Of a stretch of DNA of 57,773 bases, positions 1 through 57,773 are shown in pieces. The position numbers were made by a program, and so were the translations under genes. Origin of the DNA: Clostridia bacterium (GTDB lineage Bacteria; Bacillota; Clostridia; Christensenellales; Aristaeellaceae); NCBI GenBank assembly GCA_017436605.1, contig JAFSCW010000125.1, forward strand, positions 1 to 57,773. Reading direction: 5' to 3'. The notes under the pieces are model-generated. The model was not told the DNA's origin. It did not search any database and saw only the letters and a list, made by a program, of their open reading frames with translations. Each line of letters opens with the position of its first letter. Within the stretch, counting starts at the first letter, position 1.

Positions 1-2
1 AG

Positions 3-119
3 ACCTATATCCCAACAGAATTCATTGGGTTGTATGAAAAATATGGCTATTGCTATGTAAAAGACATAGTAAACTACGGAAATGGAATTGACCGTTTGTA
101 TGTCAGAGAAATAAAATAG
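3..119 (+). CDS. 3' fragment of a GNAT-like N-acetyltransferase gene (5' end outside the window)
   Basis: The frame is open from the window edge to TAG at 117-119. The translation ...FIGLYEKYGYCYVKDIVNYGNGIDRLYVREIK resembles a GNAT C-terminus (YEKxGF-like). Confidence 0.4.
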   Translation, partial: TYIPTEFIGLYEKYGYCYVKDIVNYGNGIDRLYVREIK

Positions 120-129
120 ACTATTCATT

Positions 130-256
130 AAATTCCAATTTGCACATCTCAGTCCCCACAGTCTTGTATTCGGGGATGATATAGAGATAGTTCGGTAGCG
201 CGCTACATTCGCTATTCACGAGGTCTTAGGTATCGAATTCCTATATGCTCCACCAC
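130..256 (+). repeat. E1: conserved 3'-module copy 1, with a tRNA(Ala)-like acceptor/T-arm mimic
   Basis: The 66-nt core 191-256 differs from 1425-1490 at one position. It ends ...AGGTCTTAGGTATCGAATTCCTATATGCTCCACCAC. GGGG 172-175 can pair with CTCC 248-251. The module starts 11 nt after the upstream stop codon. Confidence 0.85.
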
Positions 257-257
257 G

Positions 258-285
258 AAGACCTTCTCGGAAGAGAAGGTCTTTT
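258..285 (+). terminator. Intrinsic terminator following E1
   Basis: AAGACCTTCTC-GGAA-GAGAAGGTCTT followed by TTTGC. The stem shows compensatory changes relative to the E2 terminator. Confidence 0.85.
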
Positions 286-368
286 GCATTTATGTACAGA
301 ATGAAACGTAAAAAGCAGTCTGATTGCACAAAAGAATCATCAGAGCAAGAAAGTGAACAACTTCACGT

Positions 369-416
369 GGGGCATTAGCACGGTTGGTAGCAGCGCATTC
401 GCATTGCTTGGAGCAC
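369..416 (+). repeat. E1b: diverged or truncated copy of the module that resembles a tRNA(Ala) 5' half
   Basis: GGGGCATTAGCACGGTTGGTAGCAGCGCATTCGCATTGC shares GGGG, GGTAGC, GCGC and ATTCGC blocks with E1-E3. It has no T-arm or CCA part. Confidence 0.55.
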
Positions 417-427
417 AGTTAACCAGG

Positions 428-462
428 GGCAGAGAATTGGGCAAAGAGTTCTCTGCCTTTTC
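428..462 (+). terminator. Intrinsic terminator following E1b
   Basis: GGCAGAGAA-12 nt-TTCTCTGCC followed by TTTTC. Confidence 0.7.
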
Positions 463-547
463 TATTCATGATTGATGATAGGTTTTGTTCGCGCCATCAT
501 AATACGAAAAATCAGAATTCATCGAAAGGATAGCAACAGCGAGTTGC

Positions 548-576
548 TTGTTAATCTGATAGTCTCACATTATAAT
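548..576 (+). promoter_or_regulatory. Sigma-70-type promoter for the XRE/Zn-ribbon gene
   Basis: TTGTTA (548-553), 17-nt spacer, TATAAT (571-576). It lies about 20 nt upstream of the GAGGTGA ribosome-binding site. Confidence 0.6.
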
Positions 577-596
577 AATCGTGAGGTGATGATTTT

Positions 597-1361
597 ATGG
601 AAACAAAAGATGTTATTCTGAGACTAAGAACAGACAAAGGCTTATCTCAAGATGAACTGGCTGAGAAAGTATATGTTACGCGTCAAGCCGTATCCCGTTG
701 GGAAAATGGAGAAACCACGCCAAACACCGAAACACTAAAACTGCTTTCCAAACTGTTCAATGTTTCTATCAATACACTTCTCGGTTCTCCACGACAGCTG
801 ATCTGCCAATGCTGTGGTATGCCATTGGAGGATACGAATATCAGCAAAGGAACGGATGGTTTTTTTAATGAAGAATACTGTAAATGGTGTTATGCAGATG
901 GAGAATACATGTATCATAACATGGATGACTTAATTGACGTCTGCATAAGCCATATGGCAAATGAACATTTCACACCCGAACAGGTACGCTTGCATATGAA
1001 GGACATGCTCCCGAAATTGAACTATTGGAAAAACTATACGAATTTGGCAGGAGCAGAAAAGTTTGAAGAGTTCAAAAGACAGCTTATAAATGAAATAAAC
1101 GCCCTGCACGTAGAAGGTATGCCGAGAGTAGAAAAACTGAATGCACTTGTAGGAGGATACATCAATCTTGAATATCGGCTGCCCAATGGAAAATGTGTGA
1201 AGTTCTTAAATGACGAAGCAACCTACTTGGGAAACCAGCTGGAATGTGAATTCGGCGGAGACAGATGTTTTGGGATTGCCGCCAACATGGATTTTATCAT
1301 GGTATCTACCTATGAGAAAAATGGCGAAAACCCAGAACTTGTCATTTACAAAAAAAGATAA
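597..1361 (+). CDS. XRE-family HTH regulator fused to a Cys4 zinc-ribbon and a C-terminal domain of unknown function
   Basis: N-terminus LSQDELAEKVYVTRQAVSRWENGETTPNTETLKLLSKLFNVSINTLL is an HTH_3 signature. It is followed by CQCCG...CKWC. RBS GAGGTGA lies 7 nt before the ATG. Confidence 0.85.
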   Translation: METKDVILRLRTDKGLSQDELAEKVYVTRQAVSRWENGETTPNTETLKLLSKLFNVSINTLLGSPRQLICQCCGMPLEDTNISKGTDGFFNEEYCKWCYADGEYMYHNMDDLIDVCISHMANEHFTPEQVRLHMKDMLPKLNYWKNYTNLAGAEKFEEFKRQLINEINALHVEGMPRVEKLNALVGGYINLEYRLPNGKCVKFLNDEATYLGNQLECEFGGDRCFGIAANMDFIMVSTYEKNGENPELVIYKKR

Positions 1362-1371
1362 ACTAACCTCG

Positions 1372-1490
1372 ATTTGCACATTACAGTATCCATGTCTCGC
1401 GTTTGGGGGCTGAGTTACGCATGCTTCGGTAGCGCGCTACATTCGCTATTCACGAGGTCGTAGGTATCGAATTCCTATATGCTCCACCAC
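1372..1490 (+). repeat. E2: conserved 3'-module copy 2, the best tRNA(Ala)-like copy
   Basis: GGGGC 1406-1410 pairs with GCTCC 1481-1485 (G3:U70), followed by A1486 and CCA 1487-1489. Contains the palindrome GTAGCGCGCTAC at 1429-1440. Confidence 0.85.
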
Positions 1491-1491
1491 C

Positions 1492-1519
1492 AAACCCTTC
1501 TCTTAAGAGAAGGGTTTTT
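1492..1519 (+). terminator. Intrinsic terminator following E2
   Basis: AAACCCTTCTC-TTAA-GAGAAGGGTTT followed by TTG. Homology to the E1 unit continues to 1535 (TTTTGCTTCATATACAGAAT). Confidence 0.85.
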
Positions 1520-1606
1520 GCTTCATATACAGAATATTGTATGAGCACGGAAAACTTGAATTTGTCGAACAGATAAAAATATATAGATTAAAGCAATTAA
1601 CGGAGT

Positions 1607-1972
1607 ATGAATATGAGATATAATTGGATTGATGATTATTTGTTATCAAAAAAAGGGGTAACAAAAAATCTTGAGAACTGGAATTGGATTAGATATCAAA
1701 TTATGGGCAAAATGTTTGCAGCAGTGTGTTGCGATGAGGCGGGAGTGCCTTATTGCATTACCTTAAAACTTGAACCAAACGAAGGCGCTTTTTTGCGGGA
1801 ACAGTATAAGGATATTTATCCCGGTCACTACATGAATAAAGTGCATTGGAATTCTATCAATCCAGATGGGGAAGTGCCAGATGATTTGTTAAAAGACTTG
1901 CTGGACAAATCGTATGGACTAATACTGGCAGGTTTTAGCAAAAAGAAACAAATGGAGATACTGGCAGAATAA
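1607..1972 (+). CDS. MmcQ/YjbR-family DNA-binding protein
   Basis: The 121-aa product contains ...ITLKLEPNEGAFLREQYKDIYPGHYMNKVHWNSI..., which is typical of the YjbR/MmcQ fold family. The start could be the second ATG at 1613. Confidence 0.8.
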   Translation: MNMRYNWIDDYLLSKKGVTKNLENWNWIRYQIMGKMFAAVCCDEAGVPYCITLKLEPNEGAFLREQYKDIYPGHYMNKVHWNSINPDGEVPDDLLKDLLDKSYGLILAGFSKKKQMEILAE

Positions 1973-1986
1973 CGGAGGGTAAAAGT

Positions 1987-2250
1987 ATGGCGAATTATAG
2001 TGTTTGTGGCATTGATTGTGATACATGTAAATTCAAAACAGAGCAAAATTGTAAAGGTTGCAAGGAAATAAAGGGTAATGTGTTTTGGGGCGAATGCGAA
2101 TTGTACAAGTGTAACGAAGAAAAGAAGCAGGAACATTGTGGCAAGTGTCCGGAATTTCCTTGTGACAAATTGAAAGAATGGGCTTCATCTGAAAATCCAG
2201 AAAGAATTGAGAACCTAAAAAGAATATTACAAATTCCAATTTGCAGATAG
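1987..2250 (+). CDS. DUF3795-like cysteine-rich small protein
   Basis: 87 aa with CGIDCDTC...CKGC...C..C...CGKCPEFPCDKL. RBS GGAGGG lies 7 nt upstream. The last 7 codons overlap the start of E3. Confidence 0.75.
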   Translation: MANYSVCGIDCDTCKFKTEQNCKGCKEIKGNVFWGECELYKCNEEKKQEHCGKCPEFPCDKLKEWASSENPERIENLKRILQIPICR

Positions 2251-2355
2251 CAGTTACTATTCACTTGCGTTGTGGCTGAGTTATGCACGCTTCGGCAGCG
2301 CGCTGCATTCGCTATTCACGAGGTCGTAGGTATCGAATTCATATATGCTCCACCT
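2231..2355 (+). repeat. E3: conserved 3'-module copy 3, the most diverged
   Basis: Core 2291-2356 differs from E2 at 4 positions. Two of these are the compensatory pair that turns GTAGCGCGCTAC into GCAGCGCGCTGC. It ends CCACCTC, so the CCA is lost. Confidence 0.85.
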
Positions 2356-2357
2356 CG

Positions 2358-2396
2358 TCACCACACGGTATTCATATAAACCTGTGGTGATTTTTT
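2358..2396 (+). terminator. Intrinsic terminator following E3
   Basis: TCACCACACGG-12 nt-CCTGTGGTGA followed by TTTTTT. Confidence 0.8.
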
Positions 2397-2403
2397 ATTG
2401 CCG

Positions 2404-2450
2404 AAAAAAGCCCGGAAGCCTTGCAGACCACAGAGGTTTCCGGGCTTTTT
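2404..2450. terminator. GC-rich bidirectional terminator at the AT-rich/GC-rich junction
   Basis: AAAAAAGCCCGGAA-20 nt-TTCCGGGCTTTTT, with an A-run on one side and a T-run on the other. Confidence 0.7.
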
Positions 2451-2600
2451 GCTATTGCTCGCGGTTAAGCGTCCGGCGATGCGAATAGCGGCATTTAGCC
2501 TCTTTCCGGCCTCCACCATCCGAAAAGCACAAACCGTCATCTTCCGATAAAAATAATTGTTGTTTTTTCTAAAATATCTGCGAAATATTCAAAGTGTTTT

Positions 2601-2629
2601 TTGACATTCAGTCAATACTCTGGTACAAT
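2601..2629 (+). promoter_or_regulatory. Near-consensus promoter of the Na+ symporter gene
   Basis: TTGACA (2601-2606), 17-nt spacer ending TGG (extended -10), TACAAT (2624-2629). This shows that the ORF-track start at 2601 is an artefact. Confidence 0.75.
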
Positions 2630-2663
2630 AAAGTGCAACAAATTACAGAGGAGTATGACTCTT

Positions 2664-4004
2664 ATGCAAAATCGTGAACGACTGTCTTCAAGACTCGGCT
2701 TCATCCTCCTGAGCGCAGGCTGCGCCATCGGCTGCGGCAACGTCTGGAAATTTCCCTGGATGGCCGGTCAGTACGGCGGCGGCGGCTTTGTGCTGATCTA
2801 CGCGCTGTGCCTCATCCTGCTCGGTCTGCCGGTCATGGTCATGGAATTCGCGCTGGGACGCGCTTCCCAGGCGAGCCCCGTGCGCATGTACCAGAAGCTC
2901 GAGAAGCCCGGCCAGAAATGGCATATCCACGGCTATCTGGCGCTCTTTGGCAACGTCTGCCTGATGTCCTTCTACACCGTCGTCTCCGGCTGGATCCTGT
3001 ATTACTTCGTCAGCTTCCTGACCGGCAACAACGCGGATCTGGGCTTTGTCAGCATGATCACCAACCCGGGCCTGAACATGCTCTACATGGGTATCGTGGT
3101 CGTCCTCGGCTTCCTCATCCTCAGCTATAACCTTCAGGGCGGTCTGGAGCGCGTAACCAAGGTCATGATGGTCGCGCTGCTTCTGCTGATGATCGTGCTG
3201 GCTGTCAACTCCGCGACGCTCTCCGGCGCCGCCGAAGGCCTCAAGTTCTATCTTCTGCCCGACTTTGCCAAGATCGACGCGAGCGTGATCGTCGGCGCGA
3301 TGAACCAGGCGTTCTTCACGCTGAGCCTGGGCATCGGCTCCATGGCGATCTTTGGCAGCTACATCGGCAAGGAGCGCACGCTGCTGGGCGAGTCCGTGAA
3401 CATCATCGTCCTGGACTCCTTCGTCGCCATCACCGCCGGCCTGATCATCTTCCCCGCCTGCTTCACCTACGGCGTGGAGGTCAATGCCGGCCCGTCCCTG
3501 CTGTTTGATACGATGGCCACCGTCTTCAACAACATGGCCGGCGGCAGGTTCTGGGGCAGCCTCTTCTTCCTGTTCATGGTCTTTGCGGCCATGTCCACCA
3601 TTCTGGCCGTGTTTGAGAACATCCTCGCCTGCGTGCGCGAGCTGACCGGCTGGAGCCGCCCGAAGGGCTGCATCGTCTGCGGCGTCGTGCTGTTCATCAC
3701 CTCCACCACCACCGCGCTGGGCTACAGCGTCATCAAGTTCCAGCCCTTCGCGGAGGGTTCCGCCTGGCTGGATCTGTGGGACTTCTTCGTCTCCACCAAC
3801 CTGCTGCCGCTGGGCTCTCTGGCCTTCGCCGTTTTCTGCTGCAATAAGCGCTATGGCTGGGGCTGGGACAAGTTCGTTGCTGAAGCCAACACCGGCAAGG
3901 GTCTGAAGGTTCAGCCGTGGATGAAGCCGCTGTTCGCCTATGTGGTGCCCTGCGCCATCATTCTGCTGTATGTCATCGGTCTGATCAACTTCCCGTGGCG
4001 CTGA
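2664..4004 (+). CDS. Sodium-dependent transporter of the SNF/NSS family
   Basis: Contains the GCAIGCGNVWKFPW NSS signature and is multi-TM throughout. RBS GAGGAG precedes the ATG at 2664; 2655 is an alternative start. Confidence 0.9.
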   Translation: MQNRERLSSRLGFILLSAGCAIGCGNVWKFPWMAGQYGGGGFVLIYALCLILLGLPVMVMEFALGRASQASPVRMYQKLEKPGQKWHIHGYLALFGNVCLMSFYTVVSGWILYYFVSFLTGNNADLGFVSMITNPGLNMLYMGIVVVLGFLILSYNLQGGLERVTKVMMVALLLLMIVLAVNSATLSGAAEGLKFYLLPDFAKIDASVIVGAMNQAFFTLSLGIGSMAIFGSYIGKERTLLGESVNIIVLDSFVAITAGLIIFPACFTYGVEVNAGPSLLFDTMATVFNNMAGGRFWGSLFFLFMVFAAMSTILAVFENILACVRELTGWSRPKGCIVCGVVLFITSTTTALGYSVIKFQPFAEGSAWLDLWDFFVSTNLLPLGSLAFAVFCCNKRYGWGWDKFVAEANTGKGLKVQPWMKPLFAYVVPCAIILLYVIGLINFPWR

Positions 4005-4022
4005 TCATCCTTCGCAAATTCA

Positions 4023-4054
4023 AGTCCTCTCCCCTCCGGGAGAGGACTTTTTTA
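4023..4054 (+). terminator. Intrinsic terminator
   Basis: AGTCCTCTCCC-CTCC-GGGAGAGGACT followed by TTTTT. Confidence 0.85.
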
Positions 4055-4108
4055 TATAGGCCCAAAAATCTTTTATGCGCTGAAGCGGTACAAGGGGAAA
4101 GCCGGATA

Positions 4109-4138
4109 TTGCCAGCCGATATGTCTTTATGATATAAT
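4109..4138 (+). promoter_or_regulatory. Promoter of the CoA-transferase gene
   Basis: TTGCCA, 18-nt spacer, TGATATAAT (extended -10). Confidence 0.6.
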
Positions 4139-4192
4139 GCGTGCTAATCGGCTTTATTCTCCCGGCATTTTATTCCAGAAAGGCGGACAACC

Positions 4193-5704
4193 ATGTACCG
4201 TATCATGACAGCGGACGAAGCGATCAGCCTGATCCGAGACGGCGACTGCATCTGCGTCAATTCCTTCGTCGGCATTGAAAACCCGGTCGAGCTCCATGAG
4301 GCGCTCTACCGCCGATATCAGAAGACCCACTCCCCCAAGCATCTGACCGTCGTTTCCAGCGCAGGCTTCGGCGTCTGGGACGAGGACAGGAGCGCAGAAG
4401 GCTATATCCGCGACGGCGCGGTCGACCGCCTGATCTGCGGCCATTTCGGCGCGATGCCCAGCACGAAGAAGATCATCCTTGAAAACCGCTTCGAAGCGTA
4501 CAACCTGCCGCTGGGCTGCATCTCCCATGCCATCCGCGCGCAGGCTGGCGGCATCCCAGGCGCGCTGTCCAAGGTCGGTCTGGATATCTTCGTCGATCCC
4601 CGCCGCGACGGCCCGGGCATCAACCAGATCTCTACCGACAGTTCGTTTGTCAAGCTCGTCGTCGTGGACAACGAGGAATTCCTCTACTACAAGCTCCCCA
4701 AGATCACCGTCGCGCTGATCAAGGGCACCGCCGCCGACCGCAAGGGCAACATCTCGTTTGACGATATGTACATGTCCGGCGACGCGCTGTCCATCTGCCA
4801 GGCAGCAAAATCCAACAACGGCATCGTCATCGTGCAGGTCGACCGCATTGTCGACATGCCCTCCCGCCCGCGCAACGCCATCATCCCCGGATGTCTGGTG
4901 GACGCCATCGTCGTCGAGAAGCCGGAAGCGCGGGACGACGCTTTCACCGCGCTCACGGGCAGCTTCGAGATTCCCTTTGAGGAATGGAGCTCCTGGACGG
5001 AAAAGCTCGAGGCCGTCACAAACGCCAGCCGCCAGCGCAGCCTCGCCGCGCATATCATCGGCCAGCGCGCCGAGCGCGAGCTGCACAAGGAGGATATCGT
5101 CAACATCGGCATCGGCATCCCGGAGATGGTCTCGCATTATGCCCGCCAAAGCGGCATGCTCGATCACATCACCCTGACCGTCGAATCCGGCGGCATCGGC
5201 GGCTTCCCGGCCTCCGGCAAGGTCTTCGGCGCGATGATCGGCGCGGCCTCCGTCTACGATATGGCCAACCAGTTCGACCTGTACAACCACGGCGGTCTGG
5301 ATATCTGCTTCATGGGCGCGCTGGAGGTCGACCGCTACGGCAACGTCAACGCCCACCGCGGCCCCGGCGCATACGCCGGCATCGGCGGCTTCGCCAACAT
5401 CACCGCACAGACGCCGACCGTCGTCTTCTGCCTGACGTTCAACACCAAGGGGCTCGAGGTCAGCCGGGACGGGGAGAATATCACCATCGAGCGCAACGGC
5501 TCCGTGCCCAAGTTCGTGCAGACCGTGCGCTCAATGAGCTTCTCCGCGCGCAATGCGATCAAAAACGGACAGAAGGTACTCTATATCACCGAGCGCTGTG
5601 TGTTCATCCTCACCGCCCGCGGTCTCAAGCTGCTGGAGGTTTACCCCGGCGTGGACGTCGAGCGCGATATTCTCTCGCAGCTCCCGTTCGATATTGAGGT
5701 CTGA
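4193..5704 (+). CDS. Family I acyl-CoA:acetate/propionate CoA-transferase (Pct/YdiF-like)
   Basis: 503 aa. Long collinear similarity to remembered propionate CoA-transferase sequences, for example ...VLYITERCVF.LT..GLKL.EV.PG.D.E.DIL at the C-terminus. Confidence 0.85.
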   Translation: MYRIMTADEAISLIRDGDCICVNSFVGIENPVELHEALYRRYQKTHSPKHLTVVSSAGFGVWDEDRSAEGYIRDGAVDRLICGHFGAMPSTKKIILENRFEAYNLPLGCISHAIRAQAGGIPGALSKVGLDIFVDPRRDGPGINQISTDSSFVKLVVVDNEEFLYYKLPKITVALIKGTAADRKGNISFDDMYMSGDALSICQAAKSNNGIVIVQVDRIVDMPSRPRNAIIPGCLVDAIVVEKPEARDDAFTALTGSFEIPFEEWSSWTEKLEAVTNASRQRSLAAHIIGQRAERELHKEDIVNIGIGIPEMVSHYARQSGMLDHITLTVESGGIGGFPASGKVFGAMIGAASVYDMANQFDLYNHGGLDICFMGALEVDRYGNVNAHRGPGAYAGIGGFANITAQTPTVVFCLTFNTKGLEVSRDGENITIERNGSVPKFVQTVRSMSFSARNAIKNGQKVLYITERCVFILTARGLKLLEVYPGVDVERDILSQLPFDIEV

Positions 5705-5729
5705 TCCGCAGCACAATGATAAAGATAAG

Positions 5730-5767
5730 CGGCTTCTCTCCCGCCGGGGCTGAGAAGCCGTTTTTTC
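5730..5767 (+). terminator. Intrinsic terminator
   Basis: CGGCTTCTC-12 nt-GAGAAGCCG followed by TTTTTTT. Confidence 0.8.
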
Positions 5768-5853
5768 ATCCAAACCTGACGTATTGGCGTTCGGCTCCTT
5801 TTACGGATGGATGTTCTTTTCTGTATTTCCTGTTAGTATTGCGCCGCGCCGCA

Positions 5854-5883
5854 TTGCAGTTTTCAAAGTGCATATGATATAAT
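5854..5883 (+). promoter_or_regulatory. Promoter of LRR paralog 1
   Basis: TTGCAG, 18-nt spacer, TGATATAAT. The -10 context CATATGATATAAT is echoed upstream of paralog 2. Confidence 0.55.
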
Positions 5884-5943
5884 ATTGGAAAACCAAGGAA
5901 TCTGCCAGCTTTTTGCTGCATGTCCAGAAAAGGAAGTGTCCAT

Positions 5944-8700
5944 ATGTTCCGCAAAGCTCTGGCGCTGATGCTGTGCCTGTGCATGGCATGCTCATTCGCC
6001 CTTGCCGAAGAGCTTCCGGTGGAAACGGCTGTTGAAGCCGTCGCCGAAGAAGCCCCCATCGAAGAAGCTCCTGCAGAAGAAGCTCCTGCCGAAGAGGCTC
6101 CTGTCGAAGAAGCTCCTGTCGAGGAGGCTCCCGTCGAGGAGGCTCCCGTCGAGGAGGCTCCCGTCGAGGAAGCTCCTGCCGAGGAAGCTCCTGTCGAGGA
6201 GGCTCCCGTCGAGGAGGCTCCCGTCGAAGAGGCTCCCGTCGAGGAGGCTCCTGTCGAGGAGGCTCCCGTCGAGGAGGCTCCCGCTGAGGAGCTGCCCGTG
6301 ATCGATGAGCTTCCCGCCATCGAAGAAATGCCTGAAGAAGACGAATCTTCCGACGAAATCCCGGCTGAGGAAGACGCCGTGACGGAGGAAGACGCCGTAC
6401 TCCCCGAGGAAGATCTGCTGCCGGCGATCGATGAAGAGGTCATCGCCGAGGAGGTTATCGTCGGTGAAGCCGAGCTTCCCGTTTACAGCGCGACCAGCGG
6501 CAAATGGAACGGCCTGTCCTGGACATATGCCGACAAGGTTCTGACCATCACCGGCTCCGGCGATATGGAGACCGGCGATACCGATTATCCGTGGGCGGAT
6601 CTGGCAGCGTCTGTCAAGGAAATCCGGATCGGCGATTATGTGACCGGTATCGGTCGGTACGCATTCCAGAATTTCACGTATCTGAAAACGCTGGTTCTCG
6701 GTTCCCGCGTAACCCAGATCTACGATTACGCCTTCTACGGATGTGAGAGTCTCAGCGAGGTAAACTTCGCCTCCGCCGCCAAGCTGGAAATCATCGGCAG
6801 TGCCGCATTTTATAACTGCAACAATCTGGAGAACATCGTGTTCCCTTCCAGTCTGAAGATGCTCCACGCGAACGCCTTTGCCGAATGCGACTATCTGACC
6901 TCCGTAACGCTGCCCGATAATCTCGAATACATCGGCTACAGCGTATTCATGAACTGCGGCTGGCTGCGCGGCCATGTGACCATTCCTGCGACCGTCACGA
7001 AGTTCTATGATACCGCATTCTACGGCACCAATCTCTCCAGCGTCACCATCAACGCAAACTGCGCAATTCCCAAGCAGGCCTTCTATCTCTGCGACTCGCT
7101 GACTACCGTGACCTTCGGCAGCGGCGTAACCGGAATCGGCGAATCCGCATTTGAAAACTGTACGGCGCTGACAGACGTCAACATCCCCGGCACCGTCAAA
7201 ACCATCGGCCAAAGCGCTTTTGAAGGCTGCACCTCCATGGCCAACCTGACCCTGAACGAGGGTCTGAATGAGATCGGCTACGAGGCCTTTTATCTTTCCG
7301 GCATCACCTCGCTCACGCTGCCCAGCACGGTTACCTACATCAACGATAAAGCCTTCGTTTCCTGCAGGTCGCTCAAGACGGTCGATATGAGCAAGCTCGT
7401 CCAGTGCACGCTGCGTCCGAGCCTCTTTGTCGGCTGCACCGCGCTGACCACCGCCAACCTTGGCGCCGCCTGCATCACGGGCATCCCGTCGTATTGCTTC
7501 GAATCCTGCAAGTCCCTGACCGACATCACCTGGCCGCCGAACCTGACCATCATCAGCAACAACGCATTCCAGGCCTGCCCGGGACCTGCCTCCATCGTGC
7601 TGCCCTCCTCCGTGACAACGATTTCTGCCTACGCTTTCAGCGGATGCAGCAATGTGAAGAGCGTCACGCTCGGCAAGAATATCGAAAGCCTCGGTTACGG
7701 CGCCTTCAACTGCTCTGCGCTGGAAGAGCTCACCATCTACAGCGCTGACGCAGAAATGAACTACATGTGCCTCACCGGCTCCAAGGCGCTGACGATCTAC
7801 GGCTATGCCGGCTCCACGGCCGATGTATACGCCTCGGAGAACGGCATCAACTTCGTCGAGCTTTCCGGCTCCATGGCCGCGCCCGACGCCCCCGTCCTCT
7901 CCCGCATTCAGAACACGACCTCCGGTATCCGCATCACCTGGAAGCCTGTCGCCGGCGCGACGCATTACGCCGTCCTGCGCACGACGAGCGAAACCGGAAC
8001 GGGCTATCTCACGATCAAGGATTCCGTGACCTCGACCAGCTTCGACGACAAGAACGTCCTCACCGGCAAAACCTATCGCTACGTCGTTATGGCCTACAAC
8101 GGCGCGATCGATTCCGCGTATTCCAATGAGCTGTCCCTCGTCCATGTCGCCTCGATCGCCCTGCCCACCTGCACCAACAGCCTCGCCGGCATCAAGCTGA
8201 GCTGGAAGCTGAGCGAAAATGCGACCGGCTATGCGCTCTTCCGCAAGAACATTACCGACGGCGAAAACTGGAAGCGCATCAAGACCGTATCCGCCAGCAC
8301 GAGCTCGTATACCGACTCCGTCGTGTGCAACAGCCAGGGCAAGGCATATCAGTATCAGGTCCGCGCGCTCTACGGTACAGAGCTCGCTGCCTCCCGCTCC
8401 GCCGGAACCGGCATCCTGCGCATCAAGGGGCCGACGCTGCGCAGCGCCGAGGTCGCGGGCAAGAACGCCATCAAATGTACATGGTCCACGTCCAAGACCG
8501 TCGAGGGCTACCAGATCCGGTTCTATGCAGACGCTTCCTATCAGCGTATGTTCCAGATCAATACCGCCTCGACCTTCAAAAAGACCTTCACCGGCCTGCG
8601 CTCCGGCGTGACGTACAAGGTTCAGGTTCGTTCCTTCCAGTCCTACGAGGGTGTGAACCACTATTCCGCCTGGTCCTCTGCGATCAACCTCGAGCTGTAA
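5944..8700 (+). CDS. Secreted BspA-type leucine-rich-repeat protein with an acidic (EEAPV)n spacer and three C-terminal Fn3-like domains (paralog 1)
   Basis: Signal peptide MFRKALALMLCLCMACSFALA. Many repeats of about 23 aa of the form IP.SVT.IG..AF..C..L. The C-terminal modules contain motifs such as ...G.T.Y.V.A.N. RBS GGAAG precedes ATG 5944, and this start is shared with paralog 2. Confidence 0.9.
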   Translation: MFRKALALMLCLCMACSFALAEELPVETAVEAVAEEAPIEEAPAEEAPAEEAPVEEAPVEEAPVEEAPVEEAPVEEAPAEEAPVEEAPVEEAPVEEAPVEEAPVEEAPVEEAPAEELPVIDELPAIEEMPEEDESSDEIPAEEDAVTEEDAVLPEEDLLPAIDEEVIAEEVIVGEAELPVYSATSGKWNGLSWTYADKVLTITGSGDMETGDTDYPWADLAASVKEIRIGDYVTGIGRYAFQNFTYLKTLVLGSRVTQIYDYAFYGCESLSEVNFASAAKLEIIGSAAFYNCNNLENIVFPSSLKMLHANAFAECDYLTSVTLPDNLEYIGYSVFMNCGWLRGHVTIPATVTKFYDTAFYGTNLSSVTINANCAIPKQAFYLCDSLTTVTFGSGVTGIGESAFENCTALTDVNIPGTVKTIGQSAFEGCTSMANLTLNEGLNEIGYEAFYLSGITSLTLPSTVTYINDKAFVSCRSLKTVDMSKLVQCTLRPSLFVGCTALTTANLGAACITGIPSYCFESCKSLTDITWPPNLTIISNNAFQACPGPASIVLPSSVTTISAYAFSGCSNVKSVTLGKNIESLGYGAFNCSALEELTIYSADAEMNYMCLTGSKALTIYGYAGSTADVYASENGINFVELSGSMAAPDAPVLSRIQNTTSGIRITWKPVAGATHYAVLRTTSETGTGYLTIKDSVTSTSFDDKNVLTGKTYRYVVMAYNGAIDSAYSNELSLVHVASIALPTCTNSLAGIKLSWKLSENATGYALFRKNITDGENWKRIKTVSASTSSYTDSVVCNSQGKAYQYQVRALYGTELAASRSAGTGILRIKGPTLRSAEVAGKNAIKCTWSTSKTVEGYQIRFYADASYQRMFQINTASTFKKTFTGLRSGVTYKVQVRSFQSYEGVNHYSAWSSAINLEL
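6046..6300 (+). repeat. Seventeen in-frame 15-bp tandem repeats encoding EEAP(V/A/I)
   Basis: GAAGAGGCTCCCGTC-type units are directly visible in the sequence. Confidence 0.95.
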
Positions 8701-8712
8701 TCACGATGCTCT

Positions 8713-8742
8713 GCCCCGCTTCCCTGTGAAGCGGGGCTTTTT
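8713..8742 (+). terminator. Intrinsic terminator
   Basis: GCCCCGCTTC-CCTGT-GAAGCGGGGC followed by TTTTT. The stem is the same as at 12072-12096. Confidence 0.85.
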
Positions 8743-8774
8743 GCATAAATGTAATCGGAAACAGATTCTCTTCA

Positions 8775-8803
8775 TTGCCTCAAAACAAACCATATGCTAT
8801 AAT
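8775..8803 (+). promoter_or_regulatory. Promoter of LRR paralog 2
   Basis: TTGCCT, 17-nt spacer ending TGC, TATAAT. Confidence 0.6.
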
Positions 8804-8868
8804 TAAACCATCACTTGGAAACTGTACAGCTTTATAACTGTATGATCCAAAGAAAAGGAAGGGTCAAT

Positions 8869-11800
8869 ATGTTCCGCAAAGCGCTTTCGCTGATGCTGTG
8901 CCTGTGCATGCTGCTTACCTCCATGCCGGCATATTCCATCTCCCTTGCCGAGGAACTTACGGGCGATCCGGCTGTCGAGGCCGTCGCCGAGGAAGCTTCC
9001 GTCGAAGAGGAGCCTGTTAAGGAAGAGCCCGTCGAGGAAGAGCCCGTCGAAGAAGAGCCCGTCGAAGAAGAGCCCGTCGACGAAGAACCCATCGAGGAGG
9101 AGCTCGTCGAAGAGGAGCCCGTTAACGAGGCGCCTGTCGAAGAAGAGCCTGTCGAAGAGGAGCCTGTCGAAGAAGAACCTGTCGAAGAAGAACCTGTCGA
9201 AGAGAAGCCTGTCGAAGAGGAGCCTGTCGAAGGGGAGCCTGTCGAAGAGGAGCCTGTCGAAGAGGAGCCTGTCGAAGAGGACCCTGTCGAAGAGGAGCCT
9301 GTCGAAGAGGAGCCTGTCGAAGGGGAGCCTGTCGAAGAGGAGCCTGTCGAAGAGGACCCTGTCGAAGAGGAGCCTGTCGAGGAGGACCCTGTTAACGAGG
9401 AGCCTACTGAAGAAGTCCCAGTCGAAGAAGATCTGCCTGTGATCGAGGAGCTCCCCGATGACGAAGCGACCGAAGGTTCCACAGAGCAGCCCGGCGAGAC
9501 TACCGATGAAGACACGCCCGAAATCACTGACGAAACCGAAAACATAGAAGAAGTGACCCCCGAAACGGAGGAAGAGCTGCTGCCCGAGATCGACGAAGAG
9601 CTGGTCATCGGCGAAGGCGAACTCGTCTATTACGACGCTGCCAATGGCACGTGGGGCGATCACACCTGGACGCTCAGCGGCAGCACGCTGACAATCTCCG
9701 GTTCCGGTGCGCTCAAGAGCGCCTACTCCGGCAACTACCCCTGGTCGGCCTACGAAGGCCAGGTCACCAAGCTCGTGATCGGCAACTACGTCACCAGCAT
9801 CCCGCAGTATGCCTTTGAGGATTTCGCTGTCCTGACCACCCTGACGCTCGGCACCGGATTGACCAGCATCGGCAACTACGCCTTCGACAGCTGTACCAAT
9901 CTGCCGTCCGTGACCGTCCCCAAGAGCGTCACCGCGATCAACAAATACGCCTTCAACAACTGCAGCAACCTCAGCAGCGTTTCCTTTGCCTCCGGCTCCA
10001 AGCTCGCGAGCATCGGCAACTACGCTTTCTACGGCTGCCGCAACATCATCGCGCTCAGCTTCCCGGATGCGCTGACCACCATCGGCGAGGGCAGCTTCCA
10101 GAACTGCACCAACCTGATCTCCGTGACCTTCGGTTCCAAGATCAATTCGATCGGCTACGATGCCTTCAACAACTGCGACGCGCTCTCCGCGCTCGATTTC
10201 CCCTCCAGCCTTCGCACGATCAACAGCTACGCTTTCTATGACTGCGATAATCTGCTCTCCGTCGTCCTGCCCTATGGCCTTAAGACGATCGGCAGCTATG
10301 CCTTCTGCAACTGCGAAAAGCTGACCGGCACGGTAAAGATTCCCGGCTCCGTGACCTCCTGGGGCAATTATTCCTTCCAGAATACCGGCGTCACGACCGC
10401 GAACATCTACGCCGCCTGCAAGATTCCGAATTACGCCTTCAACAATTGCACTTCGCTGGCAACGCTGGTCATCAGCGGCAACGTCACCGGCGTCGGCGAA
10501 GGCGCATTCCAGTACAACACCCGCCTGAAGAAGGTCAATCTGCCTGCGACCGTCACCTCTGTCGGTTATGGTGCATTCAGAGATTGTACCGCGCTGGCGA
10601 CGCTGACCTGCTCCACCGGCCTTGTTTCCATCGATGGCTACGCGTTCCATAATACGCCCATCACCTCGCTGAAGCTGCCCAGCACCGTCACCAGCCTGGG
10701 TACCTATTGTTTCAGCAACTGTACTGCACTGAAGACCGTTACCCTGAGCAGCGGCCTGACCTCCATTCCCAGCAACGCTTTTCTGGACTGCACCGCGCTG
10801 ACCACCGTCACGCTGGGCAACAACATCAACAGCATCGGCAACGCCGCGTTCTACAACTGCAGCGCCCTGAGCAGCATCAACTGGCCGACGAACCTCAATT
10901 CCATCGGCCAGAACGCGTTCTACAACTGCGACGGCCTGGTGTCGATCACCTTCCCCAGCGCACTCAATACGATCAAGTACGGCGCTTTCCGTTACTGCGA
11001 CAACCTCAAGAGCGTCACGCTCGCGCAGAATGTCAATACCATCGAAGGCTATGCGTTTGCCAACTGCCCGAAGCTGACCTCCTTCAAGAACTACAGCGCC
11101 AACACCACCTACAACAACTATGCCTTCTCCAGCTCCACCGGCGTTACGCTCTACGGCTTCTCGGGCTCCACGACCGAAACGCACGCTTCCAGCAAGGGAC
11201 TTGCCTTCTCTCCCATCACCACGCTGGAAACCCCGACGAACAAGAAGATCCAGAACGTCGTCACCGGCATCCGCCTCTATTGGAACTACGTCCCCGGCGC
11301 AACCTATTATTCCGTATGGCGTTCGACCTCCTCCAGCGGCAGCTATACCAAGATCGCCGATTACGTCACGTCGCTGCTCTATGTCGATACGACAGTGTCC
11401 AGCGTAAGAACCTATTTCTACAAGGTCAAGGCGCACAACGCGCAGGCCAGCTCCGGCTATTCCGCCGTGCAGTCCCAGACCTACGTCGGCACGCCCGACA
11501 TCACTTCCCGCACCAATAAAGCCGCCGGCATCAGTATCGGCTGGAATCAGATTTCCGGCGCGACCGGCTATGCAGTCTACCGCAAGCCCTATTCCGGGGA
11601 CTATGCCTGGCAGCGTGTGGCAACGATTTCCGGCGGCAGCACCCTGACCTGGACCGACACCAGCGTCAAGAGCGAAAACGGCACGATCTACAAGTATACC
11701 GTCCGCGGTCTGTACGGTTCCGTCCTCTCGGGCAGCCGTCCTGCCGGCCGCACCATGGTTCGCCTGCAGAGCCTGACGCTCAAGAGCGTCGCCAAGTCGG

Positions 11801-12045
11801 GCACGACCTCCGTCAAGTGTACCTGGACCCCCACCACCGCTGCAGACGGCTATCAGGTGCGCTTTATGGCAGACGGCGTGGCAACCAAAACCTTCAAGGT
11901 AACCAGCAACTCGATCTCCTCCAAATCCTTCGGCGGCCTGACGGCGGGTAAGCGCTATAAGATTCAGGTTCGCTCCTTCAAGAAGGTCGACGGCGTTGGC
12001 ACATTCAATTCCGCCTGGTCCTCCGCACTGTATCTCGATCTGTAA
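8869..12045 (+). CDS. Secreted BspA-type LRR protein with an (EEEPV)n spacer and three Fn3-like domains (paralog 2)
   Basis: Same architecture as 5944-8700. The first 45 nt or so of the CDS and the RBS context are nearly identical to paralog 1, while the body is much more diverged. Confidence 0.9.
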   Translation: MFRKALSLMLCLCMLLTSMPAYSISLAEELTGDPAVEAVAEEASVEEEPVKEEPVEEEPVEEEPVEEEPVDEEPIEEELVEEEPVNEAPVEEEPVEEEPVEEEPVEEEPVEEKPVEEEPVEGEPVEEEPVEEEPVEEDPVEEEPVEEEPVEGEPVEEEPVEEDPVEEEPVEEDPVNEEPTEEVPVEEDLPVIEELPDDEATEGSTEQPGETTDEDTPEITDETENIEEVTPETEEELLPEIDEELVIGEGELVYYDAANGTWGDHTWTLSGSTLTISGSGALKSAYSGNYPWSAYEGQVTKLVIGNYVTSIPQYAFEDFAVLTTLTLGTGLTSIGNYAFDSCTNLPSVTVPKSVTAINKYAFNNCSNLSSVSFASGSKLASIGNYAFYGCRNIIALSFPDALTTIGEGSFQNCTNLISVTFGSKINSIGYDAFNNCDALSALDFPSSLRTINSYAFYDCDNLLSVVLPYGLKTIGSYAFCNCEKLTGTVKIPGSVTSWGNYSFQNTGVTTANIYAACKIPNYAFNNCTSLATLVISGNVTGVGEGAFQYNTRLKKVNLPATVTSVGYGAFRDCTALATLTCSTGLVSIDGYAFHNTPITSLKLPSTVTSLGTYCFSNCTALKTVTLSSGLTSIPSNAFLDCTALTTVTLGNNINSIGNAAFYNCSALSSINWPTNLNSIGQNAFYNCDGLVSITFPSALNTIKYGAFRYCDNLKSVTLAQNVNTIEGYAFANCPKLTSFKNYSANTTYNNYAFSSSTGVTLYGFSGSTTETHASSKGLAFSPITTLETPTNKKIQNVVTGIRLYWNYVPGATYYSVWRSTSSSGSYTKIADYVTSLLYVDTTVSSVRTYFYKVKAHNAQASSGYSAVQSQTYVGTPDITSRTNKAAGISIGWNQISGATGYAVYRKPYSGDYAWQRVATISGGSTLTWTDTSVKSENGTIYKYTVRGLYGSVLSGSRPAGRTMVRLQSLTLKSVAKSGTTSVKCTWTPTTAADGYQVRFMADGVATKTFKVTSNSISSKSFGGLTAGKRYKIQVRSFKKVDGVGTFNSAWSSALYLDL
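8989..9423 (+). repeat. About 29 in-frame 15-bp tandem repeats encoding (E/D/K/G)E(E/D)PV-type units
   Basis: GAAGAGGAGCCTGTC-type units with higher-order repetition, for example 9226-9300 against 9301-9360. Confidence 0.95.
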
Positions 12046-12071
12046 CCCTTGGTATCCAGATAAACGGTACT

Positions 12072-12101
12072 GCCCCGCTTCATCATGAAGCGGGGCTTTT
12101 C
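12072..12101 (+). terminator. Intrinsic terminator
   Basis: GCCCCGCTTC-ATCAT-GAAGCGGGGC followed by TTTTCTTC. Confidence 0.85.
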
Positions 12102-12192
12102 TTCGCTCGTTGGGGCTTGCACGCCAGCCAAAGAAGCTGTACAATGATACCGAACACGTTCTACCCATCGCATGACACCACCGGAGGGCATC

Positions 12193-13371
12193 ATGAATTA
12201 TCGTTCAGACAGATATGGCAATCCCATTTCCATGCTCGGCTTCGGCTGCATGCGCCTGCCCATGAAGCTCGGGCGCATCGACATGCCGGAGGCCGAGCGC
12301 GAGATCATGGCGGCCATCCATGCGGGCGTCAATTACTTCGATACCGCCTATATCTACCCGGGCAGCGAAGCCGCGCTCGGCGAAATCCTCGAAAAAAACG
12401 GCATGCGCGATCGCGTGAACATCGCCACGAAGCTCCCGCATTACCTGATCCGCAGCCGCGAGGGCATGGACAAGCTCTTCAGCGAGGAGCTGCGCCGCCT
12501 GCGCACCGATCACGTCGATTACTACCTCATGCACATGCTCACCGACGTCAAGACCTGGGAGCGGCTGAAGGCGATCGGCATCCTCGAATGGCTCGAGGAA
12601 AAGAAAAAAAGCGGCGCCATCCGTCAGGTCGGTTTCTCGTACCACGGCAATTCCGACATGTTCTGCCGGCTCATCGACTGCCATAACTGGGATTTCTGCC
12701 TGATCCAGTACAACTACATGGATGAACACTCTCAGGCGGGCAGGCGCGGGCTGCATTACGCGAACAGCAGGGGACTCCCCGTCTTCATCATGGAACCGCT
12801 GCGCGGCGGCAAGCTCGTCAGCCGCCTGCCCGAGGAAGCCCGACGCATCTTCGCCGGCCACGCCGTGCAGCACAGCCCTGCGCAGTGGGCCTTCCGCTGG
12901 CTCTATAACCAGCCCGAGGTGACCTGCGTGCTCTCCGGCATGAACTCGATGGACATGGTGATGGACAACATCCAGACCGCCTCCAGCGCGTCCGTCGGCG
13001 AACTGACCCCGCAAGACGAGGAGATGCTCTCCCGCGTGGTGAAGGCCATCAACGCCAAAATGAAGGTCGGTTGTACGGGCTGCGGCTACTGCGTCCCCTG
13101 CCCGAAGCACGTCGATATTCCCGGAACATTTGCCAGCTACAACCGGCTGTACTCCGAAAGCCGATTCTGGGGAAAAATCGACTACATCATCTGCACGCTG
13201 CTGCGCAGGACGAATTCCGGCGCGTCCAACTGCGTCGGCTGCGGCAAATGCGAAATGCACTGCCCGCAGCACATCGCCATCCGGCAGGAGCTCAAAAACG
13301 CGGAGCGCGCCCTCGAAGGCCCGCTGTACCGCGCCGCGCGCACGCTGCTCAAAAAGCTCAAGCTCTTCTGA
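12193..13371 (+). CDS. Aldo/keto reductase with a C-terminal 4Fe-4S ferredoxin-type domain
   Basis: MNYRSDRYGNPISMLGFGCMRLP is an AKR N-terminus. CTGCGYCVPCP and CVGCGKCEMHCP are cluster motifs. RBS GGAGGG precedes ATG 12193. Confidence 0.85.
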   Translation: MNYRSDRYGNPISMLGFGCMRLPMKLGRIDMPEAEREIMAAIHAGVNYFDTAYIYPGSEAALGEILEKNGMRDRVNIATKLPHYLIRSREGMDKLFSEELRRLRTDHVDYYLMHMLTDVKTWERLKAIGILEWLEEKKKSGAIRQVGFSYHGNSDMFCRLIDCHNWDFCLIQYNYMDEHSQAGRRGLHYANSRGLPVFIMEPLRGGKLVSRLPEEARRIFAGHAVQHSPAQWAFRWLYNQPEVTCVLSGMNSMDMVMDNIQTASSASVGELTPQDEEMLSRVVKAINAKMKVGCTGCGYCVPCPKHVDIPGTFASYNRLYSESRFWGKIDYIICTLLRRTNSGASNCVGCGKCEMHCPQHIAIRQELKNAERALEGPLYRAARTLLKKLKLF

Positions 13372-13424
13372 TCGGCCCGCAGCGCAGCGCTTTGCCGCCG
13401 CATGCTGAAAATGCAAACGCACAC

Positions 13425-13454
13425 AGGCCCTCTTCCCTTGCGGGAAGAGGGCCT
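13425..13454. terminator. Hairpin between convergent genes, a likely bidirectional terminator
   Basis: AGGCCCTCTTCCC-TTGC-GGGAAGAGGGCCT, with T-rich tracts a few nt away on both strands. Confidence 0.6.
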
Positions 13455-13478
13455 GCACGTTCTGTTTTTCAAATCGGA

Positions 13479-14546
13479 TCAGTCGTCCACGCCGAAGACA
13501 TATACCGTCGTCGTGTCGTATTTCTCGCCCGGCCTGAGAATCGTCGTGCCGGTGAACTGCGGGTTGTTCGGGGAATCCGGGAAGTGCTGCGTCTCCAGGC
13601 ACAGTCCGGCATACTTGCCATAGTGCACGCCGCCCTTGCCGCCGGCAATATCGGTCTGGCAGCCGGAATACAGCTGGACGCCCGGCTGATCGGTAATGAC
13701 TTCCATCGTGCGTCCGCTTTCCGGATCGATCATGAACGCAGCGGTGCCGAAGGCCTCGCCCTTGCGCAGGACGAAGTTATGATCGTAGCCGCCGGCATAC
13801 TTGAGCTGCGGATGGTTTTCGGTCTCATCCAGGCCGACGCCCAGCAGCAGACCGCCGCGCAGATCAAACGGCGTGCCGGCCACAGGCATATACGCGCCGG
13901 TCGGAATCAGGCCGCCGTCCACCACCGGGGTGATCGCATCCGCGTCGATATGCAGCACCTGATCGCAGATGGTGCCGTGATCATGGCCGGCAAGGTTGAA
14001 GTAGGTGTGGTTGGTCATGTTGCAGTGGGTCGTCTTGTCCGTCGTCGCCTCATAGCGGATGCTCAGGTGGTTGTCCTCGCTCCAGCTGTAGGTCACCGTC
14101 ACATCGAGCGTGCCCGGGTAGTTCTCCTCGCCGTCGGCGCTGACATAATGCATCTTCAGCTGATCCTCAAACATGCCCTCGACCGGCGTGATCGCCCACA
14201 TTTTCTGGCTGAAGCCGACGTTGCCACCGTGCAGGTGGTTCTTGCCGTTGTTGAGCGCAAGCTGATAGGTCACGCCTTCGAGCGTAAAGCGGCCTTCCGC
14301 AATGCGGTTGCCATAGCGGCCGACGGTATCGCCCATGCAGCCATGATCGGCGAGATAGCCGTCGATGGTATCAAAGCCGAGCGCGACGTCGGCGAGCTTG
14401 CCGTTCTTATCCGGGACAAGGATGTTGGTGACGATTCCGCCGTAATCGATCACGCTGACGGACGCACCGGACGTATTGGTCATCGTATACTGGGTGACGG
14501 CGTCTCCGGCCTTCGTCTGGCCGAAGGGCTTCTTGGTAATGGCCAT
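13479..14546 (-). CDS. galM: Aldose 1-epimerase (galactose mutarotase)
   Basis: ...GRYGNRIAEGRFTLEGVTYQLALNNGKNHLHGG... are mutarotase motifs. RBS GAAGGAG precedes ATG 14546; the upstream ATG in the ORF track contains that RBS. Confidence 0.9.
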   Translation of the reverse strand: MAITKKPFGQTKAGDAVTQYTMTNTSGASVSVIDYGGIVTNILVPDKNGKLADVALGFDTIDGYLADHGCMGDTVGRYGNRIAEGRFTLEGVTYQLALNNGKNHLHGGNVGFSQKMWAITPVEGMFEDQLKMHYVSADGEENYPGTLDVTVTYSWSEDNHLSIRYEATTDKTTHCNMTNHTYFNLAGHDHGTICDQVLHIDADAITPVVDGGLIPTGAYMPVAGTPFDLRGGLLLGVGLDETENHPQLKYAGGYDHNFVLRKGEAFGTAAFMIDPESGRTMEVITDQPGVQLYSGCQTDIAGGKGGVHYGKYAGLCLETQHFPDSPNNPQFTGTTILRPGEKYDTTTVYVFGVDD

Positions 14547-14634
14547 GCTGATACACTCCTTCATCTGATGAATTCAAAAGCAGATTCTGCTGATTTCCAT
14601 TCTATCTTCTATTCTACCCGCGATTGCCGTCTTG

Positions 14635-15708
14635 TCAAGCGGACTTTCGCCCCTTTTGGCCGCCGCGTCCCGCAAGCGCAGCGACAAACGCAAGCCCGAT
14701 CAGCAGCACTGCCGTCCAGAGCGCCGCCCCCTGCGGAGACTGGATGGGCATGCTCCACGGAATCACGCTCTTTGCCGACAGCACAGGTACAATACCGCGT
14801 CCTGCAAGGGTAAAAATCACGAGATTGCTCGCGAGCAGCATATACAGCGACGCGCCGCCAAGGCCTGCCAGCAGGCGTTCCGGCAGGCGGATAACCGACT
14901 CCACCGCGCGCACGCCAAAGTCCGGCAAGGCGCAGATCAGCCGCCCGACAAGGACGACGGCAGCGACCAGCGCGCCCGGCAGGAGAATCCATCCCCAGCT
15001 CGGCGGAAAGCGATTCGGGAAGCCAAAGAGCTTCCAATATGCTGCGCCTGCTGCAGAACAAAGAACCGCCAAAACGAGAAAGCCTGCCTTCGTTCGTCTG
15101 CTTCCCCGCGCATAGACCATGCCGGCAAGGAAATACGGCAGATACTGCACGATCGGGAAATACGAAAAGTCCCGCCCGCCAATCAGCAGTGCCAGGCGCG
15201 TCGGCACGCTGCCATAGGGCACAAGCTCGCAGCAGGCAATGCACAGAACGCCCGCAAACAGACAGGCCAGCGGCTTGCGGCTCATCCAGTCAAAGACGGC
15301 ATAGCCCACCATCAGAAGCAGTGCATAGAGGGCAAACGCAATCAGGAATTCCGACCAGCCAGGGATATCCGTCAGCTGCAGCACGCGGCGTGCCGTACCC
15401 ACGGCAAGGGGCTTTCCCTCGCGCAGGACGCGATACCCGACGCCGGAAAGCACAAACGCTGCATACGCGCGCAGGCATGTCCTGACCATGCCCGGCAGCG
15501 CGCTCAGATAGGGCTTGTTCAGATACGCCATCGCCGCTGTCGCGCCAAAATAGAACACAAACGACGGGAATACGGTCAGGTTGATCGCATTCATCAGGTC
15601 ATGCTCAATCGCAAACAGCTGCGCATCGCCGAAAAACTGCAGCACGTGGCAGTAGACCATCAGAATGACCAGCAGCCCGCGGCCTACGTCAATGGATCTG
15701 TCTCGCAT
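14635..15708 (-). CDS. Integral-membrane acyltransferase-3/DUF1624-like protein
   Basis: MRDRSIDVGRGLLVILMVYCHV... is an N-terminus typical of membrane O-acyltransferases. About 10 hydrophobic segments. Confidence 0.6.
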   Translation of the reverse strand: MRDRSIDVGRGLLVILMVYCHVLQFFGDAQLFAIEHDLMNAINLTVFPSFVFYFGATAAMAYLNKPYLSALPGMVRTCLRAYAAFVLSGVGYRVLREGKPLAVGTARRVLQLTDIPGWSEFLIAFALYALLLMVGYAVFDWMSRKPLACLFAGVLCIACCELVPYGSVPTRLALLIGGRDFSYFPIVQYLPYFLAGMVYARGSRRTKAGFLVLAVLCSAAGAAYWKLFGFPNRFPPSWGWILLPGALVAAVVLVGRLICALPDFGVRAVESVIRLPERLLAGLGGASLYMLLASNLVIFTLAGRGIVPVLSAKSVIPWSMPIQSPQGAALWTAVLLIGLAFVAALAGRGGQKGRKSA

Positions 15709-15726
15709 AGGACAATATACCTCTTT

Positions 15727-15767
15727 TACGAAAAGAACCGCGCAGTCCTCAGGGCCGCGCGGTTCTT
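15727..15767 (-). terminator. Terminator of the GH2 / sugar-ABC operon
   Basis: Minus strand: AAGAACCGCGC-13 nt-GCGCGGTTCTT followed by TTCGTAAAA. Confidence 0.75.
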
Positions 15768-15922
15768 GATTGCAAGTAGTATTCGAGCGCCCATTGCGCG
15801 AAGAATACGGCTTCAGGACGCAAGCGCCCCTCTTCCCTGCCCAATCAGGCATCGGAGGGCCTTCCGCCCGAACGATGCCCTTCAATCAGGCGCGAAGCTC
15901 AGTGGAAGCGGACACCGTCCGC

Positions 15923-16801
15923 TTAGCCCTTGACGCCCGCCTGCACGGAGATGCCCTGCAGGAAGTACTTCTGCGCGCACAGGTACAGCACAAACGGCGG
16001 CACCATGGACACGAGACAGGACGCGATCATGTGCGCCCAGCGCTGCTCGTACTGACCCATCAGCAGGCGCAGACCAGCGGTCAGCGTCTGGTTGTTGACG
16101 TCAGTCATGACGATGCGCGGCCAGAGGTAGTCGTTCCATGCGCCGTTGAAGGCGAACAGGCCGACGACGATCATAACCGGCATGATGGACGGCAGGATGA
16201 TCTTGGTATACACCTGGAAGCTCGATGCACCGTCGATGGTCGCCGCCTCATCCAGCGCCTTCGGAATGCTCTTCATGAAGTTGCGGATCAGGAAGATATT
16301 GAAGACGCCGGCCAGCATCGGCCAGATCAGAGCGTTGAGGTTGTTGACCCAGCCCAGCGCATTGGCAATACGGAACTGCGGAAGGATCGCAACGACGTTC
16401 GGGAACATGCTCATGTACATGAGGGTCCAGAAGATCTTGTCGCCGCCCTTGAAGTCCAGACGCTCATACGCATACGCGGACAGGGAGGTGATGAACACCG
16501 TGCACACCGTCACCGTGATGGAGACGACGAAGGAGTTGTAGAACATCAGACCGATGTTCGCGTTCGTATTGACGTTCGCGCCGCCAAAGAAGAGCTCCGT
16601 ATAGTTGGAGGTCGTCCAGGCCTTCGGAATCAGGCGGGTCAGATAATCCATCGGACCGGTGATGTTCGCGAAGGACGTGATGAAGTCAGCGTCAAACTTG
16701 AAGGAGTTGGTGATCAGCCAGACAATCGGCTCGAACCAGCAGATGCCCAGAATGATCAGGAACAGGAACGCGATCAGCTTGCCTCTTTTATTCTCTGCCA
16801 T
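15923..16801 (-). CDS. Carbohydrate ABC transporter permease (MalG-like)
   Basis: Permease-like sequence with TM topology. RBS AAGGAGGG lies 7 nt before ATG 16801. Confidence 0.9.
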   Translation of the reverse strand: MAENKRGKLIAFLFLIILGICWFEPIVWLITNSFKFDADFITSFANITGPMDYLTRLIPKAWTTSNYTELFFGGANVNTNANIGLMFYNSFVVSITVTVCTVFITSLSAYAYERLDFKGGDKIFWTLMYMSMFPNVVAILPQFRIANALGWVNNLNALIWPMLAGVFNIFLIRNFMKSIPKALDEAATIDGASSFQVYTKIILPSIMPVMIVVGLFAFNGAWNDYLWPRIVMTDVNNQTLTAGLRLLMGQYEQRWAHMIASCLVSMVPPFVLYLCAQKYFLQGISVQAGVKG

Positions 16802-16815
16802 AATCGTTCCCTCCT

Positions 16816-18159
16816 TTAATCCTGCTGGTTCTTGACCATCATGCGCATCTGGATGAAGGAAACCACCATGATGCACAGGCCAAGGATAACCGCCATCGCA
16901 GAGGACATACCAGCCACCTGCTTCTTGACGGAGTTCTCGTAGATGTACTGCAGCAGCACGGAGTTGGCTTCCGCATTGGAGAAGCCGACCAAGATATCCG
17001 GCTGGCCGTAGATGTTGAACTGCGCAACCACCGAGGTGACCAGCGTGTACATGAGCGGATAGGTCATGTTCGGCAGGGTTACGTTGAAGAACTTCTGGAT
17101 GGTGCCGGCGCCGTCAACAGAGGCAGCCTCGTACTGATCCTGCGGCACGGATGCCAGCGCGCTCTGATAGATAACCATCGTGGAACCGGTACACCACCAG
17201 ACGGTGACGATGACGAGCATGACCCAGGTATACGGCGGCATGAAGAAGTTAGCGTCGACGCCCAGGAACTTATTCACGATACCATACTGGGTGTTGAACA
17301 CGTAGCGCCAAGTCAGGGTGACGGTGGAGATGGACATCAGGCTCGGCAGATAATACAGCGCCTGGAAGATCTTGTTGCCCTTCGGGCGGGCGTTGAGCGC
17401 CAGCGCCAGAGAGAGCGGCACGATGATACAGAACGGCACGCACATGAGCACGAACTTAATCGTGTTCCAGAGACCGTTGCGCAGCTGCTTGTAGTAGGTG
17501 TTGGTAGAATCGAAGAACAGCGTCTTGAAGTTCTCAAGACCGGTGAAGACCGGCTCGGTGAACAGATCCCACTTCGTGAACGCGGCGTAAACACCGTAGA
17601 TCGCCGGGGTCATGAAGAAGATGATGAAGAAGAACAGATGCGGTCCAATGTACGCATAGGGAAGCAGATCACGCTTGAGGATGTGACGGCGCTCCTTGGA
17701 GAAATCGCCATGACCGATCACGCAGGAGAGCGCGATGCTCACCAGGGTCAGGTACGTCACAATATTAAAGCCCGGGGTGATCAGCTTCACGTCGCGCTTC
17801 TTGAACTTGACCTCAGCCAGTTCAAGCGCCTCAGCGATGGGCGTATAGAGCGCGGAGTTCTTCTGCTCCATGGAGAAGAACACCATGAACAGGCCGAACG
17901 CCACGGTCGCCACAAAGCTGAAGAGCATGCCGACGTTTTTCTCATCCTGAATGAACGCGATAAACGCAGCAACAGCAGCCACAAGGGCCAGCGGAATGAG
18001 CAGCAGCGGCGCGCTGGACAGGGAGAAGAGCAGCTTGGGCATGCCCATCTCGATAGCCACGGTCGTATCCTTGACCGTCGTCGTCGCCGTTACACCAGCA
18101 AAGCAGAAGAGGACGATAAACGCGAGCGCCAGAAACGCCGCGATTTTGGAACGTGTCAT
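16816..18159 (-). CDS. Carbohydrate ABC transporter permease (MalF-like) with an extra N-terminal multi-TM extension of about 170 aa
   Basis: The C-terminal half is a typical sugar permease. RBS AAGAGGTG precedes ATG 18159. Confidence 0.85.
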   Translation of the reverse strand: MTRSKIAAFLALAFIVLFCFAGVTATTTVKDTTVAIEMGMPKLLFSLSSAPLLLIPLALVAAVAAFIAFIQDEKNVGMLFSFVATVAFGLFMVFFSMEQKNSALYTPIAEALELAEVKFKKRDVKLITPGFNIVTYLTLVSIALSCVIGHGDFSKERRHILKRDLLPYAYIGPHLFFFIIFFMTPAIYGVYAAFTKWDLFTEPVFTGLENFKTLFFDSTNTYYKQLRNGLWNTIKFVLMCVPFCIIVPLSLALALNARPKGNKIFQALYYLPSLMSISTVTLTWRYVFNTQYGIVNKFLGVDANFFMPPYTWVMLVIVTVWWCTGSTMVIYQSALASVPQDQYEAASVDGAGTIQKFFNVTLPNMTYPLMYTLVTSVVAQFNIYGQPDILVGFSNAEANSVLLQYIYENSVKKQVAGMSSAMAVILGLCIMVVSFIQMRMMVKNQQD

Positions 18160-18362
18160 TCCGACACCTCTTTTCTCTTGATGTTGCAGGCAGGCCGGCA
18201 TCATGCCAAAACGCACACGCAGTACGCAGCCGCTGCGGCAAAGGCGCACGCTGCGCCCCGCATCCGCTGTGAATCTGGCATCATGCCGGATAAGGCAGGG
18301 GGATTCCTCCCCCTGCCTTGGTGCATGTCAGTTAGTCAGTCAATCCGACTCAGGCTATGCAA

Positions 18363-19595
18363 TTACTGCGCAGCGATGGCGTCAGCAACTTCCTGCAGAA
18401 CCTGATCGATGGCGGCGTCGATTTCGATGGTGCCGTCAACGAAGTCCCAACCAATGCGGGAGAAGGCGGTGTCGAACAGACCCCAGTGCAGGTAGTAGTA
18501 GATGGCCAGCTCGTCTTCGCGCGCCGGATCAGCCAGGAAGGCCTGCGGCATGGAAGCGAACTCAGCAACTTCGTTCAGAGAGACGTGAGCCGGAACCTGG
18601 CCAGCGTCCTTCGCCCAAACGAGGGAATTCTCGCCCATGAAGTTGACGAACTTGGCAACGGCCAGGTCCTCTTCCTCGGTGCGCTCTTCGTCAGCAAACT
18701 GGACGAAGTTGTGGGAAGACATCCACTCCTTGCAGGTCGCCGGATCGAAGCAGACGGCCGGATACATCTCGAAGTTCACGCCAGCGTCAACCGCAGCGGC
18801 CTTCATCCAGATGCCCTCGGACCAGATCAGCAGTTCGCCGCCGTAGAACATGGAGGAGTAGTCATCGGTCTTGGTGGTGGTGTAGCCCTGCTCATAGAGT
18901 TCCTTCATGGTCTCCATGGCCTTCTTCATGGCTTCCCTGTCGAGCGCCGGCGCAACGCCGTCGTCGGTCAGCTTGTGGCCGTCAGCCAGCTGAGCATAGT
19001 AGCCCAGCATCTGAGCGCGCATCCAGCCCAGGTCGAAGGTCTTGCCGGTGAAGCCCTGCTCCTTCGCCTTGTCGCCAGCCCACTTCACTTCGTCGAAAGT
19101 GATGTAGCCGTCAGCCAGGATCTCGTTCAGGCCATACTGGTCGAACAGGTCCTTGTTGATGTAGGTGATGTAGCCATGGACGTCCAGCGGAATGCCATAC
19201 TGCTCGTCATCGATGGTGGACTTCACCCAAGCAGCCTGGTTGTAGTTCTCCTGCTTGATGCCGGCCTCGGCGACGAGATCCAGATCATAGGAGTAGAGCA
19301 GCTCCTGATCCACGAAGTTCGGGATGCGCTCGATGTGCACAACACAAACGTCCGGGATGCCGGTGCCGGTCTGAACGGTCAGCGGGATCTTCTGATAGAG
19401 GTCGTCCGCGGTCATCGGGGTGTGATTCACGATGACTTCATCCTGGGAAGCGTTGAACGCATCGACCATGCCCTGCATGACCGCGCCGTCGCCGCCAGTG
19501 AAGACGGACCAGTAGTTGATTTCGGTAGCAGCCATCGCGGTCGCCGCGGTCAGCAGCATAACCAGAGACAGCACGAGAGCCAGAGTCTTCTTCAT
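18363..19595 (-). CDS. Extracellular sugar-binding protein of the ABC transporter
   Basis: Signal peptide MKKTLALVLSLVMLLTAATAMA. Family-1 solute-binding protein-like sequence. RBS AAGGAGG. Confidence 0.9.
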   Translation of the reverse strand: MKKTLALVLSLVMLLTAATAMAATEINYWSVFTGGDGAVMQGMVDAFNASQDEVIVNHTPMTADDLYQKIPLTVQTGTGIPDVCVVHIERIPNFVDQELLYSYDLDLVAEAGIKQENYNQAAWVKSTIDDEQYGIPLDVHGYITYINKDLFDQYGLNEILADGYITFDEVKWAGDKAKEQGFTGKTFDLGWMRAQMLGYYAQLADGHKLTDDGVAPALDREAMKKAMETMKELYEQGYTTTKTDDYSSMFYGGELLIWSEGIWMKAAAVDAGVNFEMYPAVCFDPATCKEWMSSHNFVQFADEERTEEEDLAVAKFVNFMGENSLVWAKDAGQVPAHVSLNEVAEFASMPQAFLADPAREDELAIYYYLHWGLFDTAFSRIGWDFVDGTIEIDAAIDQVLQEVADAIAAQ

Positions 19596-19767
19596 AGAGA
19601 AAAACCTCCTTTTTATTTTATACCGCTAAACTTCGCAGCGGTATAATTACGCTGTTATCCGGCGCCGTATCCTGGGGAGCGCCGACGCCCCATGGGGTTT
19701 ATGCCTTTTTCATACGCTCACGGATTTCACGCTCGCGCCGTTCGCGCCATTGGCGAACGACAAACCC

Positions 19768-21585
19768 TCAGACCAGCTGATTGGTGCGGCCGGGCGCGCA
19801 CTGATTGATCTCGCGCACGCGCGCGACGTCCATCTTCGGCTTGCGCTCCGGGCTCAGCAGGCCGTTGATCTCCTGCATGACGTCCGTCAGCTGGGTGTAG
19901 CAGTAGCCCTGGCAGTACGGGATTTCGCGCACGCCGTCGGTCACGCCCTTGAAGCGCTCGAAGAACGCCTCTTCGTCGGTCACCTTGCCGTGATAACCCC
20001 AGGTCTGCATGCCGCCCATCTCGCCCTGGATGCCGATGTTCTGGAAGGCGATGCCGCCGTACTCGGTGACCAGGAAGGCCTCCTTGCCGGTGGGCTTTTC
20101 GGTGTTGCAGTAGCAAGGACGCCAGTCGCAGGCGTGGAGCTCCACTTCCTCGCGGTCGGCGAAGTGATTGGCGATGATGTCCTTCGCGTCGGCATAGTCA
20201 TGCAGACCGCAGATATCGGTGGTCACCTGCTCCCAGCCGTCGTTGGCGGAGCACATGCGCGTGCCGTCAGCCGCCTTGGTCAGGTGATAGAGCATGCGGC
20301 CGGCCGCCTGCTGGCGCTTGTCGGCGTAGATCTGGCGGACGCCCCAGCTCTCATTGAGCGGGACCCAACAGATGATGGACGGATGGTTGAAGTCGCGGTC
20401 GATGAACTCGAGCATCGTATCCGCGAGGTTGCGGACGGTGTCGTCGGTGTAGTCGTACGGGCTGGGCAGCTCGCCCCAGACCAGCACGCCCATCTTGTCC
20501 GCCCAGTAGTAGTAGCGCGGATCCTCGAGCTTCTGGTGCTTGCGCGCGCCGTTATAGCCGAAGTCCAGCGTGTACTGCAGATCGAGCCTGATCGCCTCGT
20601 CGCTCGGCGGGGTGATGTTGGATTCCGGCCAGTAGCCCTGGTCGAGAATCAGCTTCTGGTACAGCGGGCTGTTGTTGAGGTAGATACGGCCGTCACGCGC
20701 TTCGATCTTGCGCATGCCAAAATAGGTGTCAACCGTATCAACAGCCTCGCCGTTTTTCAGAAGCCTGACCTTGAGGTCATAGAGATTCGGGCAGCCGGGC
20801 GCCCATACCTTAATCGGATCGAGATCGCCCTTGACGATCATATCGACCGGAACGCGGGTGGAGCGGTCTTCGAGATTGACCCTGACCACGCGCCTGACCT
20901 TGCCCTCGAAGGACACGGTCAGCTCGAGTTCAAGGCTCTCGCGCGGATACTTGTCCAGCGCAATCTCCGCGGTGAACATGTGGCGGTCATAATCCGGGGT
21001 GACGTGGATATACTTCATCGCATACTCGCCCACGGCCTCCATATATACGGTCTGCCAGATGCCGGATACCGGCGTATACCAGCAGCCCATCAGGCCGCGA
21101 TCCCAGTACTGCTTGCCGCGCGGCTGCGTGCAGTCCGGATCATCCACAACGCGCAGGCACAGGTCGTTCTCGCCTTCCTTGAGCTGATCGGTGATATCGA
21201 AGGCGAACGGCGTATAGCCGCCCCTGTGCGTGCCGACCTGCTGACCGTTGACATACACGGCGCACTCAAAATCGACCGCGCCGAAACGCAGCAGGATGCG
21301 CTTGCCCTGCATTTCCTGCGGGACAGTAAAGCTGCGGCGATACCAGATCACCGGATGAATCTCATCCGTCGGGCCGAGGCCGGAGGCCTTGGTCTGGTAA
21401 GCGAAGGGAACGGTAATCTCAAGCGGCAGCGCATAGCCCGACTTCATCCAACCTTCGGCAACGCCCTTGTTCTCATCGTCGAATGCAAACTGCCATACGC
21501 CATTGAGATTCAGGAAGGTTTCGCGCACAAAATCGGGGCGCGGATGTTCCGGCCTGGGGATCACATTCGTCTTCTCAGTGCTCAT
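19768..21585 (-). CDS. Glycoside hydrolase family 2 enzyme (beta-galactosidase/glucuronidase-like)
   Basis: N-terminus PRPEHPRPDFVRETFLNLNGVWQFAFD; GH2 sugar-binding and TIM-barrel motifs. RBS GGGAGGA precedes ATG 21585. Confidence 0.85.
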   Translation of the reverse strand: MSTEKTNVIPRPEHPRPDFVRETFLNLNGVWQFAFDDENKGVAEGWMKSGYALPLEITVPFAYQTKASGLGPTDEIHPVIWYRRSFTVPQEMQGKRILLRFGAVDFECAVYVNGQQVGTHRGGYTPFAFDITDQLKEGENDLCLRVVDDPDCTQPRGKQYWDRGLMGCWYTPVSGIWQTVYMEAVGEYAMKYIHVTPDYDRHMFTAEIALDKYPRESLELELTVSFEGKVRRVVRVNLEDRSTRVPVDMIVKGDLDPIKVWAPGCPNLYDLKVRLLKNGEAVDTVDTYFGMRKIEARDGRIYLNNSPLYQKLILDQGYWPESNITPPSDEAIRLDLQYTLDFGYNGARKHQKLEDPRYYYWADKMGVLVWGELPSPYDYTDDTVRNLADTMLEFIDRDFNHPSIICWVPLNESWGVRQIYADKRQQAAGRMLYHLTKAADGTRMCSANDGWEQVTTDICGLHDYADAKDIIANHFADREEVELHACDWRPCYCNTEKPTGKEAFLVTEYGGIAFQNIGIQGEMGGMQTWGYHGKVTDEEAFFERFKGVTDGVREIPYCQGYCYTQLTDVMQEINGLLSPERKPKMDVARVREINQCAPGRTNQLV

Positions 21586-21634
21586 CGGTCGTCCTCCCGG
21601 TATATTTTGTATTCTTTGGAATGAGGGGTAAGTG

Positions 21635-21659
21635 TTTGCTCCAAATAAATTGGAGCAAA
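21635..21659. promoter_or_regulatory. Perfect 10-bp inverted repeat in the GH2 operon leader, a candidate operator
   Basis: TTTGCTCCAA-ATAAA-TTGGAGCAAA, followed directly by the palindrome AAAGGCGATCGCCTTT. Confidence 0.4.
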
Positions 21660-21820
21660 AAGGCGATCGCCTTTTAATTATGTGGACATTTTCTTGGCAC
21701 AATGACCAAATCTAACAAAAAAGACCCGGACTTGTTGATACACTGAGTATAACAACAACCGGGACATGCTGTCAAGCATTTTGGAATATTTTATATATTT
21801 CGCACATTCCAGCGAATTGA

Positions 21821-22807
21821 TTACATAATTTCTGTAGTCTTATCCTCTTCGCCCTTCATGTGATAGCCAAGACAGAGCATCAGCGCCTGCGGGTGATCGC
21901 CGAAGCATTCGCCGAACAGGTTGATTCCGCCGATATTCTGGGCATCCTCCGGAATCTCGATTTTCACGGCGATGTGATCGTGTTGGCCGATATGCAGATC
22001 GTTGATCGTCACATCGCTCATGCGCACATTTTCCAGATAGGTTCCCTCCCGCGTGACGCGCCACGCCTTGAGAAAGCCATACTGCGTGGAAAGCTCCGAC
22101 CACCATTCCGGCGTCAGCCTGCCCCGCCTTCCGCCGCAGTCGCACGGGCAGGTCCACACGCCCAGCCGCACGCCGTTGATCGACACAGCGATATCGCTCT
22201 TCCACGGGTCGCGGTACATCGGCGCTTCCGAGCAGGACTCACACGAGAACTCAACCCAGTCGACGACGATCTGTTCCATCTGCGCATGGGCAAACCGGTA
22301 TTCCAGCGCGCCCTGGCGGAACCAGATCAGCTGCGCGCCGAAGCGATCCGGCGAATAGAACAAAGAGGGATTGTCCATCTCGCCGATGATCGTCTTATGG
22401 CCGGCGAGGCCGCAGGTCGGCTTGATCCCCTCCGCGAAGCTGTATCCGCCGATGGGCATCTGCATAACCAGTATGCTCGAGCGCTCCTCGTCCTCCGGGG
22501 AAAGGCGAACGGACAGCGTATCCAGCCTGCGGCTGCACAGCTTCATCGAACCGCGCGCGCCGGGCTGCGTTTCCGTCATGATGAGTCCTGCCTCCTCCAG
22601 CGTCTTGACCGCCAGCGCGGCCGTGGACATCGGAATATCCAGCGCCTGCGCCAGCTCGCCCACGTTCATATTCCGTGTGCCCAGCACCTGCATAATCCGG
22701 ATCCGCACCGGAGACGCCAGCGCATGCGAAATCCTGTAGAGCATATCCGGCTTGGAAATCGACAGATCGACGTGTTTTCCCTGAATCTCATCCATTTGTT
22801 TCGCCAC
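21821..22807 (-). CDS. ArsR-type winged-helix regulator with a large C-terminal domain
   Basis: ISHALASPVRIRIMQVLGTRNMNVGELAQALDIPMSTAALAVKTLEEAGLI is an HTH_20/ArsR signature. Confidence 0.8.
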   Translation of the reverse strand: MAKQMDEIQGKHVDLSISKPDMLYRISHALASPVRIRIMQVLGTRNMNVGELAQALDIPMSTAALAVKTLEEAGLIMTETQPGARGSMKLCSRRLDTLSVRLSPEDEERSSILVMQMPIGGYSFAEGIKPTCGLAGHKTIIGEMDNPSLFYSPDRFGAQLIWFRQGALEYRFAHAQMEQIVVDWVEFSCESCSEAPMYRDPWKSDIAVSINGVRLGVWTCPCDCGGRRGRLTPEWWSELSTQYGFLKAWRVTREGTYLENVRMSDVTINDLHIGQHDHIAVKIEIPEDAQNIGGINLFGECFGDHPQALMLCLGYHMKGEEDKTTEIM

Positions 22808-22940
22808 CTTTCCATGATAAACCTATTATGCCACATTCTCGCCCGGCTGACGAGATGGGATTTGTACAATGCTGAAATTTGTACTTTACTTCCATCCCCG
22901 CCTGTGCTATGCTGATGGCGCAAACGAGAATATTCCCCCG

Positions 22941-23023
22941 CGCTGCCACCGGGCAGCGGTGCATGCAGCACCCGGGTCGCGTCGTTAGGTCTTTGAAGAC
23001 GCGCCCTCGGGTGCTTTTGTTTT
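22941..23023 (+). promoter_or_regulatory. Leader with alternative hairpins and a strong intrinsic terminator upstream of the MATE gene (attenuator or orphan riboswitch candidate)
   Basis: Hairpin CGCTGCC-ACCG-GGCAGCG (22941-22958). Possible anti-terminator GGTGC/GCACC (22958-22972). Terminator GCACCCGGGTCGCGTC...GACGCGCCCTCGGGTGC followed by TTTTGTTTT (22968-23023). It ends 40 nt before the start codon. Confidence 0.6.
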
Positions 23024-23063
23024 CCGGATCAGCCCCGCACGCCTGTCCAAGGAGGTTTTATCC

Positions 23064-24338
23064 ATGCCGCTGAGCGCCTTTCTCCATTCCATTCTGCCTG
23101 CCGTCGCCGGGATGATCGGCCTTTCGTGCTATATTCTCGTCGATACGCTCTTCGTCTCCGCCGCGCTGGGCGCGGGCGGTCTGGCCGCGCTGAATCTGTC
23201 CATCTCCGTTTTCAGCCTCATTTCCGGCGTCGGCCAGATGGCGGGCGTCGGCGGCGGAACAGACTGCGCGCTCCGCCGCGGCGCCGGCAAAAGCGGCAGC
23301 CCCGCCTTCGCCGGCGCGCTGCGCTTCGGCGCCTGCGCCTCCATCTGCTTTTTCCTCGCCGGTCTTTTCTGCCCGCGCGAAATCAGCCTGCTGTTGGGCG
23401 CGGACGACGCCACGCTCGCGCTGACGCAGACCTACGTCCGCATGACGCTGCTCTTTGCGCCCGCCTATATCCTCAACGCCATTTTGCAGGGCTTCGCGCG
23501 CAACGACGGCGCGCCTCGCCTGGCGATGGCGTCCATGCTCCTGAGCAGCGCCGCCAACATCGCGCTGGACTATCTGTTCATGTTCCCGCTCCGTATGGGC
23601 ATGTTCGGCGCGGTGCTGGCGACCGGCCTTTCCGCCTGCATGAGCATCGCGCTGCTGATGACGCATTTTGCAAAGAGCACGCTGCGCCCCGCGAAGGCGG
23701 AAATCTCCCTGCATGAGCTGGCGAGGCTTCTCTCCTGCGGCCTCTCCGCGCTGATTGGCGAGCTCGCCTCCGCCGTCTCCCTGATCACCTTCAACCTCCT
23801 GCTCATGCACATCGGCGGCTACATCGCCGTTGCAGCGTATGGCGTCATCGCCAACGTCGCGCTCGTCGCCGCGTCCGTCTTCACGGGCCTCGGCCAGGGG
23901 CTTCAGCCGCTGGCCAGCCATGCCTACGGCGCGGGCGACAGCGCGGCAGACGCCCGTCTTCGCCGGATGACCGCCGCATGCACAGGCGCGCTGAGCATCC
24001 TGCTCTTCGCAGCCGTTTTTTTCTTTGCCGATCCCATCGCTGCCGCATTCAACAGCGAGGGCAGCCGGGAGCTGGCGCAGCTCGCCGCCGCCGGCTTGCG
24101 GATTTACTTCGCCGGCTATCTCTTCGCCGGCGTGAACATCGCCGCAGCGGCTTACCTCAGCGCAGTCGCCCGCCCGGGGCGCGCGCTGTGCCTCTCGCTT
24201 CTGCGCAGCTGCGTCCTGCTCGTGCCCGCCGCCGTCGTCTGCAGCGCATCCTGGGGCGTCGGCGGTGTGTGGCTTTCCTTTCCGATGACAGAGGCCGCGG
24301 TCTGCGCGCTTTCGCTCGCGTTTCTGCGCCGCGCCTGA
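23064..24338 (+). CDS. MATE-family efflux transporter
   Basis: 12-TM profile and a MatE-like N-terminus ...ILPAVAGMIGLSCYILVDTLFVS... RBS AAGGAGG. Confidence 0.9.
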   Translation: MPLSAFLHSILPAVAGMIGLSCYILVDTLFVSAALGAGGLAALNLSISVFSLISGVGQMAGVGGGTDCALRRGAGKSGSPAFAGALRFGACASICFFLAGLFCPREISLLLGADDATLALTQTYVRMTLLFAPAYILNAILQGFARNDGAPRLAMASMLLSSAANIALDYLFMFPLRMGMFGAVLATGLSACMSIALLMTHFAKSTLRPAKAEISLHELARLLSCGLSALIGELASAVSLITFNLLLMHIGGYIAVAAYGVIANVALVAASVFTGLGQGLQPLASHAYGAGDSAADARLRRMTAACTGALSILLFAAVFFFADPIAAAFNSEGSRELAQLAAAGLRIYFAGYLFAGVNIAAAAYLSAVARPGRALCLSLLRSCVLLVPAAVVCSASWGVGGVWLSFPMTEAAVCALSLAFLRRA

Positions 24339-24461
24339 TTCTTCCGGCCTTATCCCGCAGACGCAAAAACAGTCCCCCGCCGCGCTTCAGGCAGGAGACC
24401 GTTTTTGATATTCCGATAGAATTGACCGATGGAACGATTTGTTTTTCCCTTCGCCCGCGGA

Positions 24462-25256
24462 TCAGGAGAGCAGCAGCTTGTCGCTGTTGAGCTGCTGTCC
24501 GGCAGCGCGCTCGAAGAGATTCAAAAGATCGGCGCGCGTGAGCTTCTTCTTGTCCTCTCCCGCCACGTCCACGACGATCCTGCCCTCGTGCATCATGATG
24601 AGCCGATTGCCCAGGTCGATCGCGTCCTGCATGTTGTGGGTGATCATCAGCGCGGTCAGCTTCTGCTCGCGGATGATCCTGTCGCTGAGTTCGAGCACCT
24701 TCGCCGCCGTCTTCGGGTCGAGCGCTGCGGTATGTTCATCCAGCAGCAGAAGCTTGGGCGTGCGCAGCGCAGCCATCAGCAGGGTCAGCGCCTGGCGCTG
24801 TCCGCCGGAAAGCAGACCGACCTTGCTGGCCATGCGGTCTTCCAGACCCAGGCCAAGCGTATGCAGCTGCTCGCGGTACATCTCCCGCTCCATGTTGCTG
24901 ATGCCCCATCTGAGGCCGCGCCTCTCGCCGCGGCGCATGGCCAGGGCCATGTTCTCCTCGATGTTCATCGTCGCAGCCGTGCCGGTCATCGGATCCTGGA
25001 ACACGCGGCCCAGATACTTCGCCCGCTTGAATTCCGGCAGATGCGTCACGTCGATGCCGTCGATGACGATGCTTCCCTTGTCCACGGAAAACACGCCTGC
25101 GACGGCGTTGAGCATGGTGGACTTGCCCGCGCCGTTGCCGCCGATGACCGTCGCAAAGTCGCCGGGGTTCAGCTGCAGATCGACGTCCACCAGCGCGGTC
25201 TTCTCGGTAATCAGGCCGCGGTTAAACGTCTTGGCGATGTGGTTGATCTTAAGCAC
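24462..25256 (-). CDS. ABC transporter ATP-binding protein (COG1101-type, partner of the COG2984 binding protein)
   Basis: Walker A GGNGAGKST, signature LSGGQRQ, Walker B LLLLDEH. A GTG start at 25256 behind AAGGAGAAGGGAGG is proposed; the ATG at 25292 is the alternative. Confidence 0.9.
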   Translation of the reverse strand: MLKINHIAKTFNRGLITEKTALVDVDLQLNPGDFATVIGGNGAGKSTMLNAVAGVFSVDKGSIVIDGIDVTHLPEFKRAKYLGRVFQDPMTGTAATMNIEENMALAMRRGERRGLRWGISNMEREMYREQLHTLGLGLEDRMASKVGLLSGGQRQALTLLMAALRTPKLLLLDEHTAALDPKTAAKVLELSDRIIREQKLTALMITHNMQDAIDLGNRLIMMHEGRIVVDVAGEDKKKLTRADLLNLFERAAGQQLNSDKLLLS

Positions 25257-26178
25257 GGCCTGCGCCTCCCTTCTCCTTGTGCCTGCGGGCAAAGAACTTC
25301 GCGCGCCAATGCGGCGTCGCCAGGAACACCGCGACGACCAGCGCCGTCAGCAGCTTGAGGTCGTTGGTATTCAGGCCCATCCACAGGACGATCTGAATGA
25401 CGATGTAATACATGATCGCGCCGATGCACACAGCCAGAAGCTTGAAGCCAAAGTTCGTGAAGATCTTCGAGAAGACGACCTCGCCGATGATGACCGCGGC
25501 AAGGCCGATCACGATCGCGCCGCGGCCCATGCTTACGTCCGCAAATCCCTGAAACTGCGCCAGCAGGCCGCCGGCGAGCGCCACAATGCCATTGGCCAGC
25601 ATGAGGCTGAGGACGATATTCTTGTCGGTGTTGATGCCCTGGGCGCGCGCCATCGCGCGGTTTGCGCCCGTCGCGCGCAGCGAGCAGCCCAGCTCCGTGC
25701 CGAAGAACCAGTACAGCACGGCAATCAGGCAGATCGCAAACAGGGTCAGCACGAGGATGGGATTCTCCAGACTGAGCGTACGCGCATTGCGGGAGGACAC
25801 CAGCAGGTCGTACTTGTTGACGCTCAGGGCGACATTCGCCTTGCCGCCGAGAATGCGCAGATTGACCGAATACAGCGCAAGCTGCGTCAGGATGCCGGAG
25901 AGAATGGCCGGGATGCCGCAGAAGGTATGGAACACGCCCGTCACCAGGCCGCACAGCATGCCCACGACAAACGCCGCCAGCAGCGCCGCCCATACGTTCC
26001 AGCCGCTGATGATCAGCATCGCAGCCACGGCGCCGCCGGTCGCGATGGAACCGTCGACCGTCAGATCCGACACATCCAGAATCCTGTAGGTGATATACAC
26101 GCCGATGGCCATCAGACCCCAGATCAGGCCCTGGGATATCGCGCCGGGCAATGCGTTAAACAGCTTGAAAATCTCCAC
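25249..26178 (-). CDS. ABC transporter permease (COG4120-type)
   Basis: Multi-TM sequence ...QGLIWGLMAIGVYITYRIL... A GTG start at 26178 behind GAGGAGGA is proposed; the ATG at 26226 is the alternative. Confidence 0.85.
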   Translation of the reverse strand: MEIFKLFNALPGAISQGLIWGLMAIGVYITYRILDVSDLTVDGSIATGGAVAAMLIISGWNVWAALLAAFVVGMLCGLVTGVFHTFCGIPAILSGILTQLALYSVNLRILGGKANVALSVNKYDLLVSSRNARTLSLENPILVLTLFAICLIAVLYWFFGTELGCSLRATGANRAMARAQGINTDKNIVLSLMLANGIVALAGGLLAQFQGFADVSMGRGAIVIGLAAVIIGEVVFSKIFTNFGFKLLAVCIGAIMYYIVIQIVLWMGLNTNDLKLLTALVVAVFLATPHWRAKFFARRHKEKGGAGRA

Positions 26179-26274
26179 GGAGAAGGTCCTCCTCGTCGCT
26201 TTTTGGTTCTTCGCAAGTGAAGCCAAGGAAGAATTCCTTCTTCCTTGGCTTATAGGTTTTTCGTTCTTCCCCGG

Positions 26275-27210
26275 TTACTCGCCGATGGCGACATAGCCTT
26301 CCGGAATCGCAAGACCCAGCGCCTCGACGTTCGCGGCGTTGTACTTCTTGACGAACTGCGGAGCGTACTCGATGGGCATCGCGGAGACGTCGGCGCCATT
26401 GGCCAGGATCTCGTAGGCCATCAGGCCGGTCGCGTAGCCGATGTCGTAGTAGCTGATGGTCAGCGTCGCAACGCCGCAGCCGGAGCAGATGCCTTCCTCG
26501 CCGGCGATGACCGGAACCTTTGCCGGGATCACTTCATTGGCGATGGTCTCGGTGTAGGCGGCGGCGGTGTTATCGGTCGGAATGTAGATCACGTCGGATT
26601 CGCTGGCGGCCAGCGCGGAGACGGAAGCGACGTCGTTGGAATCGGTGAAGGCGTACTCGGTCGCGGTATAGCCCATCGCCTCGAGCTCAGCGGCGACGAC
26701 CTGCACCTGGTAGATGGAGTTCGCCTCGGCGGAGCAGTAGAGGAGGCCGACGTTCTTGGCGTCCGGGAAGAGCTCCTTGACCATCGCGGCCTGCTCGTTC
26801 AGCGGGGCGAGGTCGGAGGTGCCGGAGACGTTCATGCCGGTCACGCCGGTGAAGCCGTCGATATCCAGCGCCACGCCGTATTCGGTGATGGAGGTCGCAA
26901 GGATCGGGATATCGCCGGTCGCGGCGACGGCAGCCTGCAGCGCCGGAGTCGCATTGGCCATGATCAGATCAACGCCATTGGAGACAAAGGTGTTGGCGAT
27001 GGTCGCGCAGTTGACCGCGTCGCCGGAAGCGTTCTGCTCGTCAAATTCGACGTCGGGCATCTTTTCGCTCAGCGCATCCTTAAAGCCCTGCGTAGCCTGA
27101 TCGAGCGCGGCATGCTGTACCAGCTGGCAGATGCCGACGGTCGCCGCGCTGGCGCAGGCGGTCATCGCCACCATCATGAGCACGAGAGCGAGTGTTGCGA
27201 GCTTCTTCAT
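26275..27210 (-). CDS. ABC transporter substrate-binding lipoprotein (ABC_sub_bind/COG2984 family)
   Basis: MKKLATLALVLMMVAMTAC is a lipobox-like signal. The following ...VGICQLVQHAALD... is typical of this family. Confidence 0.85.
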   Translation of the reverse strand: MKKLATLALVLMMVAMTACASAATVGICQLVQHAALDQATQGFKDALSEKMPDVEFDEQNASGDAVNCATIANTFVSNGVDLIMANATPALQAAVAATGDIPILATSITEYGVALDIDGFTGVTGMNVSGTSDLAPLNEQAAMVKELFPDAKNVGLLYCSAEANSIYQVQVVAAELEAMGYTATEYAFTDSNDVASVSALAASESDVIYIPTDNTAAAYTETIANEVIPAKVPVIAGEEGICSGCGVATLTISYYDIGYATGLMAYEILANGADVSAMPIEYAPQFVKKYNAANVEALGLAIPEGYVAIGE

Positions 27211-27253
27211 AAGTCATGTCCTCCAATACGTTTCTTTCAAAAAGTGTAATGCC

Positions 27254-27282
27254 ATTATATTTCGGTAAAGCCTATTTGTCAA
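27254..27282 (-). promoter_or_regulatory. Consensus promoter of the COG2984 ABC operon
   Basis: Minus strand: TTGACA (27282-27277), 17-nt spacer, TATAAT (27259-27254). Confidence 0.75.
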
Positions 27283-27483
27283 TAGCAATTTTTCAATATT
27301 TCTTCGATTTTCAAAATTTATTATCAGAATTATTCAATATCAGATTGACAATTTGTCTTTGAATTTACTTCCTATTTGTCAACTATCATTGCATACACAT
27401 AACCGATAGCCGCATGCAGCGCTCATCTTTTTATCCCTCGCGGAGTCCCGCAGCGCATTCCCCGCGAAATTCCCCTGTCATCA

Positions 27484-27520
27484 TAACCAAAGAAGCGGCG
27501 GAGGCCTGTGCCTCCGCCGC
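27484..27520 (-). terminator. gdhA terminator
   Basis: GCGGCGGAGGC-4 nt-GCCTCCGCCGC followed on the minus strand by TTCTTTGGTT. Confidence 0.7.
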
Positions 27521-27533
27521 AGAATGATTCCGA

Positions 27534-28880
<1,347 letters not shown>

Positions 28881-28930
28881 CTATATATCCAATCGTTTTC
28901 GGTATTTCCGCTTAAGAATTCGACCCGTTC

Positions 28931-28959
28931 ATTATAGGGGATCTTTTCCATTTTTGCAA
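28931..28959 (-). promoter_or_regulatory. gdhA promoter
   Basis: Minus strand: TTGCAA (28959-28954), 17-nt spacer, TATAAT (28936-28931). Confidence 0.7.
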
Positions 28960-29050
28960 GACCTTTTTATCAAATTTTCTCTTTCTTTCATTTTTCTTCA
29001 TTATTCTTCATGTTTTTGCAGATAACAAACATTTATAAACCGATTTCAAG

Positions 29051-29087
29051 CAAAAAGAAACCATCCCGCGCAAAGCGGGACGGTTTC
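29051..29087 (-). terminator. Terminator of the hydrolase-oxidoreductase operon
   Basis: GAAACCGTCCCGC-5 nt-GCGGGATGGTTTC followed by TTTTTG on the minus strand. Confidence 0.8.
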
Positions 29088-29125
29088 CCCTTTTTATTCG
29101 GGCATCCTCTTTGATCCCTTTTTCC

Positions 29126-30190
29126 TCACAGATAGCGCTCCGCGGCGATCTCCGCGCCCTCGTGCGCCGCCCGCGTCAGCAGGATGGCCATGTAGCTGTC
29201 GCGCATGCCCCAATCAAGCGGATAATGCCGCTCACCGCCGCGAACCGCCCGGCCCATCCTCATAAGCACCGTACTCACCGCGATGTCATCCTCGGTCATC
29301 GCCACATCCGCAGGGAACGGATTCTCATAGACGCGTCTGCCGTCGAAGTCGATGGCGCGCACCGTACCGGTGATCTCATCCCTGTGATACACAAGCCGCG
29401 CGACGGCGGGACGGTTGTCCTCGCGCAGATAACGCACCTCGTCGTCGAACATCTCGCCGCGCGTGCCCAGCACGCGCATATGGTTTGAGCGGATGGCGCT
29501 GTGATACTGCGTGCCGGAGAAATCATACAGGCCCGAGCGTCCGTCGCCGTAGTCAAACTGCGCCAGCGTCCGGTTTTCCGCGCCCATTTCGCCGTCGGTA
29601 TGATAGCCCGCGCGGCTGCCCGTTACGACGATGGGGTTTTCGAGCATGCGCGCGCGGATGGTCACCGGGCCGCTTTCCTCGCCCAGATAGGCGCGCAGCA
29701 TGCTGATGCCGTGATAATCGTGCATCATGTTCATCCATACGTTCTGCACTTCGCCCAGCACGCCGCTGTTTACGACCGCGCGCCGCGCCTGATGGGTCGG
29801 ATAGAGGAAGTACTGCTCCGCCAGATCCAGCACGACGCCCTTCTCCGCCTGCTTTTTCATGAGCGCTTCGAGCGTGTCCTCGTCGATGGCATAGGGCGTT
29901 TCGCTCAGCACGTTCATGCCCCGCTCCATGAGCGCAAGCGTCATGTCGGAAATCGCCTTTTTCGTCTGGCAGGAAACCACGAACTCCGGCTTCGTCTCCA
30001 GCAGCGCGTCCATCTCATAGAACGTCGGCACGCCGTATTCCGCGGCGAAGGCTTCCGCCTTTTCCCGGCTGCGCAGGAGCACGCCCGTCAGTTCAAACAG
30101 CGCCGGCAGGTTCTTCGCCGCGCGGACAAAGAACAGCGCGCGCCAGCCATTGCCGACCACGGCAAAGCGGATTTTCTCTTTCACGTTCAT
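29126..30190 (-). CDS. Gfo/Idh/MocA-family NAD(P)-dependent oxidoreductase
   Basis: N-terminal Rossmann signature IRFAVVGNGWRA. Family-like length of 354 aa. Confidence 0.85.
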   Translation of the reverse strand: MNVKEKIRFAVVGNGWRALFFVRAAKNLPALFELTGVLLRSREKAEAFAAEYGVPTFYEMDALLETKPEFVVSCQTKKAISDMTLALMERGMNVLSETPYAIDEDTLEALMKKQAEKGVVLDLAEQYFLYPTHQARRAVVNSGVLGEVQNVWMNMMHDYHGISMLRAYLGEESGPVTIRARMLENPIVVTGSRAGYHTDGEMGAENRTLAQFDYGDGRSGLYDFSGTQYHSAIRSNHMRVLGTRGEMFDDEVRYLREDNRPAVARLVYHRDEITGTVRAIDFDGRRVYENPFPADVAMTEDDIAVSTVLMRMGRAVRGGERHYPLDWGMRDSYMAILLTRAAHEGAEIAAERYL

Positions 30191-31158
30191 TTCGCCTTGT
30201 CCTCCTCGTTCAGATAAGCCATAACCTTGCTCACATACTCCCCGAGAACCGCATCATGGGCACAGTACAGCTCATGCTTGGAATCAAACCGTTCCAGCCT
30301 TCCCTCGTGGGCTCTCTTCACAAATGCCTCCTGCTCCTTCAAGCCGACAATCGTGTCCTGCATCGCCTGGCAGAGCATGAACGGCGTGCGGATGGTATGC
30401 GCGCGGGCAAGCAGCGGCTCCGTGACGCCCGCCGCCTCGCGGACCCAGCTGTAGGTCGGGCTGCAGTTCTGCAGTTCCTTCCTCGCGCAGCGCTTTTTCT
30501 GGTAATATTCAAACCGGGCGCGGCTCGTGTCAAACGAGGTTTCGAATTTCTCCCGCGCCGGATCGAAGGGCTTGCCCACGAACGCGCGCTCCTTCCCCCT
30601 GCCCAGCAGGCAGAAGACGCTGCCCATGAGCTTTGCCGCCCTGCGCGGCAGCGGCGCCGTCACCGGAGCGATCATCGGCGCATTGAGCACCGCGCGCCGG
30701 AACCAGAGCGGATGCTCGATCAGCGCGAACGCGCCCAGCGCGCCGCCCATCGAATGGGCAAAGAGATACAGCGGCATATCGCCCATGCGCGGATGGACGA
30801 TCTTGTCCATGAATTCCTCGAGGTCGCGCAGATAATCCGCAAAGCGATTCACATGCGTCACCGACCAGTCCTCGACCTCGCGCACGCTTTTACCATGTCC
30901 GCGGTGATCCATGGCAAAGACGGAAAAGCCGCTGCTGACGAAATACCATGCCATTTCGCGCAGCTTCTCCGCCGATTCGGTATAGCCGTGCAGCATCACA
31001 ACCGCCTTTTTCGCGTCGAAGCGGTTGTAAATCTCGCAGTGCAGCGTCCCGCCGGAAGAAAGAGGCATGTCGATCTCCTCTCTCATCGCAGCAAGGCCCG
31101 GCTCCACGACCTTTTCCATCATCTTTTCATACTGTGTTTCCCGGATGATTTTGACCAT
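30187..31158 (-). CDS. Alpha/beta hydrolase (lysophospholipase/monoglyceride-lipase-like)
   Basis: HGYTES...DHRGHGKS...FAHSMGG nucleophile elbow. The stop overlaps the downstream start by 4 nt. Confidence 0.85.
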   Translation of the reverse strand: MVKIIRETQYEKMMEKVVEPGLAAMREEIDMPLSSGGTLHCEIYNRFDAKKAVVMLHGYTESAEKLREMAWYFVSSGFSVFAMDHRGHGKSVREVEDWSVTHVNRFADYLRDLEEFMDKIVHPRMGDMPLYLFAHSMGGALGAFALIEHPLWFRRAVLNAPMIAPVTAPLPRRAAKLMGSVFCLLGRGKERAFVGKPFDPAREKFETSFDTSRARFEYYQKKRCARKELQNCSPTYSWVREAAGVTEPLLARAHTIRTPFMLCQAMQDTIVGLKEQEAFVKRAHEGRLERFDSKHELYCAHDAVLGEYVSKVMAYLNEEDKAK

Positions 31159-31214
31159 CTGTCCGCCTCCGTCCGCATAGGATACTCAGTGTTCTTGATT
31201 GTGATTATTATAAC

Positions 31215-31242
31215 GCAAAAAAGCCCCTCCTTCAAGGAGGGG
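31215..31242 (-). terminator. Terminator of the XRE / membrane-protein pair
   Basis: GCCCCTCCT-3 nt-AGGAGGGGC followed by TTTTTT on the minus strand. Confidence 0.8.
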
Positions 31243-31266
31243 CCCCATCATATTCCGCCCATGTTT

Positions 31267-31668
31267 TCAATACTTTCTGCGGAGAATGAAATTGCTTCCA
31301 ACGTACAGCAGCATCACCAGACAGGCGCTCCTGGCCGCCATCTGCGTCATCAGGTCGTCTCCCGCAAGCCTGTAAATCATGCTCGCCGCAGTGGCAATGA
31401 ATACATAAGAATAGCCCGCCCAGGCCCATGCTCTTCCCGCGATAAACCGATTACGTTCATCCCCAGCTTCCACATCCACATGCGCCTTGTAGGCTTTGTC
31501 TGTTTCATAGCGGATATGGCGGATCATCTGAAGGACGCCAACGACAAACAAGACTGTACCCATGCCGTTCCAGTAGTCATCCGCCATCCCGGCATAATAT
31601 GCTCCCATCAGCGCCGCGCCGATCACGATCCAGCAGATGCTGGCAATCATTCTTTTTTTGTGGTTCAT
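31267..31668 (-). CDS. Small membrane protein (4 predicted TM segments) co-transcribed with the XRE regulator
   Basis: 133 aa with a hydrophobic pattern. RBS AAGGAGGA. It starts 12 nt after the regulator's stop codon. Confidence 0.7.
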   Translation of the reverse strand: MNHKKRMIASICWIVIGAALMGAYYAGMADDYWNGMGTVLFVVGVLQMIRHIRYETDKAYKAHVDVEAGDERNRFIAGRAWAWAGYSYVFIATAASMIYRLAGDDLMTQMAARSACLVMLLYVGSNFILRRKY

Positions 31669-31679
31669 ACGTTCCTCCT

Positions 31680-31883
31680 TTATGTCTGTTCGTCTGAATC
31701 ATCAAAGATTGCCTCGATCGGCATCCCAAAGTACCGCGCGAGCCTAAACGCCAGCGACAGGGAAGGATTATATTTCCCCTTCTCCAGCGAAATCACGGTC
31801 TGCCGCGATACACCCAGCGCCTGCGCCAGGTCCTCCTGACGGATGCCCTTTTCTTTTCTCAGCATTTCCAGTCTGTTCTTCAT
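31680..31883 (-). CDS. Short XRE-family HTH regulator
   Basis: [52 protein letters not shown] is a classic HTH_3 / small Cro-like signature. The start could be 31895. Confidence 0.85.
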
Positions 31884-31925
31884 GGTATGCCCCATTTCTA
31901 AAAGTCAAGCTTGCTTTACATCCAT

Positions 31926-31954
31926 AGTATAAAATAAGCCTGCAGAAATGTCAA
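31926..31954 (-). promoter_or_regulatory. Promoter of the XRE operon, with its -35 inside the upstream terminator loop
   Basis: Minus strand: TTGACA (31954-31949), 17-nt spacer, TATACT (31931-31926). An 18-bp direct repeat GTCAAGCTTGYTTTACAT lies at 31904-31921 and 31950-31967 (plus strand). Confidence 0.65.
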
Positions 31955-31977
31955 GCTTGTTTTACATTTCTGCAGGC
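31929..31977 (-). terminator. Terminator of the nitroreductase gene
   Basis: GCCTGCAGAAATG-14 nt-CATTTCTGCAGGC followed by TTATTTTAT on the minus strand. Confidence 0.75.
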
Positions 31978-31989
31978 TGTATTCTTGTG

Positions 31990-32739
31990 TTATTTGCCCT
32001 CGCACCATTCCTGAATCATCTGCGCGGCGGAGCGGCTCATCTCGCGGCTGAAATCGCAGTTCCACTTGCGCTTGGTGAACGCCATGATCCAGCGGTCGAA
32101 CGCCTCGTCGTCCAGGCCCTGGCGCTCCTTGAGCATGGAAATCATCTCCTGCGCGCCCTGCTCCTGCTTGTAGCAGTTCTCGTGCACGACGTCCTCGAGC
32201 TTAAAGCGCGGCGGCTTCTTGCGCTCGATCTGGGATGCCGTGGGCTTTCCGAACACGGCCATCGCCACCGGCTTGACGTATTCCGGCAGGCCGAGGATTT
32301 CGCGCTGCGTGTCGCAGTGCTCGATGATATCGCCGATATAGCAGGAGCCATAGCCCAGCGCATCGGCGGCAACGACGGTCGCATGCGCGGCGATGATGGT
32401 ATCGGCGGTGGCAAGCATGAAATCGCCCGTCGCCGGGATACGCAGCTCCTCACCCAGATCCAGCGTCTTGAAGACCTCGAACCAGCGGCGGTAGTCCGCG
32501 CAGAACACGAGCACCAGCGGCGCCGTCGCGATGAAGGGCTGGTTATCGCAGGACTTCGAAAGCGCCAGCTTCTTCTCCGGGTCGGTCACGTTGATGATCG
32601 TCCACAGGGTCATGTTGCCCGCGCTGGGTGCCTGCACGGCGGCATTCACGATCGCTTCCACGTCCTCGCGCGGCATCGGCTCCTGCACAAACTGGCGTAC
32701 GCTCTTGCGTTCCATAAGCAGCTTGATGGTTTCATTCAT
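31990..32739 (-). CDS. Nitroreductase-family protein
   Basis: MNETIKLLMERKSVRQF...AAVQAPSAGNMTLW... is a nitroreductase signature. The start overlaps the rsmI stop by 8 nt. Confidence 0.85.
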   Translation of the reverse strand: MNETIKLLMERKSVRQFVQEPMPREDVEAIVNAAVQAPSAGNMTLWTIINVTDPEKKLALSKSCDNQPFIATAPLVLVFCADYRRWFEVFKTLDLGEELRIPATGDFMLATADTIIAAHATVVAADALGYGSCYIGDIIEHCDTQREILGLPEYVKPVAMAVFGKPTASQIERKKPPRFKLEDVVHENCYKQEQGAQEMISMLKERQGLDDEAFDRWIMAFTKRKWNCDFSREMSRSAAQMIQEWCEGK

Positions 32740-33634
32740 CGTCGTCTTCCTCCTCAACGAATTCATATTCGGACATCAGGTCATCCAGAAAGCGCTGCAC
32801 GTTCGTGCGCGCCCTGTATACGTCGTTGCGCTTGTGGCCGCGCTCGGTCAGCGTCATCGAGGCCTGGCGCAGATCAAAGCCATTGAGCAGCTCCTCAAAG
32901 AGCTGGGCTTCCAGACTCGCGCTGCTGTTCTCCCTCTCCTCAGGCAGCTGCACATCGCCCATATCCAGCACGAGGCAGTACTCGCCCTTTTCGGCCTTGG
33001 CATTGCTTTCGAGCATGCAAAGAACCTCTTCCGCCGTGCCGCGGATGGTTTTTTCATAGAGCTTGGTCAGATCGCAGCTGGCGGAAATCCGGCAGCCGGG
33101 GAGCGTTTCGCAAACCGTACGCACGAGCTCGATCACCCTGTGCGGGCTCTCGTGCACGACGCCGATGGGCACGCCGCCTCGCTTCATCGACAGCAGCTTC
33201 TCGCGCAGCTCCTTTTTCTGCCGGGGCAGGAAGCCATAGAACGCAAACTCGCGCGTGTCAAAGCCGCTGACGGAAAGCGCGCTGGCCATGGCTGTCGGGC
33301 CCGGCACGGCGAGCACCTCGATGCCAAGCGCCGCAGCCTCGCGCGCCAGCACGCTGCCCGGATCGCTGATGCAGGGCGTGCCCGCGTCGGTCACAATCGC
33401 GACATCAAGATCCTCCTCGATCATTCTCTGCGGTAGCGACGCCGCGCGGTGTTCCTCGTTATGCTGATGGTTGGACACGCACGGCGTATCAATCCCGAAG
33501 TGATTGAGCAGCGCGCGCGTCACGCGCGTATCCTCCGCCGCGATCAGGTCGACGCTTTTGAGCGTCTCGATCGCGCGCGGGGTCATATCGGAAAGATTGC
33601 CAATCGGCGTGGCAACGACGTAGAGTTTGGGCAT
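32732..33634 (-). CDS. rsmI: 16S rRNA (cytidine1402-2'-O)-methyltransferase
   Basis: MPKLYVVATPIGNLSDMTPRAIETLKSVDLIAAEDTR is the tetrapyrrole-methylase-like RsmI signature. It has an acidic C-terminal tail. Confidence 0.93.
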   Translation of the reverse strand: MPKLYVVATPIGNLSDMTPRAIETLKSVDLIAAEDTRVTRALLNHFGIDTPCVSNHQHNEEHRAASLPQRMIEEDLDVAIVTDAGTPCISDPGSVLAREAAALGIEVLAVPGPTAMASALSVSGFDTREFAFYGFLPRQKKELREKLLSMKRGGVPIGVVHESPHRVIELVRTVCETLPGCRISASCDLTKLYEKTIRGTAEEVLCMLESNAKAEKGEYCLVLDMGDVQLPEERENSSASLEAQLFEELLNGFDLRQASMTLTERGHKRNDVYRARTNVQRFLDDLMSEYEFVEEEDDDE

Positions 33635-33685
33635 GTTTTCCTCCTTGGGAACGTTAGGGCTGCCATTCTTGGGGATTGCATCTCC

Positions 33686-33838
33686 AAACCCCAGCCTGGG
33701 GATATCATCCCTCAGACTTCCGGGGAACTCGCATAGTCGCGCAAACGCTCCTTGCGATTCCCGACGTTTCGCCTGCCTGTTTCCGCCACTGGCAGCGGCA
33801 GGCTTCAGTCCCTTCTTCGCTTCGCGGCGGTTTTAAGC
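33686..33838. repeat. REP-like family A, copy 1 (two blocks split by about 93 nt of other hairpins)
   Basis: Block 33686-33717 AAACCCCAGCCTGGGGATATCATCCCTCAGAC resembles 50207-50238. Block 33811-33838 CCTTCTTCGCTTCGCGGCGGTTTTAAGC resembles 50239-50266. Confidence 0.7.
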
Positions 33839-33944
33839 AAATTGATCTTATTTCCTTCGCCGTGCGCATGCGCACAGCGAGGATGGGCGCAGGGACAATG
33901 TCCCTGCCAGGGGCACAGGGACAGCGTCCCTATACGTTCCCTTT

Positions 33945-34943
33945 TTACAGCTTCACGCAGCCGCGCAGCATCGCGCTGCGGCTTCTCGCGTTAATTTCGA
34001 TTTCTTCCCTGCTCGGCTTCACGCCGCCTCCTCCGAGCACCTTGATGATCGGCTTTTTACCGCAGATGCATACGGGAATCCTCGGCGGGCAGGTGCAGGG
34101 GTTGGCCATCCGTCTGAACGTCTGCTTGACGATGCGGTCTTCCAGGGAATGGAAGGTGATCACCGCCAGCTGGCCGCTGGGATTCAGAAGATCCGCCATA
34201 TCCTCCAGCGCCCTGTGCAGCGGATCGAGCTCGTCGTTGACCGCGATGCGCAGCGCCTGGAAGGTGCGACGCGCGCTGTGGCCGCTGTCCTGCATGCGGA
34301 TCTTTTTGGGAATCGCCGCATCGACGCAGGCGACCAGATCCGCAGTCGTCTCCAGCGGCTTTTTCGCCCTGTGCTCGAGGATGATCTCCGCGATGCGCAC
34401 GGCCCATTTCTCCTCCGAATAATCGCGCAGGATGCGTACCAGTTCGTCCTTGGGCCATGTGTTCACGATATCCGCCGCCGTCAGCGTCTGATCCTGATCC
34501 ATGCGCATATCCAGCGGCGCGTCGGCATGATAGGAAAAGCCGCGCTCCGCGGTATCGAGCTGATAAGAACTCACGCCCAGATCGATCATCATGCCATCGA
34601 TCTTCTCAACACCCTTTTCGGCGAGCAGCGCGCGCACATCGTGGAAATTGCCCTTGATCGCCGTGAAGTTGCCCGCGCTGCCCAGACGCGCCGTCGCCGC
34701 GGCGAGCGCATCGTTGTCGCGGTCGATGCCATAGAGATGGCCCGTGCCGCCGAGCCTGCGCAGGATTTCCGCGCTGTGGCCGCCTCCGCCGAGCGTTCCG
34801 TCGACATAGACGCCGCCTTCGCGGACGTTCAGCATATCGACCGTCTCCTCGAGCATGACGCTCAGATGGCGGAACTGCTCGCCCTCCTGCTGCGCCTTCT
34901 GGCTTTCAACCTGTTCGGTCTTCGTTTCAAATGACATCTGCAA
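33945..34943 (-). CDS. rsmH: 16S rRNA (cytosine1402-N4)-methyltransferase
   Basis: ...HLSVMLEETVDMLNVREGGVYVDGTLGGGGHSAEIL... is the MraW signature. The 5' end overlaps the folC stop, so the exact start is uncertain. Confidence 0.92.
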   Translation of the reverse strand: MQMSFETKTEQVESQKAQQEGEQFRHLSVMLEETVDMLNVREGGVYVDGTLGGGGHSAEILRRLGGTGHLYGIDRDNDALAAATARLGSAGNFTAIKGNFHDVRALLAEKGVEKIDGMMIDLGVSSYQLDTAERGFSYHADAPLDMRMDQDQTLTAADIVNTWPKDELVRILRDYSEEKWAVRIAEIILEHRAKKPLETTADLVACVDAAIPKKIRMQDSGHSARRTFQALRIAVNDELDPLHRALEDMADLLNPSGQLAVITFHSLEDRIVKQTFRRMANPCTCPPRIPVCICGKKPIIKVLGGGGVKPSREEIEINARSRSAMLRGCVKL

Positions 34944-36216
34944 ACTCCTTCTCGCTGCGCAGCAGCGTGCGGACCGCGCCGATCAGATACAGCGAACCGG
35001 CGACGAGCACCGTGCCCTCCGGCCCAGCGATCGACCGCGCCTGATCGAGCGCTTTTTTGACGTCGGCCTGCGCATAGGTCCTGAGCCCATGCGCCGAAAA
35101 CGCCTCCGCCAGCGCCCCGGCCTCCATCTCACGCGGCACGCCCGGCTGCGTGCATACCGCGCAGCGCACGCGTGCGCTCAGACGCTTCGTCATCTGCGAT
35201 ACATCCTTATCCTGCATCATGCCGGAAAGGAGCACCGTTTTCTCCTTCGGCAGCCAATCATCGCAGTATCGGCACAGCGCGCGCACGCCGGGGTCGTTGT
35301 GCGCGCCGTCGAGAATGACATTGCCGAAATACTCAAGCCTGCCCGGCCAGCGGACAGCCCCCATGCCCCGGCGCACGGCCTCCGGCGGAATCCTGAAGCC
35401 GCGCTTTTTCAGCGCCTCGACCGCGCCGAGCGCAGCGCAGGCGTTCTCCGCCTGATGCCTGCCGCGCAGGGATACCGTCAGGTTCTTCATCATGCCGCCC
35501 GGCAGGCGCACGTCGAAGGTCACATCCTGTCTGGTTTCGCGCACGTTCTCGGCGTCCGGGTCGATGACTTCGCAGCCAAGGCCTTTCGCCGCAGCCAGCA
35601 GCACGCCGCCGGCAGCCTTTTCCTGCGGGCCCAGCGCAACGGGCACACCGCGTTTCATGATGCCGGCCTTCTCCAGCGCAATCTCCCCGATCGTGTTGCC
35701 CAGATACTGCATATGGTCCATGCCGACCTCGGTGATCACCGACACCAGCGGATGGATGATGTTCGTCGGATCGAGCCGGCCGCCGAGGCCCACCTCAATG
35801 ATCGCGACGTCCACCTTCTCCGCAGCAAAGGCGCAGAACGCCAGCGCTGTGCCGATTTCGAATTCCGTGATATGGACGCCGTCCCGGTCGCAGGCCTCAT
35901 ACACAGGCCATACGCGCTCCACCAGCTGCGCGAGCTTTTCCCCGGAAACCGGCGCGCCGTTGATGCGGATGCGCTCGTTGTAGCGCTCGATATAGGGGGA
36001 AGTATACAGGCCGGTCTTATAGCCTGCCTCGCGCAGAACACGCTCGATCATCGCGCAGCAGGAGCCCTTGCCATTTGTTCCCGCGACATGCACACAGGGC
36101 ACCGCAGACTGCACATTGCCCAGCCGCGCCATCAGCGCGCGCATGTTTTCCACGCCGTTCTTTTTTCCCGTGGGATATACGCTATGGATTTTTGCAATCG
36201 CTTCCGCTTCGGTCAT
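34927..36216 (-). CDS. folC: Folylpolyglutamate synthase / dihydrofolate synthase
   Basis: ...VHVAGTNGKGSCCAMIERVL...TSPYIERYNERIRING... are Mur-ligase/FolC motifs. Confidence 0.93.
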   Translation of the reverse strand: MTEAEAIAKIHSVYPTGKKNGVENMRALMARLGNVQSAVPCVHVAGTNGKGSCCAMIERVLREAGYKTGLYTSPYIERYNERIRINGAPVSGEKLAQLVERVWPVYEACDRDGVHITEFEIGTALAFCAFAAEKVDVAIIEVGLGGRLDPTNIIHPLVSVITEVGMDHMQYLGNTIGEIALEKAGIMKRGVPVALGPQEKAAGGVLLAAAKGLGCEVIDPDAENVRETRQDVTFDVRLPGGMMKNLTVSLRGRHQAENACAALGAVEALKKRGFRIPPEAVRRGMGAVRWPGRLEYFGNVILDGAHNDPGVRALCRYCDDWLPKEKTVLLSGMMQDKDVSQMTKRLSARVRCAVCTQPGVPREMEAGALAEAFSAHGLRTYAQADVKKALDQARSIAGPEGTVLVAGSLYLIGAVRTLLRSEKEFADVI

Positions 36217-36348
36217 GAACGCACACCTCCCTTGGAGCTTTGCCCCGAATCCCGGCAGGGATCAGGGCCTGACGCCTTCTTCCGGCAAAACCGAGCCGGA
36301 TTCCGGCTTTGTATTCGAAAGAGAAGAACAGAGAAGATTTGAGAAAAG

Positions 36349-36403
36349 GGCGGAGCAGCGCCCCGCCCCTACATGTATCGGGGTTGTATTTGCGGGGCTC
36401 TGC
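36349..36403. repeat. REP-like family B, copy 1 (imperfect palindrome)
   Basis: GGCGGAGCAGCGCCCCGCCCCTACAT (36349-36374) matches 42075-42100 at 25 of 26 positions. Arm 36355-36372 pairs imperfectly with 36386-36403. Confidence 0.7.
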
Positions 36404-36422
36404 CCTCCCCCCGATCCATGTG

Positions 36423-39131
36423 TTACATATTCTGCAGATCCGCAATGCGGGCGTTGAGCTTAGCGAGCTTGTCCTTGGAGACTTCCAGCTTCGCCTTCTC
36501 CTGCTCGACCAGCTGCGCAGGCGCCTTCGCCAGGAAGCCCTGGTTGTTCAGCTTGCCCTCGGCGCGCTGGATATCGCGCTCGATGCTGTCGCGCTCCTTG
36601 GTCAGGCGCGCGATCTCCTTATCCAGATCGACCAGATCGCCCAGCGGGATGAACAGCTCCGCAGCCTCGGAAACGGCGGAAACCGTCTTGCCCTCGGCAG
36701 CCTGACCGGCTTCGAGAATCGCCATCTCGCTGACCCAGGCCAGACGCTTGAGGTATTCCTCCGCGCCCTCCATGGCATGCTCCCAGCCGGCCTTCGGGCG
36801 CACCATCAGATGTGCGCGCTTGCCGACGGCGACGTTCATCTCCGCACGCAGGTTGCGCACGGCGCGAATGACGTCCATGACGCCCTCCATCTCGCGGGCC
36901 GCCTCGGCGAAGTCATAGCCCGCCTCGGCCACCGGCCAGTCGGAAAGCATGATCGTACCCTCGGTGCCCGGAATATGGCGGTACACGCTGTCGGTGATGA
37001 ACGGCATGAACGGATGGAGCATCTTGAGCAGGGCGATGAGCACATGGCGCAGCACGGCGCAGGTCGCCTTGCGCGCGGCCTCGTCGGTGCCGTTCATGGT
37101 GACCTTCGAAAGCTCGATGTACCAGTCACAGAACTCGGTCCAGGCGAAATCGTAGATCTTCTGCGCGGCCATGCCCATGTCATAGCCCTCGAAGTGATCG
37201 GTCACCTCGCGGATGGTATCGTTCAGGCGGGCGAGGATCCACTTATCGGCAGCGGAGAATTCCTTGCCTTCCATGCTCTCGGCGGTCTCGCCCAGGTTCA
37301 TGAGCACGAAGCGGCTCGCATTCCAGATCTTGTTGGCAAAGTTGCGCGCGGCCTCGACCTTGTCGGTGGAGAAGCGCATGTCGTTGCCCGGGGAAACGCC
37401 CATGGACAGCGAGAAGCGCAGCGCGTCCGCGCCGTACTGGTCGATGACCTCCAGCGGATCGACGCCGTTGCCAAGGGACTTACTCATCTTGCGGCCGAGC
37501 GCGTCGCGCACCAGGCCGTGGATCAGCACGGTATGGAACGGCGTCTCCTCCATGTCCGCAATACCCATAGTGATCATGCGGCTGACCCAGAAGGTGATGA
37601 TGTCGTAGCCGGTGACCAGCACGTCGGTCGGGTAGAAGTACTTGAGGTCCTCAGTGTTGTCCGGCCAGCCGAGCGTGGAGAACGGCCACAGCGCGGAAGA
37701 AAACCAGGTATCCAGCACGTCCTCATCCTGGCGGATATTCTTCGACTTGCACTTGGCGCAGCAGCACGGATCCTCACGCTCGACCATCATCTCGCCGCAG
37801 TCATCGCAGTACCACACCGGGATGCGATGGCCCCACCAGAGCTGGCGGGAGATGCACCAGTCGCGGATGTTCTCCATCCAGTTCATGTAGTTCTTGGTGA
37901 AGCGCTCCGGCACGAACTTCGTCTTGCCGGAGGTAACCGCTTCGATCGCCGGCTCGGTCACGGGCTTCATATCGATGAACCACTGCTTGGAGACCATCGG
38001 CTCGATGGCGGTCTTGGAGTGGCGATAGCACACGCCGACCTCGTGCTTGAGCGGCTCCACTTCCTTGAGCAGGCCCAGCGCCTCCAGATCCGCGACGATG
38101 ACCTTGCGGGCCTCGTCGGTGGTCATGCCTGCGTACTTGCCGCAGTCGAGCACCTCCGCCTCGTTCTTGCTGCCCTTGCCGGAAGCCATCATCTCCTCAT
38201 ACGCCGCCTTATCGGCGCTGCCCGTCATATGGCCGTCATAGGTGAACACGCGCACCAGCGGCAGATCGTGGCGCTGGCCGACTTCGTAGTCGTTCGGGTC
38301 ATGGGCCGGGGTGATCTTGACCACGCCGGTGCCCTTTTCCATATCGGCATGCTCGTCGCAGACAATCGGAATCTCCTTGTTGATCAGCGGCAGCACGACA
38401 TGGCAGCCATGCAGATGCTTATAGCGCGGATCCTCCGGGTTGATGGCCACGGCGGTATCGCCGAGCATCGTCTCCGGACGGGTGGTCGCCAGCTCCAGGT
38501 ATTCGCCCGTCTCCTTGACCGGGTAGAGCAGATGCCAGAAGTTGCCGTCCATCTCCTTGTGCTCGACCTCGGCGTCGGAAATCGCGCTCTGGCACATCGG
38601 GCACCAGTTGACCAGACGGTTGCCGCGGTAGATCAGGCCCTTTTCATACAGGCGGCAGAAATGCTCGCGCACGGCCTTGGAGCAGCCCTCGTCCATGGTG
38701 AAGCGCTCGCGGCTCCAGTCGCAGGAAACGCCCATGCGGCGCTGCTGATGGACGATGCGTCCGCCGTATTCCTTCTTCCACTGCCAGGCGCGCTCCAGGA
38801 ACTTCTCGCGGCCCAGGCTCTTCTTCGTCAGGCCTTCCTTCGCCATCGCCTCGACAATCTTGACCTCGGTGGAGATCGCAGCATGGTCGGTGCCCGGCAG
38901 CCAGAGGGTCGGGTCGCCCTTCATGCGGTGATAGCGGATGAGCGCATCCTGCTGGGTGCAGTCCATCGCATGGCCCATGTGCAGCTGGCCGGTGATGTTA
39001 GGCGGCGGCATGACGATGGTAAAGGGCTTCTTGCCCTCCACGCGATGCGCCACAAACGCGCCGGACTCTTCCCACTCGCGGTAGAGATCGTTTTCAATGG
39101 CTTGCGGGTTATAGACCTTTTCCATTTCCAT
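36423..39131 (-). CDS. valS: Valine--tRNA ligase
   Basis: PPPNITGQLHMGH (HIGH region), KMSKSLGN, and a C-terminal coiled coil. RBS AAGGGAG precedes ATG 39131. Confidence 0.98.
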   Translation of the reverse strand: MEMEKVYNPQAIENDLYREWEESGAFVAHRVEGKKPFTIVMPPPNITGQLHMGHAMDCTQQDALIRYHRMKGDPTLWLPGTDHAAISTEVKIVEAMAKEGLTKKSLGREKFLERAWQWKKEYGGRIVHQQRRMGVSCDWSRERFTMDEGCSKAVREHFCRLYEKGLIYRGNRLVNWCPMCQSAISDAEVEHKEMDGNFWHLLYPVKETGEYLELATTRPETMLGDTAVAINPEDPRYKHLHGCHVVLPLINKEIPIVCDEHADMEKGTGVVKITPAHDPNDYEVGQRHDLPLVRVFTYDGHMTGSADKAAYEEMMASGKGSKNEAEVLDCGKYAGMTTDEARKVIVADLEALGLLKEVEPLKHEVGVCYRHSKTAIEPMVSKQWFIDMKPVTEPAIEAVTSGKTKFVPERFTKNYMNWMENIRDWCISRQLWWGHRIPVWYCDDCGEMMVEREDPCCCAKCKSKNIRQDEDVLDTWFSSALWPFSTLGWPDNTEDLKYFYPTDVLVTGYDIITFWVSRMITMGIADMEETPFHTVLIHGLVRDALGRKMSKSLGNGVDPLEVIDQYGADALRFSLSMGVSPGNDMRFSTDKVEAARNFANKIWNASRFVLMNLGETAESMEGKEFSAADKWILARLNDTIREVTDHFEGYDMGMAAQKIYDFAWTEFCDWYIELSKVTMNGTDEAARKATCAVLRHVLIALLKMLHPFMPFITDSVYRHIPGTEGTIMLSDWPVAEAGYDFAEAAREMEGVMDVIRAVRNLRAEMNVAVGKRAHLMVRPKAGWEHAMEGAEEYLKRLAWVSEMAILEAGQAAEGKTVSAVSEAAELFIPLGDLVDLDKEIARLTKERDSIERDIQRAEGKLNNQGFLAKAPAQLVEQEKAKLEVSKDKLAKLNARIADLQNM

Positions 39132-39171
39132 AATCAAAAACTCCCTTTCTGATGATCAGAAGATAATCTGC

Positions 39172-39339
39172 TTACACGATAAAAACCAGAATCGCGCCGG
39201 CGAACGCCAGGAACGTGCCCAGCATGCGCATGGGCTGTACGTTCTTTTTGTTTTTGCATACGCCATCCGCAAAGAAGCCCAGAAACGCGCCGACGACAAG
39301 CAGCGTGATGCCGGGCATCATTTCAGCACCAAAGTTCAT
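39172..39339 (-). CDS. 55-aa two-TM hydrophobic ORF between the valS T-box terminator and valS
   Basis: MNFGAEMMPGITLLVVGAFLGFFADGVCKNKKNVQPMRMLGTFLAFAGAILVFIV. RBS GGAGG lies 7 nt before the ATG. The longer ORF-track version would run through the terminator. Confidence 0.5.
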   Translation of the reverse strand: MNFGAEMMPGITLLVVGAFLGFFADGVCKNKKNVQPMRMLGTFLAFAGAILVFIV

Positions 39340-39354
39340 ATGCATGCCTCCAAA

Positions 39355-39625
39355 TAAAAAGCAAGCGCTCCGTCCCAAAGGACGCAAGAGCGCTTGCGTG
39401 GTACCACCTTCATTTACGTCCGCCCGGAATACGGGAGAACGCCTCGATGCGCTGTATCGGGCGCGCCCGCGCAGACTACAGGGCGTTTCGCCGTTCGCCT
39501 GCCCCCTCGGAAAGCGACCTTCCGCAAAGCTCTTTCCCGGGCGGCCTTTCAGCCCATGGGCCTGCCCTCTCTGATGGATCGCTCCGCGTACTCCTCTTCG
39601 TCAAACGGGGAGAACATATGTAAGG
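39355..39625 (-). promoter_or_regulatory. T-box riboswitch leader (Val)
   Basis: Minus strand: Stem I start GACGAAGAGGAGTA and an AGAGAG bulge. Candidate specifier GAAG-GUC-G. T-box AAATGAAGGTGGTACCACG (core 39397-39408). Terminator GCAAGCGCTC...GAGCGCTTGC followed by TTTTT (39355-39398). Confidence 0.9.
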
Positions 39626-39628
39626 AAA

Positions 39629-39657
39629 ATTATAACGTAGCCTTTCCCTTTTGTCAA
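39629..39657 (-). promoter_or_regulatory. Perfect-consensus promoter of the valS leader
   Basis: Minus strand: TTGACA (39657-39652), 17-nt spacer, TATAAT (39634-39629). The -35 overlaps the stop codon of the upstream GT14 gene. Confidence 0.85.
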
Positions 39658-40565
39658 TTGGAATTTTCCCCGCCGCCGATTCCGATGCGCGCGTACATCC
39701 GCTCGATAATCTCCCGGTCGATCGCCGGATCAAACTTGCGGGCAAAGAGCTTATCCCTGCAGGAAACCAGCATTTCCTCATCCTCCGACGTGAAGGTGTG
39801 CGGCGAGCAGCCGCCGTGCTCGGTGCGCGTCCAGTCGACCAGACGCAGGTTATCCCGGATGATCTCATCGCGAAGGGGCGAGGCCATCGCCACGCTCTGC
39901 ACGAACAGCTCGTCCGCCGTCACGGAATGATAGAAGTACTTCCGGATAACCGGCCTTTGCGTCAGGATATAGGCGAGCAGTGCATGGGTGATGGAGAACC
40001 AGTTGCCGCCCCGGCAATAGGCGAAGGGCGCGTTTTTCGTCCGGTCGATTTTCAGCATCCGCTGCAGCTTGTCGCTTTCATAGGCCAGCTGATCCAGCAG
40101 TGCATAGAGCTTTCCCCTGCCCGCCTTCTGCCTGCCGATGAGCGGCTGGAAAAAAGCATACCGGCGCACGCGATCCAGCGTCGCCCCCAGGTCCTTTTCC
40201 TGCTTGACCTCCAGGAAGCTCTTGTCCTGCGCCTCAAAGAACGCTTCGATTTCGCTTCCCGTCTTCAGCGGGATGTCCACGCCGGAGAGCAGATGGTAAT
40301 AGTCGTAACGCTCCTTTGCCGCCTGCTCCATCAGATACAGCTCGCAGCGGATCTGCGTATCTGCGCCCCATGTAATTCTGTACCTGCGGAAGATCCTCGC
40401 GCGGGATTTCTTCGCGGCCGACAGAATGTCCGCCTCGTCCAGATCCCTGACGCTCCTGTTGATATGGATATAGAAATCCGCGTGCTCGCTATCCAGCGCG
40501 CGGATCAGGTTTTTCAGCATATCAAAATGGTGATGCGCGATGATCAGATACGCATGCCGCTTCAT
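39654..40565 (-). CDS. Glycosyltransferase family 14 (core-2/I-branching beta-1,6-GlcNAc-transferase-like)
   Basis: MKRHAYLIIAHHHFDMLKNLIRALDSEHADFYIHIN... is the N-terminus typical of bacterial Branch-domain proteins. Confidence 0.75.
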   Translation of the reverse strand: MKRHAYLIIAHHHFDMLKNLIRALDSEHADFYIHINRSVRDLDEADILSAAKKSRARIFRRYRITWGADTQIRCELYLMEQAAKERYDYYHLLSGVDIPLKTGSEIEAFFEAQDKSFLEVKQEKDLGATLDRVRRYAFFQPLIGRQKAGRGKLYALLDQLAYESDKLQRMLKIDRTKNAPFAYCRGGNWFSITHALLAYILTQRPVIRKYFYHSVTADELFVQSVAMASPLRDEIIRDNLRLVDWTRTEHGGCSPHTFTSEDEEMLVSCRDKLFARKFDPAIDREIIERMYARIGIGGGENSN

Positions 40566-40589
40566 GCCGCTTCCCTCCGTAGCTTTCTG

Positions 40590-40623
40590 AAATCAAAACA
40601 GGGGCAGCCGACGGCCGCCCCTG
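40590..40623 (-). terminator. hslU terminator
   Basis: CAGGGGC-11 nt-GCCCCTG followed by TTTTGATTTC on the minus strand. Confidence 0.65.
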
Positions 40624-40654
40624 CGAAGTTTTTCCGTTTTCGGCTATCCCTATT

Positions 40655-42010
40655 TTACAGGATATACCGCTTCATGTCCATCACTTTTCCATCCTCGCCC
40701 AGATGCTGGCGGACATAGTCGCCGTTGACCACGACGTCCACGTCCGGCATATCGCCGCCGGCATGGAAGGAAATCTCCTCAAGCATCTGCTCAAAGAGCG
40801 TATGCAGCCTGCGCGCGCCGATATCCTCCTTGGTCTCGTTCGCGCGCTGCGCGGCCTCCGCCAGCGCATCCAGCGCGGATTCCTCAAAGTGCAGATGCAC
40901 ATGATCGACCGCAAGCAGCGCCTCGTACTGGCGGGTCAGCGCGTTGTCCGTCTGACTCAGGATCTTCTTGAAATCCTCGCGGGTGAGCGGCCTCAGCTGC
41001 ACGCGCACCGGGAAGCGTCCCTGCAGTTCAGGAATCAGATCGGTCACCTTCGCCACATGGAAAGCGCCCGCCGCGATGAAGAGCATGTAATCCGTCTTCA
41101 CCACGCCGTACTTCGTGTTGACCGTGCTGCCCTCGACGATCGGCAGGATATCGCGCTGCACGCCCTCGCGGGAGACGTCCGGGCCGTTCGTCGAGCGGCC
41201 GGCGACCTTGTCGATCTCGTCGATGAAGACGATGCCATCCTGCTCGGCGCGGCGGAGCGCTTCCTCGGTGACGGCATCCATGTCGATCAGGCTGCTTTCC
41301 TCCTGCGCGATGAGCAGCTTGCGCGCATCGGATACCTTCATGCGGCGCATCTTGGTCTTCTTCGGCATGATATCGCCCATCATCGAGCCGATGTTCACGC
41401 TCGCACCGTTGATCTCGACGTCCTTGGGCGCATCCTCGACCTCGACCTCGATCTCCATGTCCTCCAGCTCGCCGCGCATCAGCTGCGCGCGCAGCTCCTC
41501 GGCGCGGGTTCTGAGCCGCTGGCGCTCGCCCTCGGGCAGTTCCGGCGTCTTGGGCTTGTTGCCAAGGAGCACGTCGATCGGGTTGACCGGCTTGCGCTCG
41601 GGGTGCAGGATCAGGTCGATGATCTTCTCCTCGGCAAGAACCGTCGCCCTCGCCTTCACCTTCTGGCTGGCCTTCTCCTTGCAGATGCGCACGCTGGCCT
41701 CGACCAGATCGCGGATGATGCTCTCGACGTCTCTTCCGACGTAGCCGACCTCGGTGAACTTCGTCGCCTCGACCTTCACAAAGGGCGCGTCCACGAGCCT
41801 GGCCAGCCTGCGGGCGATCTCGGTCTTGCCCACGCCGGTCGGGCCGACCATCAGGATATTCTTGGGGACGATCTCGTCGCGGATTTCCTCGGGCAGCTGC
41901 GCACGGCGATAGCGGTTGCGCAGCGCCACGGCGACCGCGCGCTTGGCGTCGTCCTGGCCGATAATATAGCGATCGAGCTCGCGCACGATCTGCTTGGGGG
42001 TGAGTTCCAT
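40655..42010 (-). CDS. hslU: ATP-dependent protease ATPase subunit HslU
   Basis: MELTPKQIVRELDRYIIGQDDAKRAVAVALRNRYRR...MVGPTGVGKTEIARRLA. Confidence 0.97.
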   Translation of the reverse strand: MELTPKQIVRELDRYIIGQDDAKRAVAVALRNRYRRAQLPEEIRDEIVPKNILMVGPTGVGKTEIARRLARLVDAPFVKVEATKFTEVGYVGRDVESIIRDLVEASVRICKEKASQKVKARATVLAEEKIIDLILHPERKPVNPIDVLLGNKPKTPELPEGERQRLRTRAEELRAQLMRGELEDMEIEVEVEDAPKDVEINGASVNIGSMMGDIMPKKTKMRRMKVSDARKLLIAQEESSLIDMDAVTEEALRRAEQDGIVFIDEIDKVAGRSTNGPDVSREGVQRDILPIVEGSTVNTKYGVVKTDYMLFIAAGAFHVAKVTDLIPELQGRFPVRVQLRPLTREDFKKILSQTDNALTRQYEALLAVDHVHLHFEESALDALAEAAQRANETKEDIGARRLHTLFEQMLEEISFHAGGDMPDVDVVVNGDYVRQHLGEDGKVMDMKRYIL

Positions 42011-42030
42011 AGTTTCTCCTTTTCCATCCT

Positions 42031-42100
42031 GTAGGGGAGGGGCTCTGCAGCTCCCCTTTGTCAGCGCTTTTCCGGGCGGAGCAGAGCCCCGCCCCTACAT
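42031..42100. repeat. REP-like family B, copy 2 (18-bp-arm hairpin inside the hslV-hslU spacer)
   Basis: GTAGGGGAGGGGCTCTGC (42031-42048) pairs with GCAGAGCCCCGCCCCTAC (42081-42098) with one mismatch. Confidence 0.75.
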
Positions 42101-42122
42101 AATCCCTGCCCGATCGCAGGCA

Positions 42123-42656
42123 TCACACCTCTTCAACGATCACGTTGTGGTTGGTGAACACGCAGATATCCGCCGCGATATGCAGCGCCTTCTCCGCGAT
42201 CTCCTTCGCGCTCAGATCGGTATTCGCCTTCAGCGCGCGCGCCGCGGCGAGCGCGTAATTGCCGCCCGAGCCGACAGCGGCGATGCCGTCGTCCGGGGTG
42301 ATCACTTCGCCCGTGCCGGAGAGGATCATGATCGTCTCTCCGCTGGCGACGATGAGCATCGCCTCCAGCTTGCGCATCGCCTTGTCCGCGCGCCAGTCCT
42401 GCGCCAGCTCCACCGCCGCGCGCTCGAGATTGCCGGCGTACTGCTCGAGCTTCGCTTCAAAGCGCTCGCAAAGCGCGAACGCATCCGCTACGGAGCCTGC
42501 AAAGCCGGTGACGACCCTGCCGCCGTAAATGCGGCGCACCTTGCGGGCAGTCGCCTTGAAGATCGTGCTCTCGCCCATCGTCACCTGTCCATCGCCGGCC
42601 ACGGCGATTTTTCCATCCTTCAAAACAGCACAGATGGTCGTGCCTTTCAGTGCCAT
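42123..42656 (-). CDS. hslV: ATP-dependent protease subunit HslV
   Basis: [28 protein letters not shown]... (the catalytic Thr follows the start region). RBS GGAGGA precedes ATG 42656. Confidence 0.95.
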
Positions 42657-42782
42657 GCTTTTTTCCTCCATGATCGTCGGGCCGGCCGGAGAGGTCCGGT
42701 CCGATCCGAAATTGTCAAGAATGACAGTATGATTATACCATACTGTCATTCGATGATATAGAGCCTGTTTTTTCCGGTCAGA

Positions 42783-44123
42783 TCATTTTTCATCGTCCTG
42801 CGCGCATTCCGGATAAAAATCCCGCGCAAGCGGATTGGAGCGAAGCGCTTCGATGTAGTTGAGCGACCTCGCCGCGATTGCGCCGTAGCGCTCCTGCTTG
42901 CTGCGGATGCGCTTTTCATACGGCGCGATCAGGCCGAAGTTTGCGTTCATCGGCTGGAAATCGCCCGTCGCCTGCGCGACATGGCGGCCAAGGCCGCCAA
43001 TGGCCGTCAGATCCGAAAAATCGACCGGCTCAAGGCCCAGCATCTGCCGCGCAAGCGAAATGCCGGCGACCATGCCGCTGGATGCGCTCTCCACATAGCC
43101 CTCCACGCCCGTCATCTGGCCCGCAAAATACGTGCCCGGCCGGGCGATCATTTGGTAATGCTCGTCGAGGAAACCCGGAGAATGCAGGAACGTGTTGCGG
43201 TGCATCACGCCATAGCGCAGGAATTCCGCATTTTCAAGGCCGGGGATCATCGAAAAGACGCGCTTCTGTTCGCCCCATTTGAGCCTCGTCTGGAAGCCGA
43301 CGAGGTTATACATCGTGCCCTCTTTGTTCTCCGCGCGCAGCTGCACGGCGGCAAAGGGCTCGCGTCCCGTTCGCGGATCGGTCAGGCCGACCGGCTTCAT
43401 CGGGCCGAACGCCATGACCATTTCGCCGCGCGACGCCATGACCTCGATGGGCATGCAGCCCTCGAAAACCTGCGTGCCGTCAAAGCCATGCACCTCCGCC
43501 TTTTCGGCGGTGAGCAGCGCCTCATAAAAGGCCATGTACTCCTCGCGGGTGAAGGGGCAGTTGAGGTAATCATCGCCCCTGCCGTAGCGGCTCATGCGGA
43601 AGACCCTGGTCATATCCAGCGATTCGCCGGAGACGATCGGCGCAGCCGCGTCATAAAAATTGAGCGTCTGAAGGCCGGGCAGCGCGGCAATTTTCTCCGC
43701 CAGGGCGTCGCTGGTCAGGGGACCCGTGGCGATGATCACGTTCCCTTCGGGAATCTCCGCGACCTCCCCGCGCACGACGGTGATGTTTTCATGCTCCTCC
43801 ACGGCCTTTGTCACATAGGCGGAAAAGGCTTCCCTGTCGACCGCCAGCGCGCCGCCTGCGGGCACGCGCGTCGCATCCGCCGCGCGCATGATCAGGCTGC
43901 CGAGCTGGCGCATCTCCTCCTTGAGCAGGCCGACCGCGTTGGTCAGCTGGTCGCTGCGCAGCGAATTGGAGCAGACCAGTTCAGCAAAGCCCGCGCTGTG
44001 ATGCGCGGGCGTATATTTTTCCGGTTTCATTTCGATCAGCGTGACACAGATGCCGCGGCTGGCAAGCTGCCAGGCGGCCTCGCAGCCGGCAAGACCGGCG
44101 CCGATAACCGTTGCTTTATTCAT
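42783..44123 (-). CDS. trmFO: Methylenetetrahydrofolate--tRNA-(uracil54-C5)-methyltransferase
   Basis: [16 protein letters not shown]...[16 protein letters not shown]... is the Gid/TrmFO signature. Confidence 0.96.
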
Positions 44124-46236
44124 CGTTTTCCTCGTTCACCGGAGCGGCGATGCGCTCGCGGCAGGACTCGTTCGCACAAACATAGTAATTCTCGCCCTTG
44201 CGGCCGCGCTTGAAGACCATATAGCCGCCGCATTTGGGGCATTTCTCGCGGACAGGCATCTCCCAGGAGACGAACTCGCACTCCGGATAATGCTCGCAGC
44301 CATAGAACTTGCGGCCCTTGCGGGAGGTCTTTTCCAGGAGCTTGCCGCCGCACTGCGGGCAGGGCGCCTCGATTTCGACCTGAATCGCCTTCGTGTTGCG
44401 GCAGTCCGGGAAATTCGGACAGGCGAGGAAACGGCCGAAGCGGCCGAGCTTGTAGACCATCATCGCGCCGCACTTATCGCATACGACGTCGGATACCTCG
44501 TCCTTGATTTCGATCTTCTCGATTTCCTTCTCGGCCTTCTCCAGCGTCACAGAGAACGGGCCGTAGAATTCCTCAATCAGCTCGCGCCAGGTGAGCTTGC
44601 CCTCCTCGATCGCATCGAGCTTTTCCTCCATGCCGGCGGTGAACGCCAGATCGACGATGTCGGCAAAGTGCTCCTTCATCATGTCCGTCGTCATCACGCC
44701 CAGCTCGGTCGGATAGAGCTGCTTCTTCTCGCGCATGATGTAGCCGCGCGCGAGGATCGTGGAGATCGTCGGGGCGTAGGTCGACGGGCGGCCGATGCCC
44801 TTTTCCTCCAGCGCGCGCACGAGCGACGCTTCCGTATAGCGCGGCGGCGCCTGCGTGAAGTGCTGCGTGGCCTCGGTCTCCTCGATCACGGCCTGCGCGC
44901 CCTCCGCCACGTCGCTGAGCGCATGGGAAACGGCGTCCTCGCCGGGCTCGTCGCTGCCCTCTTCATAGACGGCGGTAAAGCCGGCGAACTTCAGCCGCTC
45001 CGCGCTCGAACGCAGCACGACGCCGCTTTGGGATGCAATCTCGATCTGCTGCGTCTCGTAGACAGCGTCCTCCATCTGGCAGGCGACAAAGCGCAGATAA
45101 ACCAGCTTATAGAGGTTATACTGATCGCGCGTCAGCGAGGACTTGATGTCCTCCGGGCGCAGGTCGATGTTCGAGGGGCGGATCGCCTCATGCGCGTCCT
45201 GCGCGGACTTGCGGCCCTTATAGACGACCGGCTTCTCCGGCACGAACTCCGCGCCATAGCGCTCCGCAATCATCTCGCGGACGCCGGAAACAGCCTCGTC
45301 GGACAGGCGGACGCTGTCGGTACGGATATAGGAAATCAAGCCCAGCGTGCCGCGTCCTTCGACGTCGACGCCCTCGTAGAGCTGCTGAGCGATCTGCATG
45401 GTCTTGGCCGTGGTGAATCCGAGCTTGCGGCTGGCTTCCTGCTGCAGGTTCGAAGTCGTGAACGGCGCAGCCGGATGCTTATGGCGTTCGCCGCGCTTCA
45501 CGCTGCGGATCACAAAGCCGCCCTCGGCAATCCGCGCCCTGGCCGCCTCCGCCTGCTCCCTGCTGGCGATGGATGCGCGCTCTCCGTCGATGCTATGCAG
45601 CTTCGCTTCCAGCTTTGCGCTGCCTGCGGTCAGCTTCGCCGAAACATGCCAGTATTCCTCCGGCTCAAAGGTCTCGATCTCCTGCTCGCGGTCGCAGATC
45701 ATGCGCGTGGCGACAGACTGCACGCGCCCGGCAGACAGGCCCTTCTTGATCTTCACCCACAGCAGCGGACTGATCTTATAGCCGACCAGACGATCGAGCA
45801 TGCGGCGCGCCTGCTGCGCGTTGACCAGCTCCATGTCGATCTTCCTCGGGGTCTTGATCGCGCTCTTGACCGTCTTTTCGGTAATCTCGTTGAACTCCAC
45901 GCGGCATGCGCTCTGGGGATCAATGCCCAGAATGGTCGCCAGATGCCAGGAGATGGCCTCGCCCTCGCGGTCCGGGTCGGTCGCCAGGATGACGGACTTG
46001 GCGCTCTTGGCTTCCTTGCGGATGCGCTCGAGCACTTCGCCCCTGCCGCGAATGGTGATGTATTTCGGCTCGAAGCCGTTTTCGATATCGACGCCCAGCT
46101 GGGACTTGGGCAGATCGCGGACGTGTCCGTTGGACGCCTCAACCTTGTAGGTCCTGCCCAGGAACTTGGAAATCGTGCGCGCCTTGGCGGGCGATTCCAC
46201 GATGACCAGCTTGTGCGACGGTTTACGGGTACTCAA
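44116..46236 (-). CDS. topA: DNA topoisomerase I
   Basis: [19 protein letters not shown] (Toprim domain) and C-terminal Cys4 zinc ribbons. TTG start behind GGAGGA. Confidence 0.97.
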
Positions 46237-46428
46237 ATTGCTTTCCTCCAGATACGCGGCCTGCGCCGCCGATTAACAAATATCGCAAAAAGGATACCAG
46301 CCCTTTTTGATTCTGTCAACCCCGGGCGGCAAGTTTCCAAAATGAAATGAAGAATTTTCTTTCTAATTAAGTACTTTTCTTCGGCAGTCTTCTTTCGAAA
46401 TTCAGGCCTCGTCCGGAGGGCGGGCGCG

Positions 46429-47586
46429 TCAGCAGATCCTGTAGACGCAGCCCGGCAGGGCGAGGATTTTCCCCTCGAGCTCGAGCATCATCAGCGCCGC
46501 GCCCAGCTCGTCGCTTTCCATGCCGGTCCGCTCGCACAGCTGATCAAAGTCCAGATCGCCGTAAAGCAGCAGCTCGAGGATCTTTTTTTCGCCCGGATCC
46601 ATATCCGCCTCAAATAGAGAAGCCTGCGCAGCCGGCTCTTTTTTCTCTTTTTCGGGCGCGGGCACTTTCCCGGCAGGAGACGCTTTCCGCTTTTCTTTTT
46701 TATGCGCAGGCGCCCGGTCCGGCTCGATGACAAGCTGCGAAAGCACATCCCCCGCGCAGGTCACGGGATGCGCGCCCTCCGCGATCAGCCTGTTGGGCAG
46801 GCGGGAATTCTCCCTGTCGATATCGCCGGGCAGGGCGAATACCTCGCGTCCCTCGTCCAGCGCACGCTGCGCCGTGGACAGCGCGCCCGAACGCGCGGGC
46901 GCCTCGGTGACCATCACGCCCAGCGAAAGCCCCGCGATGATCCGGTTGCGCTCCAGAAAGCTATAGCGCGTGGGCGCGAAGCCCGGCGCATATTCCGACA
47001 CGACGCTGCCGCCGCCGGCCAGAATACGCTCCATCAGACCCCGGTTCCCGGCGGGATACAGCCTATCCAGCGCGCCGCCCAGCACGGCGATCGTCCTGCC
47101 GCCGGCGTCTAGCGCGCCTTCGTGCGCCGCGCTGTCAATGCCAAGGGCCAGCCCGGAGACAATGCACATGCCCGCGCCCGCCAGCTCCCGGCAGAGCATA
47201 CGCGTATGCCGCAGGCCGTATGCACCCGCGCGCCGCGTGCCGACGACGGCCAGGGGGAATCTGTCGCAAAGATCCGCCTTGCCCAGCACAAAGAGCAGAT
47301 GCGGCGGCCGCGCGGTCTGCGCAAGCAGCGGCGGATAGCCCTCGCTCCCGCGGACGATCAGATGGACGTCCTGCGCATAGAGCGTATCGAGCATCACCTG
47401 CCCGTCCGCCATGCTCCTTCGAAGGGCGGAAAGTCCCTTTTCTCCGAGCTGCTTTGCGTAATGCTTCGGCTCCGCCAGCAGCGCCATGGCGCTCCCCGCG
47501 GCCCGAAGCGCCGCTTCTCTGGCCGCATAGCCCACGCCCTGCGCAGCCACCAGCACCGCCATCGCTTCGCTTTCGCGCATATCCAT
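46429..47586 (-). CDS. dprA: DNA-processing protein DprA (Smf)
   Basis: ...VVGTRRAGAYGLRHTRMLCRELAGAGMCIVSGLALGIDSAAHEGAL... is the DprA Rossmann-like core. Confidence 0.93.
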   Translation of the reverse strand: MDMRESEAMAVLVAAQGVGYAAREAALRAAGSAMALLAEPKHYAKQLGEKGLSALRRSMADGQVMLDTLYAQDVHLIVRGSEGYPPLLAQTARPPHLLFVLGKADLCDRFPLAVVGTRRAGAYGLRHTRMLCRELAGAGMCIVSGLALGIDSAAHEGALDAGGRTIAVLGGALDRLYPAGNRGLMERILAGGGSVVSEYAPGFAPTRYSFLERNRIIAGLSLGVMVTEAPARSGALSTAQRALDEGREVFALPGDIDRENSRLPNRLIAEGAHPVTCAGDVLSQLVIEPDRAPAHKKEKRKASPAGKVPAPEKEKKEPAAQASLFEADMDPGEKKILELLLYGDLDFDQLCERTGMESDELGAALMMLELEGKILALPGCVYRIC

Positions 47587-47630
47587 TCCCCTTCCGGCAA
47601 AGATTTATCCGGCCCGGCCGGATATGAACA

Positions 47631-47654
47631 GAGCCGCAGATTGCTCTGCGGCTC
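47631..47654 (-). terminator. Hairpin downstream of recA, a weak terminator
   Basis: GAGCCGCAG-6 nt-CTGCGGCTC. The T-tract on the minus strand is poor. Confidence 0.45.
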
Positions 47655-47660
47655 CATGGC

Positions 47661-48776
47661 TTACTCCTCCGCGCCCATCAGCGGCAGATCGTCAAAATCG
47701 TCCTCAGCCTCGTCGGCGGGGATTTCAACCTCCAGATCCCTCTTGCCCATCATCTCCGCGCGCACAAGCGCGTCGATCTCGCGGGCGATTTCCGGATTCT
47801 CCTTGAGGAACTTGCGGGTATTCTCGCGGCCCTGCCCGATGCGCTGATCGCCATAGGAGAACCACGCGCCGGACTTATGGATGATATCCAGCGTCACAGC
47901 GGCGTCCAGCAGGCTGCCTTCCTTGCTGATGCCCTCGCCATAGAGGATATCAAACTCCGCCACGCGGAACGGCGGGGCCACCTTGTTCTTGACGATCTTC
48001 GCCTTCGTGCGGTTGCCCACGACGGTGGAACCGTCCTTGAGCTGCTCGCCGCGGCGGATATCAATGCGCACGGACGCATAGAATTTGAGCGCGCGGCCGC
48101 CCGGAGTCGTCTCCGGATTGCCGTACATCACGCCGACCTTCTCGCGCAGCTGGTTGATAAAGATGCAGGTGCAGTTCGTCTTGTTGACGATGCCGGTCAG
48201 CTTGCGCAGCGCCTGGCTCATGAGCCTGGCCTGCAGGCCGACGAACGAATCGCCCATCTCGCCGTCGATTTCCGCCTTCGGCACCAGTGCCGCGACGGAG
48301 TCGATGACCACGATATCAATCGCGCCGGAGCGCACCAGCGCCTCGCAGATCTCCAGCGCCTGCTCGCCGGTGTCCGGCTGGGAGACGTAGAGCTGATCGA
48401 CGTCCACGCCAAGCTTTTTGGCATATACCGGATCGAGCGCATGCTCCGCGTCGATAAACGCCGCCACGCCGCCGCTGCGCTGCGCCTCGGCCACGACATG
48501 CAGCGCAACCGTCGTCTTGCCGGAGGATTCCGGTCCATAGATCTCAATCACGCGGCCGCGCGGAAGGCCGCCAACGCCCAGCGCAATATCCAGATCCAGA
48601 CAGCCGGTCGGAATGACCTGAATATCCTGCACGGGACGATCGCCCATGCGGATGATGGAGCCCTTGCCGAACTGCTTTTCAATGCCCGCCAGCGCCATTT
48701 CCAGCGCGCGCTTCTTCTCGCTGCTTTCCGTTTCAACCGCGGCCGCAGCCGCCTTGGTGGTCTTCTTCGCTGCCAT
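47661..48776 (-). CDS. recA: Recombinase RecA
   Basis: ...[16 protein letters not shown]...[22 protein letters not shown]... Confidence 0.99.
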
Positions 48777-48932
48777 AGTCTATCTCCTATTCGTCATAAT
48801 CTGAAGTTCCAATTAGACGCTGTATATCACGCCGCCGTGCGGCACGCCTTCCGCCGGCCTTCGGGCGGTTCCCCCTCAGGCGGGAGGCATGACGCAAAGC
48901 CATTTTACCTGCAATCCCTGCAAATCCGGCTC

Positions 48933-50177
48933 TCACGCCCGGATCGCTGCGCGCCGGATCATATCCAGCGCCCGCAGCGCCGCAAGGCTGCGGATTCTTT
49001 CGCGGCTGCCGGACAGCTGAAGCCGCTCCACGAGCACGCCATGCCTGTCCGCGCAGGCGACATACACAAGCCCGACCGGCTTTTCCTTTGTTCCGCCGCC
49101 GGGGCCGGCGATACCCGTCGTCGCCAGCGCGATATCCGCTCCGCTTCTTGCTCGCAGCCCCAGCGCCATCTCCCGCGCCGTTTCCTCGCTGACCGCGCCG
49201 TGCGCCGCCAGCGTCTGCGGGCTGACGCCGCAGTATCTGATCTTCGCCTCGTTGGCATAGGTCACGTGCGCCTCGCCAAGCGCCGCGGAAATCCCCGGAT
49301 AATTGACCAGCCTCGCCGCGACAAGGCCGCCCGTGCAGCTCTCCGCGGTCGATACCGTGAGCCCCCGCTCCGTCAGCGCCCTGCCCGCCGCCTCCTCCAT
49401 CGAGCCCTCGCTCGTGGGCAATACGGCGTAAACATGATCGCCCAGCAGCGCGCAGATCGCCTCGACGACAGGCATGAGCTTTTCAACCGCCTGCGCTTCG
49501 CTCTCCCCGCGCGCCGTGACGCGCAGCTGGCATTCGCCCAGCTGGCAGTACGGCGCGACGGTCACCTCGTCCTGCGCCTCGATCCATTTCGCGCAGCGCT
49601 GCGCCACGTCGGATTCGCCGAGGCCGTAGATCCGGATATAACGCGAGGCGATGCACCCGCCCGTGCGCGCGGCCAGCAGGCCGTAAACCTGCTTTTCGAA
49701 CATATCGGCCAGCTCATGCGGCGGGCCCGGAAGCTGAATGACGATCTTCCCTTCCCGCTCGAGCATGCAGCCCGGCGCCGTTCCGCAGGCGTTGGGCAGG
49801 ATCCTCGCGCCTTCGGCGAACATCGCCTGCCGCCTGTTGCTCTGCGGGCACGCGCGTCCGAGGCGGACAAAGTAGTCCTGAATCTCCCGCCAGCTTGCCT
49901 CGTCAAAGCGCATCGCAAGGCCCATGATCTCCGCCGCGATTTCCTTGGAGATATCGTCCTGTGTCGGGCCGAGTCCGCCGGTGGTGATCACGATATCGCT
50001 GCGCGAGAGCGCCAGAGCAAGCGTATCGCGCATGCGCTGCGGGTTATCGCCCACGACCGTATGATAGTATACCGAAATGCCCAGACTCTGCAGCCTGCGC
50101 GACAGGTACTGCGCATCGGTATCCAGGATCTGCCCCATCAGCAGCTCCGTGCCGATCGCGACGATTTCTGCAATCAT
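48933..50177 (-). CDS. cinA: Competence/damage-inducible protein CinA (MoCF-binding plus PncC deamidase domains)
   Basis: MIAEIVAIGTELLMGQILDTDAQYLS...TTGGLGPTQDDI...SCTGGL... Confidence 0.95.
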   Translation of the reverse strand: MIAEIVAIGTELLMGQILDTDAQYLSRRLQSLGISVYYHTVVGDNPQRMRDTLALALSRSDIVITTGGLGPTQDDISKEIAAEIMGLAMRFDEASWREIQDYFVRLGRACPQSNRRQAMFAEGARILPNACGTAPGCMLEREGKIVIQLPGPPHELADMFEKQVYGLLAARTGGCIASRYIRIYGLGESDVAQRCAKWIEAQDEVTVAPYCQLGECQLRVTARGESEAQAVEKLMPVVEAICALLGDHVYAVLPTSEGSMEEAAGRALTERGLTVSTAESCTGGLVAARLVNYPGISAALGEAHVTYANEAKIRYCGVSPQTLAAHGAVSEETAREMALGLRARSGADIALATTGIAGPGGGTKEKPVGLVYVACADRHGVLVERLQLSGSRERIRSLAALRALDMIRRAAIRA

Positions 50178-50206
50178 GATACGCCTTTCTCGGGGACGCC
50201 GTCCCC

Positions 50207-50266
50207 GAACCCCTGGCCGGGGATTTCATCCCCAGACCCCTTCTTCGCTTCGCGGCGGCTTGAAGC
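50207..50266. repeat. REP-like family A, copy 2 (blocks contiguous)
   Basis: GAACCCCTGGCCGGGGATTTCATCCCCAGACC followed by CCTTCTTCGCTTCGCGGCGGCTTGAAGC. See 33686-33838. Confidence 0.7.
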
Positions 50267-50382
50267 CGCGTATCATGGCAAGCTACACTTGCCACAAGAA
50301 AAGAATGATTTGCCCGCTGCCTCATACAGCCCCGGGATCCAAGGGTCTCAACCCTTGGCGGTTTTAAGGGGGGTATGGGGTT

Positions 50383-50431
50383 CCTAGGGGAGTTAAGGGG
50401 GGAAATCCGAATCCCCCCCTACTCCCCTAGG
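50383..50431. repeat. Nested perfect hairpin of 49 nt
   Basis: CCTAGGGGAGT-TAA-GGGGGG-AAATCCGAAT-CCCCCCC-T-ACTCCCCTAGG. Confidence 0.8.
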
Positions 50432-50484
50432 CCTCAGCGGAACGCGCAGCCGCGCCGCAGGCAATTTCTTATATCTTTCAAGTC

Positions 50485-51030
50485 TTACTTTGCGCCGCCA
50501 AGCACTCCGCGGTTCTGCCACACGTATTCCACCATGGAATACAGCGTCATCGCCGCCGCAGCCAGCATCACCAGATCGGTCAGGAAATTCCCCTTCATCA
50601 CCGTCAGCATCAGCACGAGGACCATCTGCAGGACAGTCTTCACCTTGCCGCTCATGCCCGCGGCGATGACATGGCCCTGCTCCACCGCGCAAAGGCGCAG
50701 GCCGGAGACGACAAACTCACGCGCGATGAAGATGATGCAGGCCACGACGTTCAAACGGCCCATGCTGCACAGCATGATGAACGCCGTATGCGTCAGCAGC
50801 TTATCGGCGATCGGATCCATAAACTTGCCGAAGTTGGTGATCAGGTTGTGCTTGCGGGCGATCTTGCCGTCCATAGCGTCGGTAATCGACGCGGCGGCAA
50901 ACACCAGCAGCGCCAGAAAATTGCTGCCGCCCGCCAGCAGACACAGATACACCGGCACCAGCGCAATGCGCAGGAGGGTGAGCTTGTTGGGCAGGTTCAG
51001 TTCCGAAATAAACGTAATCATCTTTTTCAT
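50485..51030 (-). CDS. pgsA: CDP-diacylglycerol--glycerol-3-phosphate 3-phosphatidyltransferase
   Basis: ...DAMDGKIARKHNLITNFGKFMDPIADK... is the CDP-alcohol phosphatidyltransferase motif. Confidence 0.95.
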   Translation of the reverse strand: MKKMITFISELNLPNKLTLLRIALVPVYLCLLAGGSNFLALLVFAAASITDAMDGKIARKHNLITNFGKFMDPIADKLLTHTAFIMLCSMGRLNVVACIIFIAREFVVSGLRLCAVEQGHVIAAGMSGKVKTVLQMVLVLMLTVMKGNFLTDLVMLAAAAMTLYSMVEYVWQNRGVLGGAK

Positions 51031-52337
51031 ACGCGTTCTCCCATCAGGTCATAAGCCTTCGCGCCGGTGATGCGCACGTTCACGAACTCGCCGATCACGC
51101 ACGGGCGCTCCGAGTTGAAGTAAATGTTGCCGTCGGTCTCCGGCGCTTCGTATTCGCTGCGGCCGACATAGCGGCTGCCGCGCTTTCTTTCGACCAGCAC
51201 GCGGCAGACCGAACCGATGCGCGCCTTGTTCTGCGCGAGGGAAATCCTGTGCTGCGCCGTCATCAGCTCGTCATAGCGCGCCTGCTTGATTTCCTCGTCG
51301 ATCTGGCCGTCCATCTCCGCCGCGACGGTACCCTCCTCCGGGGAGAAGGTGAACGCGCCCATGCGGTCAAACTTCGTCTCGCGGACAAAGTCCATCAGCT
51401 CGGCAAAGTCCTCGTCCGTCTCGCCCGGGAAGCCGACCATCATGGTCGTGCGCAGCATCATGCCGCGCTGCTTGAACTTTTTGCAAATCTCGCGGATATG
51501 CTCGCTCGTATCGGTGCGGTTCATATCGTCGAGCACGTGCTGGGCGATATGCTGCATCGGCAGATCGAGATAGTTGCAGACGTTGGGCAGGCGGGTGATG
51601 GTATCCAGCAGCCTGTCGTCCACGCGTTCGGGATAGCAGTACAGCGTGCGCAGCCATTCCACGCCGGAAATCGCCGCGATCTCCTCAATCAGCTCCGGCA
51701 GTCTGCTTTCCCCGCCCATGTCCGTGCCATATCGCGTGGTGTCCTGCGCGATGAGCGTGAATTCCTTCACGCCCTCAGCAACCAAACGCTTCACCTCCGC
51801 AATGATATCCGCCTTCGGGCGGCTGCGGTAGCCGCCGCGGATCATCGGAATCGCGCAATAGGAGCAGCAGTTGTCGCAGCCCTCGCCGATGCGGACATAA
51901 GCGCTGTACTTGGGCGTGGTCAGCACGCGGCCGAACTCAAAGAACGTGCCGTCGTCGTCCACATACACAGGACGCGCGCCCGCCGTCGCTTCCTGAATCG
52001 CCTTGTCCAGCTTTTCGTATTCGTTGACGCCCATGATCACGTCGACCTCGGGCATCTCATCGCGGATCGCCTCCGGATAGCGCTGGGCAAAGCAGCCCGT
52101 CGCCACCAGCAGGCGGCAGCTGCCGGTCTGCTTGTATTCCGCCATCTCGAAGATGGTGGAAATCGCCTCTTCCTTCGCCGGCTGAATGAAGCCGCAGGTA
52201 TTGACGATAATGACCTCGGCCTTCGCCGGGTCGGATACGATCTGGTAGCCGCGGCTGCGCAGGAAGCCGAGCGCCTGCTCGGAATCGACGCGGTTTTTGC
52301 TGCAGCCCAGAGAAATAAGTCCTACTGTCGTCGCCAA
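51027..52337 (-). CDS. rimO: Ribosomal protein S12 methylthiotransferase RimO
   Basis: ...LISLGCSKNRVDSE...NTCGFI... and the radical-SAM motif CDNCCSYC. A TTG start at 52337 behind AAGGAGAA is proposed; the ATG at 52373 has no RBS. Confidence 0.9.
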   Translation of the reverse strand: MATTVGLISLGCSKNRVDSEQALGFLRSRGYQIVSDPAKAEVIIVNTCGFIQPAKEEAISTIFEMAEYKQTGSCRLLVATGCFAQRYPEAIRDEMPEVDVIMGVNEYEKLDKAIQEATAGARPVYVDDDGTFFEFGRVLTTPKYSAYVRIGEGCDNCCSYCAIPMIRGGYRSRPKADIIAEVKRLVAEGVKEFTLIAQDTTRYGTDMGGESRLPELIEEIAAISGVEWLRTLYCYPERVDDRLLDTITRLPNVCNYLDLPMQHIAQHVLDDMNRTDTSEHIREICKKFKQRGMMLRTTMMVGFPGETDEDFAELMDFVRETKFDRMGAFTFSPEEGTVAAEMDGQIDEEIKQARYDELMTAQHRISLAQNKARIGSVCRVLVERKRGSRYVGRSEYEAPETDGNIYFNSERPCVIGEFVNVRITGAKAYDLMGERV

Positions 52338-52520
52338 AGTCTGTTCTCCTTTATATGCAGTCGTTTTGGACATGTACACAGATATACAATTATATTGTAG
52401 CATGGCGCAACCGCAAATACAAGAAGAAGCCGCGCAGGTCACTCCTCCAAATTCCCCCTGCGCGGCTCCATTATATCACATTCTCCGAAAAATACAAGAA
52501 CATTTGTTCGCATATTCGTG

Positions 52521-52553
52521 CAAAAATGGGAAGCCGCCGGAAAGCGGCTTCCC
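52521..52553 (-). terminator. glyQS terminator
   Basis: GGGAAGCCGC-6 nt-GCGGCTTCCC followed by ATTTTT on the minus strand. Confidence 0.8.
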
Positions 52554-52561
52554 ATGTGTAA

Positions 52562-53944
52562 TCAGTACTCGATCTTCTTGGCGATGTAGGCGACCAGATC
52601 GTCCACATGCACCTTTTCCTGAAGCATGGTATCGCGGTCGCGGACGGTCACGATGCCGGTCTCCTGCGTGTCGAAATCGACGGTGATGCAGTACGGCGTG
52701 CCGATCTCGTCCTGTCGGCGATAGCGCTTGCCGATGGAGCCGGTCTCGTCGTAGTCAACCATGAAGTGCTTTGCCAGCTTCTCGTAGACCTCAGTGGCCA
52801 GGCCGCCGAGCTTGTTCTTCTGCAGCGGCAGCACCGCGCACTTGAACGGCGCCAGCGCCGGATGGAAGTGCAGCACGTTGCGCACGTCGCCGCCCTCGAG
52901 CTCCTGCTCCTCGTAGGCGTTGCACAGGAACGCGAGCACCATGCGGTCCACGCCCAGGGACGGCTCGATGCAGTACGGGATGTACTTCTCGTTCGTCACC
53001 GGATCCATGTATTCCATGCCCTTGCCGGAATGCTCCTGATGCTGCTTGAGGTCGTAGTCGGTGCGGTCGGCGATGCCCCAGAGCTCGCCCCAGCCGAACG
53101 GGAAGAGGAACTCAAAGTCGGTCGTCGCCTTGGAATAGAACGCCAGCTTCTCCGGCTCATGGTCGCGAAGGCGCAGGGATTCTTCCTTGATGCCCAGGCC
53201 CAGCAGCCAGTCGCGGCAGAAGGAGCGCCAGTAATCGAACCACTCGAGGTCGGTGCCCGGCTTGCAGAAGAACTCCAGCTCCATCTGCTCGAACTCGCGC
53301 ACGCGGAAGATGAAGTTGCCCGGAGTGATCTCGTTGCGGAAGGACTTGCCGATCTGCGCGATGCCGGCCGGCAGCTTCTTGCGGGTGGAGCGCATGACAT
53401 TGTTGAAATTGACGAAGATGCCCTGCGCGGTCTCCGGACGCAGGTAGATCTCGTTGGTGGAATTCTCGGTCACGCCCGCATGGGTCTTGAACATCAGGTT
53501 GAACTGACGGATGCCGGTAAAATCCTTCTTGCCGCAGGTCGGGCAGACGAGATCAGCATGGTCGTTGATGAAGGCCTCCAGCTCGGCGTTGGTCCAGCCG
53601 TCGCCGGTCTCCGCGCCGTTCGTGTAATCCTCGATCAGCTTATCCGCGCGGAAGCGGGCCTTGCAGGCCTTGCAGTCCATCAGCGGGTCGTTGAAGCCGC
53701 CGACATGGCCGGAGGCCACCCAGACCTCGCGGTTCATCAGGATCGCCGCGTCCAGGCCGACGTTGTACTTGTTCTCCTGAACGAACTTCTTCCACCAGGC
53801 CTTCTTGACGTTGTTCTTGAACTCAACGCCCAGCGGGCCGTAGTCCCAGGAGTTGGCCAGGCCGCCGTAGATTTCGGAGCCCGGGAAGATGAAGCCGCGG
53901 CCCTTACAAAGCGCCACAACCTTGTCCATCGTGATGTTCGCCAT
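52562..53944 (-). CDS. glyQS: Glycine--tRNA ligase (homodimeric class II type)
   Basis: [39 protein letters not shown]... RBS AAAGGAGAG. Confidence 0.97.
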
Positions 53945-53974
53945 AACAATCTCTCCTTTATCTCGATATGGGAC

Positions 53975-54142
53975 AAAAAGAACCGCGCGAAGACCTGTCC
54001 CGAATCCTCGCCCATGCATGGATTCAAGGGACGAAAGTTGCCTTCCGCGGTTCCACCCTTGTTGACGCAGAGACCTCCGCGTCCACTTTTTGATGCATTT
54101 CATGCGCCGCTCCGGGCTGCCAACCCCATCAACGCGACAGCA
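53975..54142 (-). promoter_or_regulatory. T-box riboswitch leader (Gly), which appears unusually compact
   Basis: Minus strand: T-box AACAAGGGTGGAACCGCGG (core 54045-54058) and Stem III GACGC...GCGTC. The terminator 3' strand CGCGGTTC followed by TTTTT (53975-53989) pairs with GAACCGCG of the T-box. UUGGCAG contains GGC-A at 54119-54121. Confidence 0.85.
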
Positions 54143-54147
54143 CCGTT

Positions 54148-54176
54148 ATCTTACTAAAGAAGCGCTGATTTGTCAA
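54148..54176 (-). promoter_or_regulatory. Candidate promoter of the glyQS leader
   Basis: Minus strand: TTGACA (54176-54171), 17-nt spacer, TAAGAT (54153-54148). Confidence 0.55.
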
Positions 54177-54274
54177 GCTTTTTTCGCCTGCGGCCAGGGC
54201 CTTGTCCGTCATCGCTTCCGCCATACCGCATTCCCCGAAAGGAGAAGCCGGAAAGCCGGACGGCTGTATCCCCT

Positions 54275-54889
54275 TCAGGCCCGGTGTCTCGGCCTTCTTC
54301 CGCTGATCTTCATCATATGCGAAAGCCTTTTCCCGTCCCACAGGAGCACGCCCGTCGACTGCGCCAGCTCCTTCGCCCCGCGCGTGAACGTTCCGGGACA
54401 GATCACCGCCGGAATCTCGCAGCCGTAAAACTGCGCGCCGGCGTATGCCTCCTGCACGGCGAAATTGCCCACCGCGCCGTCGTAGTTCTTGCATTGAATC
54501 GCGTAGGTTTTGCCGTTGCGCTCGGCAAGAATATCCACGCCCTGATCGCCGCTGCCCTTTGTCAGCGCCACATGCCGAAAGCCGTTGTCTTCCAGCACCA
54601 GCGCAACGTAGCTTTCAAACTCCGGCCCGTCAAGCCTCAGGCAGCGCGCCGCACCGTTTCTTGGCGCGGTAACCCTGCGAAACGCCCACACCGGCACAGC
54701 CAGCACAACCCCTGCCGCCTTCGCCATCAGCTTCGCCAAGCCGCAAAGCAGCGCCCATGCGCCTCGGAAAACCGCACTGAACAGCGCGACAAATGCGCCC
54801 GCGACACTCTCGCAGAGCCAGTCGATCAGCGAGAGAAAACCATCCAGCAAAGAGAGCAGTATGCCCTTTTTCTTCTTTCTTCTTTTCAA
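54275..54889 (-). CDS. Membrane-anchored Mrr_cat-type restriction-endonuclease-domain protein
   Basis: The C-terminal ...GPEFESYVALVLEDNGF..GSGDQGVDILAE..GKTYAIQCKNY... is a PD-(D/E)xK Mrr-like core. The N-terminus is basic followed by 2 TM segments. A TTG start at 54889 behind GGAGAG is proposed; the TTG at 54919 (4-nt overlap with the upstream stop) is the alternative. Confidence 0.75.
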   Translation of the reverse strand: MKRRKKKKGILLSLLDGFLSLIDWLCESVAGAFVALFSAVFRGAWALLCGLAKLMAKAAGVVLAVPVWAFRRVTAPRNGAARCLRLDGPEFESYVALVLEDNGFRHVALTKGSGDQGVDILAERNGKTYAIQCKNYDGAVGNFAVQEAYAGAQFYGCEIPAVICPGTFTRGAKELAQSTGVLLWDGKRLSHMMKISGRRPRHRA

Positions 54890-54915
54890 TTTATCTCTCC
54901 ACAACGGAAACAGAT

Positions 54916-55851
54916 TCAATTTCCATACATTCGGCAGGCCGCTTCACTGAACGATTCCGCCTCGCCCTCGGGTATACCATGCCGGAGCGCTAAAGCATAG
55001 GTATGCTCGCGAATTGTCTCCACAGAAAAATCACTCTCATACTGTTTCAAATCGAGCATCCAGTCCTCACGGATCTCCGCCAGCGTTTTGCCCGTCTGCT
55101 CGGCATATACATCTTCATCCATACTCGAGCAGATTTCAAGAGAGGTCTCAATTCCATACGTTTCAATCAGATATGCCATAAATGAATATGAAGCGATATA
55201 AAAGGCGGAGCGCTGTTCCATTGCCGTCGTTTTTCCGGAATTCACAGAACCGACAACCCTGAAAAGATTCTGGTTCGACGCAATGGGCATTATCACATTC
55301 TGACAGATTTCGTGCGGGTTCAATCCGTAATTATGCACCACGCCGTATTCGCCCAGCTCGTCCTGAACATATGAAGCCAATCCCTCGCGAAGCGTTCTCG
55401 AATAGACGGGCTGATACACGACGTGTGTAAGCTCATGAATAACCGGAGCCAGATGATATGCCAGATAACCATCTTTCAGCGCGATAACTGCCATCTGCTT
55501 TTCTTTGCCATAGCTGCTGCTGACCACGCGCGACATGCCGCTCGTCGTGACAAACTGAACGCTGAGAACAACGTCGCTGCCTGCCTCACGGTATCCATTC
55601 AGCTTTTCTGTGCCGCCGCCCCACTGCACGATGCGCTCCATCGCCTCTGCGGCATACCGCAAAAAATCCTCGGGCGCATCATATCCGCAATGTGTATGAT
55701 CAAAGCTGTTCCAATGCTTTTCAAGCATCGTCGCCTGATAACCGTTATGGGTGTATTCGTACACAGTCATCCTTTCGGCCATAGCGGAAAAAGGCAGCAA
55801 AATCATAAACGCCATCCATCCCAGGCAAAAACATACGCTCATTCTTTTCAT
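54916..55851 (-). CDS. Secreted HExxH protein (peptidase-MA-like), compositionally atypical
   Basis: Signal peptide MKRMSVCFCLGWMAFMILLPFSAMA. Contains VIHELTHVV...REGLASY (HExxH plus a downstream EG.A.Y). Visibly lower GC than its neighbours. RBS AAGGGGGA. Confidence 0.65.
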   Translation of the reverse strand: MKRMSVCFCLGWMAFMILLPFSAMAERMTVYEYTHNGYQATMLEKHWNSFDHTHCGYDAPEDFLRYAAEAMERIVQWGGGTEKLNGYREAGSDVVLSVQFVTTSGMSRVVSSSYGKEKQMAVIALKDGYLAYHLAPVIHELTHVVYQPVYSRTLREGLASYVQDELGEYGVVHNYGLNPHEICQNVIMPIASNQNLFRVVGSVNSGKTTAMEQRSAFYIASYSFMAYLIETYGIETSLEICSSMDEDVYAEQTGKTLAEIREDWMLDLKQYESDFSVETIREHTYALALRHGIPEGEAESFSEAACRMYGN

Positions 55852-55916
55852 CGCCAATTTCCCCCTTTGCGGTTTCTGCCGAAATTCCACACAGCCAAAT
55901 CTGGGTTCTTCCGCGC

Positions 55917-56477
55917 TCACCGCTTCCATTCACTTTTCAGAACCGCATGCACACAGGCATCGACAATCCCCTGATTATTCCGGTCTGCGCGCCTATGCAC
56001 GCCTTCTTTGCGCATGCCGCATTTCTCCATCACCAGGCCGGAATTCGGATTGTTCACGTCATGCCTGGCTTCCACGCGCTCCATGCCCACCTCGTCAAAC
56101 AGGAATCCGATGACCCCGGCAAGCGCCTCGGAGGTGATTCCCTGCCGCCACCATGCGCGGCCGATGCAGTAGCCCACCTCCGCCTTCCTGACAGCATTGT
56201 CATGAAAAACGACAGCGATGCTTCCGATCGGCAGATCGTCCTGCGCTTTGACGGTAATCGCCCACTGATAGTTGTCCGGCTTTTGATAGGCGTCCGTCCA
56301 TGCGGCCAGCAGCTGCCTTGTCGCATTGGCGTCTGCATGCACAGGCCACGTCAGAAAGCGCGTCACCTCCGGATCGCTTGCCCAGCGGTCGTACATCGCC
56401 TGCGCATCCTCTATGCGAAACCGGCGCAGAATCAGCCGGTCTGTTTCAATCGTCTGCGTGCCCTTATGCGTCACCAC
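55917..56477 (-). CDS. GNAT N-acetyltransferase (RimJ/RimL-like)
   Basis: ...IETDRLILRRFRIEDAQAMYD.W.SDPEVTRFL...VGYCIGRAWWRQGITSEAL... A GTG start behind AAAGGAGGA is proposed. The 393-aa ORF in the track is an out-of-frame run-on into ispDF. Confidence 0.85.
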   Translation of the reverse strand: MVTHKGTQTIETDRLILRRFRIEDAQAMYDRWASDPEVTRFLTWPVHADANATRQLLAAWTDAYQKPDNYQWAITVKAQDDLPIGSIAVVFHDNAVRKAEVGYCIGRAWWRQGITSEALAGVIGFLFDEVGMERVEARHDVNNPNSGLVMEKCGMRKEGVHRRADRNNQGIVDACVHAVLKSEWKR

Positions 56478-56491
56478 GGAAATTTCCTCCT

Positions 56492-57679
56492 TTATGCCCT
56501 TTCGAGGCAGGCCACGGCATGCGTGGAGATGCCCAGCATCTCGCCCTCGAAGCCCAGCTTCTCGGTCGTCGTCGCCTTCACGTTCACGCAGTCGATGTCC
56601 GCCTTCAGGTGCGCCGCGATGTTTTCGCGCATGGTCTCGATGTAATCCTTGAGCTTGGGCTTCTGCGCAATGATCGTCACATCGACATTGCCCACGACAT
56701 AGCCCTTCGCCCAGACCAGCTCCATCACGTGATCGAGCAGCTTTCCGGAATCCGCGCCCTTGTACTTGGGATCGGTATCCGGGAAATGCCGGCCGATGTC
56801 GCCCATCGCCGCCGCGCCGAGAATGGCGTCGGTCAGCGCATGATAGGCGACGTCCGCGTCGCTGTGGCCCAGCAGGCCGACCGTATGCGGAATCTCCACG
56901 CCGCAGAGGATCAGCTTTCTGCCCTCCACCAGCCTGTGTACGTCGTAACCATGTCCGATGCGCATCGCGCAGCCCTCCTTCTTCTTCGCCTGTCCCCGGC
57001 GATAGAGCACCTGCTCGGCCAGCAGCATGTCCTCCGGGGTCGTCAGCTTGATGTTCTCCACGTCGCCCGCGGTCAGATACACCGTATGCCCCATCCATTC
57101 GGCGAGCATCGCGTCGTCCGTTGCGCGCAGTCCCTGGTCGTTCCCCTGCGCATAGCGCGCATGCGCCCGGCGAATGAGCGCCGCATCGAAGGTCTGCGGC
57201 GTCTGCACGGCGCAGAGCATATCTCGCCTCGGGGTATCGACGACGCAGCCGTTTTCGTCCACGCGCTTGATCGTGTCCTTGAGCGCAACCGCCGCGACGC
57301 CGCTGCCGTGCCGCTTCGCGCTTTCAATCGTCCGCTCCATGACCTCGCGCGTGACCAGCGGGCGCGCGCCGTCGTGGATCGCGATGATCTCCGCATCCCC
57401 GCCGACCGCCGCAATGCCCCGGCAGACGCTCTCCTGTCTGTCCGCGCCGCCCTCGACGACGGCATGCACGCCAAGGCCCGCGCGCCTGAACATCGCGCGC
57501 ATCTCCTCCAGATCGCATGCGCCGGTAACGACGACGATCTGCGAAAACAATCCGCTTTCCTCAAACGCGCGCACCGTGCGCACGATAATCGGCTCGCCGC
57601 ACAGGGGATAGAGCACCTTGTTGCGGTCCAGTCCCATGCGCGAGCCGCGGCCCGCCGCGACGATCACAGCAGCGTTCAT
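56492..57679 (-). CDS. ispDF: Bifunctional IspD/IspF (MEP cytidylyltransferase fused to MEcPP synthase)
   Basis: N-terminus [14 protein letters not shown] (IspD). C-terminus [12 protein letters not shown]...[19 protein letters not shown] (IspF). One uninterrupted frame. Confidence 0.93.
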
Positions 57680-57773
57680 CACAGATCCTCCTCGCCGGCA
57701 AGCAGCTCATACATGAGCCCCGCGTCGTTTTTGCGCACGGTTTCCGCGACCTTGAGAATCCGGAACTTCGCCA
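57679..57773 (-). CDS. 3' end of an unidentified upstream gene (5' part outside the window)
   Basis: The frame is open to TGA at 57679-57681 (...[29 protein letters not shown]) and overlaps the ispDF ATG by 1 nt. Confidence 0.5.

Follow-up and report, generated by a model that had tools for sequence, protein, structure and literature searches.

The AT-rich block at the start of the window (the whole 57,773-nucleotide stretch of Clostridia DNA analyzed here) probably arose as integrase-less mini-elements accumulated in tandem at an attachment site of a large serine recombinase (LSR) in tRNA-Ala, with later gene conversion among the copies. The repeat that closes each gene unit, the 3' module of a preliminary description, is a full-length but degenerate tRNA-Ala(CGC) copy. 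The units in the window are cassettes of 0.9-1.2 kb with one or two genes and neither an integrase nor an integrase remnant (Table 1).

Table 1. Features of the AT-rich block and its right edge, in window coordinates.
Feature	Position	Strand	Remarks
Small GNAT acetyltransferase gene, 3' end, cut by the window edge	3-119	+	Translation; homologues have Acetyltransf_1/7 domains
R-type 13-mer AAATTCCAATTTG, right boundary of GNAT cargo	130-142	+	Homology between strains starts exactly here
E1, full-length pseudo-tRNA-Ala(CGC)	172-255	+	65/76 tRNA positions identical
Element-type intrinsic terminator after E1 (CCTTCTC-N4-GAGAAGG, then TTTTGC)	257-288	+	-18.9 kcal/mol, z = -5.1
E1b, second pseudo-tRNA (369-424; T-arm deleted) and own terminator (425-460)	369-460	+	Part of mini-element backbone; terminator -20 kcal/mol, z = -4.1
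Degenerate L-type site (AAAATCAGAATT), where the backbone has its L site	507-519	+	Inferred from L087 backbone alignment; not significant alone
Promoter-like site before XRE gene (TTGTTA-17-TATAAT)	548-576	+	10/12 matches; consensus match only
XRE-family HTH and Zn_ribbon_2 protein gene, cargo, 254 aa	597-1361	+	Pfam
Degenerate R-type site (TAACCTCGATTTG)	1364-1376	+	Repeat family member
E2, pseudo-tRNA-Ala with type B 5' arm (GGGGCTGAGTTACGCATGCTTC)	1406-1489	+	
Intrinsic terminator after E2	1492-1522	+	-16.0 kcal/mol, z = -5.5
L-type 13-mer AAACTTGAATTTG, left boundary of YjbR/DUF3795 cargo	1552-1564	+	
YjbR-family gene (1613-1972) and DUF3795 gene (1987-2250), cargo	1613-2250	+	Pfam
R-type 13-mer, right boundary of YjbR/DUF3795 cargo	2231-2243	+	
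E3, terminal pseudo-tRNA-Ala	2272-2355	+	Type B arm; 61/76 tRNA positions identical
Terminator after E3, end of the AT-rich block	2357-2397	+	-15.7 kcal/mol, z = -4.9; composition shift
Second, GC-rich terminator hairpin	2405-2450	+	-29.8 kcal/mol, z = -6.0; inverted repeat

Most of the layout given in the preliminary description held up. The reported shift from AT-rich to GC-rich DNA at about position 2400 corresponds to a GC content of 0.395 (1-2400) versus 0.600 in the remaining window. E1, E2, and E3, claimed as a repeated element, recur far above chance and nearly all details given for them were correct. A 33-mer of the repeat core is present in three copies (208-240, 1442-1474, and 2308-2340) against zero expected from 100 shuffles, and a repeat search of the window returned a 119-nt family at 169-287, 1403-1521, and 2269-2387 with 100%, 86%, and 67% identity. 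As counted before, the 66-nt core differs at one position between E1 and E2 and at four between E3 and E2. The motif AAATTCCAATTTGCA, said to be common to E1 and E3 only, was found at 130 and 2231 alone, and GGCTGAGTTAYGCAYGC, assigned to E2 and E3 only, at 1408 and 2274 alone. Homology of E1 and E2 resumes after their terminators, the motif being exact in E2 and having one additional T in E1. A hairpin and T-run follow every copy within the 1-3 nt claimed, and the gene content was recovered by Pfam (HTH_3 with Zn_ribbon_2, YjbR, and DUF3795). E1b had been misread as a diverged member of the E series. It is a pseudo-tRNA in its own right, with the true 5' end GGGGCATTAGCAC retained and the T-arm lost. 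The terminator hairpins fold at -16 to -20 kcal/mol (z = -4.1 to -5.5), with 0 of 200 shuffles folding equally well. They were missed by a strict consensus terminator scan because their T-runs are only 4-6 long. The E2 terminator has a compensatory stem change between strains, from C-G to A-T. The GC-rich hairpin beyond the block probably belongs to the host; an SNF-family transporter gene lies downstream of it.

Across E1-E3, 61-65 of 76 positions match tRNA-Ala. In E1, an element-type 5' arm, arm A (GGGGATGATATAGAGATAGTTC), precedes the shared block GGTAGCGCGCTACATTCGC, after which the 3' part is degenerate and closes with CCACCA. E3 has the palindrome variant GCAGCG/CGCTGC and ends in CCACCT. 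Relative to tRNA-Ala, the 3' strand of the anticodon stem and the T-stem are altered in the pseudo-tRNAs. ARAGORN found no tRNA gene in the window, the Rfam tRNA and tmRNA models did not recognize E1-E3 even at E <= 10, and their folding energy is no better than that of shuffles (z = +0.3, +0.8, and 0.0). The tRNA origin is established by these matching positions and by a strain variant (L023), which encodes an intact, promoter-driven tRNA-Ala(CGC) exactly at the position of E1. After the intact tRNA, the order in L023 is that of the window: the same terminator, E1b, XRE, E2, YjbR/DUF3795, and E3.

Cargo between the copies differs between strains, a check that the preliminary description had proposed, and at least five array configurations are present in the species of the window. 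The GNAT gene is the cargo of the tRNA-proximal mini-element; before the same E1, L002 has an alpha/beta hydrolase gene instead and L003 an unrelated ORF. In L004 and L016, a 199-aa cyclase replaces YjbR/DUF3795 between the same E2 and E3. The XRE gene is 99.9-100% identical between strains, versus 98.1-99.5% for the flanking host gene. The last codons of the DUF3795 gene do lie inside E3 in the window, as reported, but this overlap arises by strain-specific loss of the stop codon, which is TAA in L001 and L021 and TTA in the window. All contigs of this species break in or near the GNAT gene, short of the left end of its own array.

For comparison, 120 genome loci were fetched with a 25-mer from the tRNA anticodon arm. 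In about 14 of the 120, between one and three pseudo copies lie downstream of an intact tRNA at intervals of 0.4-2.1 kb and enclose AT-rich cargo within GC-rich DNA. The AT-rich cassettes that follow this tRNA in other Clostridia MAGs number from one to three and measure 0.7-2 kb; their right ends consist of an element-type 5' arm fused to the tRNA 3' part at the palindrome GTAGCG/CGCTAC. The intact tRNA is at the left end of the array in L032, L036, L055, L076, L087, L114, L118, and L140. An element-type terminator directly follows the intact tRNA only in the 8 array loci and in none of 96 others. The terminator behind the last array copy is of the host type, the one found behind the intact tRNA in the empty sites L099, L112, and L075. 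The displaced tRNA fragment is found as a direct repeat in E1-E3 and as an exact 3' half in L087 copy 2, where it is joined to an arm A identical to that of E1, and in L076 copy 3, where it is the host-specific one. The E1b-type module is also present in L087, L036, and L114, and window positions 258-519 align with the L087 backbone at 75% identity. The compact backbone (element terminator after the tRNA, E1b module, promoter, and arm) is found in at least 8 species with different cargo. L099 is an empty-site relative of L087. Against L099, the L087 flanks are 92.5% and 87.9% identical; they abut in L099 with a 66-nt overlap and are 1.36 kb apart in L087. No empty site was found for the species of the window.

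No recombinase gene of any type was found in the 57-kb window or the mini-arrays; the preliminary description had seen none either. A serine-recombinase motif was absent from the window and mini-arrays, tblastn with four LSRs gave no match or remnant in the window or any mini-array, and a crude scan for a tyrosine-recombinase motif was negative for the window and loci; no intI was found by it. In relatives, LSR genes end 45-100 nt upstream of the same tRNA-Ala junction (L074, L086, L106, L120, and L126). Cut LSR copies are at this junction in L047, L105, and L113, giving at least eight LSR loci in all. The genes code for Resolvase, Recombinase, and Zn_ribbon_recom domains in 548-564 aa and are 61-77% identical to one another. 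Arm B of E2 is identical at 19 of 25 positions to the LSR-adjacent arm in L074, L047, and L105. In L113, the LSR-island junction is directly followed by the mini-element backbone. Serine integrase att sites have an imperfect dyad around a central dinucleotide, and attP half-sites are longer than those of attB. From GGGG to the palindrome center there are 28-29 nt in all arms versus 24 nt in the tRNA. The palindrome has a central GC dinucleotide that is itself palindromic and would give an LSR no polarity, which speaks against an LSR crossover there.

We propose that the AT-rich block would be the distal part of a tandem array whose anchoring tRNA-Ala(CGC) gene would lie just left of the window. 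Each element has a conserved backbone and one or two cargo genes. In the backbone, a tRNA 3' part and its terminator come first, in some elements joined by a second pseudo-tRNA that has its own terminator; the remainder is a promoter and a 5' arm of about 29 nt that mimics the tRNA 5' part with 4-5 additional bases. Integration would proceed by site-specific recombination at GTAGCG/CGCTAC, between the D-stem 3' strand and the anticodon-stem 5' strand; the palindrome is the crossover point predicted from the junction sequences. In line with this position, the terminal copy of L036 stops directly after CATTCGC, and L114 retains a remnant, GGGGCATTAGCACAGTTGGTAG/AACGAGG. Each integration would leave an arm-plus-tRNA-3' copy at the right end of the element, giving rise to E1, E2, and E3. 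The recombinase would be supplied in trans, most likely by the LSR family abutting the same junction in related genomes. Its link to the arrays is the shared site and the arm similarity, which suggest the LSR as their mobilizing enzyme.

After integration, gene conversion would homogenize the copies, and we infer it from their sequences as the likely reason why E1 and E2 have degenerate 3' parts that are nearly identical. In L001, E1 is a mosaic that changes after TCGAAT from the pseudo type to the true tRNA type, and it has an internal deletion of about 50 nt. E2 of L022 and L023 has the same paired palindrome change as E3, from T..A to C..G. Against the proposal in its simple form, serial integration alone would be expected to leave the original tRNA 3' half of the host in E3, which instead carries the degenerate type, also found in another species (L055 copy 2). 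Conversion, block transfer, or deletion may thus be part of the history of E3. In L076, a host-type 3' half is present in the first and last copy alike, so conversion would again be needed.

Two 13-mers, L (AAACTTGAATTTG) and R (AAATTCCAATTTG), are conserved as well, and cargo swaps begin and end exactly there. Strains with different upstream genes become homologous from the R site before E1 on, and a cyclase gene takes the cargo place from exactly the L site after E2 in L002-L004. In 1.32 Mb there are 46 exact copies of L and 40 of R versus 0.02 expected, in loci partly selected on L. In full, the site reads CTCGACAAAY-N4-ATTTGTCGAG and is palindromic. Where full arms are present (L158 and L163), L and the reverse complement of R are identical at about 17 of 19 positions; as in a MITE or mobile insertion cassette, the two form terminal inverted repeats. 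Their spacers differ. A -10 box is exactly 3 nt upstream of L, and the promoter is outside the L/R repeats yet always accompanies the insertion. In L114, two cassettes have only an R site between them, with the next Shine-Dalgarno directly after it, and each of three upstream platforms has 3 different cargos after L. L/R units are also found without a tRNA-Ala block (L158, L161-163, and L168), near tRNA-Pro (L025), and as morons in phage contigs, one carrying a chloramphenicol-acetyltransferase-like gene. L170 and L180 have the same phage platform with different cargo; L178, L179, and L182 are empty. The phage insertion is between two tail genes, at a hotspot empty in related phages, with no target-site duplication seen and no transposase found. 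The sites are absent from the tRNA-Ala arrays L072, L076, L118, and L140 and are therefore not needed for array formation.

These sites could be the primary seat of mobility, with promoterless cargo exchanged between two heterospecific sites by some site-specific recombinase and the pseudo-tRNAs a scaffold only. We take this seriously while considering it unlikely. It would account for swaps between otherwise identical flanks that start and stop exactly at L and R, the lone R site in L114, the three platforms, the units beyond tRNA-Ala (no block, tRNA-Pro, and phage morons), the full-site palindrome, and L and R counts far above expectation. However, no locus has a recombinase linked to the sites, several tRNA-Ala arrays do without them, and L and R have spacers unlike each other, which would not be compatible with classical tyrosine recombination between the two. 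The position of the -10 box fits a transcript-leader or operator role equally, and the match of L to inverted R also allows an RNA duplex of 5'- and 3'-UTR or transposon-like terminal repeats. It is improbable that the units are decay products of larger LSR- or integrase-bearing islands integrated serially, in which case their small size would be meaningless. Decay is the textbook route of CIME formation (PMC5704250), LSR islands occupy the same site, and some units show degenerate sites (window 1364-1376 and 507-519) or the deletion inside L001 E1. No LSR remnant was found by tblastn in any mini-array, however, and the same backbone accompanies different cargo in at least 8 species. Units decaying independently would not all end up with identical boundaries, and the conserved compact backbone, as read from the alignments, argues against random decay.

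Two further readings fare much worse. The E modules could be functional tRNA-like mRNA 3' ends, processed by RNase P/Z or stabilizing, under selection and spread by duplication. No terminator separates cargo from E, so the mRNA should read through it, the T-arm-like hairpin is kept with other stem bases (GTAGG/CCTAT versus ACCGG/CCGGT), and there is one symmetric palindrome change. The poor folding of E1-E3, the silence of ARAGORN and Rfam, and the destroyed anticodon stem nevertheless make such a role very improbable, and recombination accounts for hybrids with true tRNA 3' halves elsewhere while RNA function does not. Equally improbable is that homologous recombination and slippage among tRNA pseudogenes made and shuffle the array with no site-specific step. 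The repeats, 85-175 nt long and 86-98% identical, are sufficient as substrates, and the mosaic L001 E1 and concerted changes show that homologous exchange happens; but this would explain neither the LSR genes at the junction nor how, in many species, foreign AT-rich DNA carrying a conserved element-type arm first entered the tRNA at one and the same position.

Accretion of mini-elements at tRNA-Ala, the reading we prefer, is a known process in unusually miniature form. The earlier statement that no described element has this organization was too strong, as tandem accretion of integrase-less elements is known from CIMEs, pseudo-SCC, and tycheposon arrays (PMC5704250; 10.1101/2020.12.28.424599; 10.1101/336396). 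The suggestion of serial att duplication was essentially right, given the origin of the repeat in tRNA-Ala(CGC) and the intact tRNA that L023 carries in place of E1, while membership in the integrons fails. The preliminary description had also named ordinary duplication of a tRNA or tmRNA 3' end flanking integrase-bearing islands; the tRNA part applies, but the copies are full-length and the units lack an integrase. By Islander-type tests, an intact tRNA is present in relatives and L023 though not inside the window, an empty site is present (L099), and there is no integrase inside the island.

Like the arrays, the CIMEs of ICESt1/ICESt3 in Streptococcus thermophilus are integrase-less, att-flanked, and lined up in tandem where a target gene ends, with the recombinase coming from another element (PMC5704250). 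The mini-arrays likewise keep attL and attR while lacking integration and transfer genes. CIMEs differ in being decayed ICEs or IMEs of several kb at 3' ends of protein genes or tRNAs, with tyrosine integrases, whereas the array units are 0.9-1.4 kb with one or two genes, a conserved terminator/promoter backbone, no mobility-gene remnant, and a site mid-tRNA that is also used by LSRs. SCC composite islands with pseudo-SCC are also in tandem at one site with target direct repeats between, some without a recombinase (10.1101/336396; PMC6243372). Their recombinases, CcrAB/CcrC, are LSRs acting in trans, like the LSR proposed for the arrays, but the target is the rlmH 3' end rather than a tRNA and the units are 3-60 kb. 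In Prochlorococcus tycheposon arrays, serial tRNA integration similarly pushes older elements inward, with partial tRNAs as separators and niche cargo (10.1101/2020.12.28.424599). Tycheposons, at 10-20 kb, code for replication genes and for an integrase of their own, which is of the tyrosine type in most and an LSR in a few, and the separators in our arrays are instead full-length pseudo-tRNAs with an element-derived 5' arm.

With integron cassettes, the arrays share short, mostly promoterless genes, a promoter-proximal site (L), cassettes ending in a small imperfect palindrome (R), and a first-cassette position that varies between strains. They lack IntI, attI, and any attC with R''/L''/L'/R' boxes, their sites measure 13-24 nt, and most units have their own promoter and terminator. 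The integron comparison is thus apt as a functional analogy at the 13-nt L/R sites and not as membership. An attC identity of E1-E3 was rejected, as they fold no better than shuffles; R is a palindrome of 13-24 nt only. Phage morons, from the work of Hendrix and colleagues, are reportedly independent promoter-gene-terminator units between phage genes. L/R units resemble them in that each transcribes one gene from its own promoter to its own terminator and is richer in AT than the DNA around it, but morons are not known to have defined boundary sites whereas L/R cargo is bracketed by conserved 13-mers.

A broader possibility, which we regard as doubtful, is that L and R are heterospecific sites of a natural cassette-exchange system of gut Firmicutes and their phages, in which a recombinase would swap promoterless cargo between promoter/terminator platforms and the tRNA-Ala mini-elements would be one vehicle, helped by a serine integrase. 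To our knowledge, integrons are essentially absent from the Firmicutes phylum. If true, the L/R and tRNA-Ala levels would make up a two-level, integron-like gene-capture system, and the cargo in L/R exchange would include a chloramphenicol-acetyltransferase-like gene.

The repeat that closes each unit of the AT-rich block has an ordinary origin. Its core terminates in a T-arm-like hairpin followed by a 7-nt acceptor strand and ACCA; the 3′ part reads CGCTACATTCGC...CCACCA and runs into the element terminator, while an example of the 5′ arm is ...GATAGTTCGGTAGCG. Neither ARAGORN nor Rfam detected a tRNA or tmRNA in the window, permissive thresholds included. Strain variants were retrieved using the window's own proteins. 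One of them, L023, carries an intact, promoter-driven tRNA-Ala(CGC) at the exact position of E1, followed by the same terminator, E1b, the XRE gene, E2, the YjbR/DUF3795 genes and E3. The 3′ end of a tmRNA, suspected from ...GCTCCACCA and GGGGCTGA, was rejected given the negative ARAGORN and Rfam results and the identity of the intact gene in L023. Compared with the L023 tRNA, E1 and E2 each match at 65 of 76 positions and E3 at 61 of 76. All three have 5 nt inserted in the region of the D-loop, an anticodon stem whose 3′ strand is destroyed and changed T-stem bases, which makes them pseudo-tRNAs of full length. Folded as single strands they do no better than shuffles, and the repeat is not a functional tRNA. 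Arrays of a conserved 3′ module plus terminator should be checked first against tRNA genes, in strain variants as well.

Most of the preliminary description of the block was borne out. The copies belong to the longest repeat family in the window (119-nt span), and an exact 33-mer occurs in all three with none expected by chance. Recounting reproduced the mismatches reported between the cores, the two mosaic motifs are shared among the copies as described, and GC content rises from 0.395 to 0.600 at 2400. A hairpin of −16 to −20 kcal/mol with a short T-run comes 1-3 nt after every copy and also after E1b, and none of 200 shuffles folded equally well; a strict terminator scan found none of these hairpins because the T-runs are only 4-6 long. 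Pfam agrees with the cargo genes named. E1b, taken for a diverged copy of the repeat, is instead a different pseudo-tRNA that retains the true 5′ end. The DUF3795 ORF does run into E3 in the window strain as claimed, but this overlap is strain-specific and comes from loss of the stop codon, TAA having become TTA with seven extra codons read through the R site. In other strains (L001, L021 and L024) the protein stops at 80 aa (TAA in L001 and L021). Separately, the XRE/Zn-ribbon gene is called as 150 aa rather than 254 aa in four loci on otherwise near-identical contigs (L011, L012, L018 and L019), which suggests a disrupting mutation in some strains.

Positions of the features discussed, in the window and in fetched loci
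Feature	Locus	Position	Sequence or remark
AT-rich array	window	121-2400	
Repeat copy E1	window	172-255	exact core 33-mer at 208
Pseudo-tRNA E1b	window	369-424	
Repeat copy E2	window	1406-1489	exact core 33-mer at 1442
Repeat copy E3	window	2272-2355	exact core 33-mer at 2308
L 13-mer	window	1552	AAACTTGAATTTG
R 13-mer	window	130 and 2231	AAATTCCAATTTG
DUF3795 stop-codon loss	window	2231-2250	TAA to TTA
XRE/Zn-ribbon gene, position compared	window	597-1361	
XRE/Zn-ribbon gene, shortened call	L011, L012, L018, L019	908-1360	window-equivalent
Surface-protein gene pair	window	5920-12000	
Ser/Gly/Ala-rich ORF	window	5766-6443	opposite strand
Interrupted cyclase cassette	L003	2340-2803	
Tandem GC-rich units at tRNA-Pro(TGG)	L025	5798-6445	
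tRNA-Ala 5′ fragment	L114	5590-5665	minus strand
Hairpin-rich insert	L168	90-330	minus-strand view; between R at 1534 and next L at 1750
Phage L/R unit	L169	1889-2650	

We surveyed other genomes for the same architecture. The degenerate-core 20-mer CATTCGCTATTCACGAGGTC had no exact match in GTDB species genomes, IMG/VR or JGI metagenomes and no blastn match to plasmids or phages; this rare variant turned up only in ENA ruminant-gut assemblies and one NCBI MAG. Scanning with the 25-mer of the true tRNA anticodon arm returned at least 120 loci, drawn from many Clostridia MAGs. In most of the listed loci the tRNA-Ala(CGC) is intact and present once, and the host terminators behind it are diverse. 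In about 14 loci among the matches listed, the tRNA is followed by one to three pseudo copies separated by 0.4-2.1 kb of AT-rich DNA within GC-rich chromosomes. Each pseudo copy joins a 5′ arm of element type, at GGTAGCGCGCTAC, to a tRNA 3′ part, the arm being either identical to that of E1 (type A) or like those of E2 and E3 (type B). The 3′ part is exactly the tRNA's own in the pseudo copy of the array locus L087 and a host-specific variant in copy 3 of L076. Among the matches listed, the intact tRNA has the window-type terminator (CCTTCTC-N4-GAGAAGG, then TTTTGCAT) behind it in all 8 array loci and in 0 of the 96 others. L099 is an empty-site relative of L087, with flank identities of 92.5% and 87.9%; in L099 the flanks meet and overlap by 66 nt, and in L087 they are 1.36 kb apart.

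The tRNA-Ala sequence at the junction site is GTAGCGCGCTAC. In L036 the terminal copy stops directly after CATTCGC. Upstream of the intact tRNA of L114, by 55 nt, lies a tRNA-Ala 5′ fragment, GGGGCATTAGCACAGTTGGTAG, that ends GGTAG| and is joined to unrelated sequence; it looks like an attL-type remnant with the break after G22. Judged by this pair of remnants, the break lies at the palindrome GTAGCG|CGCTAC or immediately 3′ of it. In L025 two tandem 290-nt GC-rich units stand directly upstream of an intact tRNA-Pro(TGG), each opening with nucleotides 1-18 of that tRNA (CGGGTGTGGCGCAGTTGG). Their break falls at the D-loop position AGTTGG|TAGCGCG, the same as in the tRNA-Ala arrays, so tRNA-Pro may be a further target for this kind of recombinase.

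Searches of the window and of the mini-arrays, with tyrosine- and serine-recombinase motifs and with tblastn, turned up no recombinase. A tyrosine integrase was discarded as a candidate, since scanning the window and every locus for its motif gave spurious matches only, as was a small serine recombinase adjoining the tRNA in L051, which is part of an unrelated GC-rich island without L/R sites. In at least eight loci, a large serine recombinase (LSR) gene ends 45-100 nt upstream of the same tRNA-Ala junction. These proteins have 548-564 aa with Resolvase, Recombinase and Zn_ribbon_recom domains, and form four subtypes that are mutually 61-77% identical. The arms at the LSR junctions are similar to those of the mini-elements; the one in L074, GGGGTGTAGTTACGACGCTTCGTTA, is identical to arm B, GGGGCTGAGTTACGCATGCTTCGGTA, at 19 of 25 positions. 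L113 has an LSR-island junction with a mini-element backbone directly after it, so both kinds of element stack at one site. In serine integrases, the motif for the zinc-ribbon domain lies about 5 bp farther from the centre in attP half-sites than in attB half-sites. GGGG lies 28-29 nt from the palindrome centre in all arms and 24 nt in the tRNA. Such attP half-site geometry would explain the resemblance of the arms to a tRNA 5′ part with inserted bases.

Taken together, the block is probably the distal portion of a series of mini-elements that lack an integrase and lie in tandem. Element alpha would comprise the GNAT cargo and close with the E1 arm. Element beta would run from the E1 3′ part and terminator through E1b with its terminator, a promoter, a degenerate L, the XRE gene and a degenerate R to the E2 arm, and gamma from the E2 3′ part and terminator through the L site, YjbR/DUF3795 and the R site to the E3 arm. 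The beta backbone aligns to that of L087 with 75% identity. As the preliminary description had anticipated, the genes between copies vary among strains, with at least five array configurations within one species. For example, alpha in L002 has an alpha/beta hydrolase cargo behind the same promoter and L module as L087, and L023 has no alpha. Between strains, identity is 99.9-100% for the XRE gene and 98.1-99.5% for the adjoining host transporter gene, which suggests that the array has a more recent origin or greater mobility than the chromosomal background. When we walked leftward using the XRE, YjbR and CoA-transferase proteins, every contig ended in or before the GNAT gene, and the left end of the window's array is absent from all contigs recovered. 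A GNAT homologue on the long contig L029 is an ordinary chromosomal gene without L/R sites.

Two further strain differences were observed. In one strain (L003) a cyclase cassette is interrupted directly after GTCACAATA, upstream of the R site, by unrelated sequence with GC-rich, structured-looking segments and a partial minus-strand ORF; it matched no Rfam family at threshold and may be another mobile element. Between the CoA-transferase and aldo-keto reductase genes of the window lie two very large LRR_5/Extensin-like surface-protein genes, one with a long EEAPV-type repeat that is mirrored by a Ser/Gly/Ala-rich ORF on the opposite strand. The pair is present in the window, L011, L012 and L014 and missing from L013, L015 and L016, making it a strain-level insertion/deletion of about 6 kb.

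One feature fits poorly. Simple serial integration predicts the true tRNA 3′ half in E1 and the host's original in E3, yet E1, E2 and E3 all carry one common degenerate 3′ part. In L001, E1 is a mosaic, degenerate as far as TCGAAT and true tRNA sequence thereafter. The symmetric palindrome change of E3 also occurs in E2 of L022 and L023, and copy 2 of L055, from another species, has the degenerate T-arm variant. From these we infer gene conversion together with elements that bring their own degenerate 3′ part.

Homology between strains with different cargo begins and ends exactly at two 13-mers, L and R. The first clue was L025, where a homologous GNAT cassette lies near tRNA-Pro and R is a perfect palindrome, TTCGACAAAT-GCCA-ATTTGTCGAA. 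A −10 box always lies exactly 3 nt before the (C/T)TCGAC of L, a Shine-Dalgarno sequence follows L by 0-6 nt in most cases, and R is 5-25 nt past the stop codon. L114 has two cassettes in one backbone with an R site as their sole separator. Scanning metagenomes with the L module recovered promoter-L-cargo-R-terminator units without a tRNA-Ala block, and each of three upstream platforms was found with three different cargos. L and R are missing from several tRNA-Ala arrays, so stacking at the tRNA does not depend on them. In a check for joint movement of the cargo and the backbone to the left of L, only 1-2 linked SNPs emerged. In the AT-rich cassette array of L168, an insert of about 200 nt, GC-rich and with several hairpins (GCCTCCCCTGTGTAAGGGGAGGTGGG...), separates an R from the next L and may be a small repeat element.

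We considered several roles for these sites. Arm-type binding sites at attP edges are contradicted by the R between two ORFs within one L114 element and by the L/R units that lack a tRNA block. Nor do the isolated units form a compact MITE (R...terminator...promoter...L), as L163 and L161 have no other end within reach. L and R may be heterospecific sites for site-specific cargo exchange, which we rank highest because such precise boundaries around more than 20 unrelated genes demand precise capture. No enzyme was linked to the sites at the loci examined, a literature search for the 13-mers returned unrelated primers only, and the inter-cassette module had no blastn match to plasmids or phages. 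Possibly, the two 13-mers instead pair at the RNA level as a duplex of 5′- and 3′-UTR, or are transposon-like terminal repeats.

Units of the same kind are found in phages. On the IMG/VR phage contig L169, a promoter-L-cargo-R-terminator unit encoding a chloramphenicol-acetyltransferase-like protein sits between two tail genes. Among the related phage loci compared (L170-L183), this gap is empty (23-39 nt) in L178, L179 and L182, other relatives have different single-gene units, and L180 combines the platform and L site of the L169 unit with a different cargo. The gap is a moron hotspot.

In function the array is like tandem CIME accretion (PMC5704250), composite SCC islands in which serine recombinases act on pseudo-SCC elements without ccr (10.1101/336396; PMC6243372), and tycheposon stacks with partial tRNAs as separators (10.1101/2020.12.28.424599). 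It has the properties of a tRNA island except for an integrase gene, and it does not qualify as an integron. What is new is the miniature backbone, which looks purpose-built, together with the L/R boundaries of the cargo.

Hotspots of integration at tRNA genes usually come up in connection with islands of 10-100 kb that encode an integrase themselves; the present array follows the same logic with units the size of single genes. The backbone, some 300 nt long, either restores the tRNA or imitates it, supplies its terminator, a promoter and an attachment arm, and carries one or two accessory genes. Several units are stacked, and their content varies between strains of a single gut species that occur together. 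Should a serine integrase act on them in trans, these would be the smallest integrative "satellites" to our knowledge and would give GC-rich Clostridia, whose cargo is visibly foreign (40% GC against 60%), a low-cost means of gene flux. These single-gene satellites and the cassette sites merit further study. The recurrence of L and R in phage morons and chromosomal cassettes with many genes makes precise moron and cassette capture directly testable, and L/R units flag a possible route for resistance genes.

Follow-up and report, generated by a model that had tools for sequence, protein, structure and literature searches.

Composite arrays of SCCmec and psi-SCC elements have rlmH as their target and a CcrB-family recombinase, carry direct repeats, and include some members that lack an integration module. 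In the ssrA islands of Dehalococcoides, a large serine recombinase of the CcrB family targets tmRNA, giving tandem arrays with direct repeats (PMC3146451). Integrative elements and CIMEs also accrete in tandem at tRNA genes (PMC5704250), where the Islander signature consists of an intact tRNA and direct-orientation fragments around foreign DNA; at the time of a 2014 survey, large serine recombinases were not known to target tRNA genes (PMC4383910). The Tycheposons of Prochlorococcus form islands by repeated integration beside tRNA genes, a minority of them using a large serine recombinase (bioRxiv 10.1101/2020.12.28.424599). In tRNA-dependent lysogeny, the core used by the tyrosine integrases measures ~10 bp, and the loss is made good by a tRNA gene that the phage carries separately (PMC10865867).

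The locus described here lies in a 57,773-nucleotide stretch of a Clostridia bacterium genome (contig JAFSCW010000125.1), hereafter the window, and contains three modules, E1 to E3, which are likely to be degraded copies of tRNA-Ala(CGC) that mark the junctions of tandem integrase-less cassettes inserted site-specifically into that gene. This reading builds on direct observations of homology, locus architecture, a fixed junction, an empty and an occupied site, and lost tRNA features. All features discussed are on the (+) strand. In E1 (172-255), GGGG (172-175) stands against CTCC (248-251), followed by A252 and CCA (253-255); in E2 (1406-1489), GGGGC (1406-1410) stands against GCTCC (1481-1485), followed by A1486 and CCA (1487-1489), with AGGTC-GTAGG-TATCGAATT-CCTAT upstream of the GCTCC strand. 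E3 (2272-2355) begins with GTGG, which places U2 opposite C71, has a C-to-A change in the 3' strand of the T stem (TTCATAT) and reads CCT at 2353-2355. An earlier note on this DNA had given these bases, including the degeneration of E3, and direct reading bore out every position; it was also right that the module has no cloverleaf fold, while isolated 84-nt modules can take the acceptor plus T hairpin fold that it proposed. The modules are genuine repeats, with three occurrences of the core 20-mer against 0.01 expected. The tRNA(Ala) identity set of G3:U70, A73 and 3' CCA is present in E1 and E2; G3:U70 is found in 27 of 28 E-type copies and GGGG together with G3:U70 in 25-27 of the 28, figures to be read with the fact that copies from other genomes were collected with a 19-mer from the conserved block, the conservation of which is partly ascertainment.

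The source of this resemblance can be seen in a sister contig (L013), where positions 65-140 are a tRNA-Ala(CGC) according to ARAGORN and score 64.2 bits on the Rfam tRNA model. This true tRNA occupies the position of E1 and is followed by an E1-type terminator, and E2 is identical to it at 59 of 76 aligned positions. A profile built from E1-E3 alone matches the L013 unit with E = 2.5e-23; because the modules by themselves find a true tRNA-Ala(CGC), the resemblance is not due to chance. At the other end of the array, a true tRNA with two terminators in L036 aligns to window positions 2294-2447, that is, to E3 and its terminators. A decayed tRNA-Ala-derived repeat had been one of several options in the earlier note, and it is the one that the true gene standing in for E1 upholds. 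Judged from sequence, the G3:U70/A73/CCA set, the GGGG/CTCC pairing and the T-arm-like hairpin are inherited from tRNA-Ala(CGC) and not evolved mimicry.

The modules are part of an island of 40% GC inside a 60% GC genome. It opens with the 3' end of a small GNAT acetyltransferase gene (1-117; the same ORF is present in L011 and L001, and homologues carry Acetyltransf_1 and Acetyltransf_7 domains), which is the cargo of the cassette left of E1; the window thus begins inside the array. The cassette-borne left arm of E1 follows (130-171, AATTCCAATTTGCACATCTCAGTCCCCACAGTCTTGTATTC), to which three different upstream genes are joined across contigs; it recurs in L081, from another species-level MAG, where one of the 40 nt compared is mismatched, and more divergent versions are found in L113, L086 and L035. 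Alignment divides E1 into a type A pseudo-5' half (172-193, GGGGATGATATAGAGATAGTTC), which includes the GGGG of the apparent acceptor 5' strand, and a tRNA-derived 3' part (194-255), in which GGTAGCGCGCTACATTCGC, identical to tRNA positions 18-36, precedes a destroyed anticodon-stem 3' strand, the T-arm-like hairpin with its 9-nt loop and ATGCTCC-A-CCA. The element-type intrinsic terminator behind it (256-290; stem 258-268/273-283, then TTTT) recurs in arrays from other species and, in L013, behind the true tRNA. A second and different pseudo-copy, E1' (369-462), corresponds to the 5' two-thirds of tRNA-Ala (GGGGCATTAGCACGGTTGGTAGCAGCGCATTCGCATTGC) and has its own terminator at ~427-462; the L036 tRNA matches 369-406 within it by blastn, and a homologue is found at the same place in L038 (5954-6000 and 7000-7045). 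The cargo gene of this cassette (597-1361) encodes a 254-aa protein with XRE-type HTH and Zn_ribbon_2 domains.

The left arm of E2 (1371-1405) leads into a type B pseudo-5' half (1406-1427, GGGGCTGAGTTACGCATGCTTC), 18 of whose 22 bases match the junction arm GGGGATGAGTTAGGCATAGTTC beside the serine recombinase gene of prophage L035, and into a tRNA-derived 3' part ending GCTCC-A-CCA (1428-1489). The E2 terminator (1492-1517 plus a T run) and right arm span 1490-1575 and end in CTTGAATTTGTCGAA, from which point onward the cargo differs among contigs; here it consists of a YjbR-family gene (1613-1972) and a DUF3795 gene (1987-2250), in a slot filled by a cyclase gene in other contigs. E3, the last copy, is composed of a left arm (2232-2271), a pseudo-5' half (2272-2293) and a tRNA-derived part (2294-2355), and by the L036 alignment it stands at the native chromosomal position of tRNA-Ala(CGC). 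A native-type tRNA terminator (2358-2396) and a second, G+C-rich terminator (2405-2450) follow, with the boundary between the low-GC island and the chromosome at ~2400.

A true tRNA-Ala(CGC) followed by cassettes and E-type copies was found at eleven loci in at least nine MAGs of related gut Clostridia/Christensenellales, on the understanding that MAG and metagenome contigs spanning repeats can be chimeric. These arrays have one or two low-GC cassettes per locus, none with an integrase, and their last copy has the native terminator. Each cassette ends in a hybrid in which a cassette-borne 22-nt pseudo-5' half meets a tRNA 3' part at the D-loop sequence GGTAGC; this 3' part matches the host's own tRNA variant in L072 and L086. 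Comparison of the empty site L087 with the occupied site L081 shows common flanks and a single difference, an insert of 1,428 bp, whose right junction, arm and 22-mer match E1 of the window with one arm mismatch, the 22-mer being identical. The Islander signature is present in L038, L042, L055, L072, L081, L100, L102 and L120. For the window's own array an intact tRNA copy was seen only in L013; the left end of the array, with its predicted intact tRNA, is outside the window, and all matching contigs break there. No empty site for the window's own flank was present among the fetched loci. A leftward walk via the GNAT gene arrived at a different locus, beside tRNA-Pro in other organisms, and not at the left end of the array.

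All complete window-type core copies came from look-ups of the window's own cassette proteins; outside those look-ups a degenerate remnant in L088 retains the GCTATTCACGAGGTC segment. The E-specific 20-mer CATTCGCTATTCACGAGGTC had no matches in viral, genome or metagenome contigs, and the E-type T-arm pattern had none in metagenome contigs. A plasmid or phage origin of the island was rejected, as neither the window island nor E matched plasmid and phage collections in megablast or blastn searches.

The position of the junction is the same throughout. Five unrelated left sequences (the E-type and those of L034, L067, L092 and L151) all meet the tRNA at GGTAGCGCG; right-type junctions all begin GGTAGC, and the tRNA 5' fragments of left-type junctions stop at TTGG or GGTAG (L184 and twice in L036). 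The junction overlap is GG, or at most GGTAG, in agreement with an attR-type junction of a large serine recombinase. As the copies lie at one locus, in direct order, and are all joined at the same D-loop nucleotide, we regard the insertion as site-specific. In prophages L034 and L035, the distance from the junction to the end of a large serine recombinase gene is ~90 nt; these junction-side genes encode Resolvase, Recombinase and Zn_ribbon_recom domains, and the two recombinases are 68% identical. Their relatives (36-39% identity) adjoin tRNA-Ala genes in 4 of 21 loci. Recombinase domains were absent from every inter-copy interval, and tblastn with the L035 serine recombinase found nothing in the window or the array loci. 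Since no integrase gene lies inside the islands, the cassettes are CIME-like. We infer that they are moved by a phage-type large serine recombinase acting in trans.

By analogy with known sites, the GGGG of the pseudo-5' half may be retained as part of a recognition half-site for this recombinase. It lies 5 nt farther from the crossover than the GGGG of the tRNA, and the attP and attB half-sites of serine integrases reportedly differ in the same way, as Rutherford and Van Duyne are said to have described in 2013. The cassette-borne site is attR-like: its left half is of the P type, and its right half has the sequence of the tRNA. Recombination of such a site with attB should not be expected from a serine integrase alone, which counts against the proposed mode of insertion.

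In the model that we propose, a cassette read from its left would begin with a copy of the tRNA 3' part and an intrinsic terminator, continue through a right arm, one or two cargo genes and a left arm, and close with the 22-nt pseudo-5' half, with the right arm providing a promoter-like -10 hexamer, a conserved leader and sometimes an E1' pseudo-copy. Insertion at the GG of the D loop would leave the array with an intact tRNA on its left and a hybrid of pseudo-5' half and tRNA 3' part at the right of each cassette, and later insertions into the leftmost intact tRNA would shift older cassettes rightward. The window copies have since lost the anticodon stem, have a 9-nt T loop and retain four to five acceptor pairs, and recombination of the E copies with each other and with the true tRNA would keep them alike. 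Against a simple form of this model, E3 is of the window type, though the host's true 3' part would be expected at that position; the model therefore requires gene conversion, for which the chimeric E copies in L001 and L013 are indirect support. What the E copies demonstrably still offer is a terminator to the cargo gene upstream and homology through which cassettes can be exchanged.

Like CIMEs and other tRNA-gene islands, the locus has a target tRNA with displaced direct-orientation fragments around foreign DNA and older elements pushed along, and some of those elements likewise retain att sites without an integrase. It differs from the usual tRNA-gene island in that the repeat, of ~59-64 nt, starts in the D loop and not in the anticodon or T loop; in that the junctions carry a pseudo-5' half, so that the displaced 'fragment' resembles a whole tRNA, a consequence of the crossover lying in the D loop; in its units, which are single-gene cassettes of 0.6-1.7 kb; and in the recombinases at the junction, which are of the serine type only and not of the tyrosine type. 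With the ssrA islands and SCCmec it shares the targeting of one conserved gene, tandem direct-repeat arrays and members without an integration module; the repeats of those systems derive from the 3' end or T loop and measure ~20 bp, and their islands extend over many kilobases, whereas here a tRNA D loop is targeted, the junction looks like a full-length tRNA, the cassettes are tiny, and the link to a recombinase is drawn from two prophages only. Partial tRNAs and degenerate cargo remnants are scattered in Tycheposon islands also, but Tycheposons are much larger, have their own integrase and often replication genes, and belong to another host phylum and target tRNA. As in tRNA-dependent lysogeny, integration into a tRNA gene need not rebuild a working tRNA at the junction; unlike in that system, the left copy here stays intact because the inserted DNA itself contributes its 3' part. 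The cassettes resemble integron arrays in being co-oriented, in having one or two genes and no recombinase, in the repeated site after each and in their cargo (GNAT, Cass2/GyrI-like and small unknown proteins), but there is no IntI, attI or attC core motif, the repeated site derives from a tRNA and brings a terminator of its own, and promoter-like leaders are part of the cassettes.

The system is thus a new variant of tandem integration at tRNA-type genes, in which large serine recombinases are the sole recombinases seen at the tRNA junction and minimal cassettes with integron-like cargo are found in little-studied gut anaerobes. It also accounts for the apparent alanine-tRNA mimic, the identity elements being a fossil of the insertion target and not an adaptation. 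More tentatively, the locus might belong to an integron-like platform for gene capture on a tRNA gene of gut Christensenellales/Clostridia, in which single-gene integrase-less cassettes with a tRNA-Ala(CGC) look-alike as attachment site would be stacked at the D-loop GG by a phage-type large serine recombinase in trans, the junctions doubling as recombination sites and insulating terminators; this wider proposition is possible, with the balance somewhat against it. Were a trans-acting recombinase confirmed, the D-loop site and its cassette partner could be a natural landing-pad pair for engineering these organisms.

Other origins of the repeats fit these observations less well. Ordinary pseudogenes of a tandemly duplicated tRNA-Ala, with unrelated genes inserted later and neither mobile cassettes nor site-specific recombination, would explain why similarity spans the whole transcription unit from promoter remnant to terminator and why inter-copy recombination is evident; the empty and occupied sites nevertheless differ by one precise 1,428-bp insert, pseudo-5' half and arm stay conserved between species with the 3' part varying according to the host, five unrelated left sequences share a junction nucleotide and the cargo is low-GC foreign DNA, so that we hold duplication to be very improbable. 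No better placed is the idea that E is a folded recombination site of the integron attC kind, or a MITE with inverted repeats TTAGACAAATTC ... GAATTTGTCGAA, around a tRNA-like core of no significance. Cargo breakpoints do fall at the ends of E, which are imperfect inverted repeats, a perfect palindrome (TTCGACAAATgccaATTTGTCGAA) lies behind the GNAT homologue in L021, and cargo types such as Cass2 and GNAT are integron-like. Direct reading of the E ends, however, found no GTTRRRY/RYYYAAC core, there is no IntI and no tyrosine integrase in the island part of the window, the palindrome had no matches in viral contigs, a left arm is missing altogether from some E copies (L038 at 6816), and E was not seen away from the tRNA locus. 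The 'right end' motif, flanked as it is by a -10-like hexamer directly before it and a ribosome-binding site after it, looks like a conserved leader. This reading was dropped; the arms belong to the conserved backbone of the cassettes, and the repeats are explained by the way the arms join the tRNA. Copying through RNA by a reverse transcriptase, as in a SINE-like or retroplasmid-type element, has in its favor tRNA ancestry and an encoded CCA, and its probability is negligible: no reverse transcriptase was found in the window's island or the array loci examined, and the 'SINE-like' of the earlier note does not suit copies confined to one tRNA locus, in one orientation and direct order, whose DNA junction is fixed at a single nucleotide of the D loop.

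There is more to be said for a functional tRNA-like RNA within the 3' UTR of each cassette mRNA, an acceptor/T-arm minihelix cut by RNase P/Z, receiving CCA or charged by AlaRS. E lies between the cargo stop codon and the terminator and is probably co-transcribed; GGGG/CTCC pairing with G3:U70 is retained as described above; the window-type T stem is fully paired despite two double changes relative to the tRNA (ACCGG/CCGGT to GTAGG/CCTAT); the arm of prophage L035 has a good promoter (TTGCAA, 17 nt, TATACT) before its hybrid copy; and an E copy with an intact 3' part reaches 32.2 bits on the Rfam tRNA model. The T-stem pairing and the retention of GGGG and G3:U70 may point to RNA-level constraint of some kind. 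The window copies themselves are not recognized as tRNA: ARAGORN found no tRNA gene and no tmRNA over the window, and the Rfam search suggested by the earlier note gave nothing relevant for the modules, neither the gathering threshold (29 bits) nor a relaxed E <= 10 over 1-2700 yielding a tRNA match. Permuted-tmRNA matches in L013 and L038 were at chance level (19 and 17 bits against a gathering threshold of 47), and E does not belong to the tmRNA family. Alignment and pair counts show that the standard architecture of a 7-bp acceptor, D arm, 5-bp anticodon stem and 7-nt T loop is lacking. The acceptor helix of E copies has 4-5 bp, with pairs 6 and 7 unpaired in 26 of 28 copies and pair 5 in 13; the anticodon stem is destroyed in every window-type copy, and the T loop is 9 nt long.

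In the tRNA-like domain of tmRNA and in acceptor minihelices, selection maintains an unbroken acceptor/T coaxial stack of ~12 bp. E resembles such AlaRS-identity RNAs in having G3:U70, A73 and CCA beside a T-arm-like hairpin; unlike them, it has only its 4-5 acceptor pairs, two mismatches beside the T stem and the 9-nt loop, and exhibits neither covariation nor sequence constraint. Apart from L072, differences in the host's 3' strand are not matched by differences in the acceptor strand, and the common population variants TAGA and TTCATAT disrupt pairs of the T stem with no compensating change. Within the island, polymorphism is highest in the E cores, at 23.4 differences per kb; coding sequence has 1.4 and the remaining non-coding DNA 7.5. 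A stable structured RNA was discarded as a candidate, since 84-nt and 150-nt folds were mostly no better than shuffles (z = 0.03, -1.76 and +1.01 for the 84-nt folds). As descent from the tRNA accounts for all the tRNA-like features, a functional RNA appears unlikely, and the alanylation, punctuation and priming roles raised in the earlier note find no support in the degraded stems, the absent tRNA/Rfam matches and the highly variable cores, as far as sequence can tell. By eye, the GGGG of E1 and E3 could alternatively pair with an upstream CAGTxxCC segment.

The bases on which the earlier note had built its reading of three modules, E1 (172-255), E2 (1406-1489) and E3 (2272-2355), are present as described: direct reading gives GGGGC (1406-1410), GCTCC (1481-1485), A1486 and CCA (1487-1489) in E2, with the string AGGTC-GTAGG-TATCGAATT-CCTAT upstream; GGGG (172-175), CTCC (248-251), A252 and CCA (253-255) in E1; and, in the degenerated E3, GTGG, an A instead of C in the 3' strand of the T stem, and CCT. 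The modules are genuine repeats, their core 20-mer being observed three times against 0.01 expected, and in alignment about 65 nt are almost invariant among them and the flanks diverge. The absence of a cloverleaf was borne out, with no tRNA or tmRNA called by ARAGORN in the window; Rfam gave no matches in the window at gathering thresholds and no relevant match over window 1-2700 at E <= 10.

L013, a sister contig colinear with the window, carries GGGGCATTAGCACAGTTGGTAGCGCGCTACATTCGCATTGTAGAGGTCACCGGTTCGAATCCGGTATGCTCCACCA at the E1 position, which ARAGORN identifies as tRNA-Ala(CGC) and which matches the Rfam tRNA model with 64.2 bits (E = 1e-13). The terminator and downstream sequence of this gene are the same as those of E1, and a profile built from E1-E3 alone matches the stretch with E = 2.5e-23. 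E2 and the L013 tRNA are identical at 59 of 76 aligned positions: E2 retains the block GGTAGCGCGCTACATTCGC, from the D loop to the anticodon, and the end ATGCTCCACCA; its 5' part is 5 nt longer and divergent after GGGGC, TTCAC replaces TGTAG as the 3' strand of the anticodon stem, the T stem is altered on both strands (ACCGG/CCGGT to GTAGG/CCTAT) and the T loop has 9 nt, against 7 nt in the tRNA. Thus, the G3:U70, A73 and CCA of the E modules are those of a real tRNA-Ala gene. The native tRNA locus of another contig (L036, 1489-1638) aligns with window 2294-2447, which comprises E3 and its two terminators; E3 therefore occupies a former chromosomal gene position.

The G+C content is about 40% in window 1-2400, compared to about 60% in the other 55 kb. 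This low-GC island is a plus-strand row of small genes (a GNAT tail, HTH/Zn-ribbon, YjbR and DUF3795), in which an E module follows every unit and a perfect hairpin with a T run follows every E; E3 is the last module, and G+C-rich chromosome begins directly past its terminator. Contigs from other metagenomes encode an identical HTH/Zn-ribbon protein with different neighbours, which are a GNAT, an alpha/beta hydrolase or another gene upstream, and YjbR with DUF3795, or a cyclase, downstream. The breakpoints coincide with the outer ends of E units, and therefore the island is a cassette array with E as its inter-cassette element. The window, which is 99.2% identical to JAFSDT010000330.1 of MAG GCA_017436105.1, and all contigs matching it end inside the array, as expected because assemblies break at repeats; MAG and metagenome assemblies that span repeats can be chimeric. 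In a further contig (L003, 2335-2803) a cyclase cargo is followed by AT-rich DNA with TTTTTGATT-type short, iteron-like repeats and then by G+C-rich sequence, with no E3; this is either an alternative cargo context or a chimeric assembly.

A scan of one genome per species with a conserved 19-mer found at least 118 loci; E-type copies elsewhere were collected by this fixed 19-mer, and 8-kb windows of those genomes were read. Most of the listed loci consist of one tRNA-Ala(CGC) gene in a Clostridia/Christensenellales MAG, followed by a lineage-specific native terminator; taxa among the listed loci include Limiplasma, Ventricola and Egerieenecus, and many come from ruminant guts. E-type copies are present at at least 11 loci in at least 9 MAGs (L038, L042, L055, L072, L081, L086, L088, L100, L102, L113 and L120), in a recurring layout: on the left an intact tRNA and an element-type terminator (…AAGACCTTCTC…GAGAAGGTCTTTT), in the middle 0.6-1.7 kb of DNA with 35-44% G+C and one or two genes, and on the right an E-type copy, in which a 22-nt pseudo-5' half (GGGG[A/C]TGA…TTC) is joined at GGTAGC to the tRNA 3' part. 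The last E-type copy of an array has the native terminator and adjoins the chromosome. A complete two-cassette array lies within the 98-kb contig L038, and in the hybrids of L072 and L086 the 3' part is the host's own tRNA variant and the pseudo-5' half is of the cross-species type. A 151-kb viral contig (L037, IMGVR_UViG_3300036792_000267) has 29 tRNA genes in 5.3 kb (985-6276), including Ala(GGC) and Ala(CGC); in L094, two convergent tRNA-Ala genes (17-91, plus strand; 138-212, minus strand) have one common hairpin terminator, and one of the two has the anticodon AGC instead of CGC.

An empty site (L087) and an occupied site (L081) have flanks in common, with identities of 92% on the left and 88% on the right. 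In L087 the order is flank, tRNA, native terminator; in L081 it is L087-type flank, tRNA, element terminator, AraC/GyrI-like gene, left arm, GGGGATGATATAGAGATAGTTC, a 59-nt tRNA 3' part and the L087-type native terminator. The two sites differ by an insert of 1,428 bp that starts at the D-loop GG, and the comparison is proof of insertion. L081 and window E1 have the same 22-mer, and the arms preceding it differ by 1 mismatch over the 40 nt shown. Five unrelated left sequences (E-type copies, the prophage L034, L067, the second copy of L092, and L151) meet the tRNA at exactly GGTAGCGCG, and tRNA 5' fragments joined to foreign DNA stop at …AGTTGG (L184) or …GGTAG (L036, two tandem copies); this leaves GG, or GGTAG at the largest, as the common core. 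A core of this size is below the usual tyrosine-integrase overlap and is typical of serine recombinases. The two tandem 22-nt fragments of L036 (GGGGCATTAGCACAGTTGGTAG; 1262-1283 and 1361-1382) lie directly upstream of the intact tRNA-Ala(CGC) gene, each followed by unrelated sequence, and are left-type junction scars. Upstream of an intact tRNA-Pro(TGG), a unit of about 300 nt occurs in two copies in L021 (5780-6445) and in one in L026 (1080-1441); it opens with the tRNA-Pro 5' part as far as the D loop (GGCGCAGTTGG), the remainder being G+C-rich foreign sequence, and about 350 nt downstream there is a GNAT cassette with homology to the first gene of the window. The arrangement suggests the same D-loop recombination on a second tRNA, which has the CAGTTGGTAGCGCG motif in common.

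Isolated 84-nt modules E1-E3 can draw the proposed acceptor and T hairpin, and their folds have no extra stability over shuffled sequences (z = 0.03, -1.76 and +1.01). In an alignment of 28 distinct sequences (27 E-type copies and the true tRNA; A3), acceptor pairs 1-4 are retained in 25-27 and pair 5 in only 15, and 26 lack pairs 6 and 7; the 5' acceptor strand of E does not track the 3' strand of the host, L072 excepted, and the anticodon stem is disrupted in all copies of the window type. T-stem variants group into three haplotypes, the true one, the window-type one and a hybrid that contains a mismatch; hybrid and chimeric copies, of which L113 and E1 in L001 are examples, have the appearance of recombinants with an exchange inside the T loop. 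Rfam scores the true tRNA of L038 at 64.2 bits and an E copy with an intact 3' part at 32.2 bits, aligned without a D arm, and gives no match to an E copy with an altered T arm. Across about 19 contigs, E cores have 23.4 differences per kb, unpaired T-stem variants among them, compared to 7.5 in other non-coding DNA of the island and 1.4 in coding sequence. This variability, with its uncompensated variants, suggests that the near-identity of E1-E3 reflects concerted evolution and not purifying selection on an RNA. A functional tRNA-like RNA is improbable; the co-transcribed 3' UTR may still be processed to a residual extent. The earlier note's interpretation is supported in part: its decayed tRNA-Ala-derived repeat stands, and its SINE-like element, alanylatable mimic, punctuation signal and reverse transcriptase primer are not supported. 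A 12-nt palindrome, G[T/C]AGCGCGCT[A/G]C, includes A3 columns 25 and 34 (window 1430/1439 and 2296/2305), which do not pair in tRNA and shift jointly (T/A in 17 E-type copies, C/G in 8, T/G in 1 and C/A in 0); the pattern may represent a DNA-level or local-hairpin constraint, or a common haplotype.

Two IMG/VR prophage contigs, L034 and L035, encode proteins of 548-560 aa with Resolvase, Recombinase and Zn_ribbon_recom domains, 68% identical to each other, which end about 90 nt before the tRNA junction; distant relatives (36-39% identity) adjoin tRNA-Ala genes in 4 of 21 loci. The L035 junction arm (GGGGATGAGTTAGGCATAGTTC) resembles type-B arms of cassettes, the best of which agrees with it at 19 of 22 bases and that of window E2 at 18; sequence beyond the arm is unrelated. 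No recombinase genes or domains were found in the cassettes, the window or the array loci; the cassettes would rely on an L034/L035-type serine recombinase acting in trans, with the 22-nt pseudo-5' half as its putative P-type half-site. The distance from GGGG to the crossover is 22 nt in the pseudo-5' half versus 17 nt in the tRNA, and half-site models of serine-integrase attP and attB predict a 5-nt offset. The weak point of this proposal is the cassette site itself: with a right half that does not differ from the tRNA, it resembles attR, and the same models predict no recombination between attR and attB by a serine integrase unaided. A serine-recombinase-driven, integron-like capture platform at tRNA-Ala(CGC) is put forward tentatively, with more doubt than confidence.

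Site-specific insertion into tRNA-type genes, displaced fragments at island ends and tandem arrays are of an already known kind. According to the Islander paper (PMC4383910), serine recombinases were at its time not known to target tRNA genes; a CcrB-family serine recombinase drives the tandem islands at the Dehalococcoides tmRNA gene (PMC3146451), CIMEs without an integrase join arrays by accretion (PMC5704250), and tycheposon islands contain scattered partial tRNAs (bioRxiv 10.1101/2020.12.28.424599). Unlike in those systems, the crossover here is in the D loop, the junction is a full-length tRNA look-alike with a substitute 5' half, and the cassettes are minimal, with integron-like cargo (GNAT, Cass2/GyrI-like, RibD_C, nucleotidyltransferase, phosphoesterase, PAP2, HNH, XRE regulators, YjbR and DUF3795).

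A second type of tRNA-Ala pseudo-copy, E1' (window 369-462, with the tRNA-like piece at 369-415; also L038 5954-6050 and 7000-7075), comprises the 5' two-thirds of the tRNA (GGGGCATTAGCACGGTTGGTAGCAGCGCATTCGCATTGC) and its own terminator, without a T arm. It is conserved across species and occupies part of the long right arm in some cassettes; it may represent a decoy or an ancient left-type junction. Cargo genes have a conserved motif, T(T)CGACAAA-nnn-GAATTTG, downstream of a -10-like hexamer and upstream of the ribosome-binding site, and are followed by an inverted version, TTAGACAAATTCCAATTTG (window 1556-1570 and 130-146; L021 6790-6812 and 7300-7323; L035 about 12770-12795; L038 about 7133-7155). 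In L021 the motif is a perfect palindrome, TTCGACAAATgccaATTTGTCGAA; the palindrome has no matches in viral contigs, and the motif may serve as a second recombination site or as an operator. Window 5920-8700 encodes a predicted 926-aa surface protein with a long N-terminal run of EEAPV/EEAPA repeats, followed by LRR_5 and fibronectin-like domains; the repeats also give rise, on the opposite strand, to a long serine/alanine-rich ORF.
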